This document shows, in pieces, positions 1 to 64,000 of a stretch of 64,000 nucleotides of DNA. This DNA is from Prasinococcaceae sp. CCMP 1430 (Eukaryota; Plantae; Prasinodermophyta). The first letter of the stretch is position 1. Each line of letters starts with the position of its first letter. The position numbers and the translations under genes are program-made. The stretch lies in assembly GCA_013416795.1 (NCBI GenBank), contig RQSC01000032.1:124001-188000 (forward strand). Direction: 5' to 3'. The notes beneath the pieces were generated by a model that was not told where the DNA came from, searched no databases, and worked only from the letters and a program-made list of their open reading frames with translations.

Positions 1-780
1 CAATCATCGCCCTCAGGACGACCGCGTGCGCTGCTCCTCGACGACAAGGGCCTCATCTCGTCCGAGTCTGGCGACGGGACTGGTCAGCTGACGCTGGCAC
101 CTGACAAAGCACAGGTTACGATAGCAGATTGCGTGGATCTCGTGAGTGCCCGAGCGGAGCCTGACGTGACCATGCGCGCCGACGCAGACGGCGCGAGGAC
201 GCCACACATGCGGACGCGAGCGACCCTGTGGGACGCTTGCCAGCCACTGTCTGCGCAAGACAATGCATCGGCGAGAGGGGCGCAGGATCGCGCCCAGGAA
301 GGCTCGGTCGCCAGCTTCAGCTGGCCATCACGCTCGCCGTCCCGTCCCAGCGGAATCGGCTCGACTGCATCTGGTGCACCTTCCCCTCACGCCACCGCCG
401 GTACCCTCGACCTCGAGGATCTGATGGCCTTCTCGCCCCGCGGGGAGGACGACTCGACAGAGGTCAGCTCCGCGGTGCCTGGCCAGGACCTCTTCGGAGC
501 AGATCCGTTTGGAGTGGGTGCAAGCATACCTGGTCCTGGCGCACGCGCGGTGCAAGACTCAGACTCTGACGACGATCCGTTCACTTTCGGCGCGAAGAAG
601 AGCAAGTTCCGCGTGCACATCCGTGGCAAGGACGAGGCGATCGCACCAGCGGCCGCCGTGCCAAAGTTGGATATCAGACTTGGCGGCGGGGAGGTGGTGG
701 GGACCGGCGAACCCTCCGGGAAGCAGTTCGCGTTCCGCATGTCCTCCAAGCAGCGCGGCTCGGACTCCGACTCCGACTGA
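1..780 (+). CDS. 3' end of an unknown protein (5' truncated by window edge); acidic/Ser-rich tail with DPF-like motifs
   Basis: Frame 1 is open from base 1 to TGA at 778-780 with GC3-rich codons; contains DLFGADPF and DDPFTF; no family recognised. Confidence 0.55.
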   Translation, partial: QSSPSGRPRALLLDDKGLISSESGDGTGQLTLAPDKAQVTIADCVDLVSARAEPDVTMRADADGARTPHMRTRATLWDACQPLSAQDNASARGAQDRAQEGSVASFSWPSRSPSRPSGIGSTASGAPSPHATAGTLDLEDLMAFSPRGEDDSTEVSSAVPGQDLFGADPFGVGASIPGPGARAVQDSDSDDDPFTFGAKKSKFRVHIRGKDEAIAPAAAVPKLDIRLGGGEVVGTGEPSGKQFAFRMSSKQRGSDSDSD

Positions 781-965
781 AGAGCCCTGCGCGTGACAGA
801 TACGGCCTGAGCCCTGGCCCACCGGTGGCGCGCCCGCGCCGGCACGAGCGCCGTCTCAGCACGCGTCACCCTCAGCCCCCGCCCCCTTTCCTCCTCTCCT
901 TCCCATCATCTACCACCCACAAGCGCTCCGCGCCGCCGCCTTGCCTCCCCCGTGGCCGCCGCAGA

Positions 966-1012
<47 letters not shown>

Positions 1013-1167
1013 CCCGCAGCCCCGAGCTCCGCCCCTGCAGAAGGCGGGGCCGGGGCCAGGCGCGGCGGCAGTAACGGCTCTTGGCGGCGTGCTGAAGGGG
1101 CACCTACGTACTCCGCGCGCGGTGCGCGCGCGCACGCGCCGCGAAGGGGCAGCGCGCCGGCAATGCA

Positions 1168-1188
1168 TCTCTAGAAGGTTCCAGAGAA
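1168..1188 (+). promoter_or_regulatory. Heat shock element (HSE)
   Basis: CTC-ta-GAA-gg-TTC-ca-GAG (1169-1186): four alternating nGAAn/nTTCn units with 2 mismatches, about 140 bp upstream of the HSP101-like ATG at 1326. Confidence 0.7.
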
Positions 1189-1325
1189 CCCCGGCGCTTT
1201 TTCCCGCGGCGCAGGCGCGCGTGCGGGCAGCGGCGGCGGCGCCACAGGGCGCGCGGTGGACGCCCCCGCAAGCCGCTCACCCCCGTGCCTCTTCCCCCAT
1301 CCCCCCCCCCCAAAAGGGGGGCGCC

Positions 1326-1923
1326 ATGGCGCCGGCCCCGATGCAGTTCACTGAGGTGGCGCAAAAGGCGCTGGAGAACGCGCGGGCGGCGGCGCAGCGC
1401 GCGGGCCACGCGCAGAGGAGGGGGGGGGGGGAAGGAGGCCAGACCGCGCCGCCACGGCGCGCGCGCGCGGTGTGCGCGGGGCATCGCGCCATCAAAACGC
1501 ATGCGCGCGCGACCGCACGAGCAACAAACAACACACACGGGGCGCCAATGAAAAAAAGGGGGGAAAAAGATAAAAAAAGGCATTTGACCTGCACGTATCG
1601 TACTTTGAAAAACGGGCCTAAAAGTTATTTTTCCCCAAAAAAATAAAAAAAAGGCTCGGAACCCTTCGTACGCCAGGCGGACACTGCTGTATTTTTTGTT
1701 TTTTTTTTTGTACCTGGGTACTGTAGTCACTACTGTACAGAGGTCTCCAAAAAAATCGTACGCCTCGCCAGGCGGATGTACGCCCGCCCAAAAATCGTTC
1801 CAGCGCGCGCCGCTTGGCCAGGGCGCCCAGTTTTACCCGCGCTACTCATAGAGACTTTCCGCACCCCCGCCGGTGCAGCGAGGCGCCGTCATGCGGGGCG
1901 AAATGCCCCCGCGCGCGCGCCTC

Positions 1924-1979
<56 letters not shown>

Positions 1980-2553
1980 AATCGCGGAGCGGAGCGCGCG
2001 GCACCCAAAAAAAGTGGAGAAGCCGGGTATCGATCCCGGTGCCTCGTCAATGCTAATGACGCGCTCTGCCATTTGAGCTACTCCCCCAGAAATTTCGATT
2101 TTCGCAAAATCTGGCGTTTACAAATGTGACTGCTGTGGCAGGCGCACGCGCGCGCCGCCAGCCTGCCCGCCTGCGCGCAGCGCCCGCCGCCGCCCGACGA
2201 CCCGGACTTCAGCGTGCAGTCGCGCGCCGCGCTGCGGCGGGCGCGAGAGGCATCGCGCGGCGCCTTCGTGCCCGTCGACGCGCTGCTGGATGCGTTCGCC
2301 ACCGAGTGCGCCGACGAGTTCCGCCGCGCCGGCGACGACGCGGCAGGCAAGCTGCGCAAGGCGATGGACGACGCAGGCGCGGGCGCTGAGGCCAACAGCG
2401 CGACCGCAGATCAGAGCCTCCAGGCGCTCCTGCAGTACGGGACCGACCTCACGGCCGCCGCCAGCCGTCTAGACCCAGTGATTGGGAGGGACGACGAGAT
2501 CAAGCGCACAATCAGGGTCTTGGCGAGGAAGAAGAAGAACAACGCGGTGCTCG

Positions 2554-2586
<33 letters not shown>

Positions 2587-4784
2587 CAGAGGGCCTCGCG
2601 CAGCGGATTGCCGCGGGAGACGTGCCGCAGTCTTTGAAGGGCACACGGCTGGTTGCACTGGACTTGGCCAGTCTCGTCGCGGGTGCCAAGTACCGCGGCG
2701 AGTTCGAGGAGCGCCTCAAGGCAGTCCTCGACGAGGTGAAGGGCGCCGAGGGGCGCGTCATCCTATTCATCGACGAAATCCACTCGGTCGTCGGCGCCGG
2801 CGGCAGCGAGGGCTCCATGGACGCCGCGCAAATCCTCAAGCCTGCGCTCGCGCGCGGCGAGCTCCGCTGCATAGGCGCGACCACCCTGGGCGAGCACAAG
2901 AAATACATCCAGGGCGACGCGGCGCTCGAGCGCCGCTTCCAGCCCGTCTACGTGGCCGAACCCTCGGTGGACGACACCATCGCCATCTTGCGTGGCCTGC
3001 GCGACCGCTACGAGGCGCACCACGGCGTTCGCATCCAGGACGCTGCGCTCATCGCCGCCGCGCAGCTCAGCAAGCGGTACGTGCAGGGACGATTCCTGCC
3101 CGACAAGGCCGTCGACCTCGTCGACGAAGCGTGTGCGGACGTACGCGTCGTTTTGGACAGCCAGCCTGAGGAGGTGGAGCGCATCCAGCGTGCGGTGATG
3201 CGCTTGTCCATCGAGCGCGAGGCGCTCAAGAAGGACGAGGAAGCCGGCCGTGGAGTCGCCGGCACGGGGCTGTTCGCCGGCAAGGAGGCCAAGGCCGCGG
3301 CCGCCTCCGCCAAGGAGCGCGCCAAGGAGGTCGAGGACGCCCTCGCGCAGCTCAACGAGAAGCTTGTGCCTCTCAAGGCGCAGATCGATGGCGAGAAGGC
3401 CGCGCTCGAGCGCATCAACGTGCTCACGCAGAAGCGCGAGGACCTCAAGGTGCGCATCGCCGAGGCCGAGGCGCGCTATGACCTGCCGACCGCCGCCGAC
3501 CTCAAGTATGGCGCGCTCGTGGAGACCGAGGAGGCGCTGGCCAAGGCGGTGCAGGAGCAGGAGCAGACGAGCAAGGACGGCCGCCTGCTCACCGAGGTCG
3601 TGGACAAGGCGCGGATCGCCACCATCGTGAGCCGCTGGACGGGCGTGCCTGTGAGCAAGCTGAGCGAGGGCGAGTCGGACAAGCTCCTCCGCCTCGAAGA
3701 GCGACTGAACCGCCGCGTCGTGGGCCAGAAGGTAGCGGTCAAGGCCGTCGCCGACGCCGTGCTGCGCTCGCGCGCGGGCATGAGCGCGATGGGAAGGCCC
3801 GCGAGTTTCCTATTCCTAGGGCCGACGGGCACGGGCAAGACCGAGCTCTCGAAGGCTCTCGCGCGCGAGCTGTTCGACGACGAGTCGCAGGGACTCGTTC
3901 GTTTCGACATGTCGGAGTACATGGAGAAGCACGCGGTGTCTCGTCTCATCGGCGCGCCCCCAGGCTACGTGGGCCACGACGAGGGCGGGCAGCTCACCGA
4001 GGCGGTGCGAACGCGCCCATACCGTGTCCTCCTCTTCGATGAAGTGGAGAAGGCGCACAGGGACGTGCTCAACACGCTCCTCCAGATGCTGGACGACGGG
4101 AGGCTCACTGATTCTAAGGGACGGACGGTGGACTTCTCACAGACGACCGTGATCATGACCAGCAATATCGGTGCGCAGCATCTCCTAGATGCGGCGATGG
4201 CGTCGTCGCCGACGCTGCTCGACGAGGAGGCCGAGGCCAGGGGCGCTAGCGGGGACGCGGCGGCCATGCCCGCGGCAGTCGACCCTGCCTATGAGCGCGC
4301 GTCGCAGCTGGCGCTCGCCGAGCTGCGCGCAGAGTTCCGGCCCGAGCTACTCAATAGGCTCGACGACATCGTGGTGTTCCGGCCGCTGGGCTCTGCGCAG
4401 CTGCGCAGCGTGGCGCGCACGGCCGCCGCGGAGATAGCAAAGCGCCTCGCCCACAGCAGGCACGCCGCCAAACTCGTGATGACGGACGCTGCGCTCGACC
4501 AGGCCGTGAGGGAGAGCTATCAGCCCGCGTACGGCGCGCGCCCTCTGCGTCGCTGGATGGACCAAAAGCTCGGCACACTCGTCTCGCGAGCCGTGCTGAG
4601 CAACCAGATCCAACCTGGATGTGTCGTGACCGTCGACGTGGATGGCGCTGCGCTCGCGCTGCGCGTGACCGACGGTGACGGCGGAGAGGTTCGCGTCGCC
4701 AAGAAAGCGCGCACCGTGGACGTTGGCGATGGCGATGAGGACTTCGAGTCTGACGAGGAGGGCGTGGATCTCATGGCGGAGTGA
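1326..4784 (+). CDS. HSP101: Cytosolic ClpB/HSP101 AAA+ disaggregase; short 5' exon from 1326, main exon 2142-4784
   Basis: [78 protein letters not shown]...AGHAQ at 1326 resembles the HSP101 N-terminus. The main frame has a stop at 2127 and a TGAC...CAG acceptor at 2141. The donor is uncertain (GT at 1470 is phase-compatible). Confidence 0.93.
2015..2087 (-). tRNA. trnA: tRNA-Ala (anticodon AGC)
   Basis: 73-nt cloverleaf GGGGGAGTAGCTCAAATGG...CGTCA-TTAGCAT-TGACG...GGATCGATACCCGGCTTCTCCA; G3:U70 pair, A73 discriminator, T7 Pol III terminator just downstream (2007-2013). Confidence 0.96.
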
Positions 4785-5385
4785 GGCGAGGGCGCATCGC
4801 AAGGTTGCACCCAGTCAAGCGCGCGCTCATGAGCATCATGTACTGTAATTATGTGTAAACAATGTCTAGTCAGTCCCGAGCGGCGCGGACGCTCAGCCGA
4901 AGCGCGGCGCTCTCACCCGTGCTCGAACGTCTCGCACACGCCAGCGCAGCACGTCGCCTGTGGACGTCGCTGTGGATCCATTCCTTGCTACCGTACAGGC
5001 GCGCCATGAGGTCTCACCCTTCCCGAAAATTCATGCTTTCTTGTGCGACGCCAACTCATCCCGCTTTTCGATAGTCGAATCGATGCATTTTCGAAATCCA
5101 TCAACCGATCGTCATGCGTGACCTCAACACCCGTGCGCACCACGCGTGGGAAGAGGGACCAGCACACCCACGCCACGGCGATGCGATGCGTGCGTCCGCG
5201 GCCACCCCTCCGCCCGCGGAGGAGCACGCACGCTGCCGTCTGGGCTGGGCAACGTCGGGGAGGAAGAGGGCGGGGGGGGTCACAGCGCGCGCGCTGCGCG
5301 CACGGTCGGCGCGCGGCGCCGACGCTCGGTCGTTGCTGTGCCGAGGACGCGCGGCGCCCAACAGGCGACAGGCGCTACAGCACTT

Positions 5386-7231
5386 ATGTTGGCGACGACG
5401 CATGCTGGTGGGAGGCTGCGGCGGGTGGTCCAAGCCGTCCTCGTCTTCGTTGGCGCCACGGGCGCTCGCGGGGTCGACGGGCGCGCACTGGCAGCGACGG
5501 CTGTGACCAGCGGTGATTCTCCCTATAAGGGCGCATGCTGGGAACAGCTGTGGAACTTGAGTGTGGGTACGACGCGCGATCCGCTGCGCCATCTCGATGG
5601 TGCGACCGTGGCGGGCACGCACGCGCACCCGCTCGCCGAGGGGCTCACGTGGTTTCCTGGCGAACACGTCCCCTTGCGCGAGGACTTCCTGCGCGAGCAC
5701 GCCAGCCCAGGGGAGACGCCCGCGGATGTCACCGAGGCTGCCTACCGCGCCATGCAGCAGTACGCCGAGTTTCCGATACCATCCGACCGCGAGCAGGCGC
5801 TATTGGAAATGAAGCGCGTCGCCGATCGCCTGGTGCCTCCCACGGGGGCGAGGAAGCAGGCGATGCTATACGGGGGGCTTCCAAACGACGAGTTCGAGAC
5901 CTGGAACGACGGCCAGGCGGCCATCGCGGAGCGCGGCATGGCCGCCTTCAATGAAAACAGGGCGGAGCGGCACGAAATGCTTAAGCCGCTGCTCGCGCGC
6001 GCGAGCGGCGAGGCGAGTGGGGGGCCGAGGCACACAGTGGGCGTTATCACGGTGAACTCTGGGCACATTGACCAGCTGCTCAACATGTTGTGCTCGGTGC
6101 TTGCCAACGGCATCGACGCGGACGCATTTCTGGCGCGTGTACTGGTGTTTCCGATGGACGAGGACGCGCTCGAAACGCTCCGGCGCGTCGAGGCATCGAC
6201 TGGCATCATCGTGGTGCCCTCTGTTGCGGGGGAGCTTGGCGACTGGTACCACAACCCACAGTACCGGGCAAGTAAATCGGAGGGCGCGGGCGTGTTTGGA
6301 GACGCGAAGTTCCGCGTGGCGCTGCATTGGAAAAATGCGGTGGTTATGGACGTCATCGACCTCGGCTATGAACTCTTTTTTATGGATGCCGACCTGGCGT
6401 TCTTCGAGGCGCCCTGGGCGGCCCTCGCCGACGAGACCGATGGTTGCGACGTCGCCTTCTCATGGGACGGCAAGATATGGAACAACCGGCACAAAGACCC
6501 TCAGAGCGGTCTCCTAACCTACCGAGCTCTGAACAGCGGCCTGTACCTCATGCGTGCGAACGAGCGCACGAAAGCCATGTGGGGTGAGATGCTGTATCGT
6601 CAGAACTTGCACAACTCGCAGCAGGCCGTGCTCAAGGGCGTCGTCATGCGGCACTGGTGGCGACACGACCTAAGGGTGTGCATGCTCAGCGAGCGTTTCG
6701 TGAATGGCCACCGCCTGATGCCCGACAAGCCTCCGAAGATGCCTTCTGACTACGTGTCCATGCACGCCAGCTGGGTGAAGAACTCGACCATAAAGATCGT
6801 CAAGTGGCGTCGGGCCGGTGCTTGGTACTACAACGAGCGGTGCCCCATCTTCGCGGACACGTACGATACGCTCTCAGAGCGGACACGCGCCGATATCGAG
6901 ATGACAGGCACGTGCCTTCAAAATCGTTTTTGGGAGAAGCAGACGGGCAGACCCGCGAAGCAGCTCTACCCGGGCGTCGTCGAGAAGCAATTCATGGTCT
7001 GCGACAAGGGCAAGTGTCGATATGAGCTCCTTGCTGGAAGGACGCACGCGCGTGCGGTTTTTGGTGGTGTGGCCGCCTCGACGCCGCTGACACGCGCGTT
7101 CCCCGGGCACGTCGCGACCCACTCACGTCGATCCTGCACATCGCCACTGCCACCACTGCCACCCTGCGCGCACAGACGCTATCGACTTCTTCAAGGACGT
7201 CTGCATGCCCGACGTTGGCGTCTACCGCTGA
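5386..7231 (+). CDS. Nucleotide-diphospho-sugar transferase (GT77-like), probable type II membrane protein; intron 7052-7175
   Basis: N-terminal hydrophobic segment, [24 protein letters not shown] (DxD), [20 protein letters not shown]; GT-AG intron gives a C-ending-codon last exon. Start codon uncertain. Confidence 0.75.
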
Positions 7232-7313
7232 TGACAGGACGGGGCAGAGGCTGCGTCTAATAACGCACGCACGGCGCGACGAATGGCCAGCTGACGCACA
7301 TAATTAAACGCGG

Positions 7314-8247
7314 TTAAACATGGAAGCCGTTCACGGTAAATCCACCGTCGACGCAGAGCACCTGGCGGCGGGGGGCTTAGTGTGTCAGCGCGTGGATCGC
7401 GGCACGCGCGGGTCCGGAGGACGAGCGAGCGCAAACGATGCACGCGCGCGCGTACCTGCCCGGTGATGTACCCCGCCGCCGGCATGCAGAGGAACGCCAT
7501 GGTCGAAGCGACCTCGTGTGGCTCGCCCACACGGCGCATGGGCGTCGCGGCGAGCACCTTCGCCTCGTAGTCCGCATCCGCGAGAACTTGCTGGGCAAGC
7601 GGTGTCGCGATATACCATGGGCAGACCGAGTTGACGCGGATCCCGTCTTTGGCCCACTCGCATGCCAGGTTGGTGGCGAGCTGGTTGAGAGCGGCCTTGG
7701 TCATAGCGTACACCACCCCGCTCTGCATGGCCGTGACCCCCGCCACGGACGAGTTGAAGATGACGCTGCCGCGGCCGCTCGCACGCAGTAGCGCGTGGCA
7801 GCGTTGCGCAAGCAGGAACGTGCCGTGCAGGTTGACGTCCATCACTTTCGAGTACTCGTCTGCGGTGAAGTCCTCCGCGGGCTTGCGCACGTTCGTGCCG
7901 GCGTTTGCAATGAGGATGTCCAATTTGCCGCCGAACGCGTCCTTCGCAGCCGCGACCACCTTGTCCACGCCCTGGGCGGTCGAGACGTCCGCCGCGACGC
8001 CCGCCACGTCGTGGCCCTCCGCCCGCCAGCGCTCGACGAGCAGCGCAACGTCCGCCTCAGTGCGGGAACACACCACCAGCCGGCAACCGAGCGCGAGCAG
8101 CTCTTCGGCCGTGGCGAGGCCGATGCCCTTGGTCGCCCCCGTCACGAGCGCCGTCCGGTCCGCGAGCGTCCACCGCGCGTGCACTGGCGCGGCCGCTGCG
8201 GCGGGCGCAGGCGCGAAGTCCCACTTGCCGCCAGCCGGCGGCGCCAT
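7314..8247 (-). CDS. Tropinone reductase-like short-chain dehydrogenase/reductase; intron 7362-7455
   Basis: [36 protein letters not shown]; spliced end GYITGQ|[12 protein letters not shown]. Confidence 0.92.
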
Positions 8248-8772
8248 CCGCCCGCCGAGGCGAGCCGCCGTTCCGCGCACGAAGGAGAAGAGGCGCGCCG
8301 CTGACCACTCGCCGCGCGTCAGAGACGAGTGCGCCCGGAGACGAGGCGCCGCCCGCAGCGCGCGTCGGACGGGGTGTGCCGCCGCGCCGCGCGGCGCGCG
8401 ACGGGGGTCTTCACGGTAGGGTCTCAATTGCTTCGCAAACACCATTGAAATGAACGTCGCCAGATTTGGATTGATTTCACCCTACTCTCCAGATCGGATG
8501 ACATTAGATCACACGCAGGCCCAACGCGAACCGTGGCCGGTGTGGCCGAGCTCGAGCCTTGATGAGGCTCAAACGAACGATTGCCGAATTGGCGGGCGCT
8601 GCTGCGAGTGCGCCACACGCTTGCCACACGCGCCCATCCGGGCGTGTCGGGGTGTGGGGCGGCGGGGCGGGCCGGCGCAGGAAGGAGGAGGGGCGGGAGA
8701 GCGCGGGGGCCGCGGGCGGGGCGCGCGCCCCCGCGCGCGCTGTCGCAACCGGGCGAGGCGGAGGTGGCGGCG

Positions 8773-9192
8773 ATGATTGCACTCGTCGTCAGCGCTGGGG
8801 TGAGCGCGGCGACCGCCAACGCGGTCGGCGGCAGGCTGGGCACCGCCGTCGGCCAGCGCAACCTCGAGCTCCGCGTCGCCGCCAGGCTGCGGGATGCACA
8901 GCAGCGCCTGCTGCGAGGCGACGGCGACGCCGAGGAGCTCAAGGTGGAGGTCGCGCGCGCGAAGGTACTGCTCAATGAGCTGCGAGCCGAGGCGGACGCA
9001 GGACGAGGAATCAAGGGACGCGACACTGCCCCTGAACTCACGCCGCTGGGATTCGTGACCAAGTCCGCACTGTCGCTGCTGCGCGATCGGGAAGAACGGA
9101 ACGGCGGCGGCAATGCGACGGTGGGCGTGTCGGCGGCGGCCGCTGCGGTGCTCGTCGCGCTCACGTGGTACCTGTTTGCACTGCTCCAGTGA
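8773..9192 (+). CDS. Small hypothetical membrane protein (true start may be upstream)
   Basis: Coding-like codon usage, coiled-coil-like middle, hydrophobic C-terminal helix; no family recognised. Confidence 0.5.
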   Translation: MIALVVSAGVSAATANAVGGRLGTAVGQRNLELRVAARLRDAQQRLLRGDGDAEELKVEVARAKVLLNELRAEADAGRGIKGRDTAPELTPLGFVTKSALSLLRDREERNGGGNATVGVSAAAAAVLVALTWYLFALLQ

Positions 9193-9203
9193 TACAGAAC
9201 TAG

Positions 9204-11825
9204 CTAATTGTTTGTAACTAGCGCCTCCGCAGGCTCGCTGTCGTCGACCAGCAACCCCTCCAGGTCGACTGCCGCCAGCCAATCCTGGACGTCCGCAGCG
9301 CGAGCCTCGACGCGCCCTTCATTGTCGGCCGGCTCAGAGAAAGGCGAGCGCAGCGTGTCCAGCATGCAAAATACGCGCGCGCGGAGGACGGAGGTGCCCG
9401 CTTCCCTCGAGTGCCGCCCGCGGCCAGTGATCACGACAAATCTGTCGGGGGGTGCGCCGCGTTCGCCGGCGTCCCCAGCGGCGCTGCCGCTCCAGTGTCC
9501 ATCGCGCTCCTCCGCACGGCCAGCGCAAGCGGCGCCCGAGGCCAACATCTGCGGAACCTCGTCGATCAGCCACACAATCACGCGTGCCTGCGCGCCGCCC
9601 GGCGAGAGGCTGTGCAGGTCGAGCAGCGCTTCGCCACCAGCAGCGACGGTGACCGTCCCGAGGCCCGAGTGACCCTGCGCGCGCAGGCGTCGCACCAGGT
9701 GGGCGCACGCCTTGCGCCGGCCCCCGCCCCACAGGGCGTCGAGCAGCGCGCTGTACGTGATCGCGTTCGGAGGCAGCCCGGCGGCACGCATATCACGAGT
9801 AGCAGCCAGCGCGCGCTGCCAGTCTCCGGTCTTGCCCGCGCCGTCGATCAGCGTGTTGAATGTCACCACGTCCGCCTCGATGCCCGCCTCCTTCATGGAG
9901 GCGAAGACCTCGAAAGCCCTGTCGACAGCGCCGTGCGTCTTGCAGGCATCGATGAGAGCGTTGTAGGTGAAGACGTCTGGTGTGATGCTCTCCTCCCGCA
10001 TTCGCGCGAAGAGAGCAAAAGCGCGCTCTACGCTGTCCGCACAGCTGATGAGCGTGTTGATGGTGATGGCGTCAGGCGAAACCCCGTGACGGGTACGGAT
10101 GCGCTCGATGAGCTGATCAACGGCATCCCACTGACGCGCAGCGCCGAGGGCGCGCACGACCGCGTTGAGCACGATCACGTTCACCTCCGCGCCAAGCCCT
10201 TCGAGCTCCTCGAAGAGCTCGAGCGCCTCCTCGTAGCGTCCCGCAGCCGCGGCGGCGTCCATCAGGGCACCGAAGGTCACGGAGTTGGGCGAGACGCCCT
10301 CGGCTCGCATCTCGCCGTACACCTCCCGCGCACGCTCGTACTCGCCACCCTTGCCAAGGGCGGAGATGAGCGCGGAGTACGTGAAGACGTTCGGTCGTAG
10401 GTTGCCCTGACGCATCTGGTCGTAGACGAGGAGCGCCCGCCGCCAATCGTTGCCCTTCTCGCACGCCGAGATCAGCGACGAGTATGTGCGCAAGTCCGGA
10501 AGGACCGTCGCACGCATCTCCGCCCACAGCCCCATCGCCCGCATGTGGTCGCCGGCGTTCTCGCAGGCACCGATGAGCGCATTGAACACCACTCGATTGG
10601 GCGCCACGCCGGCCTTGGCCATCTCCTCCGGCACACGCATGGCGGCGTCCAGCTGGCCACCGCGTGCGTAGGCTGCGACCAGAGCCGAGAAGGTGTGCAC
10701 GTTTGGAGCGACGCCCGCTTCGCGCATGTGCGTGTGCCACCGTATCGCATCCTCCCACGCGCCGTGCTCCTCGCACGCGCTGATGAGAGCGACGTACGTG
10801 CGTGCGTTCGGCCGCACCCTCATTTCTTGGATCAGCTCACCTGCCTCCCACAGCATGCCGCAAGCGCCCAGCGTCTCTATGAGGCTTGTATACGTGACCA
10901 CGTCCGGCTCGAACCCCCACTCATTGTCGATGATATCGTCGCGCACCTGCAGGGCGCACCACACCGCACCGCCGTCCTTCGACGCGCACTTGGCGCACGC
11001 ATTGATGAGCGCATTTGCGCACACGAGGGTCGTCGGAACACCAGCTGCGGGCATCGCACGCTCAAAGACGTCCGCCGCACGCCGCCAGTCGCCCGCCCGT
11101 CCACAGGCCGCAATGAGGGCACTGAAGACATACGCGTTCGGGTTGGCGCACGCGGCGACGGCAGCGAACGCTGCGTCGAGACGCGGTGGGTCAGCCGCCC
11201 CGAGCGCTGCCACAAGCGCCGCCGTAGTCTGAGCATCAGGCGAAATGCCACGGGCAACCATCGTCGAGTGTGCATCCACCGCCGCGTCGGCCCCGTCCTC
11301 GCCGCCCGAAGCGGCGCACGCCGACAGCAGCACGTTGAAGGTGACCAGCGTCGGCTCGGGCGCCCCTGCGATGCCACTGAGCATCTCGCGGTAGAGCTCG
11401 AGTGCAGTGCCGAGGTCGCGATTCGCGCGCGCGGTCGTGAGGCAGCTGTTGAAGTGCGCAGCATTGGCAACGCCCTCGGCGAGGAGCCAGCGCAGCGCGC
11501 CAACCGACACGCTCACAGGCGGGGGCGCGCTCCTCCTCGATGCGCGACCGCCGGTCTCACGCAGCGCTGTGAGCAGCGCTGCCGCGCGCCGCCCATCCCA
11601 GAAATGCTCGCCAGCGACGCCCATCACCTCATCGGGAGTCTCACCGCGCGCGAGGGCCGCAGCAGCGGCGGCGACCTCGGGCTCGAGCGGCTGCTGCGCA
11701 CCTCGCCCGCCACGCCCACCCCGCCTGCCTCTGCCCCTCCCCGCTCCACCACCTCGTGCGCGCCCGCCCGCCCGAGCGGCAACAGGCGCGCGCGACGCGC
11801 GCACGCTCAGAGCGAACGCGGCCAT
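9204..11825 (-). CDS. Pentatricopeptide repeat protein with C-terminal SMR domain, probably plastid-targeted
   Basis: More than 12 35-aa repeats (PDVVTYTSLI, PNVHTFSALV, PNVFTYSALI, PDVFTYNALI); SMR motifs LLDLHSLS and VVITGRGRHS; Arg/Ala-rich transit-like N-terminus. Confidence 0.92.
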   Translation of the reverse strand: MAAFALSVRASRAPVAARAGGRARGGGAGRGRGRRGGRGGRGAQQPLEPEVAAAAAALARGETPDEVMGVAGEHFWDGRRAAALLTALRETGGRASRRSAPPPVSVSVGALRWLLAEGVANAAHFNSCLTTARANRDLGTALELYREMLSGIAGAPEPTLVTFNVLLSACAASGGEDGADAAVDAHSTMVARGISPDAQTTAALVAALGAADPPRLDAAFAAVAACANPNAYVFSALIAACGRAGDWRRAADVFERAMPAAGVPTTLVCANALINACAKCASKDGGAVWCALQVRDDIIDNEWGFEPDVVTYTSLIETLGACGMLWEAGELIQEMRVRPNARTYVALISACEEHGAWEDAIRWHTHMREAGVAPNVHTFSALVAAYARGGQLDAAMRVPEEMAKAGVAPNRVVFNALIGACENAGDHMRAMGLWAEMRATVLPDLRTYSSLISACEKGNDWRRALLVYDQMRQGNLRPNVFTYSALISALGKGGEYERAREVYGEMRAEGVSPNSVTFGALMDAAAAAGRYEEALELFEELEGLGAEVNVIVLNAVVRALGAARQWDAVDQLIERIRTRHGVSPDAITINTLISCADSVERAFALFARMREESITPDVFTYNALIDACKTHGAVDRAFEVFASMKEAGIEADVVTFNTLIDGAGKTGDWQRALAATRDMRAAGLPPNAITYSALLDALWGGGRRKACAHLVRRLRAQGHSGLGTVTVAAGGEALLDLHSLSPGGAQARVIVWLIDEVPQMLASGAACAGRAEERDGHWSGSAAGDAGERGAPPDRFVVITGRGRHSREAGTSVLRARVFCMLDTLRSPFSEPADNEGRVEARAADVQDWLAAVDLEGLLVDDSEPAEALVTNN

Positions 11826-12170
11826 GCCGCACCGCGCGCGGGCGCGCCGCTTCCCCCGGCCGCCCTCCCTTCACCAGGCCCAACGCTCCGCCTCAGCCCG
11901 CCATCGGCCTCCCAGGCCTTCGCGCGAACGCGCCGCCACCCGCTCGCGCTCGCGCGCCACCAGCGCCCTGCGCGCAGAGAGTGGCGCGGCCGCCGCACCG
12001 CACCGCCCCTCGGCCGCACACGGGACCGCCGCAAACCCTCGTTTGGGTTCTTCACGAAAGTATTAGGGGTGAATATTAGGGTCTATATCCCATCCGGAAT
12101 CGCGATCGCTCCTGCTGCCCCAGTGCAGCGTCCTCACGCTCGGTCCTCGTGGGGCGTGCTCGGTGGGCCC

Positions 12171-13039
12171 TCAGCTGGGGCCGCCCCCGGTGACCACCGC
12201 CGCGGCGGCCGCCGCTACTGCCGCAGCCGCGAGCGCAGCGGGCAGCGCCTCCGACGGGGAGCGGCGGTACGCGTCCGGCAGGGCGCCCTCGACGGCGCCG
12301 TCCTCGAGCGCGCGAAGCGCCTCCTGCCACTCGGGCGCGAGGCCCACCTCGGCGGCGCCCGCCGCGATGCGACCGAGGTACGCGCGGGGCGGCGGCAGGT
12401 CGGAGCGCTCGAGGGCCATGAGCGGCCTCGACACGAACGCGAGCGCGACCACTCGCTCGTCCTGCTGCGTCCCGTAGGGCGCCGCGACCACCTCCCTAAG
12501 AGCGTAGCCGCCCTCGGCACGCTCGAGCTCCCGCCACTCAGCGGCCGAAAGCTCCAGCAGGGCGCCATGAACCGGCCGGTCAAGCTCCGGCAGAACCGCT
12601 GTCGTTTTGTGAATCGGCGAGCGCAAGTGTGTGGCGGGGAGGGAGGAGGCGGAGGTACGTCAGCGCGCCGGTCGTGCGCCTGGCGCGGGCGCTGATGCGT
12701 ACCTTTGCCCGGCTCGACAAGCGTCGCGTACCCGCTTCGGTGTGCGAACGCCATCCGGAGCTGTGCATCCGGCCCGCAGAGCACCGCCGCGCGAGCGCCG
12801 GCGGCTGCGCCGTCAAGGCCGCGCCGCCGCAGGCTGGCGGAGCTCAGGTTGGCCCCGAAGGCGAAGGTGGTGACGGTGCTTTTGTGTTCGTCGTCGTGGG
12901 CGGTGGTGCTGCTGCCGTTCGATGCGCGAGCTGGGGAGGCGCATGTGCGCCGGGGGGGGGCAGGGCGCACGTGGAGCTCTTGGCGCTTGTGGACGCACTG
13001 ACGCGGCCGCTGACGCGGCCGTTGGTGCGAGCAGCGCAT
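12171..13039 (-). CDS. Gamma-glutamylcyclotransferase (GGCT/AIG2-like); intron 12599-12702
   Basis: FAFGANLS, AFAHRSGYATLV, spliced to VHGALLEL...LERAEGGY and PPRAYLGRIAAGA; start uncertain. Confidence 0.78.
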
Positions 13040-13248
13040 CGGGCTCGGCTGGCGTGCGCGCTGTGGCTGTCGCACCCGGCGCCGCATGCACGTCGCCCGC
13101 GGCAGTTTGCGAGTAGGACGGATATTTGGGTTGCGATCATTCGGGTTAGGTTTTAGGTCGTCTTCTGCACATGCTCGCTGCCGCGTAGGCCTCACGTGTA
13201 CATCGCCGGGCGTGGTCTTACAAGTGCGAGCCTCTGCACGAGCGCACA

Positions 13249-15819
13249 TCATGCGACGAAGAATTGCTGCGGACGCTCGAGCAGGTAATCCGCACCGCAC
13301 TCCTCCCAGGTTGCCCTGTCCACCGCGCGCCGACCAGCCCATGCCGTGCCGTCGGCCGCCATCGCAGCCGCGCCGCGCCAAGGGGCGAGCTCGGGCTGAC
13401 CCTCGCCAGCGACATGCACCGCGATCGCATCGCCCACGGGCCGCACGGCGCGCAGCTCCGCCTCGAGCCGAGCGCGGAGGCCTGGCATGCGCGCGACACC
13501 CCCCGAGAGCAGCACTCCACCCGTCGCAGCTGCAGCGGCCTCATGCGGCTCCAGTCTGCGCAGCGAGCTCAGTATGGCCTCCACCAGCCCGCCGCTGGCG
13601 GGAGCGCCAATCGTCGCCTCGGGCTGGAAGAGCGCCTCTGGCACCCAGACGCGCGAGGCACCCACGCGCAGCTGGTACGTCTCCGCGGTCTCTGGCGAGG
13701 CGTCGATGACGTGCACGTCGTCACCACCCGCCGCAGCTGCCTCCGCGACAGCTGCAGCGTCAGGGTCGAGCTCCCTGAGCCTGGCGATCAGCTTTCCCAG
13801 CTGCTCCTCGTCCTCCTTGGCCTCGTCCGAGTCGGAATCCTCGCCCGCCATCACACGGTACATGCGCCAGTCATCGTCGTCAGCGCCGAACGTGTCATCT
13901 TTCCCGTCGTCGAAAGCCGCGCTGGCCACCATGCGCATTTTGGAGCGCCGCGCGTTGCTGCGGCGGCCGCTGCTGGTGAGGTCGGGGGCACCAGCTCCCG
14001 AGCTACTACCGCTCTTCTTCCGTCGCGAGCGGCGCTCGTCCACCTTCGCCGTAAGGACCTTAATTTTCGTCCGCAGGCGAGACAGGTAGCCCTCCGGGTC
14101 GCGCGCTGCCTCCTCCTCCTCAGCAACTCGCCTGCGCTCCTCCGCGGCCTCCGCGGCCGCCTTAGCCTCCCGTTTACGCTGCCGGGCGTCCTCGCTGCCC
14201 TTCAGTAGGCGCAGCTTCTGCTTCTCCTTGCGCTGCGCCGTGTCGAGCTCCTCATCAGGCACCTGCAACAGCGAATAGTCGCGTACGGGTGCCTCCTTGC
14301 GCTTGAGCATGGCCTCCGCGACGTCATCGCCAGGCTCGGCGGGCTGTCCACGCAGCACACGCACGCTCGCCTTGGCTGCCGCGGTCGCCAGCTGCACGTG
14401 CTCAGCGTCCTTGTAGCCGTGTCCTGTAGCGAGCTCGTGCGCACTCTCCGCCCCATCAACACTCGCCGCGTGCGCTATCTGTTTGCAAAGCGCGTCCAGC
14501 GCGTTCACGGCGGCCTCCTTGTCCTCTGCCTTCTTCTCTCGCCGCGCGCGCGCCATGTCACGAAATCGCTGGGCGGCCGCTGCGCGGGCCTGCCGCCTCC
14601 TCTCGAGGTCCTCCTCAGTCGGTTGCGGTTTCTCCTTGGGTGGAGTCCAGGGCAGCTGCACCCGTGCGACCAGCCCGCGCGGCACGGCTGGCTCAGGCCC
14701 GGACGTGGACGCGGGCATGCCCACATCGGCGTCAGCGACCGACGCATCGGCCTCGCCTTCGGCACGGCCGCCGCGGCGCGGAAAGAGCGCCGGGTGCTCG
14801 GCCCTGGCGAGCGCGTCGACCGCCGCGTCGTACGCGCCACCTGCACCCTGCGCCACATAGCACAGCGTGTGCAGGATCTCCTCGGCGCGCTCGACAGACA
14901 CCTGCGCAGCAAGCGATGGGTTTGCGCCCGCCACGCGCGCGCGGCACGCGACAGCGAGCGTGCCACCGCCAACGTTGAGGCGCACAGCGGCGTCGAGCTT
15001 CGGCGCGCCGCCAACGATTGGCACAATGGAGGTGGCCGAGTGGCCGCAGCACACCGAGATACAGCTCGTGCCCGCGCCACCGGCGCCCGCGCGCCCGTAC
15101 GCCGCAAGCGGCGCATCAGGCAAGAGGGCGAGCGCATCGACGCCGTAGCCCTCGAAGGCGAGCTCGGCCGTCTGCGCCCTCGCCGTCCTCGGACACAGCA
15201 CACACTCGGTGAGCAAGAGGCGGCCGCCGCGAACGCTCGCGCCCTGCTCGTTGTCATTGTCGCCGGCGCCGATCCCGGCACGCGCAAAGGCGACGTCGAG
15301 CACGCGGGCGTACGCTTCGTGATTGACCACCACGCCGCCCTGCGGGAGGGCGCGTAGACGGCAAGGAAGGGAGGAAGGGTTAGCTCGCGGCGCTGCGTGC
15401 GCGGGGCGGAGCAGCTGGCGCTTGGGACGATTCGCGCTGCGCACCTCGAATGGAGACACCCCGCGCGCGGCGGCGCCGCCACGCGGCACGTCGAAGGCAG
15501 CAGCGAGGCGCGGATCGATGGCGCCTACGAGCATCGCCGGCGCGCCGTCTGCCCTCCGCCGCACGCGCGTGACGAGCGAGCGCACGCGCGCGGCGGCCGG
15601 CGACGCCGGCACACGCGACTGCGTACGCGGCAGGTGGAGCTGGATGCGAGCGGTGGGTGGCGTCGGCGGCGCACTCTCGCCTCGGAGGGTGCGCGGCCGG
15701 GCCGCCGCTGCTGGGGGCGCGAGCGCGCTCGGCGGGGCTGCCTGCGCTCCCGCTGATGTCCTCACGTTCTGGTTCGGGCCCGAGTGGGAGCTCCCGCCAG
15801 CCACGCGCAACGAGCTCAT
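13249..15819 (-). CDS. ARP5: Actin-related protein 5 (INO80 subunit); intron 15340-15444; start at ATG 15819 or 15534
   Basis: SPFE|GGVV, LLLTEC, ELAFEGYG, RLNVGG, long charged insert, DDTFGADDDDWRMY, VPEALFQP, LLSGG, WRGAA. Confidence 0.88.
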   Translation of the reverse strand: MSSLRVAGGSSHSGPNQNVRTSAGAQAAPPSALAPPAAAARPRTLRGESAPPTPPTARIQLHLPRTQSRVPASPAAARVRSLVTRVRRRADGAPAMLVGAIDPRLAAAFDVPRGGAAARGVSPFEVRSANRPKRQLLRPAHAAPRANPSSLPCRLRALPQGGVVVNHEAYARVLDVAFARAGIGAGDNDNEQGASVRGGRLLLTECVLCPRTARAQTAELAFEGYGVDALALLPDAPLAAYGRAGAGGAGTSCISVCCGHSATSIVPIVGGAPKLDAAVRLNVGGGTLAVACRARVAGANPSLAAQVSVERAEEILHTLCYVAQGAGGAYDAAVDALARAEHPALFPRRGGRAEGEADASVADADVGMPASTSGPEPAVPRGLVARVQLPWTPPKEKPQPTEEDLERRRQARAAAAQRFRDMARARREKKAEDKEAAVNALDALCKQIAHAASVDGAESAHELATGHGYKDAEHVQLATAAAKASVRVLRGQPAEPGDDVAEAMLKRKEAPVRDYSLLQVPDEELDTAQRKEKQKLRLLKGSEDARQRKREAKAAAEAAEERRRVAEEEEAARDPEGYLSRLRTKIKVLTAKVDERRSRRKKSGSSSGAGAPDLTSSGRRSNARRSKMRMVASAAFDDGKDDTFGADDDDWRMYRVMAGEDSDSDEAKEDEEQLGKLIARLRELDPDAAAVAEAAAAGGDDVHVIDASPETAETYQLRVGASRVWVPEALFQPEATIGAPASGGLVEAILSSLRRLEPHEAAAAATGGVLLSGGVARMPGLRARLEAELRAVRPVGDAIAVHVAGEGQPELAPWRGAAAMAADGTAWAGRRAVDRATWEECGADYLLERPQQFFVA

Positions 15820-16459
15820 GAACACGCCTGAGTACCTCAAGCCCCGCTACAAGCTGTGGTTCTTCGGAAGTGACGCGTTCGACAACGAGTGCAGGGCCTT
15901 CGAGCCCCTGCTCGCCGAAGCGGAGGCCGCCAACGGAGAGCCTGATGACAAGAAGCGCGGAGAGTCTCTCGCGGCCCTCGCTGGCGAAGAGTGGCTGGAG
16001 GGCGCGTCGGCGGACGCCCGCGTCGCCCGGCTGGTCCTCCTGGACCAGATAGCGCGCAACGCGCGCCGCGGCACGCAGGGCGCGTTCGTGTTCGACGCGG
16101 AGGCGGCTGCGCTGGCCCGGCGAATGATCGTGGAGCACGCCGACACCGACGAGGAGAAATCTGAGGTGGCTAATACTGCCGTGCTTGGCTTCGTGTCGAC
16201 GGCGCTGATGCACAGCGAGTGCTTAACTGACCACCTAATGCTGCGCGACCTGCTCGACGTGGGCGCTGGCGGCTGGCGGCGCGTTGCCGACCAGCGTGGG
16301 TTCGCCGATTCGCACCGCGCAGTCATCGAGCGCTTTGGGCGTTACCCGCACCGCAACGGTGCCCTGGGAAGGCAGAATTCTCCCGAGGAGGCGGCGTGGC
16401 TGGACTCTGACGAGGTGCCCGGCTGGGCGCGCTCGCAAGCCAAGCTTTCCAGGGGCTGA
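15644..16459 (+). CDS. DUF924 family protein
   Basis: DVLTFWF, LWF...FD, LVLLDQIARN, ALMHSE, HRAVIERFGRYPHRNGALGR. Confidence 0.88.
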   Translation: MRAVGGVGGALSPRRVRGRAAAAGGASALGGAACAPADVLTFWFGPEWELPPATRNELMNTPEYLKPRYKLWFFGSDAFDNECRAFEPLLAEAEAANGEPDDKKRGESLAALAGEEWLEGASADARVARLVLLDQIARNARRGTQGAFVFDAEAAALARRMIVEHADTDEEKSEVANTAVLGFVSTALMHSECLTDHLMLRDLLDVGAGGWRRVADQRGFADSHRAVIERFGRYPHRNGALGRQNSPEEAAWLDSDEVPGWARSQAKLSRG

Positions 16460-16835
16460 CGAGCGAGCGAGAGACACCCACCGCAGAGGGCCATAATGAT
16501 CGCCCGCCGACGCAGCTCCCGGCGAACGGGCGCCGAGACCGGCGTCGCCGCCGTGTGCGCCTCCCTCTGCGAGCGCGTGCAGCGCCAGCAGCAGGTCGGG
16601 CAGGGCGGGCAGCGCCGACGGCGTGTGCTCGGGCGAAGGCGTTGCCGCTAATAAGTAATAATGAGGCGCTCTCCCTGCCTCCCTCCCCTCTCTCCATCGC
16701 CCCCCCACACCCCCTGGCCGCTCTCAGCTTTCGGCTTGCCGCGCATGCAGCTGCCAGGTGACATTCCTGGAGCACAGAAACACGAAGCAATTCACCAACC
16801 AACCAATTGAAGGTCAATTGTCAGCAGCGCCTCGG

Positions 16836-17822
16836 ATGCCACGCCTGGATCCGGCCGTCGGTTCCGAAGGGCAGGATTTCTGTCGCGCCCGCAGGTCAGT
16901 GCGTCAACATTTTCGGTTCCGCCCTGGGAAGGAGGGAGGAACGACAACGTTTTTTTTTTTTCGGAGGGGGGGTCGTGCGACGCGTGGCGTCGAGCCCTGG
17001 TCAGAACGCAGGCGCCCGCGGGCGCAGCGCGAGCGGCAGCTGGCGCGCGCCGCGGGGGGACAGGACATCGACGACGCTACCAAGGGCGTGTACGCCGGGG
17101 TGGCCGGCTACGTCGACCGCACGGCGGGCTTTCGCAGGGAGGCGCAGCTTAGCGGCGCCGAGCAGGCGAATCGGGGACCGGCGCGCGCGGCGGCGAACGT
17201 GCGCTATCACTTCCGCATGGACTACCAGCCCGACGTGTGCAAAGACTACAAGCAAACAGGATATTGGTGCGTGTGCCTGAGCCATGCATTGGCGATTCCC
17301 AACCGACACGCGTGCGCTCGTGCGCTCGAATGCGCCACCACGCGCGACCAGCGCTGACGCCCCCCGCTACTGCGGCGCCGCCTCACCGCCGCGCCTGTGG
17401 CCGCGCCGCGCCTTTGCAGTGGATACGGCGACGCGTGCATCTTCCTGCACGATCGCGGCGACTACAAGGCGGGCTGGCAGCTCGACCAAGAGTGGGAGGA
17501 AGAGCAGAAAAAGAAGCGCGAGCGCGAGGAGCGCATAGCAAACGGCGAGTTCGTCGAGGACGAGGAGGAGGATGATGCGAAGCGCGGCAAGGGCGACGAC
17601 CTGCCGTTCGGGTGCGCAATCTGTCGTGAGCCGTTCGTCGACCCCGTGGTCACGCGTTGCAAGCACTACTTCTGCGAGCACTGCGCGCTCAAGAGATATG
17701 CCAACAACAAGACGTGCGCCGTTTGCGGCAAGGACACAGGGGGCCAATTCAATGTGGCGCACGACATCTTGCGGCGGAGGAAGCAGCTGGAGCGCGAGGC
17801 GAAGAGGGCCAGGACGTCGTAG
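16836..17822 (+). CDS. RNF113A: RNF113A/Cwc24 splicing factor (CCCH + RING); intron 17267-17419; 5' structure uncertain
   Basis: [70 protein letters not shown]...CAVC. Confidence 0.9.
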
Positions 17823-18754
17823 GCCGGATCACGTGGCGCGCGCGAGCGGCACGGTGCAGTAATAATTAACAATTGTCTCATAGATGCAACGCCTTGAGCT
17901 GGCGGGATGGGCCTGAGAGGCACGCCGCATTTACCAGCATGGACGCGGCACGCGCGCATGGTCTCACCAGGGTCGCTGGAGGCACGCGCCGGCACACCTC
18001 CGACGAGGCTGCGCGAGCACATGCGAGCGGCGATCCAGCGACAGAGCTGGGTCCCTCGCTCACGAGACGAGGACGAGGGCCCTGCCGTGCAACGGCAGAG
18101 GGCGACCCGGCGGCCTTTTTTTTTTTTTTTTAATGATCCCCGGCGGGCGCCCGCCCTCGCCTTCGCCCTCGCCCCGCGGTTCGGCGGCAGGGTCACGCGC
18201 TGGCGCCGCGCCGCCCTCTCGGCGCCGGCGTTCTTTTCAGCCTATCAAAGCTCAATTCAGCGCGAATTTTTTTTTGGGGGGTTGGGGGAGAGTTGCCGAG
18301 TTGGGGTTGGCGTCGCCGCAGCGGTCTGTGTGGCCCTCGCGGGCGCCTAGGGGGCCCCGGCGGCGCCGCGGGTGCCACAAGCTGCGCGCGCCGCGCCCGG
18401 TGCTCTGCGTGCCCCCTTGCGCGCGTGGCGCGGGGTCCTGAGGGCTTCTCCAGTCGCGCTCGCAGCCTCACTCTTCACCGTCGTCGCCCGCGTGTGCGTG
18501 GTCGCGCGCGTGCCCTCTCTCCGTACGCGCGAGGGGGGCGGCGGCGCCGCCGCGCTGCTTCGGCGGCGACGGGCGCGCGCCGCCGGGCACCGCCGCTATG
18601 CGCGGGCGAGGACGGCAGTGGCACGCGCACGCGCCCCAACGGCCGCGGTAGGCCGCGCCGCACCATCGAGAATCCGTCCGGCGTGGGCTCGCGGCGGTCG
18701 CAGACGGGTGATGCGTCGCCGGCAGTGGGCCAGGACGTTTCGAGCGCCTCGGGC

Positions 18755-19624
18755 ATGTCCGTGGAGGAGATGTACGCGTCGCTCGGCGTGGAGGATGAGC
18801 CCGGCAAGGACCGGCTGTGGCGAGCGATCCGCCAGGAGGCCAAGCGCGACTCCGAGAAGGAGCCCGCGCTGGCGTCCTTCCTTTACTCGACCATCCTGGC
18901 GCAGAGCTCGCTGGAGGACGCGCTGTCGTTCCACATGGCAAACAAGCTGTCCTCGCCCACGTTGCTGTCGACGCACCTGTTCGAGCTCTTCCGCGCCGCC
19001 ATGGATGAAGACCCCACCATCGGCAAGGCGGTGCGCGCTGACATTCTCGCGGTGGCGGAGCGCGACCCCGCGTGCTGCTCGTTCTCGCAGGCGCTGCTGT
19101 ACTTCAAGGGCTTTATCGCGCTCGAGGTGCACCGCGTCGCGCACCGGCTGTGGCAGACGGGCCGGCGGCCGCTCGCGCTGGCGCTGCAAAGCCGCGTGTC
19201 CGAGAACTTTCACGTCGACTTTCACCCAGCGGCGTGCATCGGCAGCGGGCTGCTGCTCGACCACGCAACGGGCATCGTGGTCGGCGAGACGGCGGTGGTG
19301 GGTGACAACTGCTCCATGCTGCACCACGTGACGCTCGGCGGCACGGGCAGCGCCGGCGGCGACCGCCACCCGAAGATCGGGGACTGTGTGCTCATCGGCG
19401 CCAGCTCGACGCTGCTCGGCCCCATCGAGGTGGGATGCGGCGCCAAAATCGGCGCAGGTTCGGTCGTGCTCACCGACGTGCCGGCGTACACGACCTTTGT
19501 CGGCGTGCCCGCGCGGCAGCTCGGCGAGGCAAAGCCGCCCACCTCGCAGCCGGGGACGGAGATGGACCAGACGAGCTACGTCGAGGAATTCGAGAGAAAC
19601 GGATGGGATGACTGGGTGATTTGA
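18755..19624 (+). CDS. SAT: Serine O-acetyltransferase (possible upstream transit-peptide extension)
   Basis: EPALASFLYSTIL, ERDPAC, LYFKGF, DFHPAACIG, LDHATGIVVGETA, VTLGGTG, DRHPKIG. Confidence 0.95.
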   Translation: MSVEEMYASLGVEDEPGKDRLWRAIRQEAKRDSEKEPALASFLYSTILAQSSLEDALSFHMANKLSSPTLLSTHLFELFRAAMDEDPTIGKAVRADILAVAERDPACCSFSQALLYFKGFIALEVHRVAHRLWQTGRRPLALALQSRVSENFHVDFHPAACIGSGLLLDHATGIVVGETAVVGDNCSMLHHVTLGGTGSAGGDRHPKIGDCVLIGASSTLLGPIEVGCGAKIGAGSVVLTDVPAYTTFVGVPARQLGEAKPPTSQPGTEMDQTSYVEEFERNGWDDWVI

Positions 19625-21578
19625 GACGCCACCATCGCGAGCCGCTGTAAATGTACACGTTATTGCACGCGTCCGCCCACTCTCGCGAGAGCTCGCCCGT
19701 TGCGGCGTCCCACAGGCGCACTGCGCCATCGCGGCCGCACGAGGCGATCAGCGCGCCGCTGCAGAGTGCGATCGCGCACCGCACGCCGCCTGCGTGCCCC
19801 TCCGCGTGCGACCACAGCCGGCGCGTCTCCCAGCGACCGCCCCAGCCGAGCCCTGGTGGCATGCGCAGGTCGATGGCAGAGAGCGCGCCGCCGCGACCGC
19901 CGATGACCACGATGCTGCCGCCCGCCACCCCGGCACACAGGCAGCGCGCGCCAGCGCCGTCGGAGTTCACACGCGCGCTGGCAACCACCGACGCGCGGGG
20001 TGGCAACAGCGAGTCCCACACGACCACGTCCTCGTGCGCGGCAGCGCCCACACCTGCGGCGGCGACCACCGAGGAGCGCGCCGACACACCCGACGAACCC
20101 TGCAGCCAAGTCACGCCGCACGCGCGGTGCTGGAAGCAGCGGCGGAAGTCGCGCGCGCCGTGCAGGCCGCGGCCTCCGCAATCGAGCCGCCAGAGCGATA
20201 GCACACCGCCGTTGTCGCCCGCCGCGAAGTGCGTGCCATTGTCATCGAACGCCACGTCGCAGACAGAGAAGCTGGAACCGCCCTCGCCGTACGCCGCCAG
20301 GGGTGCCTCAGTGCCGAAGCCCCACAGTAGCGCCTGCCCCGCCGAGGTGCCCGTGACGAAGAGGGGCTGCGTCGGATGCGACGCCGCGCACGTCACCGGC
20401 GCGTCCTCCCGCCGCACGTCTGCAAGCGCCGAGCGCAAAGGCGAGTCCAAGACGTCGTCCGCGTGCATCAGAGTGGGCGTGCGAGTGGCAATGGGCTCAA
20501 GTCCGAGGCTCCAAGGGCTCGTCGCGCCCGCAGCGGCGACCATGGGGAATGCAGGAGGCGACGTCATCGGATTGGCGCCCGGCGAAGACGTTGTCATCGG
20601 ACTGCCACTCGAGCCGGCCGCAGCGTGCGCTTGGCGCGCCGGGATGCCACTCGCCTGCTCGGACCCGGCGGTGTAGCCTCTGCTCGCGCTCGCAGCAGCT
20701 TCTGCGGAGAGAGGCACGCCGCCGGGCGCGTCGCTGCCCTGGATTACGACAGCAGGCATCATCCAGCGCGAGGCATAGGGCGGAAACGCGGACGCGCTCG
20801 CGAGCAGGAGCGGCGACTCGGCATGGTGAGCAGTAGCCGGCGGTGTGCCCAGAACGGATTCCCGCACGATCCCCTCGACAACACCGCGTCGGTGCGTGAC
20901 AACGGCGAAATGACACGACGACGGCTCATCCGAGGGTCCGTTGCGGACCGACACGCCCAGCAAGTGCTCGCCCGGCACGCGAAAGACCTCGACCGGGTCG
21001 CTAAAGTGCGAAAACGAGAGTGCCCCACCGAGCGCATCCGCGGTGGCGCCGACAGCGTGCTCGTCGGCCGCATCTCGTTGCTCGCCCTGTCGCTGGCCCC
21101 CATCGCCCTCCGCCCCGCCAAAGCGGCCAGGAGCCTCCACTCGTACGGCGGCGCGCTTCGAGTGCAGGGACGCCAAGTGCTCACGCTGAGCCTCACCTCG
21201 CGCACATACGACAGAATCGCCAAAATGGCGGGCCAGAGCACGCAGCGCGTCATCAACGCACCCCCCATCGTCCGGATTGCCCACACCCTCGTCGTGCCCC
21301 GCGCCGCCGGTGGCTGACCAGCACGCACACAGCTTGCTGAGCCTGCCCATGACGGCAGCTCGAGAAGACTCGCGTACGCCACCGCCGGCGCTGTCACTGC
21401 TGCCGCTCACCGCGTGCAATCGCCTCAGGGCTGCCAGCGGTAGCCCAAGACCCTCAAGCGTGTGCGCGGCGCCCGCGGCGAGAGCTTCGAGCCCTTTATT
21501 GGAAATGAGGCTACCGCGATTTGAATGTCCCAATCGTCGCGCCATGGCGTCCACCATATCGAACGCCCGCGCGTCCAT
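19470..21578 (-). CDS. WD40 protein matching the C-terminal part of DMXL/Rabconnectin-3 alpha
   Basis: SHPTQPLFVTG, VAFDDNG, VVVWDSLLPP, IGGRGG, HAGGVR, SCGRDGAVRLWD in the same order as the DMXL C-terminal propeller; start uncertain (single N at 21689). Confidence 0.72.
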   Translation of the reverse strand: MDARAFDMVDAMARRLGHSNRGSLISNKGLEALAAGAAHTLEGLGLPLAALRRLHAVSGSSDSAGGGVRESSRAAVMGRLSKLCACWSATGGAGHDEGVGNPDDGGCVDDALRALARHFGDSVVCARGEAQREHLASLHSKRAAVRVEAPGRFGGAEGDGGQRQGEQRDAADEHAVGATADALGGALSFSHFSDPVEVFRVPGEHLLGVSVRNGPSDEPSSCHFAVVTHRRGVVEGIVRESVLGTPPATAHHAESPLLLASASAFPPYASRWMMPAVVIQGSDAPGGVPLSAEAAASASRGYTAGSEQASGIPARQAHAAAGSSGSPMTTSSPGANPMTSPPAFPMVAAAGATSPWSLGLEPIATRTPTLMHADDVLDSPLRSALADVRREDAPVTCAASHPTQPLFVTGTSAGQALLWGFGTEAPLAAYGEGGSSFSVCDVAFDDNGTHFAAGDNGGVLSLWRLDCGGRGLHGARDFRRCFQHRACGVTWLQGSSGVSARSSVVAAAGVGAAAHEDVVVWDSLLPPRASVVASARVNSDGAGARCLCAGVAGGSIVVIGGRGGALSAIDLRMPPGLGWGGRWETRRLWSHAEGHAGGVRCAIALCSGALIASCGRDGAVRLWDAATGELSREWADACNNVYIYSGSRWWRLKSPSHPIRFSRIPRRSSSGPSPSPAARWAALPRRAAARARRQRSCTPARR

Positions 21579-21770
21579 GCGCCCGCGCGAGGCGAGCGCT
21601 GCCGCTGCTGCGTTCGAGTCACCCGCGCACGCGTGGAGGACGCACAAGTTCCACGCGCAGCTCTGCCGATGCTGCTCGGCGGAGACGCNGCTGCTGCCGC
21701 CGGCGCCGGCGCCGGAGCCGGCGGTGGCGGTGGCGGCGGCCCCGCCGAGAGGGCCAACACGGAGGGCAGC

Positions 21771-22601
21771 ATGGAGACCGCCCCGACGGCAGTGACGCCC
21801 ACCAGCGGCGTGTACGGAGCAGCCGATGGCGAGGTGACGTCCCGACATCTGGGGGCCGGGGGGCATGACCTGGGCAGGCAGCCAACGCCGCAACTCACGC
21901 CGTCGCGCCAGGCGTCCAATCAGCGCAGGGCCATCAAAGGCCTGGAGGACCAGCTCCGGGAATTGCACAGCGAGCTGGCCGCTGTCAAGGAGGACATGCG
22001 AGCGGTCGTGCAGGACGCACACGAGGCGCTCAACGCCGCTGCGCAGGCCGGAGAGGAGGCGGCCGACGCGCGATACCTTGCGGAGGCCGATGCGGAGGCC
22101 ATCAAGCGCCTCCAGGAGCTCGACGCGGATGACGAGGGGCTGACCAGCGCTGCCGAGGAGGACAGCGAGGTCAGCTCTGAGGTGCTGACCAGGGCGTTGC
22201 GGGACGCGCGCTTGCGCCGAAAGGCAGCACGAGAGCTCTCCGAGCGCGTCAAGGCCCGCAGCCGCAGCAGGAAGCGGCGCAGGGGCAAGGGAGACAAAAA
22301 GAGCGGCTGGTATAATACGGTCCTCACCGTGGTCCTTGTGCTCGTGGGATTGAAGGTGCTCTACGAGTTGCTCAACCTACTGAGGCCCGGGTCACGAGTC
22401 ATTGGGAACGCCGTGCCCCACTTCGACCTTGAGACGGACAACTCCGCGCCGCCGCCGCCGCCTCCCGGAAGGCGAGGCGCGCGCACGGGTGTGAGCGCGC
22501 GGGTGGATCGCACTGAACCGCCGGTTGCGCCGCCCGCGCCGCCACCGCCGCGCGCGCGAGCACCCCCCCCGCCGGTTCCGGCCGCACGCGGTGACTTGTG
22601 A
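21771..22601 (+). CDS. Hypothetical coiled-coil protein with one transmembrane helix and Pro-rich tail
   Basis: LEDQLRELHSELAAVKEDM heptads, TVLTVVLVLVGLKVLYELL hydrophobic helix; strong coding bias. Confidence 0.65.
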   Translation: METAPTAVTPTSGVYGAADGEVTSRHLGAGGHDLGRQPTPQLTPSRQASNQRRAIKGLEDQLRELHSELAAVKEDMRAVVQDAHEALNAAAQAGEEAADARYLAEADAEAIKRLQELDADDEGLTSAAEEDSEVSSEVLTRALRDARLRRKAARELSERVKARSRSRKRRRGKGDKKSGWYNTVLTVVLVLVGLKVLYELLNLLRPGSRVIGNAVPHFDLETDNSAPPPPPPGRRGARTGVSARVDRTEPPVAPPAPPPPRARAPPPPVPAARGDL

Positions 22602-22749
22602 GGCGCAGACGGCGCCATGCGCAAGGCACATGCTCTCGGGTCGTGCGAGTAATAAGAAGTTGTTGTGAATGTGACAGTGCGCAACCGCGTGCTCTCTCAC
22701 CCGGTTGGCTCAGAGCCGCAGGACCCAAGGTCCTTCTGTTCGCGCGCGC

Positions 22750-24655
22750 TCAGGCGACGACCGGGTCGGTGCGCATGCTCGTGGGGCGCCGCCCCGACGC
22801 GTAGTACGAGCGCAAGCCCTCGGGGAAGCACGCCGAGATGGTCGAAATGTGCACGGCGGCGGCCTCCGAGAGCTCACCGATGCGTTTCTTCCTGACCTCC
22901 ATGAGGCGCATCAAGGCGCCAGAGGTGACAAAGGACATGCGAGCGGCAGCCGCCGCCGCAGGAGTTTTGGAGGTGGAGCCGGCCGTGCTGTTAGCGTCAC
23001 CCTCAGCGAGGCCCACGACGAAGCGGGCGAGCGCCTCCTCGAGGATCACGGCGGGCGTCGCCACGTCAACGAGCGCCTCGATTGGGGCCAGAATGCCGCA
23101 GTTGCGCACAATCTCGAGGGCCGCCTCCTGCGCAGTGCGCCGCGCGGTGGCATTGCGCTGCGACTCACAGGCGCGCAGCAGCGCAGGTAGGGCGCCAGCC
23201 TGAGCCAGCGGTCGAGCGCCCTCTGCGCCGTGCCGTGCGAGGGCCGCGCACGCCCAAGCGGCCGCCCCGGCTGCGTTGGGCCCCGGCGGAGGCTCGGCCG
23301 CAAGCACGTTCACAAGCGCGAGCGGCGCCCCGCACTCAATCAGTAGGCGCGAGCCCTCCGTGCTGAAGGCCGCCGCATGCCCCACCGCGCTCAGCGCGCA
23401 CACGCCGCTGGGCGTCGCGTGCGCGTCCGCCACGTGGCGCACGAGCGCTTGCGCGCCGCCGTCGATGGTGACGGTCGCGGTGAGCTCGGGCGTGCGGCGG
23501 CACAGCTCCATCGCGAGGCGCGCGGCGGCCGCACCACGTGCACGCACGGGCCGCTCCGCGAGCGCGCGCGCCAGCGTGCTGACGACGCCGTCACCCGCCG
23601 CGACGCGCATGGCGGTGGAATCTGAGTGTGACGATAGCCGCGCGAGCGCTCCCAGCGCCGTCGAAGCGGCACGGTCATCCTCGCTGCGCGCGAGCTCCGC
23701 GAGCGGTGCCACGCTCCCAGCGTCGACGACAGTATCGGCGAGCGCCCCATTCAGCGCGCCGGCATCGCCCAGCAGTCCCGCCGCCGCCGTCTGAACCGCG
23801 AGCCAGCCGCCCGCTCCCTTGCCGGCGCCGCCGCCTGCCGCGTGCACCATCCGCTTCAGCGTAGGCTCGTCGAGGACCTCCTCAGCGAGGTCGGCTCCGG
23901 CGCGCACCATCGTCGCGAGCGCCGCGACTGAGCGCTGCGCGACGCCCGCATCCCTGGACTCGAGCTGCGCGCGCAGCGGCGCGAGCGCACCACACGCGAC
24001 GAGCGCGCGCGCGCCCGAGAAGCCCCCGTCCTCGCCCACGCACGCCTCAAATGCGAACGTCCCGCCAGCGATACCGCCCGAATCGGAGCTTCCCGCCGAC
24101 GCGAGCGCGATGAGCGCATCCAGGCCCGCCGAGCGGACGGCCACGTGCGGGTGCCCCAGCGCGGTGAGCGTCTGCGCATGAGCAAGCGCGCCCCACGCAC
24201 GTGGCAGAAATTGATGGGGGGATGCGGGCGTTCGCGCGCGCAGGCAGCAAGCGCGCGTGCGCGTGCGGTCGCGGCCTTGTCAGAAGGAGGCCGGTTGCGT
24301 CGTCATCGTCGAGGGCGGAGGGCCGGGGTGGCACGCACCCCGCGGCGTTGGGCACGGCATCGCTTGCGCTCACCTTGTGTGCGACGCCCGTCGGGAAGGC
24401 ATCAGCTGCGAGCTCGTGCGAATGGTTGGCCATGGCCGCGAGCGTGCGCAGCGCACTCGCGCGCACGCTCGTGACGGGGTCTTGCAGGGGCGGCGCAATG
24501 AGCGCTTCGAGCGCCCCCGCCTCGAGCAGTGCATCGATGCCGCCGGCGCCGCGCGAGCAGAAGTCCGCGCACACCGTCGCAAACGCCGTGCGCGCCTTCC
24601 GGAACTGGGTCAGCGCGTCGGCGACCACCGCGGCGCTCTGCCGGCCCTCGTCCAT
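22750..24655 (-). CDS. PF16: Armadillo-repeat protein, divergent PF16/SPAG6 (axonemal central pair) homolog; intron 24172-24373
   Basis: FRKARTAFA, LLEAGAL, ANHSHELA, VDAGSVAPL, RRTPEL, AAAFS, ISACFPEGLRSYY align colinearly with PF16 as recalled. Confidence 0.75.
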
Positions 24656-25244
24656 TCCGCACGCCGCTCGCGCGCCCTCCCCTCCGCCGCCGCGCCACTC
24701 CGGGCGCGCGGACGCGCGGCGCGGCCCGCCCGCGCGTCACGCTGTGGAGCGTCGCCACGCACGCACACCCGCCCTCCCAAAACGGGCGGCGCGGCCCCGC
24801 ACCACCCAGTCAGCGGGGGAACGCAGACACGGCTGCTGCTGCTGACGGGGGATCCCGAAACAAACACGACCCAAACACTTTTTTTTTTTTTTGCCAGCGC
24901 GAATGCGAAGTCATACGGATGGTCCGGACCAGCAGTACAGGTATCGGTCGGGGCTGCGTGTACAAAAAAAAAATGCGCGCAAACCCAAACCAGCCGGCGG
25001 CCTGCCGCGATACGGCGGCGGCAGACTCAATGCGACGGTCCGAACTGAACCCTATGTACAACACCCCTAAACGATGTCTTGTCCGAGCGCACGCGCGCAC
25101 ACTGCGCGCGCGCGCCCAAACAAACAAAAACAAAAAATTGGGAAGCGGCGCGTCGTGCTGCGGTGCGGCCGGCGGCGTGTGCGGGGTGCGGGGCTGCGCC
25201 ACAGGCGGCGCGGGCGCGGTGGCGTGCGTCGCGTGGGCGCGGGC

Positions 25245-27177
25245 ATGTCGCTCCTCCGCCATGGCGCGCGCCGCGCCTTCTCGGCGCTGCCCGCGATCGT
25301 GAACGGCGGGGGCGCGTCGGCGCTCTCCGCGACGCCCTCACCCATCCCGTTCGAGGGGTCGATGGCTGTGCCCGAGACGCGCGTGACCGTGCTGCCCAAC
25401 GGCATGCGCGTCGCGACCGAGGCCAACCCCGCGGCGGCGACCTCCACCGTGGGCGTCTTCTTCGACGCAGGATCGCGCTACGAGAACGACACCACCGTCG
25501 GCACCGCGCACTTCCTCGAGCACATGGCCTTCAAGGGCACCGCCAAGCGCTCCATGGCGCAGATCGAGCGCGAGATCGAGGATATGGGCGCCCACCTCAA
25601 CGCGTTCACGTCGCGCGAGCACACGTGCTACTACGCCATGTGCATGAAGCAGAACCTCACCCAGTGCACTGATGTGCTCGCCGACATCCTTCAGGTGCGC
25701 TGCCGCCGCCGCTGCGCCGCGTGCGTTGCGCGGCGTTCGCGCTGCGCGCTCGGTCTGCCTTTGGGGGGGGGGGGTAGGGGAGAGCTGGAGAAGAGAGGGC
25801 ACAGGCGGGCGCACCGTGAAATGGCCAACTGAGGGCCCGCAGCAGCTTTTAGGGTTCGGCAGCGCACCCTCGCGCCGCCGCTGCTGCCGCAGCGGGGGGC
25901 GCCGCCGCCGCAGGGGGGGGAGGGAGTGAGGGCGGCGAGGCGAGGCGCGCGGGATGGGAACTCTGGAGCGCCCTCACCGCCCCCCACCCCGCTCCCCGGC
26001 ATGCACGGCGCTGCGCTGCGCACGCGGTGCTCCGCGCGGCCTCGTAGACGAAAAGTCGCGCACGCAGCCGTCTGCGCGCTCCAGCGTCGCGCGAGCGAGC
26101 GAGCCTGAGCGGCCGGCCGCACCTAGGGGTGGCGCTGACACTGGCACGTGCCGTTTCTTTGCGCGCGAGCAGAACTCGACGTACTCGGAGGCTGCCATCG
26201 AGCGCGAGCGCAGCGTGATCCTACGTGAGATGGAGGAAGTTGAGAAGCAGGCCGAGGAGATGGTTCATGACCACCTGCACGCGACTGCGTACCAGCACTC
26301 GCCGCTCGCGAACCCCATCCTGGGCAGCCGCGAGAACGTGGCAAGCGTGACTAAAGCGGACCTCGAGTCGTACGTCAAGGCGCACTACACCGCACCGCGC
26401 ACGGTCGTGGCGGCTGCTGGCGCGGTGGACCACGACAAGTTCGTCGAAGACGTCGCGAAGAAGTTCGAGGGCATGCCGACGGACGGCCAGAGCGCGGACG
26501 AGCTGGTGGCTACCAACCCGACGACATGGACGGGCTCGGAGGTGCGCATGCGCGACGATTACACGGCGGACAACAAGCTGCGCCTGGCGGTGGCCTTCGA
26601 GGGCGCCTCGTGGGCCGACCCGGACAGCGTGGCGCTGATGGTCATCCGCGAGATGCTCGGCAGCTACAGCGCGGACACCGGTGTGGGCATCCACTCCACC
26701 TCGGAGCTGGCGCAGCGCGTGGCGGCCAACGGCATGGCGACCCACTTCAACACCTTCTCCACCTGCTACAAGGACACTGGCATCTTTGGCATCTACGCGG
26801 AGACCGATGACGCGTGGAACCAGGCCGGCGACCTCTCGTGGAACATCTCGCATGCCATCACCAAGAACGTCTACACCGTCGAGGACTCGGACGTCGAGCG
26901 CGCCAAGAACGCGCTCAAGGTCAGCACGCTCGCGAGCGCGAATGATGGCGCGATGGCCACCGCGCTGGATATCGGCACCTCGATGCTCGCCTACGGCCGC
27001 CGCATCCCGCTCGCCGAGATGTTTGCGCGCATCGACGCCGTGGACTCGGCCACTGTCAAGCGCGTGGCGGAGCGTTTCTTCCTCGACAAGGACCCGGCTA
27101 TCGTCGCCTGGGGCTCCACGCAGAACGTGCCCGACTACCAGCTCTTCCAGCGCAGGACCTTCTGGCTGAGGCAGTAA
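25245..27177 (+). CDS. MPPB: Mitochondrial processing peptidase beta subunit (M16); intron 25695-26172
   Basis: Presequence, [21 protein letters not shown] zinc motif, [26 protein letters not shown]-terminus. Confidence 0.95.
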
Positions 27178-27556
27178 TCGCGTCGCCGCCGGCGCGCCCC
27201 CGCGCCATCGAGGCGCGTCTGCCTACGCCGCGCGTGCCGGCCTCGGCGGCCGCGCGTTCGTAAGCACCTATTTTTGACCCGACCGGAAGGCGGCCGGCGG
27301 CGTGTGTGCGCCTCCCGCGCTGCGCGCGACGCACGCGCCGCGCGTGCCGCTTCCCGGCTCGGTCGTGCGTCGCGCACTGAGGAGGGGTGGCGCCGTTGCG
27401 CGCGAGGCGTGACACAGGCGCGTGTGCGTGTGCAACGAAATAAAAAAATCACAGCATGGCGAGCGCGAGTACAGACGCCTCCAGCCAACCAGCCAGCCGT
27501 CGCGCGCGCGCGCGCGCGGCGCCGCGGCTACCGGCACCACCGGCGGCGGTGGCCCG

Positions 27557-28084
27557 CTAGATCTCGACGGAGAACGACGAGCCGCACCCGCACTTCTCGG
27601 ACGAGTTTGGATTGTCGGAGACGACGAAGGACGAGCGAATGAGCTCTGAGGTAAAGTCGACGGTGGCACCCCTGAGGAATGTCAGCGACACGTCGTCCAC
27701 CACTACTCCTGCGCGCACCTCCCCCGCCCCTCCACCGCCCTCGCCCTTGCCACCACCCCCCTCTCGCTCCGCGCCGCCCTCGTCGAATACTCTGTCGTGT
27801 CCGCTCACGTCCTCGCCGCCGACGAGGTCAAACTGGTACTGGAAGCCCGAGCAGCCGCCGCCGTCGACTGAAACGCGCAGCAGCAGTTCACTCGCACCGC
27901 TCTGTGCCGCGAGCTCGCGCAGCCGCTCCACCGCGCCCTCGGTGAGCGCGACGCCCTCCGCGGCGGGCGCGGCTCCCTCGGCGCGGGCCGCGTTGGCGAC
28001 CGCCCGCCCCGCGCACACGCGCCCGCTCGCGCTGTGGCGCCGCCGCCGCCGCCCGGCAGCGCCGCGCTCGTCGCTCATCACCAT
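27557..28084 (-). CDS. ISCA2: Iron-sulfur cluster assembly A-type carrier (ISCA2/HesB family)
   Basis: LRVSVDGGGCSGFQYQF, VVVDDVSL...GATVDF, NPNSSEKCGCGSSF. Confidence 0.9.
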   Translation of the reverse strand: MVMSDERGAAGRRRRRHSASGRVCAGRAVANAARAEGAAPAAEGVALTEGAVERLRELAAQSGASELLLRVSVDGGGCSGFQYQFDLVGGEDVSGHDRVFDEGGAEREGGGGKGEGGGGAGEVRAGVVVDDVSLTFLRGATVDFTSELIRSSFVVSDNPNSSEKCGCGSSFSVEI

Positions 28085-28402
28085 TCCAGGGCGCCCCGCG
28101 CGGAACTGAACAGTCACTTCCTTGTGGCGCGAAAACCCCAAATGTGCACCCTCGCCGCGACCATGCCGCGCCGCTCGCTCGGACGTCTTTCAAGTTGATG
28201 GCCGGTACCGCGATCTTTCTGGAAACCCGCGCGCGCGCGCGCGCCTGGGAAGAGGGTTTGTACTCGTCACTCAAAAGTGGGGAGGGAGAGAGTCTACAAC
28301 GTTCGTGTTCGCACGCTCCTTACAGCGCAGCCCGCGTCGCACCCTCAGGGCGGCGGGGCGGGGCGGGCCGTGGGGAGCGCGCGCGCGCGCCGGCCGCGCC
28401 GG

Positions 28403-29436
28403 CTACGAGGGCGGCGGCCCGTCGATCTGCCTCTCGATCCCCTTGAGCAACGAGCCGATCATCGGCGCGTCCGAAGCGCCCGGGCAGGCGCTCTGGTACG
28501 CCGCGAGGCAGTCCCTTGCGTCCGACAGCCTGCCCAGGTTGTAATTGGCGATCCCCCGGTCACGCAGGTTGACGCCGCGCACCTTGGGACGCGCGTACGG
28601 CGGCGCCGCGACGTCCTGCATGCGGCACAGCAGGAGCACCTTCTCCGGGTCGCGGTGCTCGGTGCGGCTCATGTACGTCGCCTTGAGGTTCTGCAGGCAG
28701 CGCGTAAGGATCGTGCGCTTGTGCGACGCCCCGTCCTCGAAAAAGGAGCGGTCGATCTGGACCTTGGCGCCCCGCTGCCGCGCCATGTGCTCGCCGAAGC
28801 GCTGCTCGACGTCCTCGACGAACAGCACCTCGCCCCGACCGAAGACGTCCACCAAGAACTCGGCGCCGGCGCGCGGGCGTACCATGAAGTGCGAGGGGAA
28901 GTTGACGCCCACCATGTCGAGCCCGCAGCGCGCCGCCAGCTCCATGTACAGGATGGCGAGCGAGATGGGGATGCCGCGGCGGCGCGCGAGCACCTGGTCG
29001 ACGTAGCTGTTGGCGGGATTGTAGTAGTCTTCCGTGTCGCCCGCGAAGCCGCACGTGTCGTAGAGGTACTCATTGATGCACTTGATGACGCGCAGCGGAT
29101 GCCGCTCCTCGTACGGCGGGAGCGTCTCAAGCAGCTGCCGCGCCATCTCGTCGACCTGCGCGCGCACCGCCTCCGCGTCGAGCGCCGGGTTCCCGCAGCG
29201 CGCGATGCAGATGCTGCACTCGAGCAGGCTGATGTGGTCCTCATCCTGGACGTCCGACACGAGCGACTCCAGCGCGAACACCGGCTCGGAGAGCCGCGCT
29301 GTGGCCGCGAATTCCGCCTCGAGAGAGGCCGCGGGCACCTCGTCGTTCCCATCGCCGACCTCCTTGCTCGCGCCGCGGTACCGCTCCCCGGGCGGCCCGC
29401 ACGCCACCGCCGCTGCGCGCCGCGGCCGCGCTCGCC
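28403..29436 (-). CDS. SirB1/transglutaminase-like (Transglut_core2) protein with TPR-like tail; 5' end lost in N-gap
   Basis: DYYNPANSYVDQVLARRRGIPISLAILY, GVNFPSHF, VDVF..G, ILTRCLQNLK, RDRG...Y. Confidence 0.82.
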
Positions 29437-29615
29437 NNNNNNNNNNNNNNNNNNNNNNNNNNNNNNNNNNNNNNNNNNNNNNNNNNNNNNNNNNNNNNNN
29501 NNNNNNNNNNNNNNNNNNNNNNNNNNNNNNNNNNNNNNNNNNNNNNNNNNNNNNNNNNNNNNNNNNNNNNNNNNNNNNNNNNNNNNNNNNNNNNNNNNNN
29601 NNNNNNNNNNNNNNN
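29437..29615. other. Assembly gap (N run)
   Basis: Run of N. Confidence 0.99.
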
Positions 29616-30389
29616 GGGGGGGTGGCGCGCGGGGAAGCGTGCAGTGATCGCCAGCGCCGATGACTCTGACCCTTGACTGTGCACGCGCGCGCGTGCGTGC
29701 GCGCCCCGCTGATCGCACCCGCTCGCCCGCCTGCCTGCGCCCGCGGCCAATTGGCGAATTGCCCCCGCAACGGTTGGGGAGGGGGTTAGGCAGCGCGCGC
29801 CGGCCAGCCGCGGCCCGCGCGCCCCAGCCATCCGCGGGGGGCATTGCGGTGCAGTCACCCCGCCCGCGAGCGAGCGACCAGCCGCAGCCGGCATCGCCTC
29901 GCCGCTCCGCGCGGAAAAAGATCGACCGCGCAGATATTTTCTCCCGGCCGTCGTTCCAGGCGCGCGCACAGGCCATTAATTGGTTCGGGCGAGGTTGCGG
30001 GGGGGAGGGGTCGGCAAAGGCAAAGGGCCAAACCCGAGCCGGCGAATACCCGCGCTCCAACCAACCGCGACAAGCTGGGGCCGGGGAAGAAAGGGAAAGG
30101 GCCCTAAAAAAGGGGCCCAACCAACCAAAGCTGGAACAAAGTCAAAATCAACGTGCATGTGTGCCGTGATGGTACAGTATCGATTACCTGCAATCAGATG
30201 TGGCTGTTGGGCGCGTCTTTCCGATCCGGAGGGAGCGATTTCAAATGGATGACGCAGCGGCGGCGCGGAGCCGAGCGGGGCGGGGCGGGCCCACTGCCCC
30301 GCACTCCGCCCCCCATGCACTGAACCCGCGGTGCTGTGCTGCTGCCCACACGGCGCGCGTGGACCCCGTGGCGGTCCCGCGGCGTGGCG

Positions 30390-32772
30390 ATGGCGGGCGT
30401 GGAGGGCGCGCTCGCGGTGACGCGGGAGCTCGACGGCGGCGGTAACGGGCCGCCGCCGGGAGCGGCGGCCACCCCCGCGCTCGCGGGCCGCGGCGCTCGG
30501 CCGGCCGTGTTCCCGCTCCAGGACGAGCCCGCAGCGCGCGGGGATGGCGCACCCTTCGGCACATGCGCAGCCGTCGCCAGGACCGCCAACCCCACAGAAC
30601 CGAAGACCGGTCGCCGCGCGCTGTGTGAGGTCGACGCGAACTCATGGCGGCAACAGCCATCGCCGGCGTCGCGTGGCGGCCCGACCCTGTGCGCGACGCC
30701 GTCCAAGTCGGGTGCCCGCGTGCACTTCGGCGCGAGCGGGGCCGGCGACCTCTTCGATCACGAGCTCGAGGCGATCAAGCTGGCGGTGGAGGAGGAGCGC
30801 CTTCGCGCCGCCTCGGTGGCGCGCGGTGAGGCGGCGACCGAGCAGGCGCGTGCCGGCGCCCAGGCTGCTGAGCGGCGGCAGGAGGAGCTCGCCCGCTTTG
30901 AGGAGCGCGTCTCCAGGCGGGTGCAGCTCGAGCGCGCGACGGAGCGCGCAGAGCTGCGCGTGGAGACCGCAAATTGGCGCGTGGCGTGCCGCGCGCTCTA
31001 CGCGTGGGGCGCGGTCGCTGCCGCGCGCCGCCCGCGCTGCGAGCTCGCGCTGGCGTGCGCCCGGCGGAGGCGGACGGCGCTGGCGCTGCGCGCCTGGCGT
31101 NGCGCGCTCGGCCGCCGCGGACGCGAGGGAGCGCCGCGCACTGCGGCGCGCCAGCGAGCGGCGCGAGAGGCTCGCCGCGTCGATGCGGCGACGTGGGGAG
31201 GGTCGGCGCCTACGCGGGTGCCTCACGGCGTGGCGCCTCGCGGTGACCCACGCCGGCAGCGGCAGGTGCGCGGTGCGCGACGCTCTGCAGGCCGCAGTGC
31301 TCGCGCAGGTGCTCCGGCCGGGTCAGGCGCTCCAGACGCTGCGCCTGGCCGAGACTGCCAGCGCCTTGGACGTTGCAGCGCGCGTGGCGACGCAAGGTTC
31401 GGAGGAGAGGGACTGTCTGGGCCTCCCCGCGGAGCCGTCGCCGCTGCGGCCGCCGCTTGACCCGCGCCCGCCCCCGACAACCCTCGAGATACTGCCGCCG
31501 CCCGCGGCGGCCCGCATTGCCGAGGCGAGGGCCGCCGGCCGTGCGCTCGAGGCATCGGTCGCGTCGCTCACCCGCGCCGAGCAAGAGGTCGTCAAATGCC
31601 GCCTGGCGCTGGAGGAGGTGGTCTGGTCGGCGCCAGGATCCTCCGACGGCGCGGCGGCGACCGCCGCGGACGGGGGCCGCCTCCATGAGGGGCGCGTGGT
31701 GGCAGCGCGCTCGAGGCAGCGCGCTGCCGGCGCCGCGCTCAGGCGCGCGGTCGCCGCTCACGCCGCGGCAGACGCCGCCGCACGCGCGGCGATGGACAGC
31801 TTAAGGGCGGACGAGGCCCTTTGCCGGGGCCTGGTGCGTGCGCGATTCGAGGCTGGGGGTGACGCCGCGAGGTTGCGCCTGTTCGATGCCGCCGCGCGCG
31901 TGCATGACACCGAACGCGGCACGCGCCCGCTTTTCGAGCAACTGCTGCGGCCGATGGTGGCTATCGCGCTCGACACTCATGCGGGGGCTGCGCCGGCGGC
32001 GCTCAACTTCGGCAGGGGCGCCACCGTCCTTGAAGGGATTGCCGTCGCACGGTCCGTCCCAGCGAGGGCCCTGCGTGTCCCGGCTGGAAGGCGCTGCCTG
32101 GGGCGGTGGAGGCGCGCCGCCGCGCGCTGCGTCGCCGCCCGGCGGGCCGCCGCGCGCGCTCTTCGCCTGCTGGCGGCGGCGCGCGCGGCGCCCGTCATCC
32201 ATCGCGCCTTCGGCGCATGGGCCAGGTCCACATGGGCCCGCTCGGCAAGGCTCGCCACGTGCGAAGCGAGGTTCGCGCGCGCGCGCTTGGATGCGCGTGC
32301 TCTGGCGGTGCGCGTCAGCAGGTGGCGCGCACACGCAGTGGGGGTGCGCGCGGATGCGGCCACCCGCGACAAGGAGCTCGCCGACGAACGGGCCGCGCGA
32401 TGGCGCACGGTGATGGAGGACAGCGCCGGCGTGGTCATTGAGCACCGGGAGAGCGAGCGGGCGCTCGCCGCCGCGGTGGAGCACATCGCACAGCAGCAGG
32501 TGCGCCTGCAACAATTCGCAGGCGTCGGCGTCATGTTGGCGCGCCGCCAGGAGCGCACCGCCGCGCGCCGCGCGCTGTGCATGTGGCAGGCGGTCGCCGT
32601 CGGCGCGGTGAGGGACCGCCAGGCGCTGCAGGCGGCGGCGCAGATCTCGCGCCTCGAGAGCGCGCTGGCCAAGGCCAGCAGCGAGCTACAATCTGAGAGC
32701 GCCGCGGCTCGCGCTCTGATGATCTCGGTGGACAGGATGAACGAGGTGCGCGTGCGCCGAGCGCACGAATAA
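30390..32772 (+). CDS. Ala/Arg-rich coiled-coil protein with Sfi1-like xxWR repeats; frame changes at the single N (31101)
   Basis: Two long ORFs join at the N; repeated ALYAWG, ALRAWR, CLTAWR, CLGRWR, AFGAWA, VSRWR, ALCMWQ motifs. Confidence 0.5.
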
Positions 32773-32963
32773 TACATTCCCGACAGCATTCTTTTCTCGA
32801 ACCGCATTACAGGTCCGGGCGTGCCCGCAATACGCGCCCAAGCGCGGCCGCGTGCGCGTCATCGTCGAGCGTCGTCGCCCCCATCCAACAACTACCAATC
32901 GCTCCCTCGCAGACGCCCCTCCTGTATGCCACATGCGGCCGCGCGCGGCCCGCGCGATCGCGC

Positions 32964-34399
32964 TCACACCGCCATCTTCATGGGGATGGTTTTGTGCGGC
33001 TTGTAGCCCTCCAGCGTGAAGTCCTCCATTGAGAAGCCGTCGATGTCCTTCACGTCAGGGTTGATGCGGAGCGTAGGGAAAGGCCTCGGCTCGTTCTGCA
33101 GCTGCTCGAGCAGCGGGTCGACGTGATTGAGGTACACATGCGCGTCGCCCAGCGTGTGCACAAACTCGCCGGGCTTGAGCCCGCACACCTGGGCGAGCAT
33201 GACCGTGAGCAGCGAGTACGATGCGATGTTGAAGGGCACGCCGAGGCCCATGTCACATGAGCGCTGGTACATCTGACAGCTCAGCTCGCCATTGGCCACG
33301 TAGAACTGCGCGAACATGTGGCAGGGCGGCAGCGCCATCTTGGCGAGCGCGGCGGGGTTCCACGCGGTGAGCACGATGCGTCGGTCGGTGGGGTTGTTCT
33401 TGATCTTCTCGACGACCTCCGCCAGCTGGTCCACGCCCTGGCCAGCGTAGTCCGCGTGCATGTCGCTGTACTCGGCGCCGAAGTGCCTCCACTGGAAGCC
33501 GTACACCGGCCCGAGGTCCATCTCCTCGCGCTCGGTGAGCCCGCGCGAGTCAAGGAACTCGCGGCTGCCGTTGCCGTCCCAGATCTTGACGCCACGCTGC
33601 GAGAGCTCCTTGGCGTTGGTGCTCCCCTTAACGAACCACAGCAGCTCCTCGGCAACGCCGCGCCAGAACACGCGCTTGGTCGTGAGCAACGGAAGCTGGC
33701 CACGGCGCAAGTTGAAGCGCATCTGGCGGCCGAAGACCGAGAGCGTGCCCGTGCCCGTGCGATCGCTGCGCTCGACGCCCTCCTCGATGATCTCCTTGAT
33801 GAGGTCAAGGTACTGGTACTCCTCGTGCTCGCGCAGCACGCTCTTCGGCAGCGGCTGGGGGGCGACCGCGGGCGCCGGGGCCTTGGCGGCGCCGTTCTCG
33901 CCATTAGCGCCCGAGGCGCTCGTGGGGGCAAGCGGTGCGGGCTTCCGCACGTACGTGAGGAAGCTGGTCGTGCAGCCCACGCCGCGCTCGCGCTTTGGGG
34001 GCGACTGCCTCCACAGCGAGAAGGTGTCGGTGTCGATGGGGCCCGGGAGGAACGTGTCGCAGTCGAAGTCCCTTCCGCCTACCTCGGTGAGGTGCACGGC
34101 ATCGCACAGCGGGTGCGCAAGCGCCTCGCGGTACACCTCTCCTCCACCGATCACGAAGACGCTCTCCACGGAGGCGGCGTGCGCGGGCTCGGCGAGCGTG
34201 CGCAGAGCGCCCTCGAGCGAGTCGCTCTGCACGACCGCGTCGGGCAGCGCCAGCTTGCCCGCACTGCGCGAGAGCACCACGTTGAGGCGGCCAGGCAGCG
34301 GGCGGAAGCGCTCCGGCAGGCTCTCCCACGTCCGCCTGCCCATCACCACCGCGTTGGTCATGCCGTCAGTGCCCGCGGAGCGCTTGCCCTTGCCCTTGC
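32964..34399 (-). CDS. DHFR-TS: Bifunctional dihydrofolate reductase-thymidylate synthase (first exon in or near the N-gap)
   Basis: [34 protein letters not shown]; [55 protein letters not shown]; CTGAC branch and CAG acceptor at about 34400. Confidence 0.96.
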
Positions 34400-34531
34400 C
34401 TGCTCGGGTGCGCAGAGCGCGGCGCGGCGCGGCGCGGCACGGCACGAGCGGGAGGGGCGCGTGCGAGGGCGGCGGCGTGGCGCGGGCGCGTCAGCGATCG
34501 CCCGCAGCAGGTGCACTATGCGCGCGGCAGG

Positions 34532-34652
34532 NNNNNNNNNNNNNNNNNNNNNNNNNNNNNNNNNNNNNNNNNNNNNNNNNNNNNNNNNNNNNNNNNNNNN
34601 NNNNNNNNNNNNNNNNNNNNNNNNNNNNNNNNNNNNNNNNNNNNNNNNNNNN
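34532..34652. other. Assembly gap (N run)
   Basis: Run of N. Confidence 0.99.
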
Positions 34653-34975
34653 CGACGACGACGGCGAGGCCGCGCGCGCGCGCGTTCGGCGGGCGGCCCC
34701 TCCCGCGCGCGCGCGCGCGCGAGATCGGTTCGAAAACCAGTTTCGAAATCCCTCCTCAGGACGGGCGCGCAGCGGGCACCGGCGGCATCAGGCCTGATCA
34801 CATACCATCCGATGGTACAGCATCAGATCAGGACAATGTATCCTGACCCTGAAAATAAAACCCATATTCGTGCTACGCAAAAGTTGCTTTCATCCATAAC
34901 CTCAAGCCCCTCAGCATGCACTGCGTACGAGTGATTGTGACGCTCTAGCTAGCCTACTGTAGTACTAGTCCTAGT

Positions 34976-37900
34976 CTACGAAAGGCCGCGGCGGGCGGGC
35001 GTGGCGGATGGGCGCCACAGCGCCCGAGCGAGCGCCAAGGCCAGGAGCACCGCTGAGGCGCCCGCCGCCGCGCACGCGAGCTCTCGCCGCCACCCTTCGC
35101 TCGTCCACTGCCGGTAGGCCAACGACACTGGCGCGGCGTACGCGTTGCGCACGGATTCGCCGTCGGTGATGCACGGCGTGCAGTCAGCGCGCAGCCTCGG
35201 CGCCCGCGCATCCTCATCGCGCTCGACCTGCCGAGCGACCTCATTGTCCCCGCCGGACGCCGCGAGCTCCTCGCACGCGTGCCGCAGCGCGCGCAGTAGG
35301 TACTCGATGTCGCCCGCGCTGACCACCATCGGCGGCTTCATCTTCAGCACGTTGTCGAAGGGTCCGTCGGTGGAGATGAGCACGCGCCAATCGCGCACCC
35401 GGCGCGCGATCCATGAGGCCCGAGCGGGCGCGGGCGTGTGCGCGCTCGCCCGGCCGTCGCGCGCTCGGCGCACCACCTCGAGGCCAACGAATAGGCCCCT
35501 GCCGCGCGCCTCTGCGAGGAAGTCGAAGCGTTCAGCAAGCTCGTGCAGGCCGGTGAGTAGCTCCAGGCCACGCTCGCGCGCGCGGTCCGAGAGGGCCTTG
35601 CGCTCGAGCGCATCGAGCGTCGCCGTGGCAGCTGCGGCAGCCGCGGGCGTGCCACCGAACGTGGCGAAGAACTCCATGCCAGTCGTGCCGAACGCGTCGG
35701 CTACAGCTCGAGTCGTCACAACCGCGCCGCATGGATAGCCATTGGCAATGGGTTTGCCGAGCGTCACGATATCGGGGGTCACCTCATGTTCCGAGAAGGC
35801 CCATGGCGTGGCACCGCCTGTCCGCCAGAAGCCGGTCTGAACCTCATCCACCACGCACAGCGAGCCACCCGCCCTGGCGAGCGCAAAAGCCTCGCGCAGG
35901 TATCCGGCAGGCAGCGGGATCTGACCACCGCAACCTAGTATGGCCTCCACCACGAAGGCAGCGGCGCCGCCGCCTAGCCCAGACCGACGCCGCTCGCAGG
36001 CGCGTTCGACGGCGCGCCTGACGGGCAACGCGTACGCGGTGCCCGAGGACTGCGGGCGGCGCAGCGGGTCCGGCGCCGCCACTTTGAGCACATGAGCAGG
36101 CTGCGCCCGACCACCGGGACCATCCTGCTTGTACGGCGATATCTCGATCAGGTCCTGTGTGTGGCCGTGGTAGGCTCCAGAGAGAACAATGACGTCCGTG
36201 CCTTCGCCCCCGTGCGTCGCTGCACGCGCCATCCGGAGCGCGAGGTCATTCGCTTCGGACCCCGACGTGACCATGTAGACCACGCACAACTCAGGCGGAA
36301 AGAGTGACGCCAAGCGAGCGCAGTAGTCAATCATTCCCTCGTGCAGGTATCGACTGTGAGGGCGCAAGCGTTCCTGCAGCGTCAGCGAAGCGACCCAGGA
36401 GGCGTGCATGCGCATCGATGGCGCTTGCGGGGAGTGCGGCAGCCAACGCACCTGTTGGAATTGAATCTGCGTAGCTGCTTGCACACGGCGGCGTCAATCG
36501 ACGGCTCGCAGTGGCCGCAGTGCGCGACGTTGTTGACCCTTCGAGCGAGATCGCGGCGAGGTGAGTCGTGTCAGCTCTGCGCACGTCTGTCGATGCGCGA
36601 GATAGCTATAGGGGAGCTCCAGGCGAGAGCACGCGCGCGCGGAGAGGCCCATGCATACCAATCGACGAGCAAAAGAGCAGGTGGTGCGAGCGCAAGACCG
36701 CTGATCACGCACATGTCAAGATATCGCAAACCTGCACTTGTGTAGAGGTACTGTCCGGCGCCGCGCGCCATGTGGAGCGCACCGGCGGCATCTGGGCCGC
36801 CCGAGCTACCCGACAGCGAAAGGTTCCGTCCGCAGTGGTCGTGCCGAAGCCGTGCGAGGTCCAGTGCGTTGGCGATGCGGGCGTCGCGGCTCTCCAAGCC
36901 GCTCGCACCCTGAGAGGCCTCCACGGACGTCGTGCTGGGCCGACGCGACGTGCGCGTGTGCGAGCGCTCTCGAGCGATTTCAAGAAGCTCAGCAGGTAGC
37001 GCTGGCACCCCGACCAGCCAATTTGAATCGGGATACACCGACAGGGCAATAGAGCATGTCTCGCGCTCGTGCTCGTTGTCGGCTGCTTCTTGTTCGAATG
37101 ACGAAATCGACGGCGGGACATCCGCACCGCTGCCGAGGAGCGAGAGGGCCAGCTGAATGCATACGCGTGGCACGTGGCCTCCGTTTCGGGCCGCGTTCGC
37201 ACAAGAGCCAAGCTCCTGGCCCGCTGCCAGCACCGTCCCCACCGATGCTGCGACATCCGCAACGCCGCCGTACACGCAGTAGAAATCGATTCCCAACGCG
37301 CGATGCCGCATCAGCACAGCCGGAGCGATTCCCAGCCTGTCGGTGCCTGAGACCGTCTCTACCACTTCGCCAGCCAGCGGACACACAACGCGAGTGCCGG
37401 CTGGCACATACAAGTCCATGCCGAGCCGACGCTCGCCGCCGTACGTGGAGCCATACGGGAGCACGAGCATGCTGCCGCCGGTGTTTGCGAGTGTCTTCTC
37501 GACAGCAGTGACTGAGCATATTGCGTCGCTGACGCCTCCTTCGAAGTCGTCACCATGCACGATCAGCTCGCGCGCGTTCAGGTCGGCCTCCGCGGCGTGC
37601 ACGATGGCTCGCAGCTCGCCGGTCTCTCGCAACGCGCTCAACGCGAGCCGGAGCTCCGCAGCCCGCGCGGCGAGGCCCGATGCCATACCCAGCGCAGCGC
37701 GCAGCGCGAGCGCACACGCCTGCGGCGTGTAGCGCTCGCGCGCCGCGTGCATGCGCACCAGCAGATCGCGTGCAGGCGCCTGCGATATCAACAGGTATTC
37801 GAGCTGTTCCGACTCCGCCAAGTCGGTGGACGTGGGCACGCCCGAATCCTCTTGGGTCGTCTTTGCCGGTGACGATGCAGGCGACGTCGCCGCACGATCG

Positions 37901-39132
37901 TACGCCTTCTGTGCGGCGGCGGCAGCATTCGCGGTGGACATAGCCAGCGATACGCACGCGCGCATCATGGCGAGCGGAAACATGATGTCGAGCTCCACCT
38001 CCATGAGCGTGAACGCCGAGTGGTAGCCCCTCACGAGCACGCAGGCTGCCCGCCACGGATCCGACGAGGCATGCTCGAACATCATTGCGTAAACACAGGC
38101 TATCGCACAGTCGTTGACGGTGTCTGTGACGCAGGCGTCCCCGTAATCAATGAGTGCCACTGCGCGCCCATCCCTGACTATGACGTTGTTCTCGTTCGCG
38201 TCGTTGTGCACCGCGCTTCGCCGAAGGCGCGCGCCTGACCGCTGCACGCTCTCGAGCGCGTCTGCGTGCAGGTCCATCGCCCACCCGCACGCGGCCTTCT
38301 CCTCGGCGGTGCGCAGCAGCCCCGCATATCGCGCGACCACGGTGCGCGCGCAGGATAGATCCCACGCAAAGCTGCCTCGCCGCGCGCCCTCATGATCGAA
38401 GGCCGCCTCGGTGAGTGCGGTGGTCACTTCACCCGCCGCGCGCCCCCAAGACTCGAGCAGCGCCATGCGCTCGCCGTCCAATGCGTGGTGCTGTTTGCGT
38501 TCCCTAGCGCTGTCGAGCGCGCGCGGGTAGGCGCTGCCCATCGTCTCCCCGGGGAGGAAGCTGACGCATCGCGCGAGATAGCCACCGACTCTCGCCACCC
38601 GGCGCTCCCGTGCAGAGTCCACACCGCTGCTCGTGCCCCAGCCGCGGTGGTCGGACGACACCCTCGGGCGCGGCGAAAATGCTACCGACTTCCGCAGCGA
38701 CGGAGGTGGGGTGGTTGCTGCAGCTCCAATCGCTGCCACCGGTGATCCTGCTGCCGCTGTGGCCACCGATGCGTGCTCGTGCTCGCTGACGAGTCCACTG
38801 CTGAGCCTCCGCCCGCGGGTGGCTGTGACTGCCGGCAGAGCGCGCGGCGCTTCGACGCCGGCCGCGCGCACCGCATCCTGTGCGCTGACCTCCATGTCCA
38901 CGGCGCGCGGGCTCTCGTAGTTGTTGCTGAGCTTGAGCAGCCAGCGCTCTCCTGCGCCATCGCTGAATAGCACGTTGAGGTCTCGCTCGGACGGAAGTGT
39001 AGTCGCCGACGCGGCCGCAGTCGCGGGCGTGCCAGGCAGGCCGAACGTCAGCAGCGCCGCCTTCGCCGCGTCGCCTGGGTCCAACGGCGGCACGCCGTGG
39101 CCCGGCCTGCCTTCCCACGCGGCGGATGACAT
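34976..39132 (-). CDS. APH/hydroxylysine kinase-like + degenerate M23-like + class III PLP-dependent enzyme fusion (about 1294 aa); introns 36539-36712 and 36354-36451
   Basis: LPSERDLN, HNDANENNV, LIDYGD; GMDLYVPAGTRVVCPLAGEV...NGGHVP; spliced RYLDM|VNNVAHCGH...NSNS|RYLH, SGSEANDLALR, DEVQTGF, DIVTLGKPIANG, KMKPP. Confidence 0.88.
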
Positions 39133-39423
39133 CCCCCGGCAGGGCCGCTCGCCATCCGCGGTGGGCAGCGCCGCGCCGCGCGAGTCCCTTCCCCTCACCA
39201 CCTACCCACCCGCGCCCCGCGATGAGGGGGGGGGGGGGAGGAGTAGCAACTAACTAGACTAGAGCAAGGCAAACGCGCGCGGCGCCCCTCAGGTGTGCCG
39301 GCGAAACGGTCTACTGAGCGCTCGGGCTGCTCGGCGCGCGCAGAGTGGTGCCCACAAATACAGTGGGCCTGGGCCGGGCGCAGACAATTAAACCCTATAC
39401 CAAACCCTAATTCGATGCCGCGT

Positions 39424-42400
39424 CTACGCCGAGGCCACCGCTTCAACCTGCGCCTTGAGGGCTAGCACGCGCCGCTCGACGGCCTCGCGCACCTCCAGGG
39501 TCGACTGCAGGCGCAGCTTGTCGCCCATCCACGCGGCTGCACTGCCCGAGGCAACTACGACTCCGCGTGGCCGCCTCGTCGCGACGGCGTCGGAGGCGTC
39601 GTCGCTGGCACAGGCGGGCGCGCCCGGGTCCGAGGTGGTGCTTCGTCGACAGGACGCCGCAGTCGCGCGGCGGCTCACCCGCCGCTGCAGTCGCTTCCCG
39701 AGGAGCTGCAGCTGCGCCACCTGCGCCAGCGCGTGCTCGCTTATCTCACTCGCCTCGGCGGGTGTGCGGGGGCGCGAGAGCGACGCGGACGAGCTCACCG
39801 ACGCCGGGCGCGAGCCCGAGCATGACACCGCGCCCCCCGCCTGCGCAGGGGTCACCGGCGCCAGCGGTACCAGTGCCGCACGGGCACGCTCGGCGGGGTC
39901 AAGCAACGGCGTGGGTGCACGATCCTTTTGTAGCCGGTCCTTGTCGGTCTGCTGCGCGCACCTCTGCCGTGACGGCGCCAGCTGAACCGATGCACGCGGA
40001 GTCGCACGGGCGCATGCGTCCTCCTCGCTGCTGGTATAAGGAGAGGAGCAGAGACCGGAAGAAGCAGTCCCCTCCGTCCTCGTAATGATCCCTTGCGAGC
40101 GCGGCGCGGGCTGAGACAAGAGTGCCCCTGTCGCCCTGGCGATGCCGGCACTCCTCGGCGCCTTGGAGCTCACCCATGATTTTGCGCTCCTCCTTGCGAG
40201 AGGCTGCGATGCGCTCGCGGCGGTGCGTTTGAGACTCGGCGTCCGCAGCAGCGCCCCCGAGCGAGGCGCATGACCCCACGGCGTGGCCTGCGTCAGCCGA
40301 GCCGCAGCCGACGCGGGTCGGACTGCGCGCGAGCGCGCGTATGGCGACGCTCGAGTAAGGCATGCAGCGACTGCGGCGTTCGCCGACGATCGCGCTCGAG
40401 CCAGGCCGCCTGCTGTCTTGCCCGCACTGGCAGCTGCCTTGACACCTTGGGATGCGCGTAGGCGTGGCGCGGCACTCGCCGGCCTGCGTGTTTGCCTCAG
40501 CTTGCGCAGCGCAGCGCGCGCGGCTTCCGGCATTGATGCGTCCTTGGGGGTCACCGAGCGTGCGGTCTCGTTCGCACCCTGCTGGGCGTCCTTTGATTCG
40601 CGCAGCACCCTGTCCTCCGCCGATGCCAGCATGTCACGCCACACGATATCAGCGGTCGACAGACTGAGTGTCTCTCGCTTGCAGTCCATCGAAGCGCACA
40701 CCGACGTGGTCGTCGGGCTGCGCTCGTCGCCGCCCTTTGCACGCGGGGATGGGGCAGTCTCAGCACAGCTTCCAGTGTCGACACTCTCTGCGCCCGCGTT
40801 CGTCTCGTTTATGCCGACAGCTGCGCGCGCATCTTTGTCCCGTTTGGAGCTCGATGCGTCCACGCCCGACTGCGAGCTCGTGTCCGAGTCCGATACTTGA
40901 TCTGGGTCCGAGGTCGGTCCCGCCGAGCTTGTGTCTATGCGCCTTCTCAAAGAGCTCGTAGCCACCGGAGACGTTGTCCTCACAGGCGAACCGAGCGCGG
41001 CGAATGCCTCGTCGATGATGCCGACGATGTGTTCTTCGCTCTCGGCCTCGGCCTGCGGCATGGCCGTCGCGACACGAGGGTCGCTCGCGGTGAGGCGTGG
41101 GCTGCTTGCCTTGCTTGCGGGGCTAGGCGCCGATGTGAAGGTTGTGGAAGGCAAAGCGGGTGAAGACGCTCGGCCGCCAGTGCGCGCCAGCAGCTCTCCA
41201 CGCGCACGGTTGACCTGCCCCCCTCGGAGCGCATCGCTGATGGTAGCAGAGGTGTCACCGTTGCTAGCGATGCCCTGCGGCGAGCCAGTGGCGTCTCGCT
41301 CTTGTAAGTCATTCTCCCCGCCCGCGTGGTCGGTGGTATTCCGCTGGTGCAGCTCGAGCTTAGATGGCGATGGCGATACCTGCGTGACTGACGGTGCCGA
41401 CGGGATCGCGATCACCTCCACGGGTGGCGATGGTGACCCGCCCACCTGTGGGGGGATGAGGGCTGGAGATTCGCTCTGTGCGGGCGGCCGTGTACGTGCA
41501 GTGCGCATGAGAAGCTCCCCTCTCGCACGATTGGGGCTCTCTCGCGCGCCCGCAGTGGGTGGGCCCGAGACATGCGACGCCGGCAGCGTCTCGCCAGTGG
41601 TGCTCTGATCGACGCTAGCGAAAACGCACATGTCGTCATCCGCATGAACGCAGCGCAGGCTGAGGACGCCGATGTGGGTACCACTCTGTGCTATCTCGAG
41701 AGGCAGCGACTCGCTCACTCCCGGCAGCGAGCACTCCGATCCCACAGTGGACGAGAGCGATGCCGGAGCACATGGCGTGGCCTCCTCGATGGATGATGAC
41801 AGCTGCGGCGCCTGTAGCTCGACGTGTTTCGATTCCAAATGCTGCGGATGCAGGATGCCTCGAGCATTCGTTCCCTCGTCGATCCCTTCGATATCAATCG
41901 TGACAGGGTTTCCCCCCCCACCGTGTGCGCTCTCGTCGTTCGCATGAGTGCACCCTTCATCCTGCTCCGACGTGTCGCTCGGCTCGGTGTCATCGGAATC
42001 GGAGGCGCTCGGCATCATTGCATCAGGCAGCAACTCGCGGCGCTGGAGCTCCTTCGCCGTGAGCGCTCCTGCAGCACGCAACAGCCTCCGTCGATGGCCA
42101 GGGGGTATGGACACTTCCGTGTAGCGCTCGACCTCAACGATGTCAGCGTCGCTGAAAACGGCCACATCGTCCATGATGTCGTATCCCGCCTTCAAGACCG
42201 CATCGACGAGGCCCGGCGCCACGCCGAAGCTGCGCAGGTGAGCGCGCACGGCCTCCGTCTCAGCTGGTGCCTCGTCAGAGGCGAGAGAGAGTCTTTGCGG
42301 CGCATCTTTGTGCGTCTCACGAGGTAGCACGTGTCCGCTCTCGCCTCCATCTCGCTGCCTGTCGATGTCGCTGAGCGTCGAGACGTCGTCGCACTTGGCG

Positions 42401-42945
42401 CTCGCCTCGACAGGTGCATTTTGGGCGGCCTCTCCCGAGTCCGGCGGCGGCGCGGCTTCGTGCGCGGCCTGAGGCTGCGGCTGCATCTCCGCGGTGCTGC
42501 TCTGTGGTACAGGTTCACCTATAGTCTCGAGCTGTCGAGGCACGTCATCGCCGCTGGCTGACACGTTCTCTAACTCTGCGGAGGCGCTGGTTCCGGCGGC
42601 CTCCTCATCCTCTGGTCGGTCGACCAACACGCAATCGTCGCCGGCGGATTTGGTGCTCTCAGACGCTTGCTCGCGAGTGTTGTTGTCCTCGCACCAATCG
42701 CTGGGTAGCACAAAGGTGGGAGCGACGGTCGTCGAGGAGGTACCCGCGTCAGTCTTTGAGCGCGCGCCGCATACACGCGCCGCCTCCTCGCTCGCTGCGG
42801 AGAGCGGCGATGACGGCGGCGGCAGTGGGAGAGGCAGGACTGCGGGGCCAGCAACACCCTCAGCCTCTCGTGAACGCGCTGGTAGCTGTGTAGCTGCTGC
42901 CATGCGGCGCTGCACCGCGTGCTGCTTCGAGCTGCATACCCCCAT
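39424..42945 (-). CDS. Large disordered protein with N-terminal MGxCxS acylation motif and a SAM-like domain
   Basis: MGVCSSK at ATG 42945; HLRSFGV...KAGYDIMDD...SIPPGHRRRLL (about 42070-42255); Ser/Pro/Ala-rich remainder. Confidence 0.6.
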   Translation of the reverse strand: MGVCSSKQHAVQRRMAAATQLPARSREAEGVAGPAVLPLPLPPPSSPLSAASEEAARVCGARSKTDAGTSSTTVAPTFVLPSDWCEDNNTREQASESTKSAGDDCVLVDRPEDEEAAGTSASAELENVSASGDDVPRQLETIGEPVPQSSTAEMQPQPQAAHEAAPPPDSGEAAQNAPVEASAKCDDVSTLSDIDRQRDGGESGHVLPRETHKDAPQRLSLASDEAPAETEAVRAHLRSFGVAPGLVDAVLKAGYDIMDDVAVFSDADIVEVERYTEVSIPPGHRRRLLRAAGALTAKELQRRELLPDAMMPSASDSDDTEPSDTSEQDEGCTHANDESAHGGGGNPVTIDIEGIDEGTNARGILHPQHLESKHVELQAPQLSSSIEEATPCAPASLSSTVGSECSLPGVSESLPLEIAQSGTHIGVLSLRCVHADDDMCVFASVDQSTTGETLPASHVSGPPTAGARESPNRARGELLMRTARTRPPAQSESPALIPPQVGGSPSPPVEVIAIPSAPSVTQVSPSPSKLELHQRNTTDHAGGENDLQERDATGSPQGIASNGDTSATISDALRGGQVNRARGELLARTGGRASSPALPSTTFTSAPSPASKASSPRLTASDPRVATAMPQAEAESEEHIVGIIDEAFAALGSPVRTTSPVATSSLRRRIDTSSAGPTSDPDQVSDSDTSSQSGVDASSSKRDKDARAAVGINETNAGAESVDTGSCAETAPSPRAKGGDERSPTTTSVCASMDCKRETLSLSTADIVWRDMLASAEDRVLRESKDAQQGANETARSVTPKDASMPEAARAALRKLRQTRRPASAAPRLRASQGVKAAASAGKTAGGLARARSSANAAVAACLTRASPYARSRAVRPASAAARLTQATPWGHAPRSGALLRTPSLKRTAASASQPLARRSAKSWVSSKAPRSAGIARATGALLSQPAPRSQGIITRTEGTASSGLCSSPYTSSEEDACARATPRASVQLAPSRQRCAQQTDKDRLQKDRAPTPLLDPAERARAALVPLAPVTPAQAGGAVSCSGSRPASVSSSASLSRPRTPAEASEISEHALAQVAQLQLLGKRLQRRVSRRATAASCRRSTTSDPGAPACASDDASDAVATRRPRGVVVASGSAAAWMGDKLRLQSTLEVREAVERRVLALKAQVEAVASA

Positions 42946-43045
42946 CGCGTCCGCGCGCCGCCGCGGGCTGCGCCTCGCACTGAGGCTTCGCCGACCTGCA
43001 GCAGCACACCCCGCACCGTCCGCGCCCACTCGCGCCATCCTCACT

Positions 43046-43322
43046 CAGGTTAATGTCGAAGAAGACGGGAAAGCCGTCAGCGAAGCCATCCATGGGCATG
43101 TAGTGGAAGGCGTACGGCACCTCCTTGGTGTTGAACAGCTTGGGGCAGAAAGGTTCGCGGTACCTCTCGCCACCCCGCGAGATGTTCGCGCCATATAGCG
43201 GGTAGAACTCGCTGGTCGGCGGCACGCCGTCCAGCTCCGCCTGGAAGGTACAGTTGTAGTAAATGGCTTTGCTCTCGTCGTTGTCGAGCTCGATGTTGTA
43301 CAGGTTGGTGCCGCGCTTGAAC
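43046..43322 (-). pseudogene. Orphan coding fragment, possibly polycystin-2 (PKD2)-like, bounded by a single N
   Basis: Strong C3 codon bias; FKRGTNLYNIELDND...PFCPKLFN...PYAFHY...DGFPVFFDINL resembles algal PKD2 extracellular region from memory; no start or end visible. Confidence 0.4.
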
Positions 43323-43362
43323 NCACCACTCACACTGCCCTTCCCACCGCTCAGGCTCCGCC

Positions 43363-44929
43363 ATGACGGCCTCCGCCGCCGCCGTGGACGCCCCGACGAA
43401 GCCACCCCCTGAGCGCGTAGTATCACTGTACAACGCCGCCACAGAAAGCCTGTTCTTGGTCGGCGCCGGCAAGACGCTCGTCGCTCGCAGCCACGGTTGC
43501 GACCACCCAGCGGCGGCGCGGCTGCGGCCGGTGGTGAGCAAGGCCAAGCTCGACCTGAACGCCGGCGCTGCGGAGATCGACGCCGAGGTGCGCGTCTTGG
43601 CCGCGCGGCAGGAGCAGCTCTACAAGGTGGACTCCGCCGTGGTGGAGGCGGCCAACCCAGCGCTCGTCATCATGCAGGTACGCTCAGCCACCCCCTGCAT
43701 GCTTCTCTTGGAGCCGATGCCGTTTCCTGCATGCTTGACTGACCCTGCACCTCCGTCTTCTCCGCAACCAATCCATGCAGAACCAATGCAGTGTGTGCGC
43801 TGTCACGCCCGGCATTGTCGATACCGACGCGCCAATGCTCGTGCTCAGGCCGAAGACCTTGGAGGGCGTGCTGGACGACGTGGAGCGCGTGGCGGCAGCA
43901 GTGGGCGCCCCAGCGCGCGGGGCAAAGCTGCGCAAGCGACTTGACCGTCGGCTGGCAGAGGTGCGCGCGGACGTGGCAGAGGTGGCGCGGGGCGTGGCGA
44001 TGAAACCGAGGGTCGCGCTCCTTGAGTGGTGCGCGCCGATCATGGGCTGCGCCGACTGGCTTCCCGAGATCGTGGAGCTGGCCGGGGGCGTGCCCGTGCA
44101 CGCTGCGGTTGACGGCAAGACGCCAACGCTGTGGGGCGGCGTGGAGGAGCTGCTGTCCACGCCTCTGGACGCGATTGTACTTGCGCTCTGTGGCTTCGAC
44201 GCATCGCGCGTGGCAAGGGAGCTGCGCCGCTGCCCAGAGCTGCTCGCAGCGCTGCGCGGCCTCGAAGCTAGCGGCGACACTGGCGTGTGGGTGACGGACG
44301 GTAGCAGCCTCTTCAACCGCAGCGGGCCGCGGGTGGTGGAGTCCGCGGAGGTGCTCGCGGAGGCACTCCACAACGGGCTGCTCGGGCACTACGGCCACGC
44401 CGGCACACCCTACCTCCTCTCGCTCGAGGAGACGCTCGCGCTGTATCCGCCGGAGGACGGCACGGACGTCCCTAGCGCAGCCGCTGCTGCTGACCCCACC
44501 CCCGCCCGCGCTGCCGCCGTCGCTGGCTCGGCCGTCGGCGTCGAGAGAGAGAAGGCGCCATCGCCGCCAAAGGGGAAAGAGGCTGCGCTGGAAGTTGTGC
44601 GAGCACAGCTCGCGTGCCTGCGGGTGGGTGGCGACGCCGGTGTGGAGGCAGCGTTCGCGCTTTGCAGCGCGGGGAACCAGGAGCGCCTGGGTGGCCCTGC
44701 GCAATTCGGCGCCGTCCTGCGTGGGCACTCCACCTTCGCTGCTCTGCTCGGCCCAGAGGCGGGGGAGGCAGAGGTGCTTGGAGCTACCATCACCGCCGGC
44801 TGCTCAGAAGTGTCCGTGCTGCTCGAGGTGGGCGATGGCGACCGGCATAGCCTGCTCTGGACGCTCGAGCGCGACGCTGCAGCGGGTGGCGGGTGGCGCA
44901 CCGCCGGCGTGGCTGAGGACTGCTCGTGA
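43363..44929 (+). CDS. BtuF/TroA-like (cobalamin/metal-chelate) binding protein fused to a DUF4864-like domain; intron 43678-43780
   Basis: RVVSLYNAATE, RSHGCDHP, MQ|NQCSVCAV, PRVALLEW, WLPEIVELAGG, VTDGSSLFNRSGPRVVESAEVLA; C-terminal VVRAQL...AAFALCSAG...F. Confidence 0.8.
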
Positions 44930-44981
44930 TAGCGTTAATTAGAACTTTAGGTCAAGGTGACCCTAAACCGCTTTTTTTGGT

Positions 44982-47672
44982 ATGGTTGCGGTTGAGGGTC
45001 CAGTGAATTCTCGCGACCACGCGAGCCGTCGGCTTGTCCGTGCGCGGCCACACTGCGCGGTGCGCGCGCGGCAGCAGCACGTGAGCCTGGCGGACGAGTA
45101 CTTCTGCTCGGCAGACGCGGGCGAGGCGTTGTGGGCGCTTGGCGAGGCCGTCGCCGAGGCAGAAGCGCTCGCGGGCGAAGCGGACTGGGTCATTGTGCGG
45201 CTCTTTGTGAAGCGGCTCATCACACTGGCACTCGACCGTGGAGCACGCGAGCGCGAGATGGCCGCCTGCCTGCTGGCGGCGCTGCGTGGCGAGGGCGTGC
45301 GCGCGTCCGAGGTGGAGGCGGGCCTCGCTCTGTTGCTGGACTCGCTGGACGATCTCGCGCTTGACGTGCCCGACGCGCCCGGCCAGCTGACGCTCTTCCT
45401 CGCGCGCGCGGTGCTGGATGATGCCGCGAGTCGCGGCTTCGTGGACGAGCGCGCCTGCGGGGACAGCAGCGCCGCTGCGGCGGCGCGCGCCGCCCGCTCG
45501 CTGCTGCGGGCGCCGGGTGGGGCCGCGCGCGTCCGCGGCGCCTGGGGGGGCAGGGACGGCAGCTCGGTCGAGGCGAGCAAGGCCGTGATGGACTCGCTGC
45601 TCGAGGAATACGTGAGCAGCCTCGACCGCGCTGAGGCGGAGCGCCGACTGCGCGCGCTGGCGATGCCCTTCTACCACCACGAGTTCGTCAAGCGCGCGCT
45701 GTACATGGCCATCACGTACGCCGAGCGGCGGCCTGCGCTGGTGGACCTGCTCGCCGGCTTGTGCGGGTCGGGCTGCGTGAGCGCCAGCCAGATGGCGGCG
45801 GGTTTCGAGCGAACCGTTGAGAGGCTGCCCGACCTACGCCTGGACGTGCCCGACGCGCGCGCGAGCCTGGCGCTGCTGGCTGCGGAGCTGCGCGCCGCAC
45901 GGCTGCTGCCGGCCAGGCTGTCTGCCTGGGCGATGCTCCAGCAGCGCAAGACGGGGAGTGGCTCGCTCCGACTCGGGAGCGAGTCGTGCCTGGGCGCCCT
46001 CGCCGCCGGCGCCGGCGGCACGGAAGGTGACGCGGGGGGAGGCGGGGGAGGCGACGTGAGCGCGGACGGCGGGGACGGCTGGCACGGGGGCATGGCGCGT
46101 GTGCGGCCCATGTGGTCGGGCCTGCGCGCGCCCACGGTCAGCGCCAGCCGAGCGAGTGGCGGCAGCGGCGTGGAGCGCAAGGGTGACGCGGCGCCTTTCC
46201 CCGCCCCCGTGCTCTCCCTGCGCGGAAGGGCGCACTTCGCGTCGTCCCCGAATCTGTGCTCGCTGGACACCACCGAGCTCGTCAAGCCCGAGTGCCGCGC
46301 GCGGTCCTATCTCAACTTCTTCGACGAGTACGAGCTGGGCGCCTTCCTCGGCTCTGGCGGGTTCGCGGCCGTGTATCGCTGCACGCACAAGCGGACGGGC
46401 GCGCGCCGAGCGGTCAAGGTGGTCCGCGTGTCCGCGAGCGACGACGCCGGCGAAACGGGAGACGTCGCGGCCCGCGAGAGCGAGATGGCGCTGCAGGAGG
46501 TGATGAACGAGCTCGCGTTTTTGTCGACGCTGGGAGACCATCCGTCGGTGGTGAAGGTGCACCAGTACTTCCTGGACGAATCCACGATGCTCTGTCACAT
46601 CGTGATGGACCTCCTCGAGGGCGGCGAGCTGATGGAGGCGCTGGAAAGCGTGGGTTCCTACACGGAGGACAGCGTGCGCCTGCTCATGCGGCGGCTCTTC
46701 GAAGCGGTCCAGCACCTGCATTTCCACAACTGCGTGCACAGAGACCTGAAGATGGAAAACCTCATGCTCGCACGCGCGAACGACCTGGGCTCGTTGACTT
46801 TGGTGGACTTCGGCCTGGCGAAGACGATGCACGCGCGCGCGCGCGAGCGCGAGCAGTGCGGCACGGCGTGGTACATGAGCCCCGAGCTGCTGCTGGGCGT
46901 GCCATACGGCCGCGCCGTGGATTGCTGGGCGTGCGGCGTGATAATGTGGGCGCTCCTGACGGGCGCGTGGCCCTTCGGCGACGAGGAGGAGGACGAGGAC
47001 GCTGTGGCAGACGAGGTGGTGGAAGGAATGGACTTCGACGAAGCGTTCGCGCGCCCCGAGTGGCGCGACATCAGTGCCGAGGCGCAGGACCTTTTGCGCG
47101 GCCTGCTCAGCAGCAGCGTGCGCGCGCGGCTGACGGCCGTGGAGGCGCTGGAGCACGCGTGGTTCCTCGGTGCCGAGCGGGGCGGCGGCGCCATCGCCTC
47201 GGTAGAGCGCGAGGAGGGTGGCGGCGGGACCTCCCACCTCGCCGCACAGCTGAGCGAGACGCACGCCCGGCTGGAGGCCCTCTCTCGCGCGCGGAGGCAG
47301 GCGATGCCTCTGCGCTCCTTCGGCGCCGGCGAGCGCATCGCCGTCGCGGGCAGGACGTACACGGAGTGCCTGCTCGTCAAGAGCGGCGAGGCCACCATCC
47401 TTGACGAGGACGGTAGGGCGGTGGGCGCGCTCGGCGTGGGCGCGCTTATCGGCGAGGTGTGCGCCTCTCCGCGCTCGGGCGCGCCGGCGCCGCGCACTGT
47501 CGTCGCGGCCAGCCAGCTCACGTGCTCGGTCATCGCTGGCGAGGCGATGGAGCTCGCCGCCGCCCTCGACTACCGGCGCGCGCCGGACTTCCGTGCGGCG
47601 CTCGACGCGCGGCGCCGGGCGCTGCGCAAAGTCAAGGCGCAGGCTAAGGCCGGACCCTTGATAGGCGGCTAG
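44982..47672 (+). CDS. Double MA3 (PDCD4-like) + CaMK-type Ser/Thr kinase + cNMP-binding-like domain protein
   Basis: FVKRLITLALDR..REREMA..LL, LDDLALDVPDA, LLEEYV, PFYHHEFVKRAL, LPDLRLDVPDA; LGSGGFA, AVK, HRDLKMEN, DFGLA, GTAWYMSPE; SFGAGERI...LLVKSGEATI...GALIGE...RTVVA. Single uninterrupted ORF. Confidence 0.85.
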   Translation: MVAVEGPVNSRDHASRRLVRARPHCAVRARQQHVSLADEYFCSADAGEALWALGEAVAEAEALAGEADWVIVRLFVKRLITLALDRGAREREMAACLLAALRGEGVRASEVEAGLALLLDSLDDLALDVPDAPGQLTLFLARAVLDDAASRGFVDERACGDSSAAAAARAARSLLRAPGGAARVRGAWGGRDGSSVEASKAVMDSLLEEYVSSLDRAEAERRLRALAMPFYHHEFVKRALYMAITYAERRPALVDLLAGLCGSGCVSASQMAAGFERTVERLPDLRLDVPDARASLALLAAELRAARLLPARLSAWAMLQQRKTGSGSLRLGSESCLGALAAGAGGTEGDAGGGGGGDVSADGGDGWHGGMARVRPMWSGLRAPTVSASRASGGSGVERKGDAAPFPAPVLSLRGRAHFASSPNLCSLDTTELVKPECRARSYLNFFDEYELGAFLGSGGFAAVYRCTHKRTGARRAVKVVRVSASDDAGETGDVAARESEMALQEVMNELAFLSTLGDHPSVVKVHQYFLDESTMLCHIVMDLLEGGELMEALESVGSYTEDSVRLLMRRLFEAVQHLHFHNCVHRDLKMENLMLARANDLGSLTLVDFGLAKTMHARAREREQCGTAWYMSPELLLGVPYGRAVDCWACGVIMWALLTGAWPFGDEEEDEDAVADEVVEGMDFDEAFARPEWRDISAEAQDLLRGLLSSSVRARLTAVEALEHAWFLGAERGGGAIASVEREEGGGGTSHLAAQLSETHARLEALSRARRQAMPLRSFGAGERIAVAGRTYTECLLVKSGEATILDEDGRAVGALGVGALIGEVCASPRSGAPAPRTVVAASQLTCSVIAGEAMELAAALDYRRAPDFRAALDARRRALRKVKAQAKAGPLIGG

Positions 47673-47991
47673 CTAGAGAGCTAGCTAGAGAGCTGGAGAG
47701 GGCTGGAGAGAGAGAAAGTGTGTGTAGACTAGTTCTAGCTAGGATTAGCTCCAGTGGGAATTGGATTGTCATTCGAGAAATTCATCCTGCTGGGTCGTCG
47801 GCAGTGGGGAATCGGTGGTCGGTGGGGCGCAGATGCGGGCCATCATGCGGCCGATCGTTCGGCGACTGCGCGGGAGTGCGTCGTAGGCGCATGCCCTGCC
47901 ACGGTGGTAGGCAGGGCAGCGACGCGAGTGTGGACGCGCGCGTTGGGATTTGCGCGTGGGCGGTGGCCGTGCCGGTGCAGATGCTCGTGTC

Positions 47992-49998
47992 TCATCTGCA
48001 GTACAGCTTCCTGCAGCTCTCGCGAACGCATTTGGAACAGCGTTCGGGGGTTGGGTACCCCATCTCCACGCATTTCTTGACCCTGGCGAAGGGGCACGGC
48101 CCTGGCGTCTTGCCATTAGGGGTGGCTGGAGTAGGCGTGGGCGCGGGCGTCGGCTTAGACCTAGGCTGGGGCGGGTACCCGGCGGCCACGCAGTTCTTGA
48201 CCCTGACGAAGGGACATGGCCCGCTTTTTTTGGGCGGCGGCGTCGGCTTGGGCGTCGGCTTGGGCGTCGGCTTGGGCGTCGGCTTGGGCGTCGGCTTGGG
48301 CGTTGGCTTGGGCGTCGGCTTTGGCTTGCCGCCGCTGCAAGTCTGCTTTTTGCTGATGCACGTGGCAGCCTCGGCGAGCTGCGCGAGCTTCTTGGCGGTC
48401 GATGCGCAGGGCTTGTCGCTTCCGCCACCACGTGCACCCATCCAGTCGCCGCAAGTCGTATGCGTCAGGCCAAATATGTGCCCCGCCTCGTGGCCAGCCA
48501 CGCGATGCAGCTTGCTCGCCGCTCCGTACACTACGCCAACCTGAAACTTTTTGCCGCACAGCGTGCCCACATAGCCCAGCCCCGCCGGTCCTGATTTGCC
48601 GCGGTTGTTGGTCGCCAGCAGCGCGAGGTCGCCGCCGGAGACGCGCCTGTTGTCGCGGAAGTCCTGGATCATGCCCGAGCCGAGCGTACCCTTGTACGTG
48701 TTGCCAACGATGACCTGTCCGGCCTTGTGGACGATGCCGCTGTCTGCATACATGTTGTTCATGCCCGCCGTGGCGGCCAGCAGAGCGCCCACAGTGCCCT
48801 TGCCGAAAAGTTTCTCCATCGAGGCGTCCGCCTCCCAGTTGACAGTGCTCTCGTAGCAGCCCAGCTTGAGCATTTCAATGGGCGGCAGCGGGATGAGCTC
48901 GAGCACCTTGGCGTCGACGGGCGTCGCAAATACCTGCGGCACGCTGAGGGTGTCATTCGCAAACTCGAGCGGGCTTTTGTCGAGCACCACGGAGGTGGTG
49001 CCGTTCGTGCTATTGCCTGCAGCCCAGATGTTGGCATCGCTAAAATTTCTGCCTGCAGACGGTGGCTGGGAATCGCGCGCGACCTGCTCGTCGCGCGGGC
49101 TAGACAACATCACCCTTCTGGCGGGAACTCCTTCAGCGGCGCCGATAGGCAGGCTGACGTCGTCGCTTTCACCACTGCCGACGTCGATGTGTTCAAAGTG
49201 GTCCGCGCCAAGGGCTGCCGCGATGTAGATGACGTGTTCGACCTCATCGCTCGGACAAAAGCCCGGGATTGCCTCCCTTGCCGGCACAGGCTCGAGCACA
49301 AGCTCGAGGTTACTCAGACCGTCAGCCAGGAGACGCACCGCAGGATGTGCGAGGTGGAGCCATGCGTGCATGTGATCGATGCCCGAAGCATCGCTCAGCA
49401 CGAAGCGCCCCTTCCAGTCGCCGTCGTCGGTGCGCAGTGAGAAGAAGCGCACGGGGGGCGTCGCGTTGCGATGCGCGACCTTGCCAGTTTCAGCGTCCAT
49501 GTATATCGCTTCGAATCCGTCAGTGAGGTACTCGCGCGCGTCATCTTCTCGCATGCCGGCAATGAGCAGCGCGTGGTGCTCGCGCACATCATCATCTCCG
49601 GCGAGCACGACGTGCGCGCGAGGGCGTGGCAGGTACACGTGGAGCTCTCCCGCCCCCGAGAGCGACCAGGCGCTTCCGCTGCACGACCTCACGGCTTGGC
49701 CGCTCAGCACGGCCGCGTCGATGAGCGCACGTGTCATGGTGAGTGCGCGGCCATCGTCGTCGGCTGTTCCAGCCAAAAACGGCGTCACTCCGGAGGCGCG
49801 ACTCGCGGAGCGCGTATTGCTGACGAAGAGCAGCGGCCCACCGCCCTCCGCCATCAGAGCACCGTTGGCAGAGGCAGCCCGGCCCGCGAGCACACCCGGG
49901 ACCAAGGACGCGGTGAGCAAGGCCGCGCATGCCCCTGCCGCCGCACGTGCCTGCCGAGCCCCACCGCGCCCGCCACGCCCGCGTGCCCCTCGCGCCAT
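47992..49998 (-). CDS. Secreted reprolysin/M12B-like zinc metalloprotease with Pro-rich stalk and Cys-rich repeats
   Basis: Signal-like AAAGACAALLTASLVPGVLAG; GLGYVGTLC; HEAGHIFGLTH; Met-turn DWMG; (KPTP)7; two GPCPFxRVKxCVxxGYP repeats. Confidence 0.82.
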   Translation of the reverse strand: MARGARGRGGRGGARQARAAAGACAALLTASLVPGVLAGRAASANGALMAEGGGPLLFVSNTRSASRASGVTPFLAGTADDDGRALTMTRALIDAAVLSGQAVRSCSGSAWSLSGAGELHVYLPRPRAHVVLAGDDDVREHHALLIAGMREDDAREYLTDGFEAIYMDAETGKVAHRNATPPVRFFSLRTDDGDWKGRFVLSDASGIDHMHAWLHLAHPAVRLLADGLSNLELVLEPVPAREAIPGFCPSDEVEHVIYIAAALGADHFEHIDVGSGESDDVSLPIGAAEGVPARRVMLSSPRDEQVARDSQPPSAGRNFSDANIWAAGNSTNGTTSVVLDKSPLEFANDTLSVPQVFATPVDAKVLELIPLPPIEMLKLGCYESTVNWEADASMEKLFGKGTVGALLAATAGMNNMYADSGIVHKAGQVIVGNTYKGTLGSGMIQDFRDNRRVSGGDLALLATNNRGKSGPAGLGYVGTLCGKKFQVGVVYGAASKLHRVAGHEAGHIFGLTHTTCGDWMGARGGGSDKPCASTAKKLAQLAEAATCISKKQTCSGGKPKPTPKPTPKPTPKPTPKPTPKPTPKPTPPPKKSGPCPFVRVKNCVAAGYPPQPRSKPTPAPTPTPATPNGKTPGPCPFARVKKCVEMGYPTPERCSKCVRESCRKLYCR
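48239..48322 (-). repeat. 12-bp tandem repeat x7 encoding KPTP
   Basis: ggcgtcggcttg units on the + strand, inside the protease CDS. Confidence 0.95.
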
Positions 49999-50530
49999 CG
50001 CGAGCGCGACGCCGGTGGCGCCCGATCTCGTCCTCGCCGCTCGCCGCGTGCTCTCTGGCGCCCGCGCGCGGCCGGCGCTCGCGAAGGGGCGTTCCCTGCG
50101 CGCGCGCCAGGGTGGCACGCGAGAGCGCGCGTGTGGCCATGAGAACCATCAAAATGCATGCGCACGCGCGCGCGCGGCCGAACGGGCGCGCGCCCCCGAG
50201 AGCGCAGCCAGGCTGGTGGGCCACGGCTCCTGTTCGGCGGAGTGTGGGTTGTATGCTGCCATGAGGACCGTTACGCGGCCCCTTTCGGGGCCTTGTCTTT
50301 GCCAAACGGCGTCCACATCTTGTGCTCCCAACCTCGGGTACGACGCATCCCGCCCGATTTTGCGACTGGAATAAACCCTACAGAAAATCCGGATGAGGTT
50401 TCGGTTTGACCTCGCGCCGCCGGCGGCCCCAGAGTGCGCCACACCGCGCGCGCGCGCAGCAGCGGCGCCGGCGCACCCGTGGGGGGGTGGTGTGTGTGTG
50501 TGTGTGCGTGTGCGTGTGGCGGGTTGGAGN

Positions 50531-51820
50531 CACAGGGGCCGCCGCGGCCGCGCACGGCGTCCCGACCGTCGACGTGTCGGCGCTGGCCGAGGGCGCGGAC
50601 GCGGGCGCGCGCGCGCGATGCGTGGCCGAGCTGCGCGACGCGTGCGCGACGGTGGGCTTCTTCTACGCGGTGGGTCACGGCATCGCGCACGAGCGCTCGC
50701 GCGACACGCTCGCCGTCGCCGCTCGCTTCTTCGCGCTGCCCGCGGAGACGAAGCGCGCGCTCGACTACCGCCATAGCTACGCCTTCCGCGGGTACATCTC
50801 GCGCGGCGCAGAGAACACGGCCGGCGTGGTGGACGAGCGCGAGCAGGTGGAAATCGGCGATGAGGCGCCCGCGCACGCTGACCCCACCTGCGTGCGGCCC
50901 TACTACGAGCGCCTGCGCGGGCCCAACCAATGGCCCGCCGAGGAGGACTGCCCTGGCTTCCGCACGGAGCTGGAGGCCTTCGCAGCGGATATGCAGGCGC
51001 TGAGCATGCGCCTCACGGGCGCGCTCGCCGAGTCGCTCGGCCTGCCTGCGACGCACTTCGACCCGCTGTTCGACGAGCCCCACACGCAGCTCAAGGTGTG
51101 CCACTACCCGGCGCTGGAGGCGGCGGACGCCAATGCGAGCGGCGTGGGCGCGCACAGCGACTCGGGCTTCCTCAGCTTGCTGCTACAGGACGACGCTGGG
51201 GGGCTGCAGGTGCAGCTCGCCTCGGGCGAGTGGATCGACGCGCCGCCCGTCGAGGGCTCCTTCGTCGTCAACCTGGGCGAAATGATGCAGCTCGCCAGCG
51301 GTGGACGGTTACGAGCGACGGTGCACCGCGTCGTGCGCGCGCCCCGGCGCGCAAGACTTTCCGTGCCGTGCGTGGCGCCGTGCTGCGCGCCTATAGGCGC
51401 CGCCGCGCGACGCTGCGTCCTTCCAGCCCAGCCCTACAGCCCCACCCGCCACGCGCCGTGCGCCCCCTCTCCACCCAGCCACGCATGTCCCGTCGCGCCC
51501 GCGAGCTCTGACGCGCAGCGCACGCGTGCACCTCGCGCGCGCTCTTTCCCGCCCTGACGCGCGCCTGCAGGTACTTTTTCAATCCGAGGCTCGACGCGAG
51601 CGTGGCCCAGCTCGCTGAGCTCGCCGGTGGCGGCGCGGACGGCGGCGCAGACGCGTCCGCCACGCATGGGGGGCGCAACAAGCTGAGCGCTGAGTATGGC
51701 GTGAATGCCTTCAAGTCGCTCGCGCGCTCGCACCCGGCGGTGCTCGCCGCACATCACCCCGACCTTTGCCTCGTCGACGGTGTCGTCGTTGACGCGCAAG
51801 GCGCGCGCTCGTCCGCCTAG
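50531..51820 (+). CDS. 2-oxoglutarate/Fe(II) dioxygenase (isopenicillin N synthase-like); intron 51368-51570; start obscured by N at 50530
   Basis: VPTVDVSAL, GFFYAVGHGI, HYP, GVGAHSDSGFLSLLLQD..GGLQV, NLGEMM, ATVHRV, RLSVP|YFFNP. Confidence 0.9.
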
Positions 51821-52295
51821 CGAGCAGCGAGCGGCGAGGCGCACTCGCCCGCCGCTGCGGCGCGTTTGTATACACATGTCACACATATCATCGAGCGCAC
51901 GAGCGAGGAGTGTGCGCGTGTGGGTAGTTGCAACGCGCCGCCGCCACCAACAAGGCGTTGGAGACGCGCGGGGAGGGGACGACGGGAACAGCACTAGGCG
52001 ATCGCCCCGCTGCCCCCTCCACCTCCACCTGCCCCCTCGGGTGCGCGTGCTTCACCAGCAGCATCGGCGCGATGCACAAAACATCCAACGAGCAGGGCGC
52101 GCCTGGCTGGTGCCGCGGCCACAGCACGGTGCCACAGCACCGCCTGGCAGCGGCGCCACAGCGGCGCTTTGCGGCGGCGGCGGGCGGGGGCGCCCCAGAC
52201 GCCCCGCCCGAAGCCTCGTCGGTTGGGGTTGTGCCCGCCTCGGGCGCCTCCGTGTGCGTCCGCCGCCGCCGCTCGTCCTCGGCGCCGGCCCGCGC

Positions 52296-55200
52296 ATGGA
52301 AGCTGCAGCCGCGCACGAGGCAGCGCGCCTCGCGCGCCTCGCGGCGGAGCGCGGAGACGAGCGCGACGCGCTCGCCGCCATCTTTGCCGGTGAGTTCGAG
52401 TGCCCCGAGGGCGCCGGCGAAGTCGAGGCCCCCACCGAGGGCGGCAGCGGCACCAACAGACCGTATGCGGTGCGTGTCACGGAGGGCGGCGTGTCGCTCA
52501 GCGTGAGGTGGGCGTACCCAGCAGGTGGCGGATATCCGGAATCGCCCCTCGCCGTCGCCGTCGAGCCGCTGGCGGGCTTCGGCTCGGCGGCAGGGCGTGA
52601 GCAGCTCGCTGCGCTGCGCGCCGCGGCCGAGGCGCAGGCGCTCGCGCTCGCCGCAGAGGGGCGCGTGGCTGCTTTCGAGCTCGTGCAGCTCGCGCGAGAT
52701 GCCGCGCAGGCGCTCGCCGCTGCGCTTGCCGACGGCCGCGGCATCACCCAGGCGGATGTCGCCGCCGCCGCGCCCGGCTTGAGCGACGCCGCGCTGTGGG
52801 AAGATGACGGATGGCGGACGGTGCAGAGCAGGCGCACCAAGCGCAGGCAGTCGCAGGCGGCTGAGGTGGGTGGCACGGACGCGGGTGCGTCAACAGACAA
52901 ATGCGAGGAGGCCGGTGCCGAGGAAGGCGGCGAGCAGCCAGGTGCGCACGGCATGCGTCAGGGGAAGGAGGGCGTGCGGTCGGCTCTCGTCCTCGGCCAG
53001 CTGCTGCGCCTGGTCACGAGCCCGCGTGGGCCCATGCCCGGCAAGCTGGGTGTCCTCGCGGCCGAGCTCAAGGCCGCTGGGGTTTTGCCGGGGTGGCTGC
53101 ACGATATGCTCGTCAGGCCGCCTAAGACGATTGCGGCCCACAGGCTGGAGAGTGGCGGCGGCGCGGGCGCGCCACCGCCGTCGGGCGGCTCGTCGTCTTC
53201 GCCTGGACCTCTCGCGGCGCTCGTGGAGCGCTCCATCTCGCTGCGCTCGCGCAGCGGGGCAGGTGAAGAGGCGGCGACGCAGGACTCCTTCGAGGACGCT
53301 TTTTCGCGGGTCTTTTCCAGAGAGAAAACTGCCGCCCACCAGGGGGCCATGGCCGGGCCGCACGCCTCAGCGCTTGAGCAGCTATGGTCGTGCTCCTCTC
53401 AGACAGCACGAGGCGCAAACAGCGCGGGTGCACGACAACTATCATCGGCGCGCGGCGTGAGCGCGGACTCGGATGAGGGCGAGGCTGCCATGAGCCGATA
53501 CGAGACCGACTTTGAGGAGCAACGAGTGCTAGGTGCTGGGGCCTTTGGCCAGGTCGTTCTCGCAGTCAATCGCTACGATGGCCGTCCGTACGCCATCAAG
53601 AAGGTGCGCCTTTCGGCGCGGTCGCCGTCGCTCAACGCGAAGATCCTGCGCGAGGTGACCACACTCAGCACGCTCGCGCAGGCCAACATCGTGCGCTACT
53701 TCAGTGCTTGGATCGAGTCTTCGGGCGCTGCTCAGATCGCCCAGGATGAGGAGGGCTCGACCGATGACTGGCTCTCTGGCACACCGACGCCCTCGGCAGG
53801 CTCGGCAGAGCTGTCCAGAGGCACGACTGACGGCGCGAACGCCCCGGTGCTCCTCATTCAAATGGAGTACTGCCCCAGGACACTGCGCGCCGTGCTCGAT
53901 GCGCCGGGAGAGATGGCCTCTGCAGAGGACGCGAAGCGGTGGACGTGGGCGCGTGACCTGCTCAAGGGTCTCGCACACATCCATGCTAGCGGGGTGGCCC
54001 ATCGCGACATCAAACCGGCCAACATTTTCGTCTCCGTTCAAGGTGGGCTCCTTATTGGAGACTTTGGCCTCGCGAGATTCAGGGGCACCACAGACAAAGA
54101 TGATGGCGCCCAGGGCGCGGGTGCCGGCTCGCGCGACGGCGCACCGCCAGGCGGCGCGGCGCGATCCCTCTCGGACGCGACCTCGGCCGTGGGCACGGCC
54201 CTCTACGCAGCACCGGAGACTGGCAAAGGTTGGGCAGCCTATGATATGGGCGTGGACATGTACTCGTTGGGGATCGTCCTGTACGAGCTGTGGGCGCCCT
54301 TTGCGACGGGAATGGAGCGAATCGTTGAGTTGAGCGCCCTTCGGCAGCGGGGCAAATGTGACAAGCCTTTCGCCAAGGCACACCAGCAGGCCGCGCGCCT
54401 CATCGACGCTCTCATTGCCAGCGACCCATCGGCGCGGCCTTCGGCGCCGGAGGTACTACGTGGGGACTACTTGCCGCCGTTGTCGGGAGAGGACCAACTC
54501 GTGGAGATGACACGGCTCCTGCAGACGGACGAGGCGTGCTTCGAGCGCGTCGTCGAAGCGGTTGCATCCCCGGCGTGCATTCCCTGCGAGACCAAAACCG
54601 CCCTGGCGGCCGACAGCGCGCCGCGCCCTGCTGCGGCCAATCGGGCTGCGGCTGAAGTCGCCTCGCGGCTTGCCACGGTAGCGGCAGCGCACGGCTGTGC
54701 GCCCACGACTTCGACAGCGATGCTACCGAGCCCTGGAAGCAGCAGCCCTGGTGCCACTATTGTGTTGGACGCTCACCACGGAGTCCGTCTGGATGTACGC
54801 TCTGACGCGCGTGAGCGCCTGTCTCGAGCCATCGGTGCCTCCGGAATCGCAAGCGCGCGCGCGTGGCAGTGCGCTCCAGTCTGGCGCCTGGGACAGGGCG
54901 GCGTGCCCATGGAGCGCCTCGCATTTGACGTCGACTTCGTCGAGCGCCCAGCGGATGCCTATGGGCGAGCCCTTCTGGGGGCGGAGCTTGCTCGTGTTGC
55001 GTGTGAGTCGGCCCTCTCGAGTGACAGCCCTGAGCTTTTCACCCTCCGTATCAACCATCGAACGCTGCTGGCATCGATCCTGCGCTGGGCCGGGCTCGAG
55101 CATGGCGAGGAAGCGACCGTCCTACGTCTTCTCGCCACGAACCGGCTCGGGCGTGCTGACTGGAAGCAGGTGGCGGCGCACCTTGAGGACGGCATCGTGC

Positions 55201-56195
55201 TAGCAAACCGTGCCGGCGTCGTGCCCAAGCTGAAGACCCTGTGGCGCCTCGCCTCAGGCGACGCGGCCGAGTGCGTGGAATACCTGCGTTCGAGCATAAG
55301 GCCTGCGATGGGTGCAGCGGGCGCTGCGGCTTGCGATGAGCTGGTGTTGGCGATGCAGACGCTCGGCCCATCGATGCGATCCTCAGACAAGCTGCGCATC
55401 AGGCTCGATCTCTTGCTCGCGCCCGCTCGAGAGTACCACGCGGGTGTCCTGCTGGAGCTACACGCGAGCACGTCGCGAGATACTCACGACGCCTGCGTGG
55501 CCATCGGAGGAGAATACTCTCTTCCGTTGTGGAAGGGCGAGGGAGTCGCCCCTAGCGGCTTCGGGCTTACGTTCGCTGTGCAGCGCCTCGCCAGGCGCGT
55601 GGTGGCCTCTGGCGATGACGGCGATGCGTTTGCGCGCGGGGAAACGCTGCGTGCCGCGCGTGGCGGCGCGCTCGTGTGCGCTCGGGGTAGCGGCGGACGC
55701 GAGGAGAGCGAATCGGCCCTCGCTGCTGCGCGTATGAGCGTGCTCGGGCAGCTCTGGGACGCCGGTGTGGTGGCTGAGGGCATGCCTGGCGGCGCTGTGC
55801 TGCCCACGTCGGCGCAGTTTGCGCACGCGTCGTCAATCGGAGCGCGCTTCATAGTGACGGTGTCTGAGGCGGGTGCGGCGGCCGACACGGTCGCCGTGCG
55901 AGACCTCGGGACGAGCAGCGGTCAGCGGCAGGCGTGGTCGAGCAACGCCGCCGAGGAGGTCGTGTCGCGTAACGACCTGGTTGCGCGCATTGCCGATGAG
56001 CTCGGGGGCGGGGTGTCGCTGCCCGCCGGGAGGTCACACACACTCCGCCGGGCGAATAGCACGACCACACTGAGTGGTGACGCCCACACCTCCGGTCACG
56101 ACGCCAGGGAGACGGACGCCGTGGCGCGCTCCCCGTCGATCGAGCCTGATGAAGAGCGCGGGCGCGGGCGTCGCCGCGGCGGACGGCGGCGGTAA
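52296..56195 (+). CDS. GCN2: eIF2-alpha kinase GCN2
   Basis: RWD (ERDALAAIF, YPESP), SRYETDFEE..LGAGAFGQV, YAIKKV, IQMEYC, HRDIKPANIF, GDFGLA, VGTALYAAPE; degenerate HisRS-like and anticodon-binding-like C-terminus. Confidence 0.9.
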   Translation: MEAAAAHEAARLARLAAERGDERDALAAIFAGEFECPEGAGEVEAPTEGGSGTNRPYAVRVTEGGVSLSVRWAYPAGGGYPESPLAVAVEPLAGFGSAAGREQLAALRAAAEAQALALAAEGRVAAFELVQLARDAAQALAAALADGRGITQADVAAAAPGLSDAALWEDDGWRTVQSRRTKRRQSQAAEVGGTDAGASTDKCEEAGAEEGGEQPGAHGMRQGKEGVRSALVLGQLLRLVTSPRGPMPGKLGVLAAELKAAGVLPGWLHDMLVRPPKTIAAHRLESGGGAGAPPPSGGSSSSPGPLAALVERSISLRSRSGAGEEAATQDSFEDAFSRVFSREKTAAHQGAMAGPHASALEQLWSCSSQTARGANSAGARQLSSARGVSADSDEGEAAMSRYETDFEEQRVLGAGAFGQVVLAVNRYDGRPYAIKKVRLSARSPSLNAKILREVTTLSTLAQANIVRYFSAWIESSGAAQIAQDEEGSTDDWLSGTPTPSAGSAELSRGTTDGANAPVLLIQMEYCPRTLRAVLDAPGEMASAEDAKRWTWARDLLKGLAHIHASGVAHRDIKPANIFVSVQGGLLIGDFGLARFRGTTDKDDGAQGAGAGSRDGAPPGGAARSLSDATSAVGTALYAAPETGKGWAAYDMGVDMYSLGIVLYELWAPFATGMERIVELSALRQRGKCDKPFAKAHQQAARLIDALIASDPSARPSAPEVLRGDYLPPLSGEDQLVEMTRLLQTDEACFERVVEAVASPACIPCETKTALAADSAPRPAAANRAAAEVASRLATVAAAHGCAPTTSTAMLPSPGSSSPGATIVLDAHHGVRLDVRSDARERLSRAIGASGIASARAWQCAPVWRLGQGGVPMERLAFDVDFVERPADAYGRALLGAELARVACESALSSDSPELFTLRINHRTLLASILRWAGLEHGEEATVLRLLATNRLGRADWKQVAAHLEDGIVLANRAGVVPKLKTLWRLASGDAAECVEYLRSSIRPAMGAAGAAACDELVLAMQTLGPSMRSSDKLRIRLDLLLAPAREYHAGVLLELHASTSRDTHDACVAIGGEYSLPLWKGEGVAPSGFGLTFAVQRLARRVVASGDDGDAFARGETLRAARGGALVCARGSGGREESESALAAARMSVLGQLWDAGVVAEGMPGGAVLPTSAQFAHASSIGARFIVTVSEAGAAADTVAVRDLGTSSGQRQAWSSNAAEEVVSRNDLVARIADELGGGVSLPAGRSHTLRRANSTTTLSGDAHTSGHDARETDAVARSPSIEPDEERGRGRRRGGRRR

Positions 56196-56436
56196 GGCAC
56201 AGCACGCTCGCACAGTTTTGACACACGCGCACTCGTCCGGACGGCGCCGCCCTCGCCGCGCGGTCTCGAGCGCGCCGCGCCCACCACACGCGGCAGCATG
56301 CGCGCGTGTGTGTGCCCAGTGAAACAGAGATACATTGGCGAAAAGTTACATACACGTGTACAGCCCAGCGGCCACTACTAAAAACACAGCAACGCAGGCA
56401 GCGCCGGGCCACGCCGCGCCCGCATGTGGCATGGCT

Positions 56437-57684
56437 TCACCGCACGAATTCCACAACGCCGACGAGCAGGGGCGGCGCGCGTGGAGCCCCCGCGACGGCC
56501 TGCGCCTTAATGTCGCGCACGACGAACTCACCACGGCCGACGATGAGGACGTCGACGGTGTCGTCGTCGTTGAAGCGGTGGCGCTGGATCTCGACGACAC
56601 GCCCGAGCGCGCCCTCGGCGAAGCCGCCGCGTGTCAGGAGGCCGAACAGCCCAGTGCCGTCGCCGCCGGTCCTGTCGGCCTCGGAGACGGCTGCCATCGC
56701 CGCCCTCCCCCGCACGTTCGCCTCGCCGATCGCACGCCCCGCCATCCAACGATAGCGCGGCTCGAAGAGGTGCAGCACCATCGCCACGCCCTCCTCGAAG
56801 TCGATGTCACCAAGGCAAAAGAGCGGCAGGGTGCATTGCCTCGCGATCTCCTCTGCGATGGCCTCCTCGTCCTTGGCCGCCTGCGCCTCGCGGATGGCAT
56901 ACGCTTCGCCGTACACCTCGCGCAGCTTCTCCTCCGTCGCCGCGTCCACCGCGAGTTCGTCCGGCGACGCGGGGGAAGCGCGCTCCGCCCTGCAGAAGGG
57001 GCACGCCGGCGAGCGCCGCAGGGCCTTGAAGGCGCACGCGCGGCAGAGGGCCTTGCCGCAGCACGCCGCGGTGTGCGGGCGCGCCAGGAGCGCATAGCAG
57101 ATGCCGCACGCGTGGTCGTCATCTGGCGGGTCGGCGGCAGCCTGTGCAGCGGCGCACAGCCGCGCGAGGTCGGCCCGCTCCAGCGCGCCAGCGGGGAGCG
57201 GCACGGTCCGCGCGGCGAGGAATGCCTTGAGAGCGCGCACGCCCATCGCCTCGAAGTCCGGCGCATCATCGCTGGGGCCGCCGCCGCGCGCATCCGCGTC
57301 TTTGTCCTGCACCCGCTCTTCCTCATTGCCGTCGCCGGGCGCGTCCGCGTCCTCATCCCGCAACCGCTCTTCCTCATTGTCGTCGCCGTCGCCTCCCGCG
57401 CTTGCCCCTGCCGCCGTTCCCGCAACTTCCCCTGCGTCGCCCGCAGGCGCGCGCTCCGCCTCTGCTGCGCCGCCACGCTCTCCTTCTGCGTCGTCGGTGT
57501 GGCCCGCCGCCGCGCGCTCCACCCCAGACGCCGAGCGCTTCGTGCCGCGTCGCGCGGCGCCGTTGACGCCATCGCCGCTGACGCCATCAACGCCTTCGCC
57601 TGCGCCCGCAGGGCCGTCACCTGGGGCGGCCTCGGCGGCGGCCTCGCCTCCCTGGCCCGCTTCGCCGCTCGCTGCGGAGCCCAT
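56437..57684 (-). CDS. RING finger + LON substrate-binding domain protein (LONRF-like)
   Basis: CGICYALL..P...CCGKALCRAC...CPFCR; LPLF, LHLFEPRYRWM, VGRGEFVV; short SAP-like helix pair upstream. Confidence 0.85.
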   Translation of the reverse strand: MGSAASGEAGQGGEAAAEAAPGDGPAGAGEGVDGVSGDGVNGAARRGTKRSASGVERAAAGHTDDAEGERGGAAEAERAPAGDAGEVAGTAAGASAGGDGDDNEEERLRDEDADAPGDGNEEERVQDKDADARGGGPSDDAPDFEAMGVRALKAFLAARTVPLPAGALERADLARLCAAAQAAADPPDDDHACGICYALLARPHTAACCGKALCRACAFKALRRSPACPFCRAERASPASPDELAVDAATEEKLREVYGEAYAIREAQAAKDEEAIAEEIARQCTLPLFCLGDIDFEEGVAMVLHLFEPRYRWMAGRAIGEANVRGRAAMAAVSEADRTGGDGTGLFGLLTRGGFAEGALGRVVEIQRHRFNDDDTVDVLIVGRGEFVVRDIKAQAVAGAPRAPPLLVGVVEFVR

Positions 57685-57908
57685 CGGCGCCGTGCGCCCG
57701 GAGGGTTTGGTTGCGCGCGCGCGCTCCGAACGCGCCCCCGCCCTCCCACGCCCCACGGCCCCCTCCCTCTCCCACGCGCGCGGGCGCGTCACCACCGGCA
57801 ATGAGGCGCTCGCGACCCCCGCGCCGTTACGCGGCGCAAAAATGATCAAACCCTATGTTTCTTAACCCTTATACAAACCTTCCTTCCATGCCAATGCACC
57901 ATCACCTA

Positions 57909-57960
57909 CCATCTGATGGTGCCATCTGATGATGCCATCTGATGGTGCCATCGATGATGG
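57909..57960. repeat. Tandem array of four palindromic 13-mers (CCATCTGATGGTG)
   Basis: ccatctgatggtg / ccatctgatgatg / ccatctgatggtg / ccatcgatgatgg. Confidence 0.85.
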
Positions 57961-58174
57961 CAAAAATGGTTCGACATCTCGAGAATGGACGTAACCCTAA
58001 CCCCGACCCTGCTTCGCTTCTGCTGCTGCGTGCGCGCGCCGCGGACCGCCTTGCGGATAACGGTGCAATCTCCTCCCGGCGCGCCGCCAGAGCGCGCCGG
58101 CGCCAGGGGTGGGGGACGGGAGGCTCGGCGCGGCACGCGGCCCGCCTGGGACGCTCAGCGCCGACGTGGTGGTC

Positions 58175-58378
58175 ATGGAGACCTCGATGCTTGCGCTCGA
58201 CGCGGACGCCCAGATGGAGTGTGAGAAGGAGAAGAGGGCGCCGGGACGGCGTGGCGCGGCGATGCTGCTCGCGATGGCGGCGCTCGCGATCGCGCCGCCG
58301 ACGCGCGCGGCGGCCGCCGAGGAAGAGGAAGCGGAGGACGACGATGCCTGCCCGATTGAGCCGCAGCCCGACTGCTGA
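58175..58378 (+). CDS. Putative small protein with RR-hydrophobic-AxA signal and acidic two-Cys C-terminus
   Basis: GRRGAAMLLAMAALAIAPPTRAAAAEEEEAEDDDACPIEPQPDC; coding-like codons. Confidence 0.35.
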   Translation: METSMLALDADAQMECEKEKRAPGRRGAAMLLAMAALAIAPPTRAAAAEEEEAEDDDACPIEPQPDC

Positions 58379-58555
58379 GCCCCCCCTTCCCCCCGCACCG
58401 TCTCCGCTGGGCCAGTCTCCGCAAGCCCGTGTGCGTCGCGCCCCTCGTCTGCCGCGTGAACGCCGGGACGGTGGCCAAGTCCGGCGCGCGGCACCGTCTG
58501 GTAACATTACATGCGCAGTGCGTAGCAGCTGCGGGCGTCAGGGCAGCGCGCGCGC

Positions 58556-60271
58556 TCACTTCTCGCGCACGAGCTCGATGTCGACGTGCTGTATACCCGG
58601 CACGGCCTCTTTGAGCAGGCGCTCCAGGCGCTCTATCTCGAGCGGCACGACATCGACCACGCGCGAGCCGTACCCGCGCAGGGCGTCGTCCAGCGCTGCG
58701 CCGCTCAGGGGCGCGTCGGGCACGCGTCGCGCGCCCGCCGTGTCTGTGTGCATCCCCCCCCCGCCCGCCCCTGCGCCCCCGCGCGGCGCTGCGCCAGTCG
58801 CGACGGAGGCAGCGCCGCCGCCGCCGCCGCCGCCGAGGCCCAGCGCGCCCTCCATGCCGTCGAAGAGCCCCGGATGGCGGCTCACGATGGCGGCGCCGTC
58901 GACGACGATCTCGCACTTGAAGCGGAACTTGCGCGGGCCGAGCACCTCGGTCTTCATGTCCCGCCAGCTCGCCACGATCTCGCACTGCTTGAGCACCTCC
59001 ACGGCGCGCGCTAGGTCGCGGTCGGGCATGGACACCCCGACGAGCGAGCGGTGGTTTCGGCTGAAGAGCTTCGCCGCGGTGACCGCCAGCAACAGGCCGA
59101 CGCCCAGCGAGCCGCACGCGTCCCACACGGGCTCGTCGAGCCAGTACGCCGCGTTGAGCGCGGCGAAGGCGATGCCCGAGCCGACGACGGCCGACACGTC
59201 CTCGAAGAAGACGGCGACGCTCACGGGGTCGCCGTCTGACGTATACTCGGAGAACGTCATGTTTTCTGCCTTGGCAGAGTCCACGATGGCCCTGTATGCC
59301 ACCGCGCAGCTGTAGCTCTCGAGTGCCATGGAGAGGACCGCGCTGCCCGCGCCGAGCTGCAGGTCGAATGCGGTCATCGCCTGCGGGTGTAGAAGCGAGT
59401 GCACGCCGTGCGTGACGCTCGCGGCGGCGCCCAGGCAGAAGAAGGCTACGCTGCTGGCGAGGCTCCAAACGAACTGCTCCTTGCTGTACCCGTAGGGGTG
59501 CTTCGAGTCCGGCGGGCGCAGCGAGCGCAGCAGGCCCGTGCGTAGCGCGTACTGGTTCATCGTGTCCACTGCGCTGTGCACGGCCTCCGCGGCCATCACG
59601 GCCGAGCCGGTGAGCGCCCATACGGCCGACTTGCCCAGAAAGACACCCGCGTTGGTCATCAGGGCGATCTTCACCGCGTGCGCAGAGCGCAGGTGCCGCC
59701 GCTCGTGGACGCCCTCGTCATCCTGCGACGCCGGCACGGGCATGCCGGCCGCGGCGGCAGCAGCGGCCGCGAAGCCGCGCTGCTCCTGGCGTCGGGGAAG
59801 CTGCCGCTCCCGCTGCCGCCGCCACTGCGGCTGCGGCTGGGACTGTGGCTGCAGCGTTGGCTCCTGCACCATGTCCATGCCCGTGCCGTGCATGCCGATG
59901 CGACCCCCTGCACCCGCGGGTGTGCCGCGTGTCGTCTGCATCTGTTGCAACTGCGTCTTCATGTTGAGCATGCCCTGCACTTGCTGCATGCGCACGTGCT
60001 GCACGTGCTGTACGTGTCGCATTTGCGTACGCTGCGGCGTGTGCTTCTCAGAGGGGGCGCCGTGCATCCACGCCAGTTTCTCGAGGGGCCCGCTATGCCG
60101 CTCCGCCATGCCTCGTCGTCGCTGCAGCTTTTGCAGCAGTGGCACATGCACGCACCGCTGCCCGCGCGACGTGTGCATGCGCTGTGTGTGCCGCCGTTGC
60201 GCGTCACGCAGAGGCAGCGTGGCCCCGCCGGCGAAGGCGCCCGCGCGCACGCCCGCGCCGCTGAACCGCAT
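58556..60271 (-). CDS. Cation diffusion facilitator, ZnT9/MTP7-like
   Basis: TGSAVMAAEAVHSAVDTMNQ, PPDSKHPYGY, FFCLGA, VFFED..AVVG, GSLGVGLLL, DIEL C-terminus. Confidence 0.9.
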   Translation of the reverse strand: MRFSGAGVRAGAFAGGATLPLRDAQRRHTQRMHTSRGQRCVHVPLLQKLQRRRGMAERHSGPLEKLAWMHGAPSEKHTPQRTQMRHVQHVQHVRMQQVQGMLNMKTQLQQMQTTRGTPAGAGGRIGMHGTGMDMVQEPTLQPQSQPQPQWRRQRERQLPRRQEQRGFAAAAAAAAGMPVPASQDDEGVHERRHLRSAHAVKIALMTNAGVFLGKSAVWALTGSAVMAAEAVHSAVDTMNQYALRTGLLRSLRPPDSKHPYGYSKEQFVWSLASSVAFFCLGAAASVTHGVHSLLHPQAMTAFDLQLGAGSAVLSMALESYSCAVAYRAIVDSAKAENMTFSEYTSDGDPVSVAVFFEDVSAVVGSGIAFAALNAAYWLDEPVWDACGSLGVGLLLAVTAAKLFSRNHRSLVGVSMPDRDLARAVEVLKQCEIVASWRDMKTEVLGPRKFRFKCEIVVDGAAIVSRHPGLFDGMEGALGLGGGGGGGAASVATGAAPRGGAGAGGGGMHTDTAGARRVPDAPLSGAALDDALRGYGSRVVDVVPLEIERLERLLKEAVPGIQHVDIELVREK

Positions 60272-61307
60272 GCCCAACGTGCCGCCGGCGCCCGTGGCGA
60301 GCGCGGCCTCGGCCACGCGCGTGCCTCACACCCGCGTGCGCGTGGCGCGCAGTGGCGCGCAGCGGAGCGCCACGCGCGCGCCACGCGCGCGCGCGTTTCG
60401 AACTCCGACCCCATTCCCAATCCGCCCTCCCCGGCTCGGCGTCGCCCGCCCCCGCTCGCGTCACCGCCGCCTTCACCCAAGATTCGATCCATTTCTTCGC
60501 TCCCGCGGGAGGGGGGGCTCGCGCGCCCCCCCCCTCGCCGTCGCCGGTGACTGACAGATAGCTGGCTGGCTGGAGGGGGAGCTGGCTGGCCCTCGGGTCC
60601 AGCCCGCGATGGGCGAACGGACTGGTGTTTATTCCCCCCCGGCCGCGGCCGGGCCGGCGCGGAAGCGCGCGTTTTCGCATTCGGTTGGGGTAACGGTTCC
60701 GCTTTTTTCCGCGGTCGTTTCCGGACGGCGGGTTGCTTTCGATAACGCCTCCTCGGGAATCCATGCGTTGGCGAGGTTCGATTGTGCGCTGCTGCGAGCC
60801 GGCTCGTAGGGGCCCAGGCGCACCGGGCGCAGGCAGGTGCCACCCACCCACCACCGCCCCACCCGCGCGCGCGCGCGCGCTCCGGCCCGTCGCGCCTGTT
60901 TGCCTTCACCCCCGCCTGCCGCGGGGCCGCATCCCTCGCCTCATCGCCCCCGCCCGCGTGGGACACTGCTGCCTCGCCTCGTCCGACCGCGGCGTCGAGC
61001 GGAGGGGAGCGGACGGGAAGCGGCAGCGGCGCACCGGGGGCGGGGGTGGGGTGCGCCGGGGGGGAGGTGGTTTCGGGCGGTGCGACGCTCGCGCTCGCGC
61101 GTGCCACAACGGCGCATCCGCGCGAGGGGAAGCGGGTGCGGGCACGGCGGCAGCGGCGGCCTTCCTGCCCGCCGCCCCGCCCGCGGCGCGCGGGGGGCGT
61201 CAGGCTGACGTGGCGGACTCGGCCCGCTCGCTTCTTTTTTTTGGGCCTCGTGCAGGGGGCGGAGGAGGGACGGTGGGCGGTGGGGGCCTGCCGGCGCGTG
61301 CGGTGCA

Positions 61308-63936
61308 ATGTCCGAGGCGGCGAAAGACGCAGCGCCCGCGGATGGCGCCGCGCCTGCAGCGCGGGCTCCACCAGCGCGGGGCGATGGGGCGGCGCACGCG
61401 GAGCGCATAGTCGGCAAGTACCGCCTCGGGAAGCAGGTGGGCGCCGGCAGCTTCGCGACCGTGTGGCGCGGCGCGCACGTCGACACGGGCGAGGCGGTCG
61501 CCGTCAAGCAGATCAACCTGCAGCGCCTCAGCACCAAGCTTCAAGAGAGCCTAGAGAGCGAGATAGCCATCCTGCAGCACACCCGCCACGCGAACATCAT
61601 CAAATTGCACGACATCATCAAGGAGCCCGAGCACACGTATCTCGTGCTCGAGCTCTGCACGGGTGGTGACCTGTCGCAGTATATAAAGAGGCGCAAGCGC
61701 CTGGCCGAGCCTGAGGCGCGCAAGCTCGCGAAGCAGCTCTGCGGTGGCCTCCGGGCGCTTCGCGCCGCGTGCCTCGTACACAGGGACCTAAGTGCGTGAC
61801 TCGCGCGCGCATGCACGGTCGCGCGCACGAGCATGCGCTCGCGAAAGAGATGGCCAAGAGCGCGTGCGGCGCGTCACGTGCGTGGTGCTGACGAATGCGC
61901 GCGCGCGGCGTTCACCTTTGGTCGACGCAGAGCCACAGAATTTGCTGTTATCGGACAGCGGGCCCGACGCGCGGCTGGTCATTGCCGACTTTGGTTTCGC
62001 GCGTTACGTGCAGCCGCATGGCATGGCGGAGACTCTGTGCGGCTCGCCGCTGTACATGGCGCCTGAGATCTTGCGATTTCAGAAGTACGACGCCAAGGCC
62101 GACCTGTGGTCGGTCGGCGCTGTTCTTTACGAGCTGCTTGTGGGCCGCACACCATACACCGGCGCCAATCACGTGCAGCTACTGCGAAACATCGAGAAGC
62201 AGGACGTGCAAATCCCCACGCATGTCGTGCTCTCACCGGCGTGCGTGCAGGTCATAATGGGCTTGCTGCGACGCAACCCGGTGGAGCGCATGTCGCATGA
62301 GGATCTGTTCGGCCACCCATTCGTGTCGGATTCCGCGCAGACGCCTGCGCAGCAGGCACGTGCGGGCAGCGGACAGGGCAATGCGCTGGGCGGCCAGGGG
62401 CATGGGTTGGGCGGAAGTGTCGGTAGCGGCGGATCGAGCAGCGGCGGCGACTGCATGCCATTCGCGCTGGACGAGGGCAGCGGCGGCAGCTCAGGGGCGC
62501 GAAGCAGTGGGAGCGGTGGTGCAGCAGGCACTAGGGCTGGCGTTGGGGGTTTGCGTGAGCAGCTGGTGCCGCCTCTGTATGGCCCGGGGGGGGTGGGCGC
62601 TGCGATGGCCACGGCGCAGGGGGACGGTGGCGCCAGCACCAACGCGGACGTGGACGCCGCGGCGGCCGCGCTGGCAGCAACTGCTCGCGTTGATGTCTTT
62701 GCTGCTGGCGCGCACTCGAACCCGCATGGCTCACAGCTGTACGGCCAGCTGCCAGCGGTGCCCGAGTCGCCGATGCGGCCAGGTGGCCCGCACGAGGGCG
62801 GTGCGCTTGCACGCGCGGCGAGCGGGGCCGACGAGGACGAGTGGGAGGTAGTTGTCTCGCCCGAGCAGGGGAGTGCTTCGCATGAGTCCGGTGCGCCTCA
62901 ACCCGCGCAGACTGTCGATTGCCGCCGCTTGCACCAGCCGCCGCCGCCGCAGCAGCAGCAGCAGCAGCAGCAAACGATCACACCATCTCGCGGTCGTTCG
63001 ACTTCGCTGGCGAGTGGACTCCCAGCCGGTGGCGCGTCGCCGGCGTCGGTACCTCTCTCGACCGCGCTTCAGTCACCTGCGCAGCTACCGCTGGGGGCCG
63101 GCCCATTCTCGCACGGTGGATCGCCAGCGGGGCTCCCCGGTGCCTTGCCACCGGGAATGCCAGCTCCCTCGCCGCTGCCCTTGCCCGTGCCTGTGGCTGC
63201 AGGCCAGTACGGCCTTCCGGGTGGCGATGCGATGCCCAGTGGTGCGCCTGCGCCGGCGGCGGCGAGCTCGCCGGAGGAGCGCACGCGCGTGCTGCAGGAT
63301 GGCGCGGCCGCACTTGCGGCACTCGCAGCGGGCGCAGTTGACAGGGGTGAGCCACGCGCTGCAGCATGCTACCACCTCGTGCAGCTCGAGGCGCTGTCGG
63401 CCGCGAGGCGCATCGCTGAGCAGGCCCTCGCGGCCGCCTCGCCCGCGGCGGCCGCTGCTGCTCAGGGCGTGGTCGCAAGCGTCACAGCGGACTTTTCTGC
63501 GGCCGCTGGCGCAGCAGAATGTGCGGTGGGGGCGCTGTCGGAAGGCGCCGCAGGTGCGGGCGTCCAGGACGACGCACCGGTGGCCGACCCACTCGAGGTT
63601 GCGTATGAGGGGGCGCTAGCGTCGGGACGCGAGGGTGCGGCGGAGGAGCTCATGGAGAGGCACACCCGCGCAGCCGCGGCGTACGGCAGAGCTGTGGCTG
63701 TGCTCACCATGCTCGCCACGGAGGGCTCCACGCTTGCGGCGGCAGCGGCGGGGCTTGCCAAGGGCGCGGGCGGCGACGGTGGTTCCGACGGCAGCACAGG
63801 CGGCAGGAGCACGCTGAGCACGGAGGCGCGCGAACGGATGCTGTCGTACGCCTCGGCTATTGGCGCACGCCTGCCCGTGTGTGAACGCGCCGCGGCGCAG
63901 ACGGGCGGCGGTCGCGCACGCAGCAAGACGCGATGA
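61308..63936 (+). CDS. ATG1: Autophagy kinase ATG1/ULK; intron 61792-61930
   Basis: VGAGSFATVW, LESEIAIL, HRDL|KPQNLLL, IADFGFAR, ETLCGSPLYMAPEI, YDAKADLWSVG; disordered middle; C-terminal MIT-like helices. Confidence 0.94.
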
Positions 63937-64000
63937 CGCACCGCACGCGACCGGCGGAGACGCGCGGCCAATGGCATTAATAGCGGGAAAATTAAACACT

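What the first reader, a model, noticed from the sequence alone, without database searches (positions are those of the whole stretch)
34976..39132. Intron-bearing, bacterial-style APH kinase + dead M23 + PLP phospho-lyase fusion with a membrane tail
Seen: two canonical introns join three domains into one ORF of about 1294 aa. It has an APH-fold kinase (LPSERDLN, HNDANENN, IDYGD), an M23-like domain whose Zn ligands appear lost (HxxxD reads RRLGMD, HxH reads PRVCIQ), and a class III PLP enzyme (DEVQTG, GKP lysine). A hydrophobic C-terminal helix follows. Known: hydroxylysine kinase and the AGXT2L-type phospho-lyases (PHYKPL/ETNPPL) are separate genes in animals, while APH-(M23)-aminotransferase III fusions occur in bacteria. 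Inference: a horizontally acquired, now eukaryotised, single-polypeptide amino-alcohol catabolic pathway (phosphorylate, then eliminate phosphate and ammonia). It may be organelle-anchored, with the M23 module kept as a non-catalytic binding domain.
Basis: partly seen in the sequence, partly recalled or inferred. Interest (0 to 1): 0.8.

Follow-up and report, generated by a model that had tools for sequence, protein, structure and literature searches.

The report
Bacterial kinase–lyase fusion in green alga
A marine green picoalga (Prasinoderma coloniale) carries a spliced nuclear gene, almost certainly acquired from bacteria, that joins a small-molecule kinase, a dead peptidase-like domain and a phosphate-and-ammonia-removing enzyme into one protein with a likely membrane tail, a real but moderately surprising case of gene transfer.

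Summary
On the minus strand, three exons (39132-36713, 36538-36452, 36353-34976) separated by two GT-AG introns encode a 1294-aa protein. It has an APH-fold kinase with intact catalytic motifs and an M23/LytM-fold domain that has lost four of its five catalytic or zinc residues. It also has a class III PLP domain closest to the solved phospho-lyases (human ETNPPL, Arthrobacter A1RDF1), and a 95-residue C-terminal extension ending in the most hydrophobic segment of the protein.

The junctions match the published Prasinoderma coloniale model PRCOL_00000023 and an intronless 1272-aa homologue from another marine organism of 70% GC. The annotated model is N-terminally truncated.

The architecture is that of a large, uncharacterised bacterial family (NCBIfam NF004799). 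It occurs in at least 594 bacterial species, against only these two eukaryote-type lineages among 1.84 billion representatives. Transfer from bacteria is the best reading, but the donor is unresolved.

In marine Flavobacteriaceae the fusion sits among glycosidase, hydroxyproline and prolidase genes, which points to 5-hydroxylysine from collagen as the bacterial substrate. The algal substrate and the membrane anchoring remain inferred.

Verdict: a new variant of a known kind, of moderate interest. The scan had not reported this gene before.

The parts
36713..39132 (-). Exon 1 (aa 1-806 plus 2 nt): kinase, linker, M23-like domain and the first ~25 residues of the PLP domain; start ATG at 39132
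   Evidence: ORF list. Collinear with P0002 and bacterial fusions. Against TARA contig L001, 10 of 11 exon-1 differences are at third codon positions, including codons 57 and 102. The 169 nt upstream of the ATG carry 13 differences including 5 indels.
37873..39075 (-). APH-fold small-molecule kinase (aa ~20-420), predicted active: N-lobe Lys67, HNDANENN (309-316), IDYGD (328-332)
   Evidence: Pfam PF01636, 56.4 bits against a cut-off of 23.2. K67, D311, N313, N316, D329, G331 and D332 are invariant in 49 sequences. AF2 pLDDT is above 90 over most of the domain. Foldseek top hits are homoserine, amicoumacin and aminopropanol kinases. 31 of 34 highly conserved bacterial columns are kept.
38614..38802 (-). 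Low-complexity insertion in the kinase N-lobe (aa 111-173), absent from bacterial homologues, shorter in P0002
   Evidence: Alignment; AF2 pLDDT below 50.
37138..37470 (-). M23/LytM-fold domain (aa ~555-665) with a dead active site: the His of HxxxD is Arg (RLGMD), the mid-domain catalytic His is Gly (VYGGV), HxH reads R-V-C; only the Asp is kept
   Evidence: Pfam 23.2 bits, below the 28.7 cut-off. Alignment to bacterial fusions: 116 of 125 read H-D-H-H-H. Isolated-domain AF2 model has pLDDT 83, and all of the top 50 Foldseek hits are M23/LytM domains, including the dead ones of EnvC and DipM. Only 14 of 27 conserved columns are kept.
36539..36712 (-). Intron 1, 174 nt, GT-AG (GTGCGT...AAG), phase 2, inside the PLP domain
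   Evidence: Absent from the homologue on L085. Retained with 3 substitutions in TARA contigs.
36452..36538 (-). Exon 2 (87 nt, aa 807-836): the VNNVAHCGHCEP... segment of the PLP domain
   Evidence: Restores the conserved LDxxNNVxHxGHxxP block seen in P0002, bacterial fusions and human ETNPPL.
36354..36451 (-). Intron 2, 98 nt, GT-AG (GTGCGT...CAG), phase 2
   Evidence: The alternative acceptor at 36374 gives the wrong frame (read).
34976..36353 (-). Exon 3 (aa 836-1294 plus stop): rest of the PLP domain and the C-terminal extension
   Evidence: Pfam Aminotran_3, 193.8 bits. PDB best hits are ETNPPL 6tor and phospholyase 5g4i.
35276..36780 (-). Class III PLP fold domain (aa ~785-1195, interrupted by both introns) of the phospho-lyase subfamily: SGSEAN 866-871, DEVQTG 1005-1010, PLP-lysine K1036 in TLGKPI
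   Evidence: Full-length alignment to human ETNPPL (311 bits) and A1RDF1 (241 bits); the next-best family, dialkylglycine decarboxylase, scores 163 bits. 107 of 123 conserved bacterial columns are kept.
34979..35263 (-). C-terminal extension (aa ~1200-1294) absent from bacterial homologues, ending in a hydrophobic Ala/Leu-rich segment (aa 1260-1282; 35015-35083) followed by a basic 12-residue tail. This is a candidate tail anchor.
   Evidence: It is the highest Kyte-Doolittle 19-residue window of the protein (1.96). The same holds in P0002 (1.84, 9 residues from its end). Bacterial proteins end at the PLP domain.

Best explanation
This is one nuclear, three-exon gene of Prasinoderma coloniale (published locus PRCOL_00000023). 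It descends from a bacterial kinase-M23-phospho-lyase fusion gene and has since acquired two spliceosomal introns, low-complexity inserts and a C-terminal extension.

The protein most likely carries out a two-step breakdown of an amino alcohol. The APH-fold kinase phosphorylates the hydroxyl group with ATP. The class III PLP domain then eliminates phosphate and ammonia from the phospho-intermediate to give an aldehyde or ketone. This is the chemistry of animal HYKK plus PHYKPL, or of ETNPPL.

The most likely substrate is 5-hydroxy-L-lysine, by analogy with the bacterial relatives' gene neighbourhoods. Ethanolamine or aminopropanol-type substrates are alternatives.

The M23 domain is folded but catalytically dead and probably serves as a structural spacer or interaction module between the two enzymes. 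The hydrophobic C-terminus probably tail-anchors the enzyme on a membrane, with the catalytic domains facing the cytosol.

Shown here: the gene structure, the domain identities, the dead M23 site, homology to the bacterial fusion family over the full length, and its rarity in eukaryotes. Inferred: the direction of transfer, the enzymatic activities, the substrate and the membrane anchoring.
For: Gene model. It is identical to the EukProt P. coloniale model over 1097 aa.

It is not contamination. The region has 65-70% GC like the rest of the window. It carries GT-AG introns and lies next to a DHFR-TS gene. The same intron-bearing gene is found on TARA contigs at 98.9% identity, with 16 synonymous against 12 non-synonymous changes.

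Homology to the bacterial fusion: NCBIfam NF004799 (1015-position profile) matches the kinase, linker/M23 and PLP parts collinearly (alignments).

Distribution: at least 594 loci in bacterial and archaeal species genomes, all inspected ones about 1000-1085 aa. Among 1.84 billion representatives only two close clusters exist, followed by a gap from E 1e-160 to 1e-35. No eukaryote-sourced protein is among the top 120 hits of P0002.

Catalytic competence: kinase motifs are invariant. PLP motifs and the lysine align with ETNPPL. Retention of conserved columns is 91% in APH and 87% in the PLP domain, but 52% in M23.

Phospho-lyase affinity: 6tor scores 311 bits and 5g4i 241 bits, against 163 bits for the next family.

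Substrate lead: in Flavobacteriaceae the fusion is flanked on the same strand by a GH63-like glucosidase (19 loci) and a LacZ-type GH2 beta-galactosidase (24 loci). It is also accompanied by proline-racemase-family (11), ornithine cyclodeaminase (7), DAO, M24 prolidase, S9/PD40 peptidase and aldose epimerase genes. This set fits the catabolism of collagen peptides, hydroxyproline and Glc-Gal-hydroxylysine.

Tail.
Against: No enzymatic or expression data were available here.

The algal and P0002 proteins sit on a very long branch (1.48 substitutions per site). They share substitutions at positions that are at least 90% conserved in bacteria and lie near the PLP site (for example the G of GFGR to W/Y, and the N of GGNP to T). 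Their substrate may therefore differ from the bacterial one.

The collagen-type neighbourhood is seen only in Bacteroidota, many of them related, and not in the other phyla.

The tree is unrooted and does not itself show nesting inside bacteria.

The tail is Ala-rich in a genome where Ala runs are common, and its hydrophobicity is only modest (1.96).

The published model starts at Met198, which would remove the ATP-binding N-lobe. If that is the real start, the kinase would be inactive.

The second lineage (P0002) is not proven to be eukaryotic. Its sugar transporter neighbour is closer to bacterial GlcP/XylE than to plant STP or human GLUT.
Confidence: 0.62

Rival explanations
1. Same enzyme logic but a different substrate: the protein degrades ethanolamine via phosphoethanolamine to acetaldehyde (ETNPPL-like), or 1-amino-2-propanol via its phosphate to propionaldehyde, rather than hydroxylysine.
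For: The best solved-structure match of the PLP domain is human ethanolamine-phosphate phospho-lyase. A structural neighbour of the kinase is the microcompartment-associated aminopropanol kinase 6ef6. The eukaryote clade has derived substitutions near the PLP site. Hydroxylysine is not a known abundant algal metabolite (my own knowledge).
Against: No PHYKPL structure exists to compare, so the ETNPPL best hit does not discriminate between substrates. The only genomic-context evidence for the family points to collagen-derived hydroxylysine.
Confidence: 0.25
2. Ancient vertical inheritance: the fusion was present in early eukaryotes or the green lineage and was lost almost everywhere, rather than transferred from bacteria.
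For: The unrooted tree places the eukaryote pair on its own long branch attached to the bacterial backbone, so a root on that branch cannot be formally excluded.
Against: Only two closely related clusters exist among 1.84 billion representatives, and none of the named or sourced top hits is from another eukaryote. The family spans at least 9 bacterial phyla. One of the two homologues is intronless. Animals keep the kinase and lyase as separate genes without M23 (Veiga-da-Cunha 2012, cited).
Confidence: 0.05
3. The locus yields two separate products (an 853-aa kinase-M23 protein and a 479-aa PLP enzyme, as prokaryotic gene callers split it), or the kinase is non-functional because translation starts at the annotated Met198.
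For: Metagenome gene calls split it this way. The published model begins at Met198.
Against: Unspliced reading truncates the PLP domain: its first ~55 residues are in exons 1 and 2. The published eukaryotic model joins the exons exactly as here. Codons 57 and 102 vary only at third positions, while the region upstream of 39132 accumulates indels. The N-lobe folds confidently and keeps the invariant Lys67.
Confidence: 0.06
4. The PLP domain is a genuine aminotransferase, and the kinase acts on something unrelated (for example antibiotic or aminoglycoside modification), so the fusion is not a kinase-to-lyase relay.
For: Most class III enzymes are transaminases. Pfam names the kinase family after aminoglycoside phosphotransferases.
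Against: The PLP domain is far closer to the two solved phospho-lyases than to any transaminase (311 and 241 bits against 163 or less). As I recall the paper (it could not be read here), the existence of these bacterial kinase-PLP fusions was the clue that led to the identification of HYKK, PHYKPL and ETNPPL (Veiga-da-Cunha 2012).
Confidence: 0.04

Closest known systems
Bacterial APH-M23-aminotransferase III fusion proteins (NCBIfam NF004799 / PRK06148 'hypothetical protein', and NF004800 / PRK06149)
   Same: Identical domain order and collinear homology over the kinase, the linker (YLLISQ block), the M23 domain and the PLP domain. Kinase and PLP catalytic motifs are conserved.
   Different: The algal protein scores far below the family's curated cut-off. 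It has two introns, disordered inserts, a dead M23 site (116 of 125 bacterial members keep all five residues) and a 95-residue C-terminal extension with a hydrophobic tail. The bacterial family itself has no experimentally assigned function.
Animal hydroxylysine kinase (HYKK/AGPHD1) plus 5-phosphohydroxy-L-lysine phospho-lyase (PHYKPL/AGXT2L2) and ethanolamine-phosphate phospho-lyase (ETNPPL/AGXT2L1)
   Same: The same predicted two-step chemistry. The PLP domain aligns end to end with human ETNPPL (311 bits).
   Different: In animals these are separate genes with no M23 domain and no tail. The algal PLP domain is closer to bacterial fusion proteins (340-350 bits) than to ETNPPL (252 bits, same query). 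The relation of the kinase to HYKK could not be tested here because no HYKK sequence was in reach.
Mycobacterial microcompartment aminopropanol kinase (PDB 6ef6) and its partner phospho-lyase
   Same: An APH-fold kinase acting on a small amino alcohol. It is a top-5 structural neighbour of the modelled kinase domain.
   Different: Separate proteins in a bacterial microcompartment locus. Only 14% sequence identity. The partner lyase is recalled from memory and was not tested.
Degenerate LytM (dead M23) domains such as EnvC, NlpD, DipM, SpoIIQ
   Same: An M23 fold retained without the zinc or catalytic histidines. These appear among the top structural matches. They are a precedent for a non-catalytic binding or regulatory role.
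   Different: Those are periplasmic or cell-wall regulators of amidases. Here the domain is embedded between two cytosolic metabolic enzymes, and nothing indicates a cell-wall partner.

Membership tests
APH / protein-kinase-like small-molecule kinases (Pfam PF01636) | Profile score above Pfam's gathering cut-off | tested here: met
   56.4 bits against a cut-off of 23.2.
APH / protein-kinase-like small-molecule kinases (Pfam PF01636) | Catalytic loop HxDxxxxN, metal-binding Asp (DFG-equivalent IDYGD), N-lobe ATP-binding Lys | tested here: met
   D311, N316, D329 and K67 are invariant, and H309 is at least 90% conserved, across 49 homologues. The fold matches homoserine, amicoumacin and aminopropanol kinases.
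Peptidase M23 (Pfam PF01551) | Profile score above Pfam's gathering cut-off | tested here: not met
   23.2 bits against a cut-off of 28.7, E 7.9e-5.
Peptidase M23 (Pfam PF01551) | LytM-type beta-sheet fold | tested here: met
   AF2 domain model has pLDDT 83. All of the top 50 Foldseek PDB hits are M23/LytM domains (TM to target 0.64-0.67, rmsd 2.4-2.9 A over about 105-115 columns for the best).
Peptidase M23 (Pfam PF01551) | Zinc ligands and catalytic histidines (HxxxD, mid-domain His, HxH) | tested here: not met
   The window reads R..D / G / R.C and P0002 reads E..D / G / R.R, whereas 116 of 125 bacterial fusions read H..D / H / H.H.
Class III PLP enzymes (Pfam PF00202) | Profile score above cut-off; PLP-binding Lys and the Asp of DEVQ | tested here: met
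   193.8 bits against a cut-off of 30.5. K1036 (TLGKPI), D1005 and SGSEAN align with the corresponding residues of human ETNPPL.
Phospho-lyase subfamily (ETNPPL / PHYKPL / A1RDF1) | Closer to characterised phospho-lyases than to any transaminase, decarboxylase or racemase of the class | tested here: met
   6tor scores 311.7 bits and 5g4i 240.8 bits, against 163 bits for the best other family.
Phospho-lyase subfamily (ETNPPL / PHYKPL / A1RDF1) | 1,2-elimination of phosphate and ammonia from a phospho-amino-alcohol | not testable with these tools
   Needs an enzyme assay.
NCBIfam NF004799 (PRK06148 bacterial tri-domain fusion) | Whole-protein score above the curated cut-off (1128 bits) | tested here: not met
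   P0002 scores 650.9 bits. The window pieces score 203.9 and 397.5 bits. A bacterial member, P0003, scores 1270.7.
NCBIfam NF004799 (PRK06148 bacterial tri-domain fusion) | Same domain order with collinear coverage of the profile | tested here: met
   Window pieces match profile positions 126-317 and 659-1011. P0002 matches 303-1012 in its best stretch. Alignments are collinear.
Spliceosomal-intron-bearing nuclear gene | GT-AG boundaries whose removal restores frame and homology | tested here: met
   Identical to the published model across both junctions. The homologue is contiguous at both sites.
Tail-anchored membrane proteins | A single hydrophobic segment within ~30 residues of the C-terminus and no N-terminal signal | tested here: inconclusive
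   The top hydropathy window is aa 1260-1278 (1.96), followed by a 12-residue basic tail. A comparable segment is present in P0002. The N-terminus aligns with the bacterial N-terminus, so there is no presequence. No dedicated predictor or experiment was available.
Bacterium-to-eukaryote horizontal transfer | Eukaryotic sequences nested within bacterial diversity in a rooted tree | tested here: inconclusive
   Long stem and unresolved backbone (support 35/35). A clade with the Acidobacteriota protein P0018 is not rejected (AU p = 0.186).
Bacterium-to-eukaryote horizontal transfer | Patchy eukaryotic distribution against a broad bacterial distribution | tested here: met
   At least 594 prokaryotic species loci, against two eukaryote-type clusters among 1.84 billion representatives.

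The most novel reading that the evidence does not exclude
The whole NF004799 family is the so-far unassigned bacterial route for catabolising collagen-derived (glycosylated) 5-hydroxylysine, with an active M23 domain that trims Hyl-containing Gly-rich peptides. Prasinoderma captured this enzyme from a marine bacterium, let the peptidase die and tethered the kinase-lyase pair to a membrane. It would use the enzyme either to scavenge nitrogen from dissolved hydroxylysine or amino alcohols, or, together with a 2OG-oxygenase/HYKK-like fusion noted elsewhere in this genome, as an endogenous hydroxylation-dependent lysine degradation route.
Probability: 0.22. Interest if true: 0.65.

Novelty: new variant of a known kind. 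Interest (0 to 1): 0.42.

Why it matters
It adds a clean, intron-bearing, selectively maintained example of bacterial metabolic gene capture to the deepest-branching green plant phylum. It shows which parts of a multi-domain bacterial enzyme survive in a eukaryote: the kinase and lyase stay constrained, the peptidase decays and a membrane tail is added.

The comparison also yields a testable function for a large, unnamed bacterial family (NF004799). In marine Flavobacteriaceae its gene neighbourhood ties it to collagen, hydroxyproline and glycosylated hydroxylysine breakdown.

Practically, the published P. coloniale gene model appears to lack its first 197 codons.

Tried and rejected
1. A FastTree of 135 full-length proteins put the eukaryote pair as sister to the Acidobacteriota protein P0018, which also has a decayed M23 (support 97). 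After removing the M23 columns and using a site-heterogeneous model this was not recovered, although the AU test does not reject it (p = 0.186). I therefore do not claim that the M23 decay predates the transfer.

2. I first misread the careful tree as giving 100/100 support for eukaryotes plus Bacteroidota. Parsing the tree showed that label belongs to the eukaryote stem, and the claim was withdrawn (note 3).

3. Introner-element test: neither intron has another copy in the window.

4. Synteny between the window and the P0002 contig: none beyond the gene itself (noisy tblastx).

5. Identity of the P0002 organism. No named cluster members were found for it or its neighbours. Seven of eight neighbour ORFs have no NCBIfam hit, and three of the eight have a Pfam hit (Sugar_tr, DJC28_CD, DUF3223). 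Its sugar porter is closer to bacterial than to plant or animal transporters, and a short Logan contig ends in a CTGC repeat rather than poly(A). Its nature is unresolved but probably eukaryotic.

6. Additional in-frame introns in exon 1: candidate GT donors exist, but none removes a non-conserved block in frame.

7. Literature. The primary paper (PMC3293546) is not held. No paper in the library describes the tri-domain fusion, phospho-lyase signature residues or bacterial hydroxylysine loci.

8. A sequence search of exon 1 against PDB found nothing at E below 0.01.


Full report
GENE MODEL. The window has 65-75% GC throughout. Two long minus-strand ORFs, 36571-39201 and 34976-36484, carry Pfam APH (E 4.7e-15) plus a sub-threshold Peptidase_M23 hit (E 7.9e-5, 23.2 bits against a cut-off of 28.7), and Aminotran_3 (E 5.2e-57). 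Reading the minus strand shows two GT-AG introns with the same donor, GTGCGT. Intron 1 is 36712-36539 (174 nt) and intron 2 is 36451-36354 (98 nt). Splicing 39132-36713, 36538-36452 and 36353-34976 gives 3885 nt, that is 1294 codons with a single terminal stop.

The 87-nt middle exon restores the conserved LDM-VNNVAHCGHCEP...NSN-SRYLHE block of AGXT2L-type enzymes. Both introns therefore lie inside the N-terminal part of the PLP domain, not between domains. The kinase, the M23 domain and the first ~25 residues of the PLP domain are already contiguous in exon 1.

INDEPENDENT CONFIRMATION. The spliced protein aligns in one HSP (52% identity, aa 13-1231) with a 1272-aa protein, P0002, encoded by a single uninterrupted ORF on marine metagenome contigs of 70% GC.

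A cluster look-up returned EukProt entry EP00793_Prasinoderma_coloniale_P004263, PRCOL_00000023-RA, of 1097 aa. It is 100% identical, without gaps, to residues 198-1294 of my model, so it uses exactly the same two junctions. This identifies the genome as Prasinoderma coloniale. The identification fits the 69.8% GC reported for that genome (PMC7455551) and earlier notes of this scan.

The published model starts at Met198 and lacks the kinase N-lobe. Three observations argue for the longer start at 39132:
- Residues 13-110 are homologous to P0002 and to the bacterial N-lobe, including the invariant Lys67.
- They fold with pLDDT above 90.
- Compared with a wild TARA contig (98.9% identical), 10 of 11 exon-1 differences are at third codon positions, including codons 57 and 102. 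The 169 nt upstream of 39132 carry 13 differences including 5 indels.

Overall there are 16 synonymous against 12 non-synonymous changes and no frame disruption. Both introns are retained in the wild population. Contamination or misassembly is excluded.

DOMAINS. Kinase: the catalytic loop HNDANENN (309-316), the metal-binding IDYGD (328-332) and Lys67 are invariant or nearly so across 49 homologues. The AlphaFold model of exon 1 (pLDDT 79, pTM 0.80) finds homoserine kinase, amicoumacin kinase and the microcompartment aminopropanol kinase as the best solved neighbours. A 63-residue insert (aa 111-173) is disordered and absent from bacteria.

M23: bacterial relatives read H..D, H and H.H at the five zinc or catalytic positions in 116 of 125 cases. 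The alga reads R..D, G and R.C, and P0002 reads E..D, G and R.R. The fold is nevertheless kept. An isolated-domain model (pLDDT 83) retrieves only M23/LytM domains among its top 50 PDB hits, including the naturally dead LytM domains of EnvC and DipM.

PLP domain: it aligns end to end with human ethanolamine-phosphate phospho-lyase (6tor, 311 bits) and the Arthrobacter phospholyase A1RDF1 (5g4i, 241 bits). The next family, dialkylglycine decarboxylase, scores 163 bits. SGSEAN, DEVQTG and the PLP lysine (K1036) are in place.

Constraint by domain: of the columns at least 90% conserved in 122 bacterial fusions, the alga keeps 31/34 in the kinase and 107/123 in the PLP domain, but only 14/27 in M23. 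Decay is therefore specific to the peptidase module.

C-terminus: about 95 residues extend beyond the bacterial end. They finish in the most hydrophobic 19-residue window of the protein (aa 1260-1278, Kyte-Doolittle 1.96) followed by a short basic tail. P0002 has the same arrangement (1.84). The N-terminus aligns with the bacterial N-terminus, so there is no presequence.

ORIGIN. NCBIfam holds two curated models for exactly this architecture: NF004799 / PRK06148 'hypothetical protein' (1015 positions) and NF004800 / PRK06149. Bacterial proteins pass them, and the algal protein matches collinearly but far below the cut-off.

The 80 retained loci, from Bacteroidota, Acidobacteriota, Chloroflexota, Thermodesulfobacteriota, Planctomycetota and other phyla, mostly encode fusions of about 1000-1085 aa; a few are shorter where the contig is cut.

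An exhaustive HMMER search of 1.84 billion representatives found only the alga's own cluster, P0002 and a fragment. A gap from E 1e-160 to 7e-35 separates these from the bacterial proteins. Among the top 120 relatives of P0002, every named hit is bacterial and none is eukaryote-sourced. The PLP domain alone scores 340-350 bits (49-52% identity) against bacterial fusion proteins, against 252 bits for human ETNPPL.

Trees do not resolve the donor. FastTree joined the eukaryote pair to an Acidobacteriota protein that also has a decayed M23 (P0018, HSR70237.1). With the M23 columns removed and an LG+C20 model, the pair instead hangs on a 1.48-substitution stem from an unresolved backbone. The AU test does not reject the P0018 grouping (p = 0.186).

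Transfer from bacteria therefore rests on distribution and architecture, not on rooted nesting. I rate it about 0.85. The homologue lacks both introns, so the introns are lineage-specific additions in P. coloniale.

Whether the P0002 organism is a second prasinodermophyte-like eukaryote (my estimate about 0.75) or an unsampled bacterium could not be settled. If it were bacterial, the tail and the dead M23 would predate the transfer.

FUNCTION. The two-step logic (kinase, then PLP-dependent elimination of phosphate and ammonia) is that of animal hydroxylysine kinase with PHYKPL, and of ETNPPL. These were identified by Veiga-da-Cunha et al. 2012 (reference confirmed). As I recall its abstract, the clue was the existence of these very bacterial 'bi- or tri-functional' kinase fusions. 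The paper itself is not held.

New here is the bacterial gene context. Clustering all neighbours of the 81 loci and scanning representatives against Pfam shows a recurrent same-strand arrangement in Flavobacteriaceae of several genera:
- a GH63-like glucosidase (19 loci), then the fusion, then a LacZ-type GH2 beta-galactosidase (24 loci);
- often a proline-racemase-family gene (11), ornithine cyclodeaminase (7), a DAO-type oxidoreductase, an M24 prolidase, a PD40/DPPIV-type peptidase and an aldose 1-epimerase.

This is the gene set expected for degrading collagen peptides, hydroxyproline and the Glc-alpha-1,2-Gal-beta-O-hydroxylysine unit of collagen. An alpha-1,2 glucosidase for that unit is a recognised enzyme class (EC 3.2.1.107; PMC13671375). 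It makes 5-hydroxylysine the best-supported substrate for the Bacteroidota members. It also suggests that the intact M23 domain there works on Gly-rich collagen peptides; this is inference.

The context is not seen in the other phyla. The algal clade also has shared substitutions at otherwise conserved positions next to the PLP site. Extending the substrate to the alga is therefore tentative (about 0.4). Ethanolamine and aminopropanol are the alternatives.

A first-reader note elsewhere in this genome mentions a 2OG-Fe(II) hydroxylase fused to a hydroxylysine-kinase-like domain. It was not tested, but it is a lead that the alga may make and degrade hydroxylysine itself.

VERDICT. The gene is a eukaryotised, selectively maintained descendant of a known but uncharacterised bacterial fusion family. 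It has a specifically decayed peptidase module and an added candidate tail anchor.

It is already present (truncated and undiscussed) in the published annotation, and bacterial gene capture by this alga is not in itself surprising. I therefore rate it as a new variant of a known kind with moderate interest.

Noticed in passing
window 32964-34445 (-), with an assembly gap at 34532-34652: The gene immediately downstream is a bifunctional DHFR-TS (dihydrofolate reductase fused to thymidylate synthase), recognised from its translation. A run of N lies just upstream of it, between the two genes.
   Followed up: no
window 38541-39132 (-): The published P. coloniale model PRCOL_00000023-RA starts at Met198 and omits 197 codons that encode the kinase N-lobe. 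Homology, the fold model and third-position-only variation indicate that these codons are coding.
   Followed up: yes
L005, L006, L013, L016, L017, L028, L034, L036, L038, L040, L058, L080 (genes flanking the fusion at about 3750-6780): In marine Flavobacteriaceae the fusion gene is flanked by a GH63-like glucosidase and a GH2 beta-galactosidase. Hydroxyproline-catabolic, prolidase and S9 peptidase genes lie nearby. This looks like an undescribed collagen / glycosylated-hydroxylysine utilisation locus.
   Followed up: partly
L084:8001-11003 (P0018, HSR70237.1, Acidobacteriota MAG): This is the only bacterial fusion among 125 inspected whose M23 site is also largely lost (R..D / G / R.Q). The loss is either convergent with the alga or marks the donor lineage.
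   Followed up: partly
P0164, P0166, P0173, P0197, P0209, P0243, P0251, P0254 (about 770 aa): A second bacterial architecture, kinase plus PLP domain without M23, is common. In the careful tree it nests among M23-bearing proteins with weak support, which suggests M23 loss rather than an ancestral two-domain form.
   Followed up: partly
L083:2957-5490: A contig binned as a Promethearchaeota (Asgard) archaeon carries the fusion (844 aa, cut by the contig end). Binning was not checked.
   Followed up: no
window 39424-43044 (-): The upstream neighbour is a 1206-aa, Ala/Ser/Pro-rich low-complexity ORF. The same neighbour is present on TARA contig L001.
   Followed up: no
If real, it could supply or process hydroxylysine for the enzyme studied here.
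   Followed up: no
P0009 (245 aa, 927-nt ENA contig): This gene call matches aa 501-658 of the protein at 96% identity but has unrelated ends. It is probably a chimeric or mis-called short contig.
   Followed up: no

What the first reader, a model, noticed from the sequence alone, without database searches (positions are those of the whole stretch)
44982..47672. PDCD4-like double MA3 fused to a CaMK-type kinase and a cNMP-binding-like domain
Seen: one uninterrupted 896-aa ORF with two MA3 repeats (about 45075-45900), an intact kinase (about 46330-47165; G-loop, AVK, HRDLK, DFG, SPE) and a degenerate cyclic-nucleotide-binding-like domain (about 47300-47560). Known: MA3 domains of PDCD4 and plant MRF proteins bind eIF4A and are controlled in trans by TOR/S6K-type phosphorylation. 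I know no characterised protein combining these three modules. Inference: a self-contained sensor-kinase-translation-regulator that couples a second messenger to eIF4A activity.
Basis: partly seen in the sequence, partly recalled or inferred. Interest (0 to 1): 0.8.

Follow-up and report, generated by a model that had tools for sequence, protein, structure and literature searches.

The report
PDCD4-like protein fused to a kinase
The green picoalga Prasinoderma coloniale and a few uncultured relatives have one gene that joins a PDCD4-type brake on protein synthesis to an intact protein kinase and a worn-down cyclic-nucleotide-sensor domain; no paper found describes this design, and the start of the gene as read in this window is an assembly artefact.

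Summary
The 896-aa ORF exists and all three modules pass curated tests: two MA3 domains (113 bits; PDCD4 E 5e-32), a CaMK-like kinase (213 bits, catalytic motifs intact) and a cyclic-nucleotide-binding (CNB) fold (31 bits; the 50 listed fold matches are all CNB). The organism is Prasinoderma coloniale, and its annotation already holds an uncharacterised model (PRCOL_00004352).

The fusion is real. Seven proteins with MA3x2+kinase were found among 1.84 billion representatives. They form one kinase clade (100/98). The disordered linker is under purifying selection (dN/dS 0.31) and carries two invariant CaMK-type serine motifs.

Two corrections:
- **Start of the gene.** ATG 44982 and codons 1-34 are not genuine. 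The upstream gene's mRNA ends on that ATG, and no other data set crosses 45084. The reference model, a TARA scaffold and a Logan contig share another 5' exon that completes the first MA3 helix (true protein about 908 aa).
- **Sensor domain.** The family has lost the phosphate-binding arginine, so canonical cAMP/cGMP sensing is doubtful.

The four PDCD4 acidic eIF4A-contact positions are kept. Most likely this is an eIF4A-binding module with its own kinase, switched through the linker. No RNA contig covers the gene. It is a new variant of known kinds.

The parts
44982..45084 (+). False N-terminus: ATG and codons 1-34 of the window ORF (plus the first base of codon 35). This is the 3' end of the upstream gene's mRNA and sequence beyond it, not part of the MA3-kinase gene.
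   Evidence: RNA contigs X1/X2 end at 44986/44971. GC3 is 0.68 and dN/dS 1.5. There is no homology to L001, L007 or the N-terminus of P0223.
45084..45085 (.). Junction not supported by any other data set. It is a likely assembly join or deletion; a real strain rearrangement is less likely.
   Evidence: X3 contigs end their match at 45083 and 45085 and run on for 6.5 and 6.2 kb of unlike sequence. The X6 contig, L001 and L007 all start matching at 45085.
45085..45560 (+). First MA3 domain (PDCD4 MA3-m equivalent), lacking the first half of its first helix in this window. It holds the acidic pair D-L-A-L-D aligned to PDCD4 E249/D253.
   Evidence: Pfam MA3. PDCD4 alignment over residues 161-441, E 1.6e-31. 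The conserved 'E-x-E/A-F-K' start is present in P0001/2/3 but absent here.
45588..45908 (+). Second MA3 domain (PDCD4 MA3-c equivalent), with D-L-R-L-D aligned to PDCD4 D414/D418.
   Evidence: Pfam best stretch at aa 203-309. PDCD4 alignment. pLDDT 85-97.
45942..46316 (+). Disordered linker (window aa 321-445) that is truly coding and carries conserved short motifs.
   Evidence: dN/dS 0.31 and GC3 0.88. pLDDT below 50. Motifs are conserved in 7 family members.
45963..45992 (+). Motif A: x-x-R-[LM]-x-S-x-x-x-L (window S333 = P0001 S345). R at -3, the Ser and L at +4 are invariant in 7 of 7. This is a CaMKI/AMPK-type phospho-acceptor consensus, about 22 residues after MA3-c.
   Evidence: Family alignment. 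The consensus comparison rests on established knowledge. The positional analogy to PDCD4 Ser457 is from memory.
46113..46133 (+). Motif W-S-G-L-R-A-P, conserved in most family members; role unknown.
46227..46256 (+). Motif B: [R/K/H]-x-x-S-x-P-x-L (window S421 = P0001 S433). Ser and Pro are invariant. The -3 position is basic in 6 of 8 and His in the two Prasinoderma-type proteins. It resembles a 14-3-3 mode-1 site.
   Evidence: also present in P0090.
46329..47165 (+). CaMK-like Ser/Thr kinase domain with all catalytic motifs (K479, E510, HRDLK 586-590, N593, DFG 609-611, activation-loop CGT, SPE).
   Evidence: Pfam 212.7 bits. CaMKII/CDPK are the best PDB matches, E about 5e-45. The motifs are kept in all full-length members. 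pLDDT 85-97.
47235..47306 (+). Conserved helix between kinase and CNB ('H-A-R-L-E/D-A-L'), in the position of the CaMK regulatory segment.
   Evidence: helix 766-783 in P0001 numbering. dN/dS 0.23.
47313..47669 (+). CNB-fold domain plus C-terminal helix ('D-Y-R...F..A...R-R').
   Evidence: Pfam 31.3 bits. AF2 core pLDDT 82-93. All 50 listed Foldseek matches are CNB domains. dN/dS 0.25.
47451..47507 (+). Degenerate phosphate-binding cassette: G-E is kept, the loop is lengthened and proline-rich, and 'P-R-T-V-V-A' stands where 'P-R-x-A-[ST]-V-x-A' is canonical.
   Evidence: pLDDT below 50 at P0001 838-843.
47670..47672 (+). Stop codon.
   Evidence: The C-terminus is conserved in P0001 and P0225.

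Best explanation
Window 45085-47672 is the larger part of a genuine single-exon gene of Prasinoderma coloniale. Its full product, about 908 aa, has five parts. First comes a PDCD4-type pair of MA3 domains. Then comes a disordered linker of about 125 residues. Then come a catalytically intact CaMK-like Ser/Thr kinase, a conserved helix, and a CNB-fold domain. Shown: the fusion is real, monophyletic, rare and under purifying selection along its whole length. The four acidic positions that PDCD4 uses to hold eIF4A are kept. The kinase motifs are intact. The linker carries two invariant serines in basophilic (CaMK-type) contexts. The CNB cassette has lost its conserved arginine. Inferred mechanism: the MA3 pair binds eIF4A as PDCD4 does. 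The tethered kinase phosphorylates the linker serines next to MA3-c, in cis or within an oligomer, doing itself what S6K, Akt and RSK do in trans to PDCD4. This changes eIF4A binding, partner recruitment (possibly 14-3-3 at motif B) or stability. The helix plus CNB-like domain were inherited from a cNMP-regulated kinase ancestor. They probably now act as an autoinhibitory or regulatory module that no longer reads cAMP or cGMP in the canonical way. The ATG at 44982 and the first 34 codons come from an unsupported sequence junction and are not part of the gene.
For: Domains. Real fusion: one ORF in each of seven MA3x2+Pkinase proteins (P0001/window, P0002, P0003, P0077, P0078, P0079, P0143); linker dN/dS 0.31 and GC3 0.88, like the domains; the reference annotation joins MA3 and kinase in one model. 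Single origin: the kinase clade with all fused members has 100/98 support. eIF4A surface: D, D, D, D at PDCD4 E249, D253, D414, D418, and E249A/D253A abolishes eIF4A binding in cells (PMC3089569). Linker sites: motifs A and B are invariant and lie in a region of pLDDT 25-40. PDCD4 is controlled by basophilic kinases at Ser67 and Ser457 (PMC6539695). Degenerate cassette. False start.
Against: No RNA contig covers the gene, so transcription and the absence of splicing are inferred only from conservation. No biochemical data exist for any member. Autophosphorylation of motifs A and B is a consensus-based guess, and in the two Prasinoderma-type proteins motif B has His, not Arg/Lys, at -3. AF2 gives no confident inter-domain arrangement (pTM 0.45). 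P. coloniale itself still has an Arg next to the cassette, so some ligand binding cannot be excluded. The equivalence of motif A to PDCD4 Ser457 is positional and rests on a sequence recalled from memory.
Confidence: 0.45

Rival explanations
1. Docking model. The MA3 pair is mainly a targeting module that brings the kinase to eIF4A/eIF4F. The kinase's important substrates are then translation factors (eIF4A, eIF4G, eIF4B, ribosomal proteins) in trans, rather than its own linker.
For: The eIF4A-contact acidic residues are kept. The kinase is intact and conserved. The eIF4G HEAT/MA3 scaffold is known to dock a kinase, Mnk (PMC3850090 background). This model can coexist with the best explanation.
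Against: It does not explain why two serine motifs in the disordered linker are invariant across all seven members. No substrate data exist.
Confidence: 0.3
2. cAMP or cGMP binds the C-terminal CNB domain and thereby switches the kinase, coupling a cyclic-nucleotide signal to eIF4A activity.
For: A true CNB fold. The nearest unfused relatives have canonical cassettes and are probably cNMP-regulated. G-E is kept, and P. coloniale has an Arg-Thr at the end of the cassette.
Against: The phosphate-binding Arg is not conserved in the family: it is H in P0002, L in P0003 and W in P0078. In P. coloniale the cassette has the wrong spacing (5 or 12 residues between Glu and Arg instead of 8), four prolines and low model confidence. 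Sequence similarity to solved CNB domains is only E 0.08.
Confidence: 0.15
3. The junction at 45084 is real in the sequenced strain. A rearrangement has removed the promoter and first 47 codons, leaving a 5'-truncated and possibly dead copy.
For: The window sequence reads straight through with no N at the junction.
Against: The reference model from the same species is identical in the body and has the intact 5' exon. Contigs of the same organism (X3) do not cross the junction and continue into other sequence on both sides. A similar odd 34-nt bridge sits beside the single N at 43323, which suggests the assembly has such joins.
Confidence: 0.08
4. Artefact. A long stop-free frame in 70% GC DNA runs across two separate genes (MA3 and kinase-CNB) or across an intron.
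For: High-GC DNA gives many long spurious ORFs here. No RNA contig covers the gene.
Against: The same single ORF occurs in seven divergent proteins down to 35% identity. The linker has conserved motifs, dN/dS 0.31 and coding-type GC3. All indels are in frame.
Confidence: 0.02

Closest known systems
PDCD4 (animals) and two-MA3 PDCD4 homologues of early-branching algae; plant MRF/ECIP1 four-MA3 proteins
   Same: Tandem MA3-m/MA3-c pair aligning over human PDCD4 161-441 (E 1.6e-31). The inter-domain 'W-G-G' linker and all four acidic eIF4A-contact positions are kept. A basophilic Ser site lies just after MA3-c, as with PDCD4 Ser457.
   Different: No long N-terminal RNA-binding region and no Ser67/DSGxxS degron (about 45 residues only before MA3-m). 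It carries its own kinase and a CNB-fold domain, whereas PDCD4 and MRFs are phosphorylated in trans by S6K, Akt or RSK. The 2013 survey of algal PDCD4s reports no kinase fusion (PMC3850090).
CaMK-group kinases (CaMKI/II, CDPK)
   Same: Best sequence matches (E about 5e-45). All catalytic motifs are present, with a 'C-G-T' activation loop. A regulatory module follows the kinase directly, as the CaM-like domain does in CDPKs.
   Different: The regulatory module is a helix plus a CNB fold, not a CaM-binding segment or EF hands. An acidic insert lies between strand beta-3 and helix alpha-C.
Green-algal CaMK-like kinases with a C-terminal CNB domain (e.g. Pterosperma MMETSP protein P0161; Atlas clusters auto-named 'cGMP-dependent protein kinase family protein')
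   Same: Same kinase-helix-CNB-C-helix layout. They are the sister group in the kinase tree (96/88), and the 'D-Y-R...R-R' C-terminal helix is shared with P0090 and partly with P0120.
   Different: They lack MA3 domains and the linker motifs and keep a canonical R-T-A-S cassette. They too are uncharacterised.
PKA regulatory subunit / PKG
   Same: CNB fold. Weak sequence similarity to the PKA RI-alpha CNB-B domain.
   Different: The kinase is CaMK-like, not AGC. The CNB is C-terminal and single. The cassette arginine is not conserved.

Membership tests
PDCD4/MRF (tandem-MA3 eIF4A-binding proteins) | Two (or four) tandem MA3 domains | tested here: met
   Pfam MA3, 2 stretches, 113.3 bits. phmmer to PDCD4 3eij/8xxl, E 5e-32 / 1.6e-31, over both domains.
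PDCD4/MRF (tandem-MA3 eIF4A-binding proteins) | Acidic eIF4A-contact residues (human E249, D253, D414, D418) | tested here: met
   The aligned residues are D, D, D, D. Their role is documented in PMC3089569.
PDCD4/MRF (tandem-MA3 eIF4A-binding proteins) | N-terminal regulatory region with an S6K site and a beta-TrCP degron (animal PDCD4) | tested here: not met
   Only about 45 residues precede MA3-m in P0001/P0002, and no DSGxxS motif is present. The degron is described in PMC6539695.
PDCD4/MRF (tandem-MA3 eIF4A-binding proteins) | Physical binding to eIF4A and inhibition of it | not testable with these tools
   Needs a pull-down or helicase assay.
CaMK-group protein kinases | Complete catalytic core (G-loop, VAIK Lys, alpha-C Glu, HRDLKxxN, DFG, APE) | tested here: met
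   Pkinase 212.7 bits, full profile 1-263. The motifs are kept across members.
CaMK-group protein kinases | Closest relatives are CaMKs | tested here: met
   The top PDB matches are CaMKII, CDPK, CaMKI/IV, DCLK1 and CHK2.
CaMK-group protein kinases | Ca2+/calmodulin-binding regulatory segment or EF hands | not tested
   No EF-hand family in Pfam. CaM binding of the post-kinase helix was not assessed.
cNMP-dependent kinases / functional CNB domains | CNB beta-sandwich fold | tested here: met
   Pfam cNMP_binding 31.3 bits against a cut-off of 27.5. All 50 listed Foldseek matches are CNB domains, E about 1e-6.
cNMP-dependent kinases / functional CNB domains | Phosphate-binding cassette G-E-x8-R-[ST/A]-A with an invariant Arg | tested here: not met
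   G-E is kept. The Arg is shifted in P. coloniale and replaced by H, L or W in other members, while unfused relatives have R-T-A-S.
cNMP-dependent kinases / functional CNB domains | AGC-type kinase with N-terminal CNB domains (PKG), or a separate R subunit (PKA) | tested here: not met
   The kinase is CaMK-like and the single CNB is C-terminal.
Green-algal CaMK-like kinase + C-terminal CNB family | Kinase-helix-CNB layout and phylogenetic affinity | tested here: met
   Alignment. In the tree, the fused clade (100/98) is sister to P0120 (96/88). The Atlas neighbours are all Pkinase+cNMP_binding clusters.

The most novel reading that the evidence does not exclude
A single-polypeptide translational switch. 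A PDCD4-type eIF4A inhibitor carries its own CaMK-like kinase and turns itself on or off by phosphorylating two conserved linker serines. One of these recruits 14-3-3. The degenerate CNB domain senses a ligand other than cAMP/cGMP, or acts as a ligand-free autoinhibitor. It may be the only PDCD4-type protein in Prasinoderma, since no stand-alone homologue was found.
Probability: 0.25. Interest if true: 0.7.

Novelty: new variant of a known kind. Interest (0 to 1): 0.55.

Why it matters
PDCD4 and the plant MRFs are brakes on eIF4A that are released by growth-signal kinases acting in trans. A natural fusion of such a brake to a kinase is a 'Rosetta-stone' hint that a CaMK-type kinase and PDCD4 work together. 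It comes from the earliest-branching phylum of green plants. It offers a compact system for asking how phosphorylation next to MA3-c changes eIF4A binding. It also shows a CNB domain that keeps its fold but not its canonical ligand-binding residues after a fusion event. On the practical side, the window sequence has an unsupported junction inside this gene, and the reference model truncates the CNB domain, so both need correcting.

Tried and rejected
- **Missing 5' exon.** I looked for it elsewhere in the 64-kb window by tblastn with the N-termini of P0001, P0002 and P0003, and by blastn with L001. Nothing was found.
- **Synteny.** tblastx of the L002 flanks against the window and L001 gave only low-complexity noise.
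- **RNA support.** The two transcript-like runs (X1, X2) cover the upstream gene well, but touch the MA3-kinase gene only with 20-nt low-complexity matches. Transcription is therefore neither shown nor excluded.
- **Intron idea.** The '...GTGAG|CC' at 45084 could be a splice acceptor. I rejected this because no upstream exon exists in the window and DNA contigs themselves diverge there.
- **CNB by sequence.** Matching the CNB domain to PDB chains by sequence gave only E 0.08. The fold search was needed to settle it.
- **Earlier scan notes.** A word search for MA3, PDCD4, eIF4A and MRF returned nothing.
- **Stand-alone PDCD4.** The search found none from P. coloniale. It depends on shared words, so this is weak negative evidence.
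- **Promoter/terminator scan.** It is irrelevant for a eukaryote, and it came back empty.
- **Full-length AF2.** It gave no usable inter-domain geometry (pTM 0.45).
Full report
**Observation.** The window holds an uninterrupted + strand ORF at 44982-47672 (896 aa) in about 70% GC DNA.
- MA3 in two stretches (113.3 bits; cut-off 23.2)
- Pkinase over the full profile at aa 450-728 (212.7 bits)
- cNMP_binding at aa 778-856 (31.3 bits; cut-off 27.5)

The best solved relatives of the kinase are CaMKII, CDPKs, CaMKI/IV and DCLK1 (E about 5e-45).

**Organism and prior annotation.** The 90% cluster of the nearest protein (P0001, from a TARA metagenome scaffold) contains EukProt entry EP00793 of Prasinoderma coloniale, gene model PRCOL_00004352-RA (P0223, 882 aa). 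The body of that model is identical to the window ORF. The genome paper reports 69.8% GC and 22 chromosomes and never mentions MA3, PDCD4 or cyclic nucleotides (PMC7455551). The gene is therefore already in a public annotation, but I found no description of it. Full-text searches for the domain combination gave nothing relevant. The dedicated survey of PDCD4 evolution in plants and algae reports only plain two-MA3 or four-MA3 forms (PMC3850090).

**The start of the ORF is not genuine.** Several independent lines agree:
- The TARA scaffold L001 matches the window at 97.7% from 45085 to 50227 and not at all upstream.
- An independent Logan contig, L007, matches L001 end to end at 99% but matches the window only from 45085.
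- P0001, P0225 and the reference model P0223 share an N-terminal segment ending '...AERAFKKAASR' before 'LADEYF'. P0002 and P0003 have the homologous 'E-x-E-F-K' start of the first MA3 helix. The window lacks it.
- Codons 1-34 have GC3 0.68 against 0.88-0.90 in the rest of the ORF, and dN/dS 1.5 against L002.
- Transcript contigs of the upstream gene (runs X1 and X2, which show its 103-nt GT..AG intron at 43671-43773) end at 44986 and 44971, on the proposed ATG.
- In X3, which holds DNA contigs of the same organism, one contig covers 43353-45083 and another covers 45085-48268. Each continues for more than 6 kb into sequence unlike the window. A contig of X6 also stops at 45085.
- There is no N at the junction.

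The most economical reading is an assembly join or deletion at 45084. A real rearrangement in the sequenced strain is a minor alternative. The true protein is about 908-909 aa, and window residue n corresponds to P0001 residue n+12.

The reference model has a different problem. It splices out of the ORF inside the CNB domain and ends early. The unspliced reading is conserved to the C-terminus in P0002, P0003 and P0078 and is under purifying selection.

**The fusion is real.** A word-indexed search of 5.8 billion proteins found only three proteins with MA3 plus Pkinase. An exhaustive HMMER pass over 1.84 billion representatives, followed by Pfam, raised this to seven:
- P0001 (which stands for the window's own protein)
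- P0002 (68% identity)
- P0003
- P0077
- P0078
- P0079 and P0143, both truncated

All the others come from metagenomes or unlabelled runs. Each is a single ORF.

Against L002, dN/dS is 0.26 for the MA3 pair, 0.31 for the linker, 0.22 for the kinase, 0.23 for the junction and 0.25 for the CNB domain. GC3 is 0.88-0.90 throughout. This rules out an intron or an intergenic read-through.

A maximum-likelihood tree of kinase domains puts all seven fused proteins, with a few short fragments, in one clade (100/98). That clade is sister to an unfused kinase-CNB protein (96/88), which is consistent with one fusion event. The ESM Atlas neighbours are all Pkinase+cNMP_binding clusters, mostly labelled Chlorophyta.

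**MA3 module.** The N-terminal 345 residues of P0001 align with human PDCD4 residues 161-441, across both MA3 domains (E 1.6e-31). Counting along the full-length chain, the residues opposite E249, D253, D414 and D418 are D, D, D and D. These acidic patches form the eIF4A interface, and E249A/D253A abolishes eIF4A binding in cells (PMC3089569). eIF4A binding is thus a well-founded inference, but it is not shown. The long N-terminal region of animal PDCD4, with its S6K site and beta-TrCP degron (PMC6539695), is absent.

**Linker.** AlphaFold2 with a 49-sequence alignment models the MA3 pair (pLDDT 85-97), the kinase (85-97) and the CNB core (77-90) confidently. It leaves P0001 residues 332-452 disordered (pLDDT 25-40) and gives pTM 0.45. 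Within this disordered stretch the seven-member alignment shows two motifs:
- **Motif A** is x-x-R-[LM]-x-S-x-x-x-L. R at -3, the Ser and L at +4 are invariant, and -5 is hydrophobic in four of seven. It lies about 22 residues after MA3-c.
- **Motif B** is [R/K/H]-x-x-S-x-P-x-L. The Ser and Pro are invariant, and -3 is basic in six of eight, counting P0090.

From established knowledge, motif A is the CaMKI/AMPK-type consensus (Hyd-x-Arg-x-x-Ser-x-x-x-Hyd), and motif B also fits the 14-3-3 mode-1 pattern. From memory of the human sequence, PDCD4 Ser457 (R-F-V-S-E) lies 16 residues after the end of MA3-c. That is a positional parallel, not proven homology.

**Kinase.** The G-loop, K479, E510, HRDLK-x-x-N, DFG, the activation-loop C-G-T and SPE/APE are kept in all full-length members. 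The kinase is expected to be active.

**CNB-like module.** A model of the last 169 residues has a confident beta core (pLDDT 82-93). All 50 listed Foldseek matches are cyclic-nucleotide-binding domains: CNG/HCN channels, PKA-R, PKG and CRP. The ligand site, however, is degenerate. Unfused relatives end their cassette with R-T-A-S or R-R-x-A-D. The fused family has 'P-A-P-R-T-V-V-A' (P. coloniale), 'A-Q-H-T-V-V-A' (P0002), 'S-K-L-T-V-R-A' (P0003) and 'S-W-T-S-A-R-A' (P0078). In P. coloniale the Glu-to-Arg spacing is 5 or 12 residues instead of 8, the loop has four prolines, and its pLDDT is below 50. Canonical cAMP/cGMP binding is therefore unlikely for the family. It is not excluded for P. coloniale itself.

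A conserved helix ('H-A-R-L-E/D-A-L') sits between the kinase and the CNB domain, where CaMKs have their regulatory segment.

**Mechanism.** The reading I commit to is as follows. The MA3 pair binds eIF4A. The tethered kinase phosphorylates the linker serines, doing in one polypeptide what S6K, Akt and RSK do to PDCD4 in trans. The helix plus CNB remnant gates the kinase. I put about 0.45 on this.

The main rival is that MA3 merely docks the kinase onto eIF4F for trans-phosphorylation (0.3).

No stand-alone PDCD4 of P. coloniale was seen in two searches. That would make the fused protein the lineage's only PDCD4-type factor, but this is weak negative evidence.

**Limits.** No RNA contig lies on the gene. 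No member has been studied experimentally. The lineages of the metagenomic members are unknown.

**Verdict.** This is a genuine, rare and conserved domain fusion, built from known parts in an arrangement I found in no paper. It is a new variant of known kinds and of moderate interest.

Noticed in passing
window 43323-43357: A single N at 43323 is followed by a 34-nt stretch (43324-43357) that belongs to other, longer contigs and to another transcript in runs X1, X3 and X6. The real 5' end of the next gene's mRNA starts at about 43353. It looks like a second short-overlap assembly join, of the same kind as the one at 45084.
   Followed up: partly
window 43353-44986 (+): The upstream gene is RNA-supported: transcript contigs in two runs, a 103-nt GT..AG intron at 43671-43773, and a 3' end at about 44971-44986. 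Its second exon gives only a sub-threshold Peripla_BP_2 match (22.6 bits against a cut-off of 27.5). An earlier first-reader note calls it a BtuF-like protein fused to a DUF4864-like domain.
   Followed up: partly
window 47992-50118 (-); L001 1340-3400: A reprolysin-like (M12) metalloprotease with a Pro/Thr/Lys-rich repeat lies tail-to-tail downstream. In the TARA scaffold a paralogue, about 65% identical at the DNA level, lies upstream of the MA3-kinase gene in the segment that is missing from the window.
   Followed up: partly
window 50227/50228; L001 9559/9560: Homology between the window and the TARA scaffold also ends abruptly at 50227, and a single N lies at 50530. This may be a second breakpoint or simply strain divergence. 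Not examined.
   Followed up: no
P0223 (reference gene model PRCOL_00004352-RA), equivalent to window ~47456: The published model leaves the ORF after '...GALIGE' through a predicted intron and ends 9 residues later, cutting the CNB domain in half. Conservation of the unspliced frame in relatives suggests this is a model error. Its N-terminal 60 residues also differ from the ORF start seen in L001 and L007.
   Followed up: partly
P0090 (586 aa, metagenomic): This member of the fused kinase clade has linker motif B and the 'K-P-E-x-R-A' pre-kinase segment but no MA3 domains. It is either a truncated gene call or a natural MA3-less paralogue.
   Followed up: no
window 2015-2087 (-): One tRNA gene (Rfam RF00005, 53.4 bits) is the only Rfam match at the gathering threshold in the window.
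   Followed up: no
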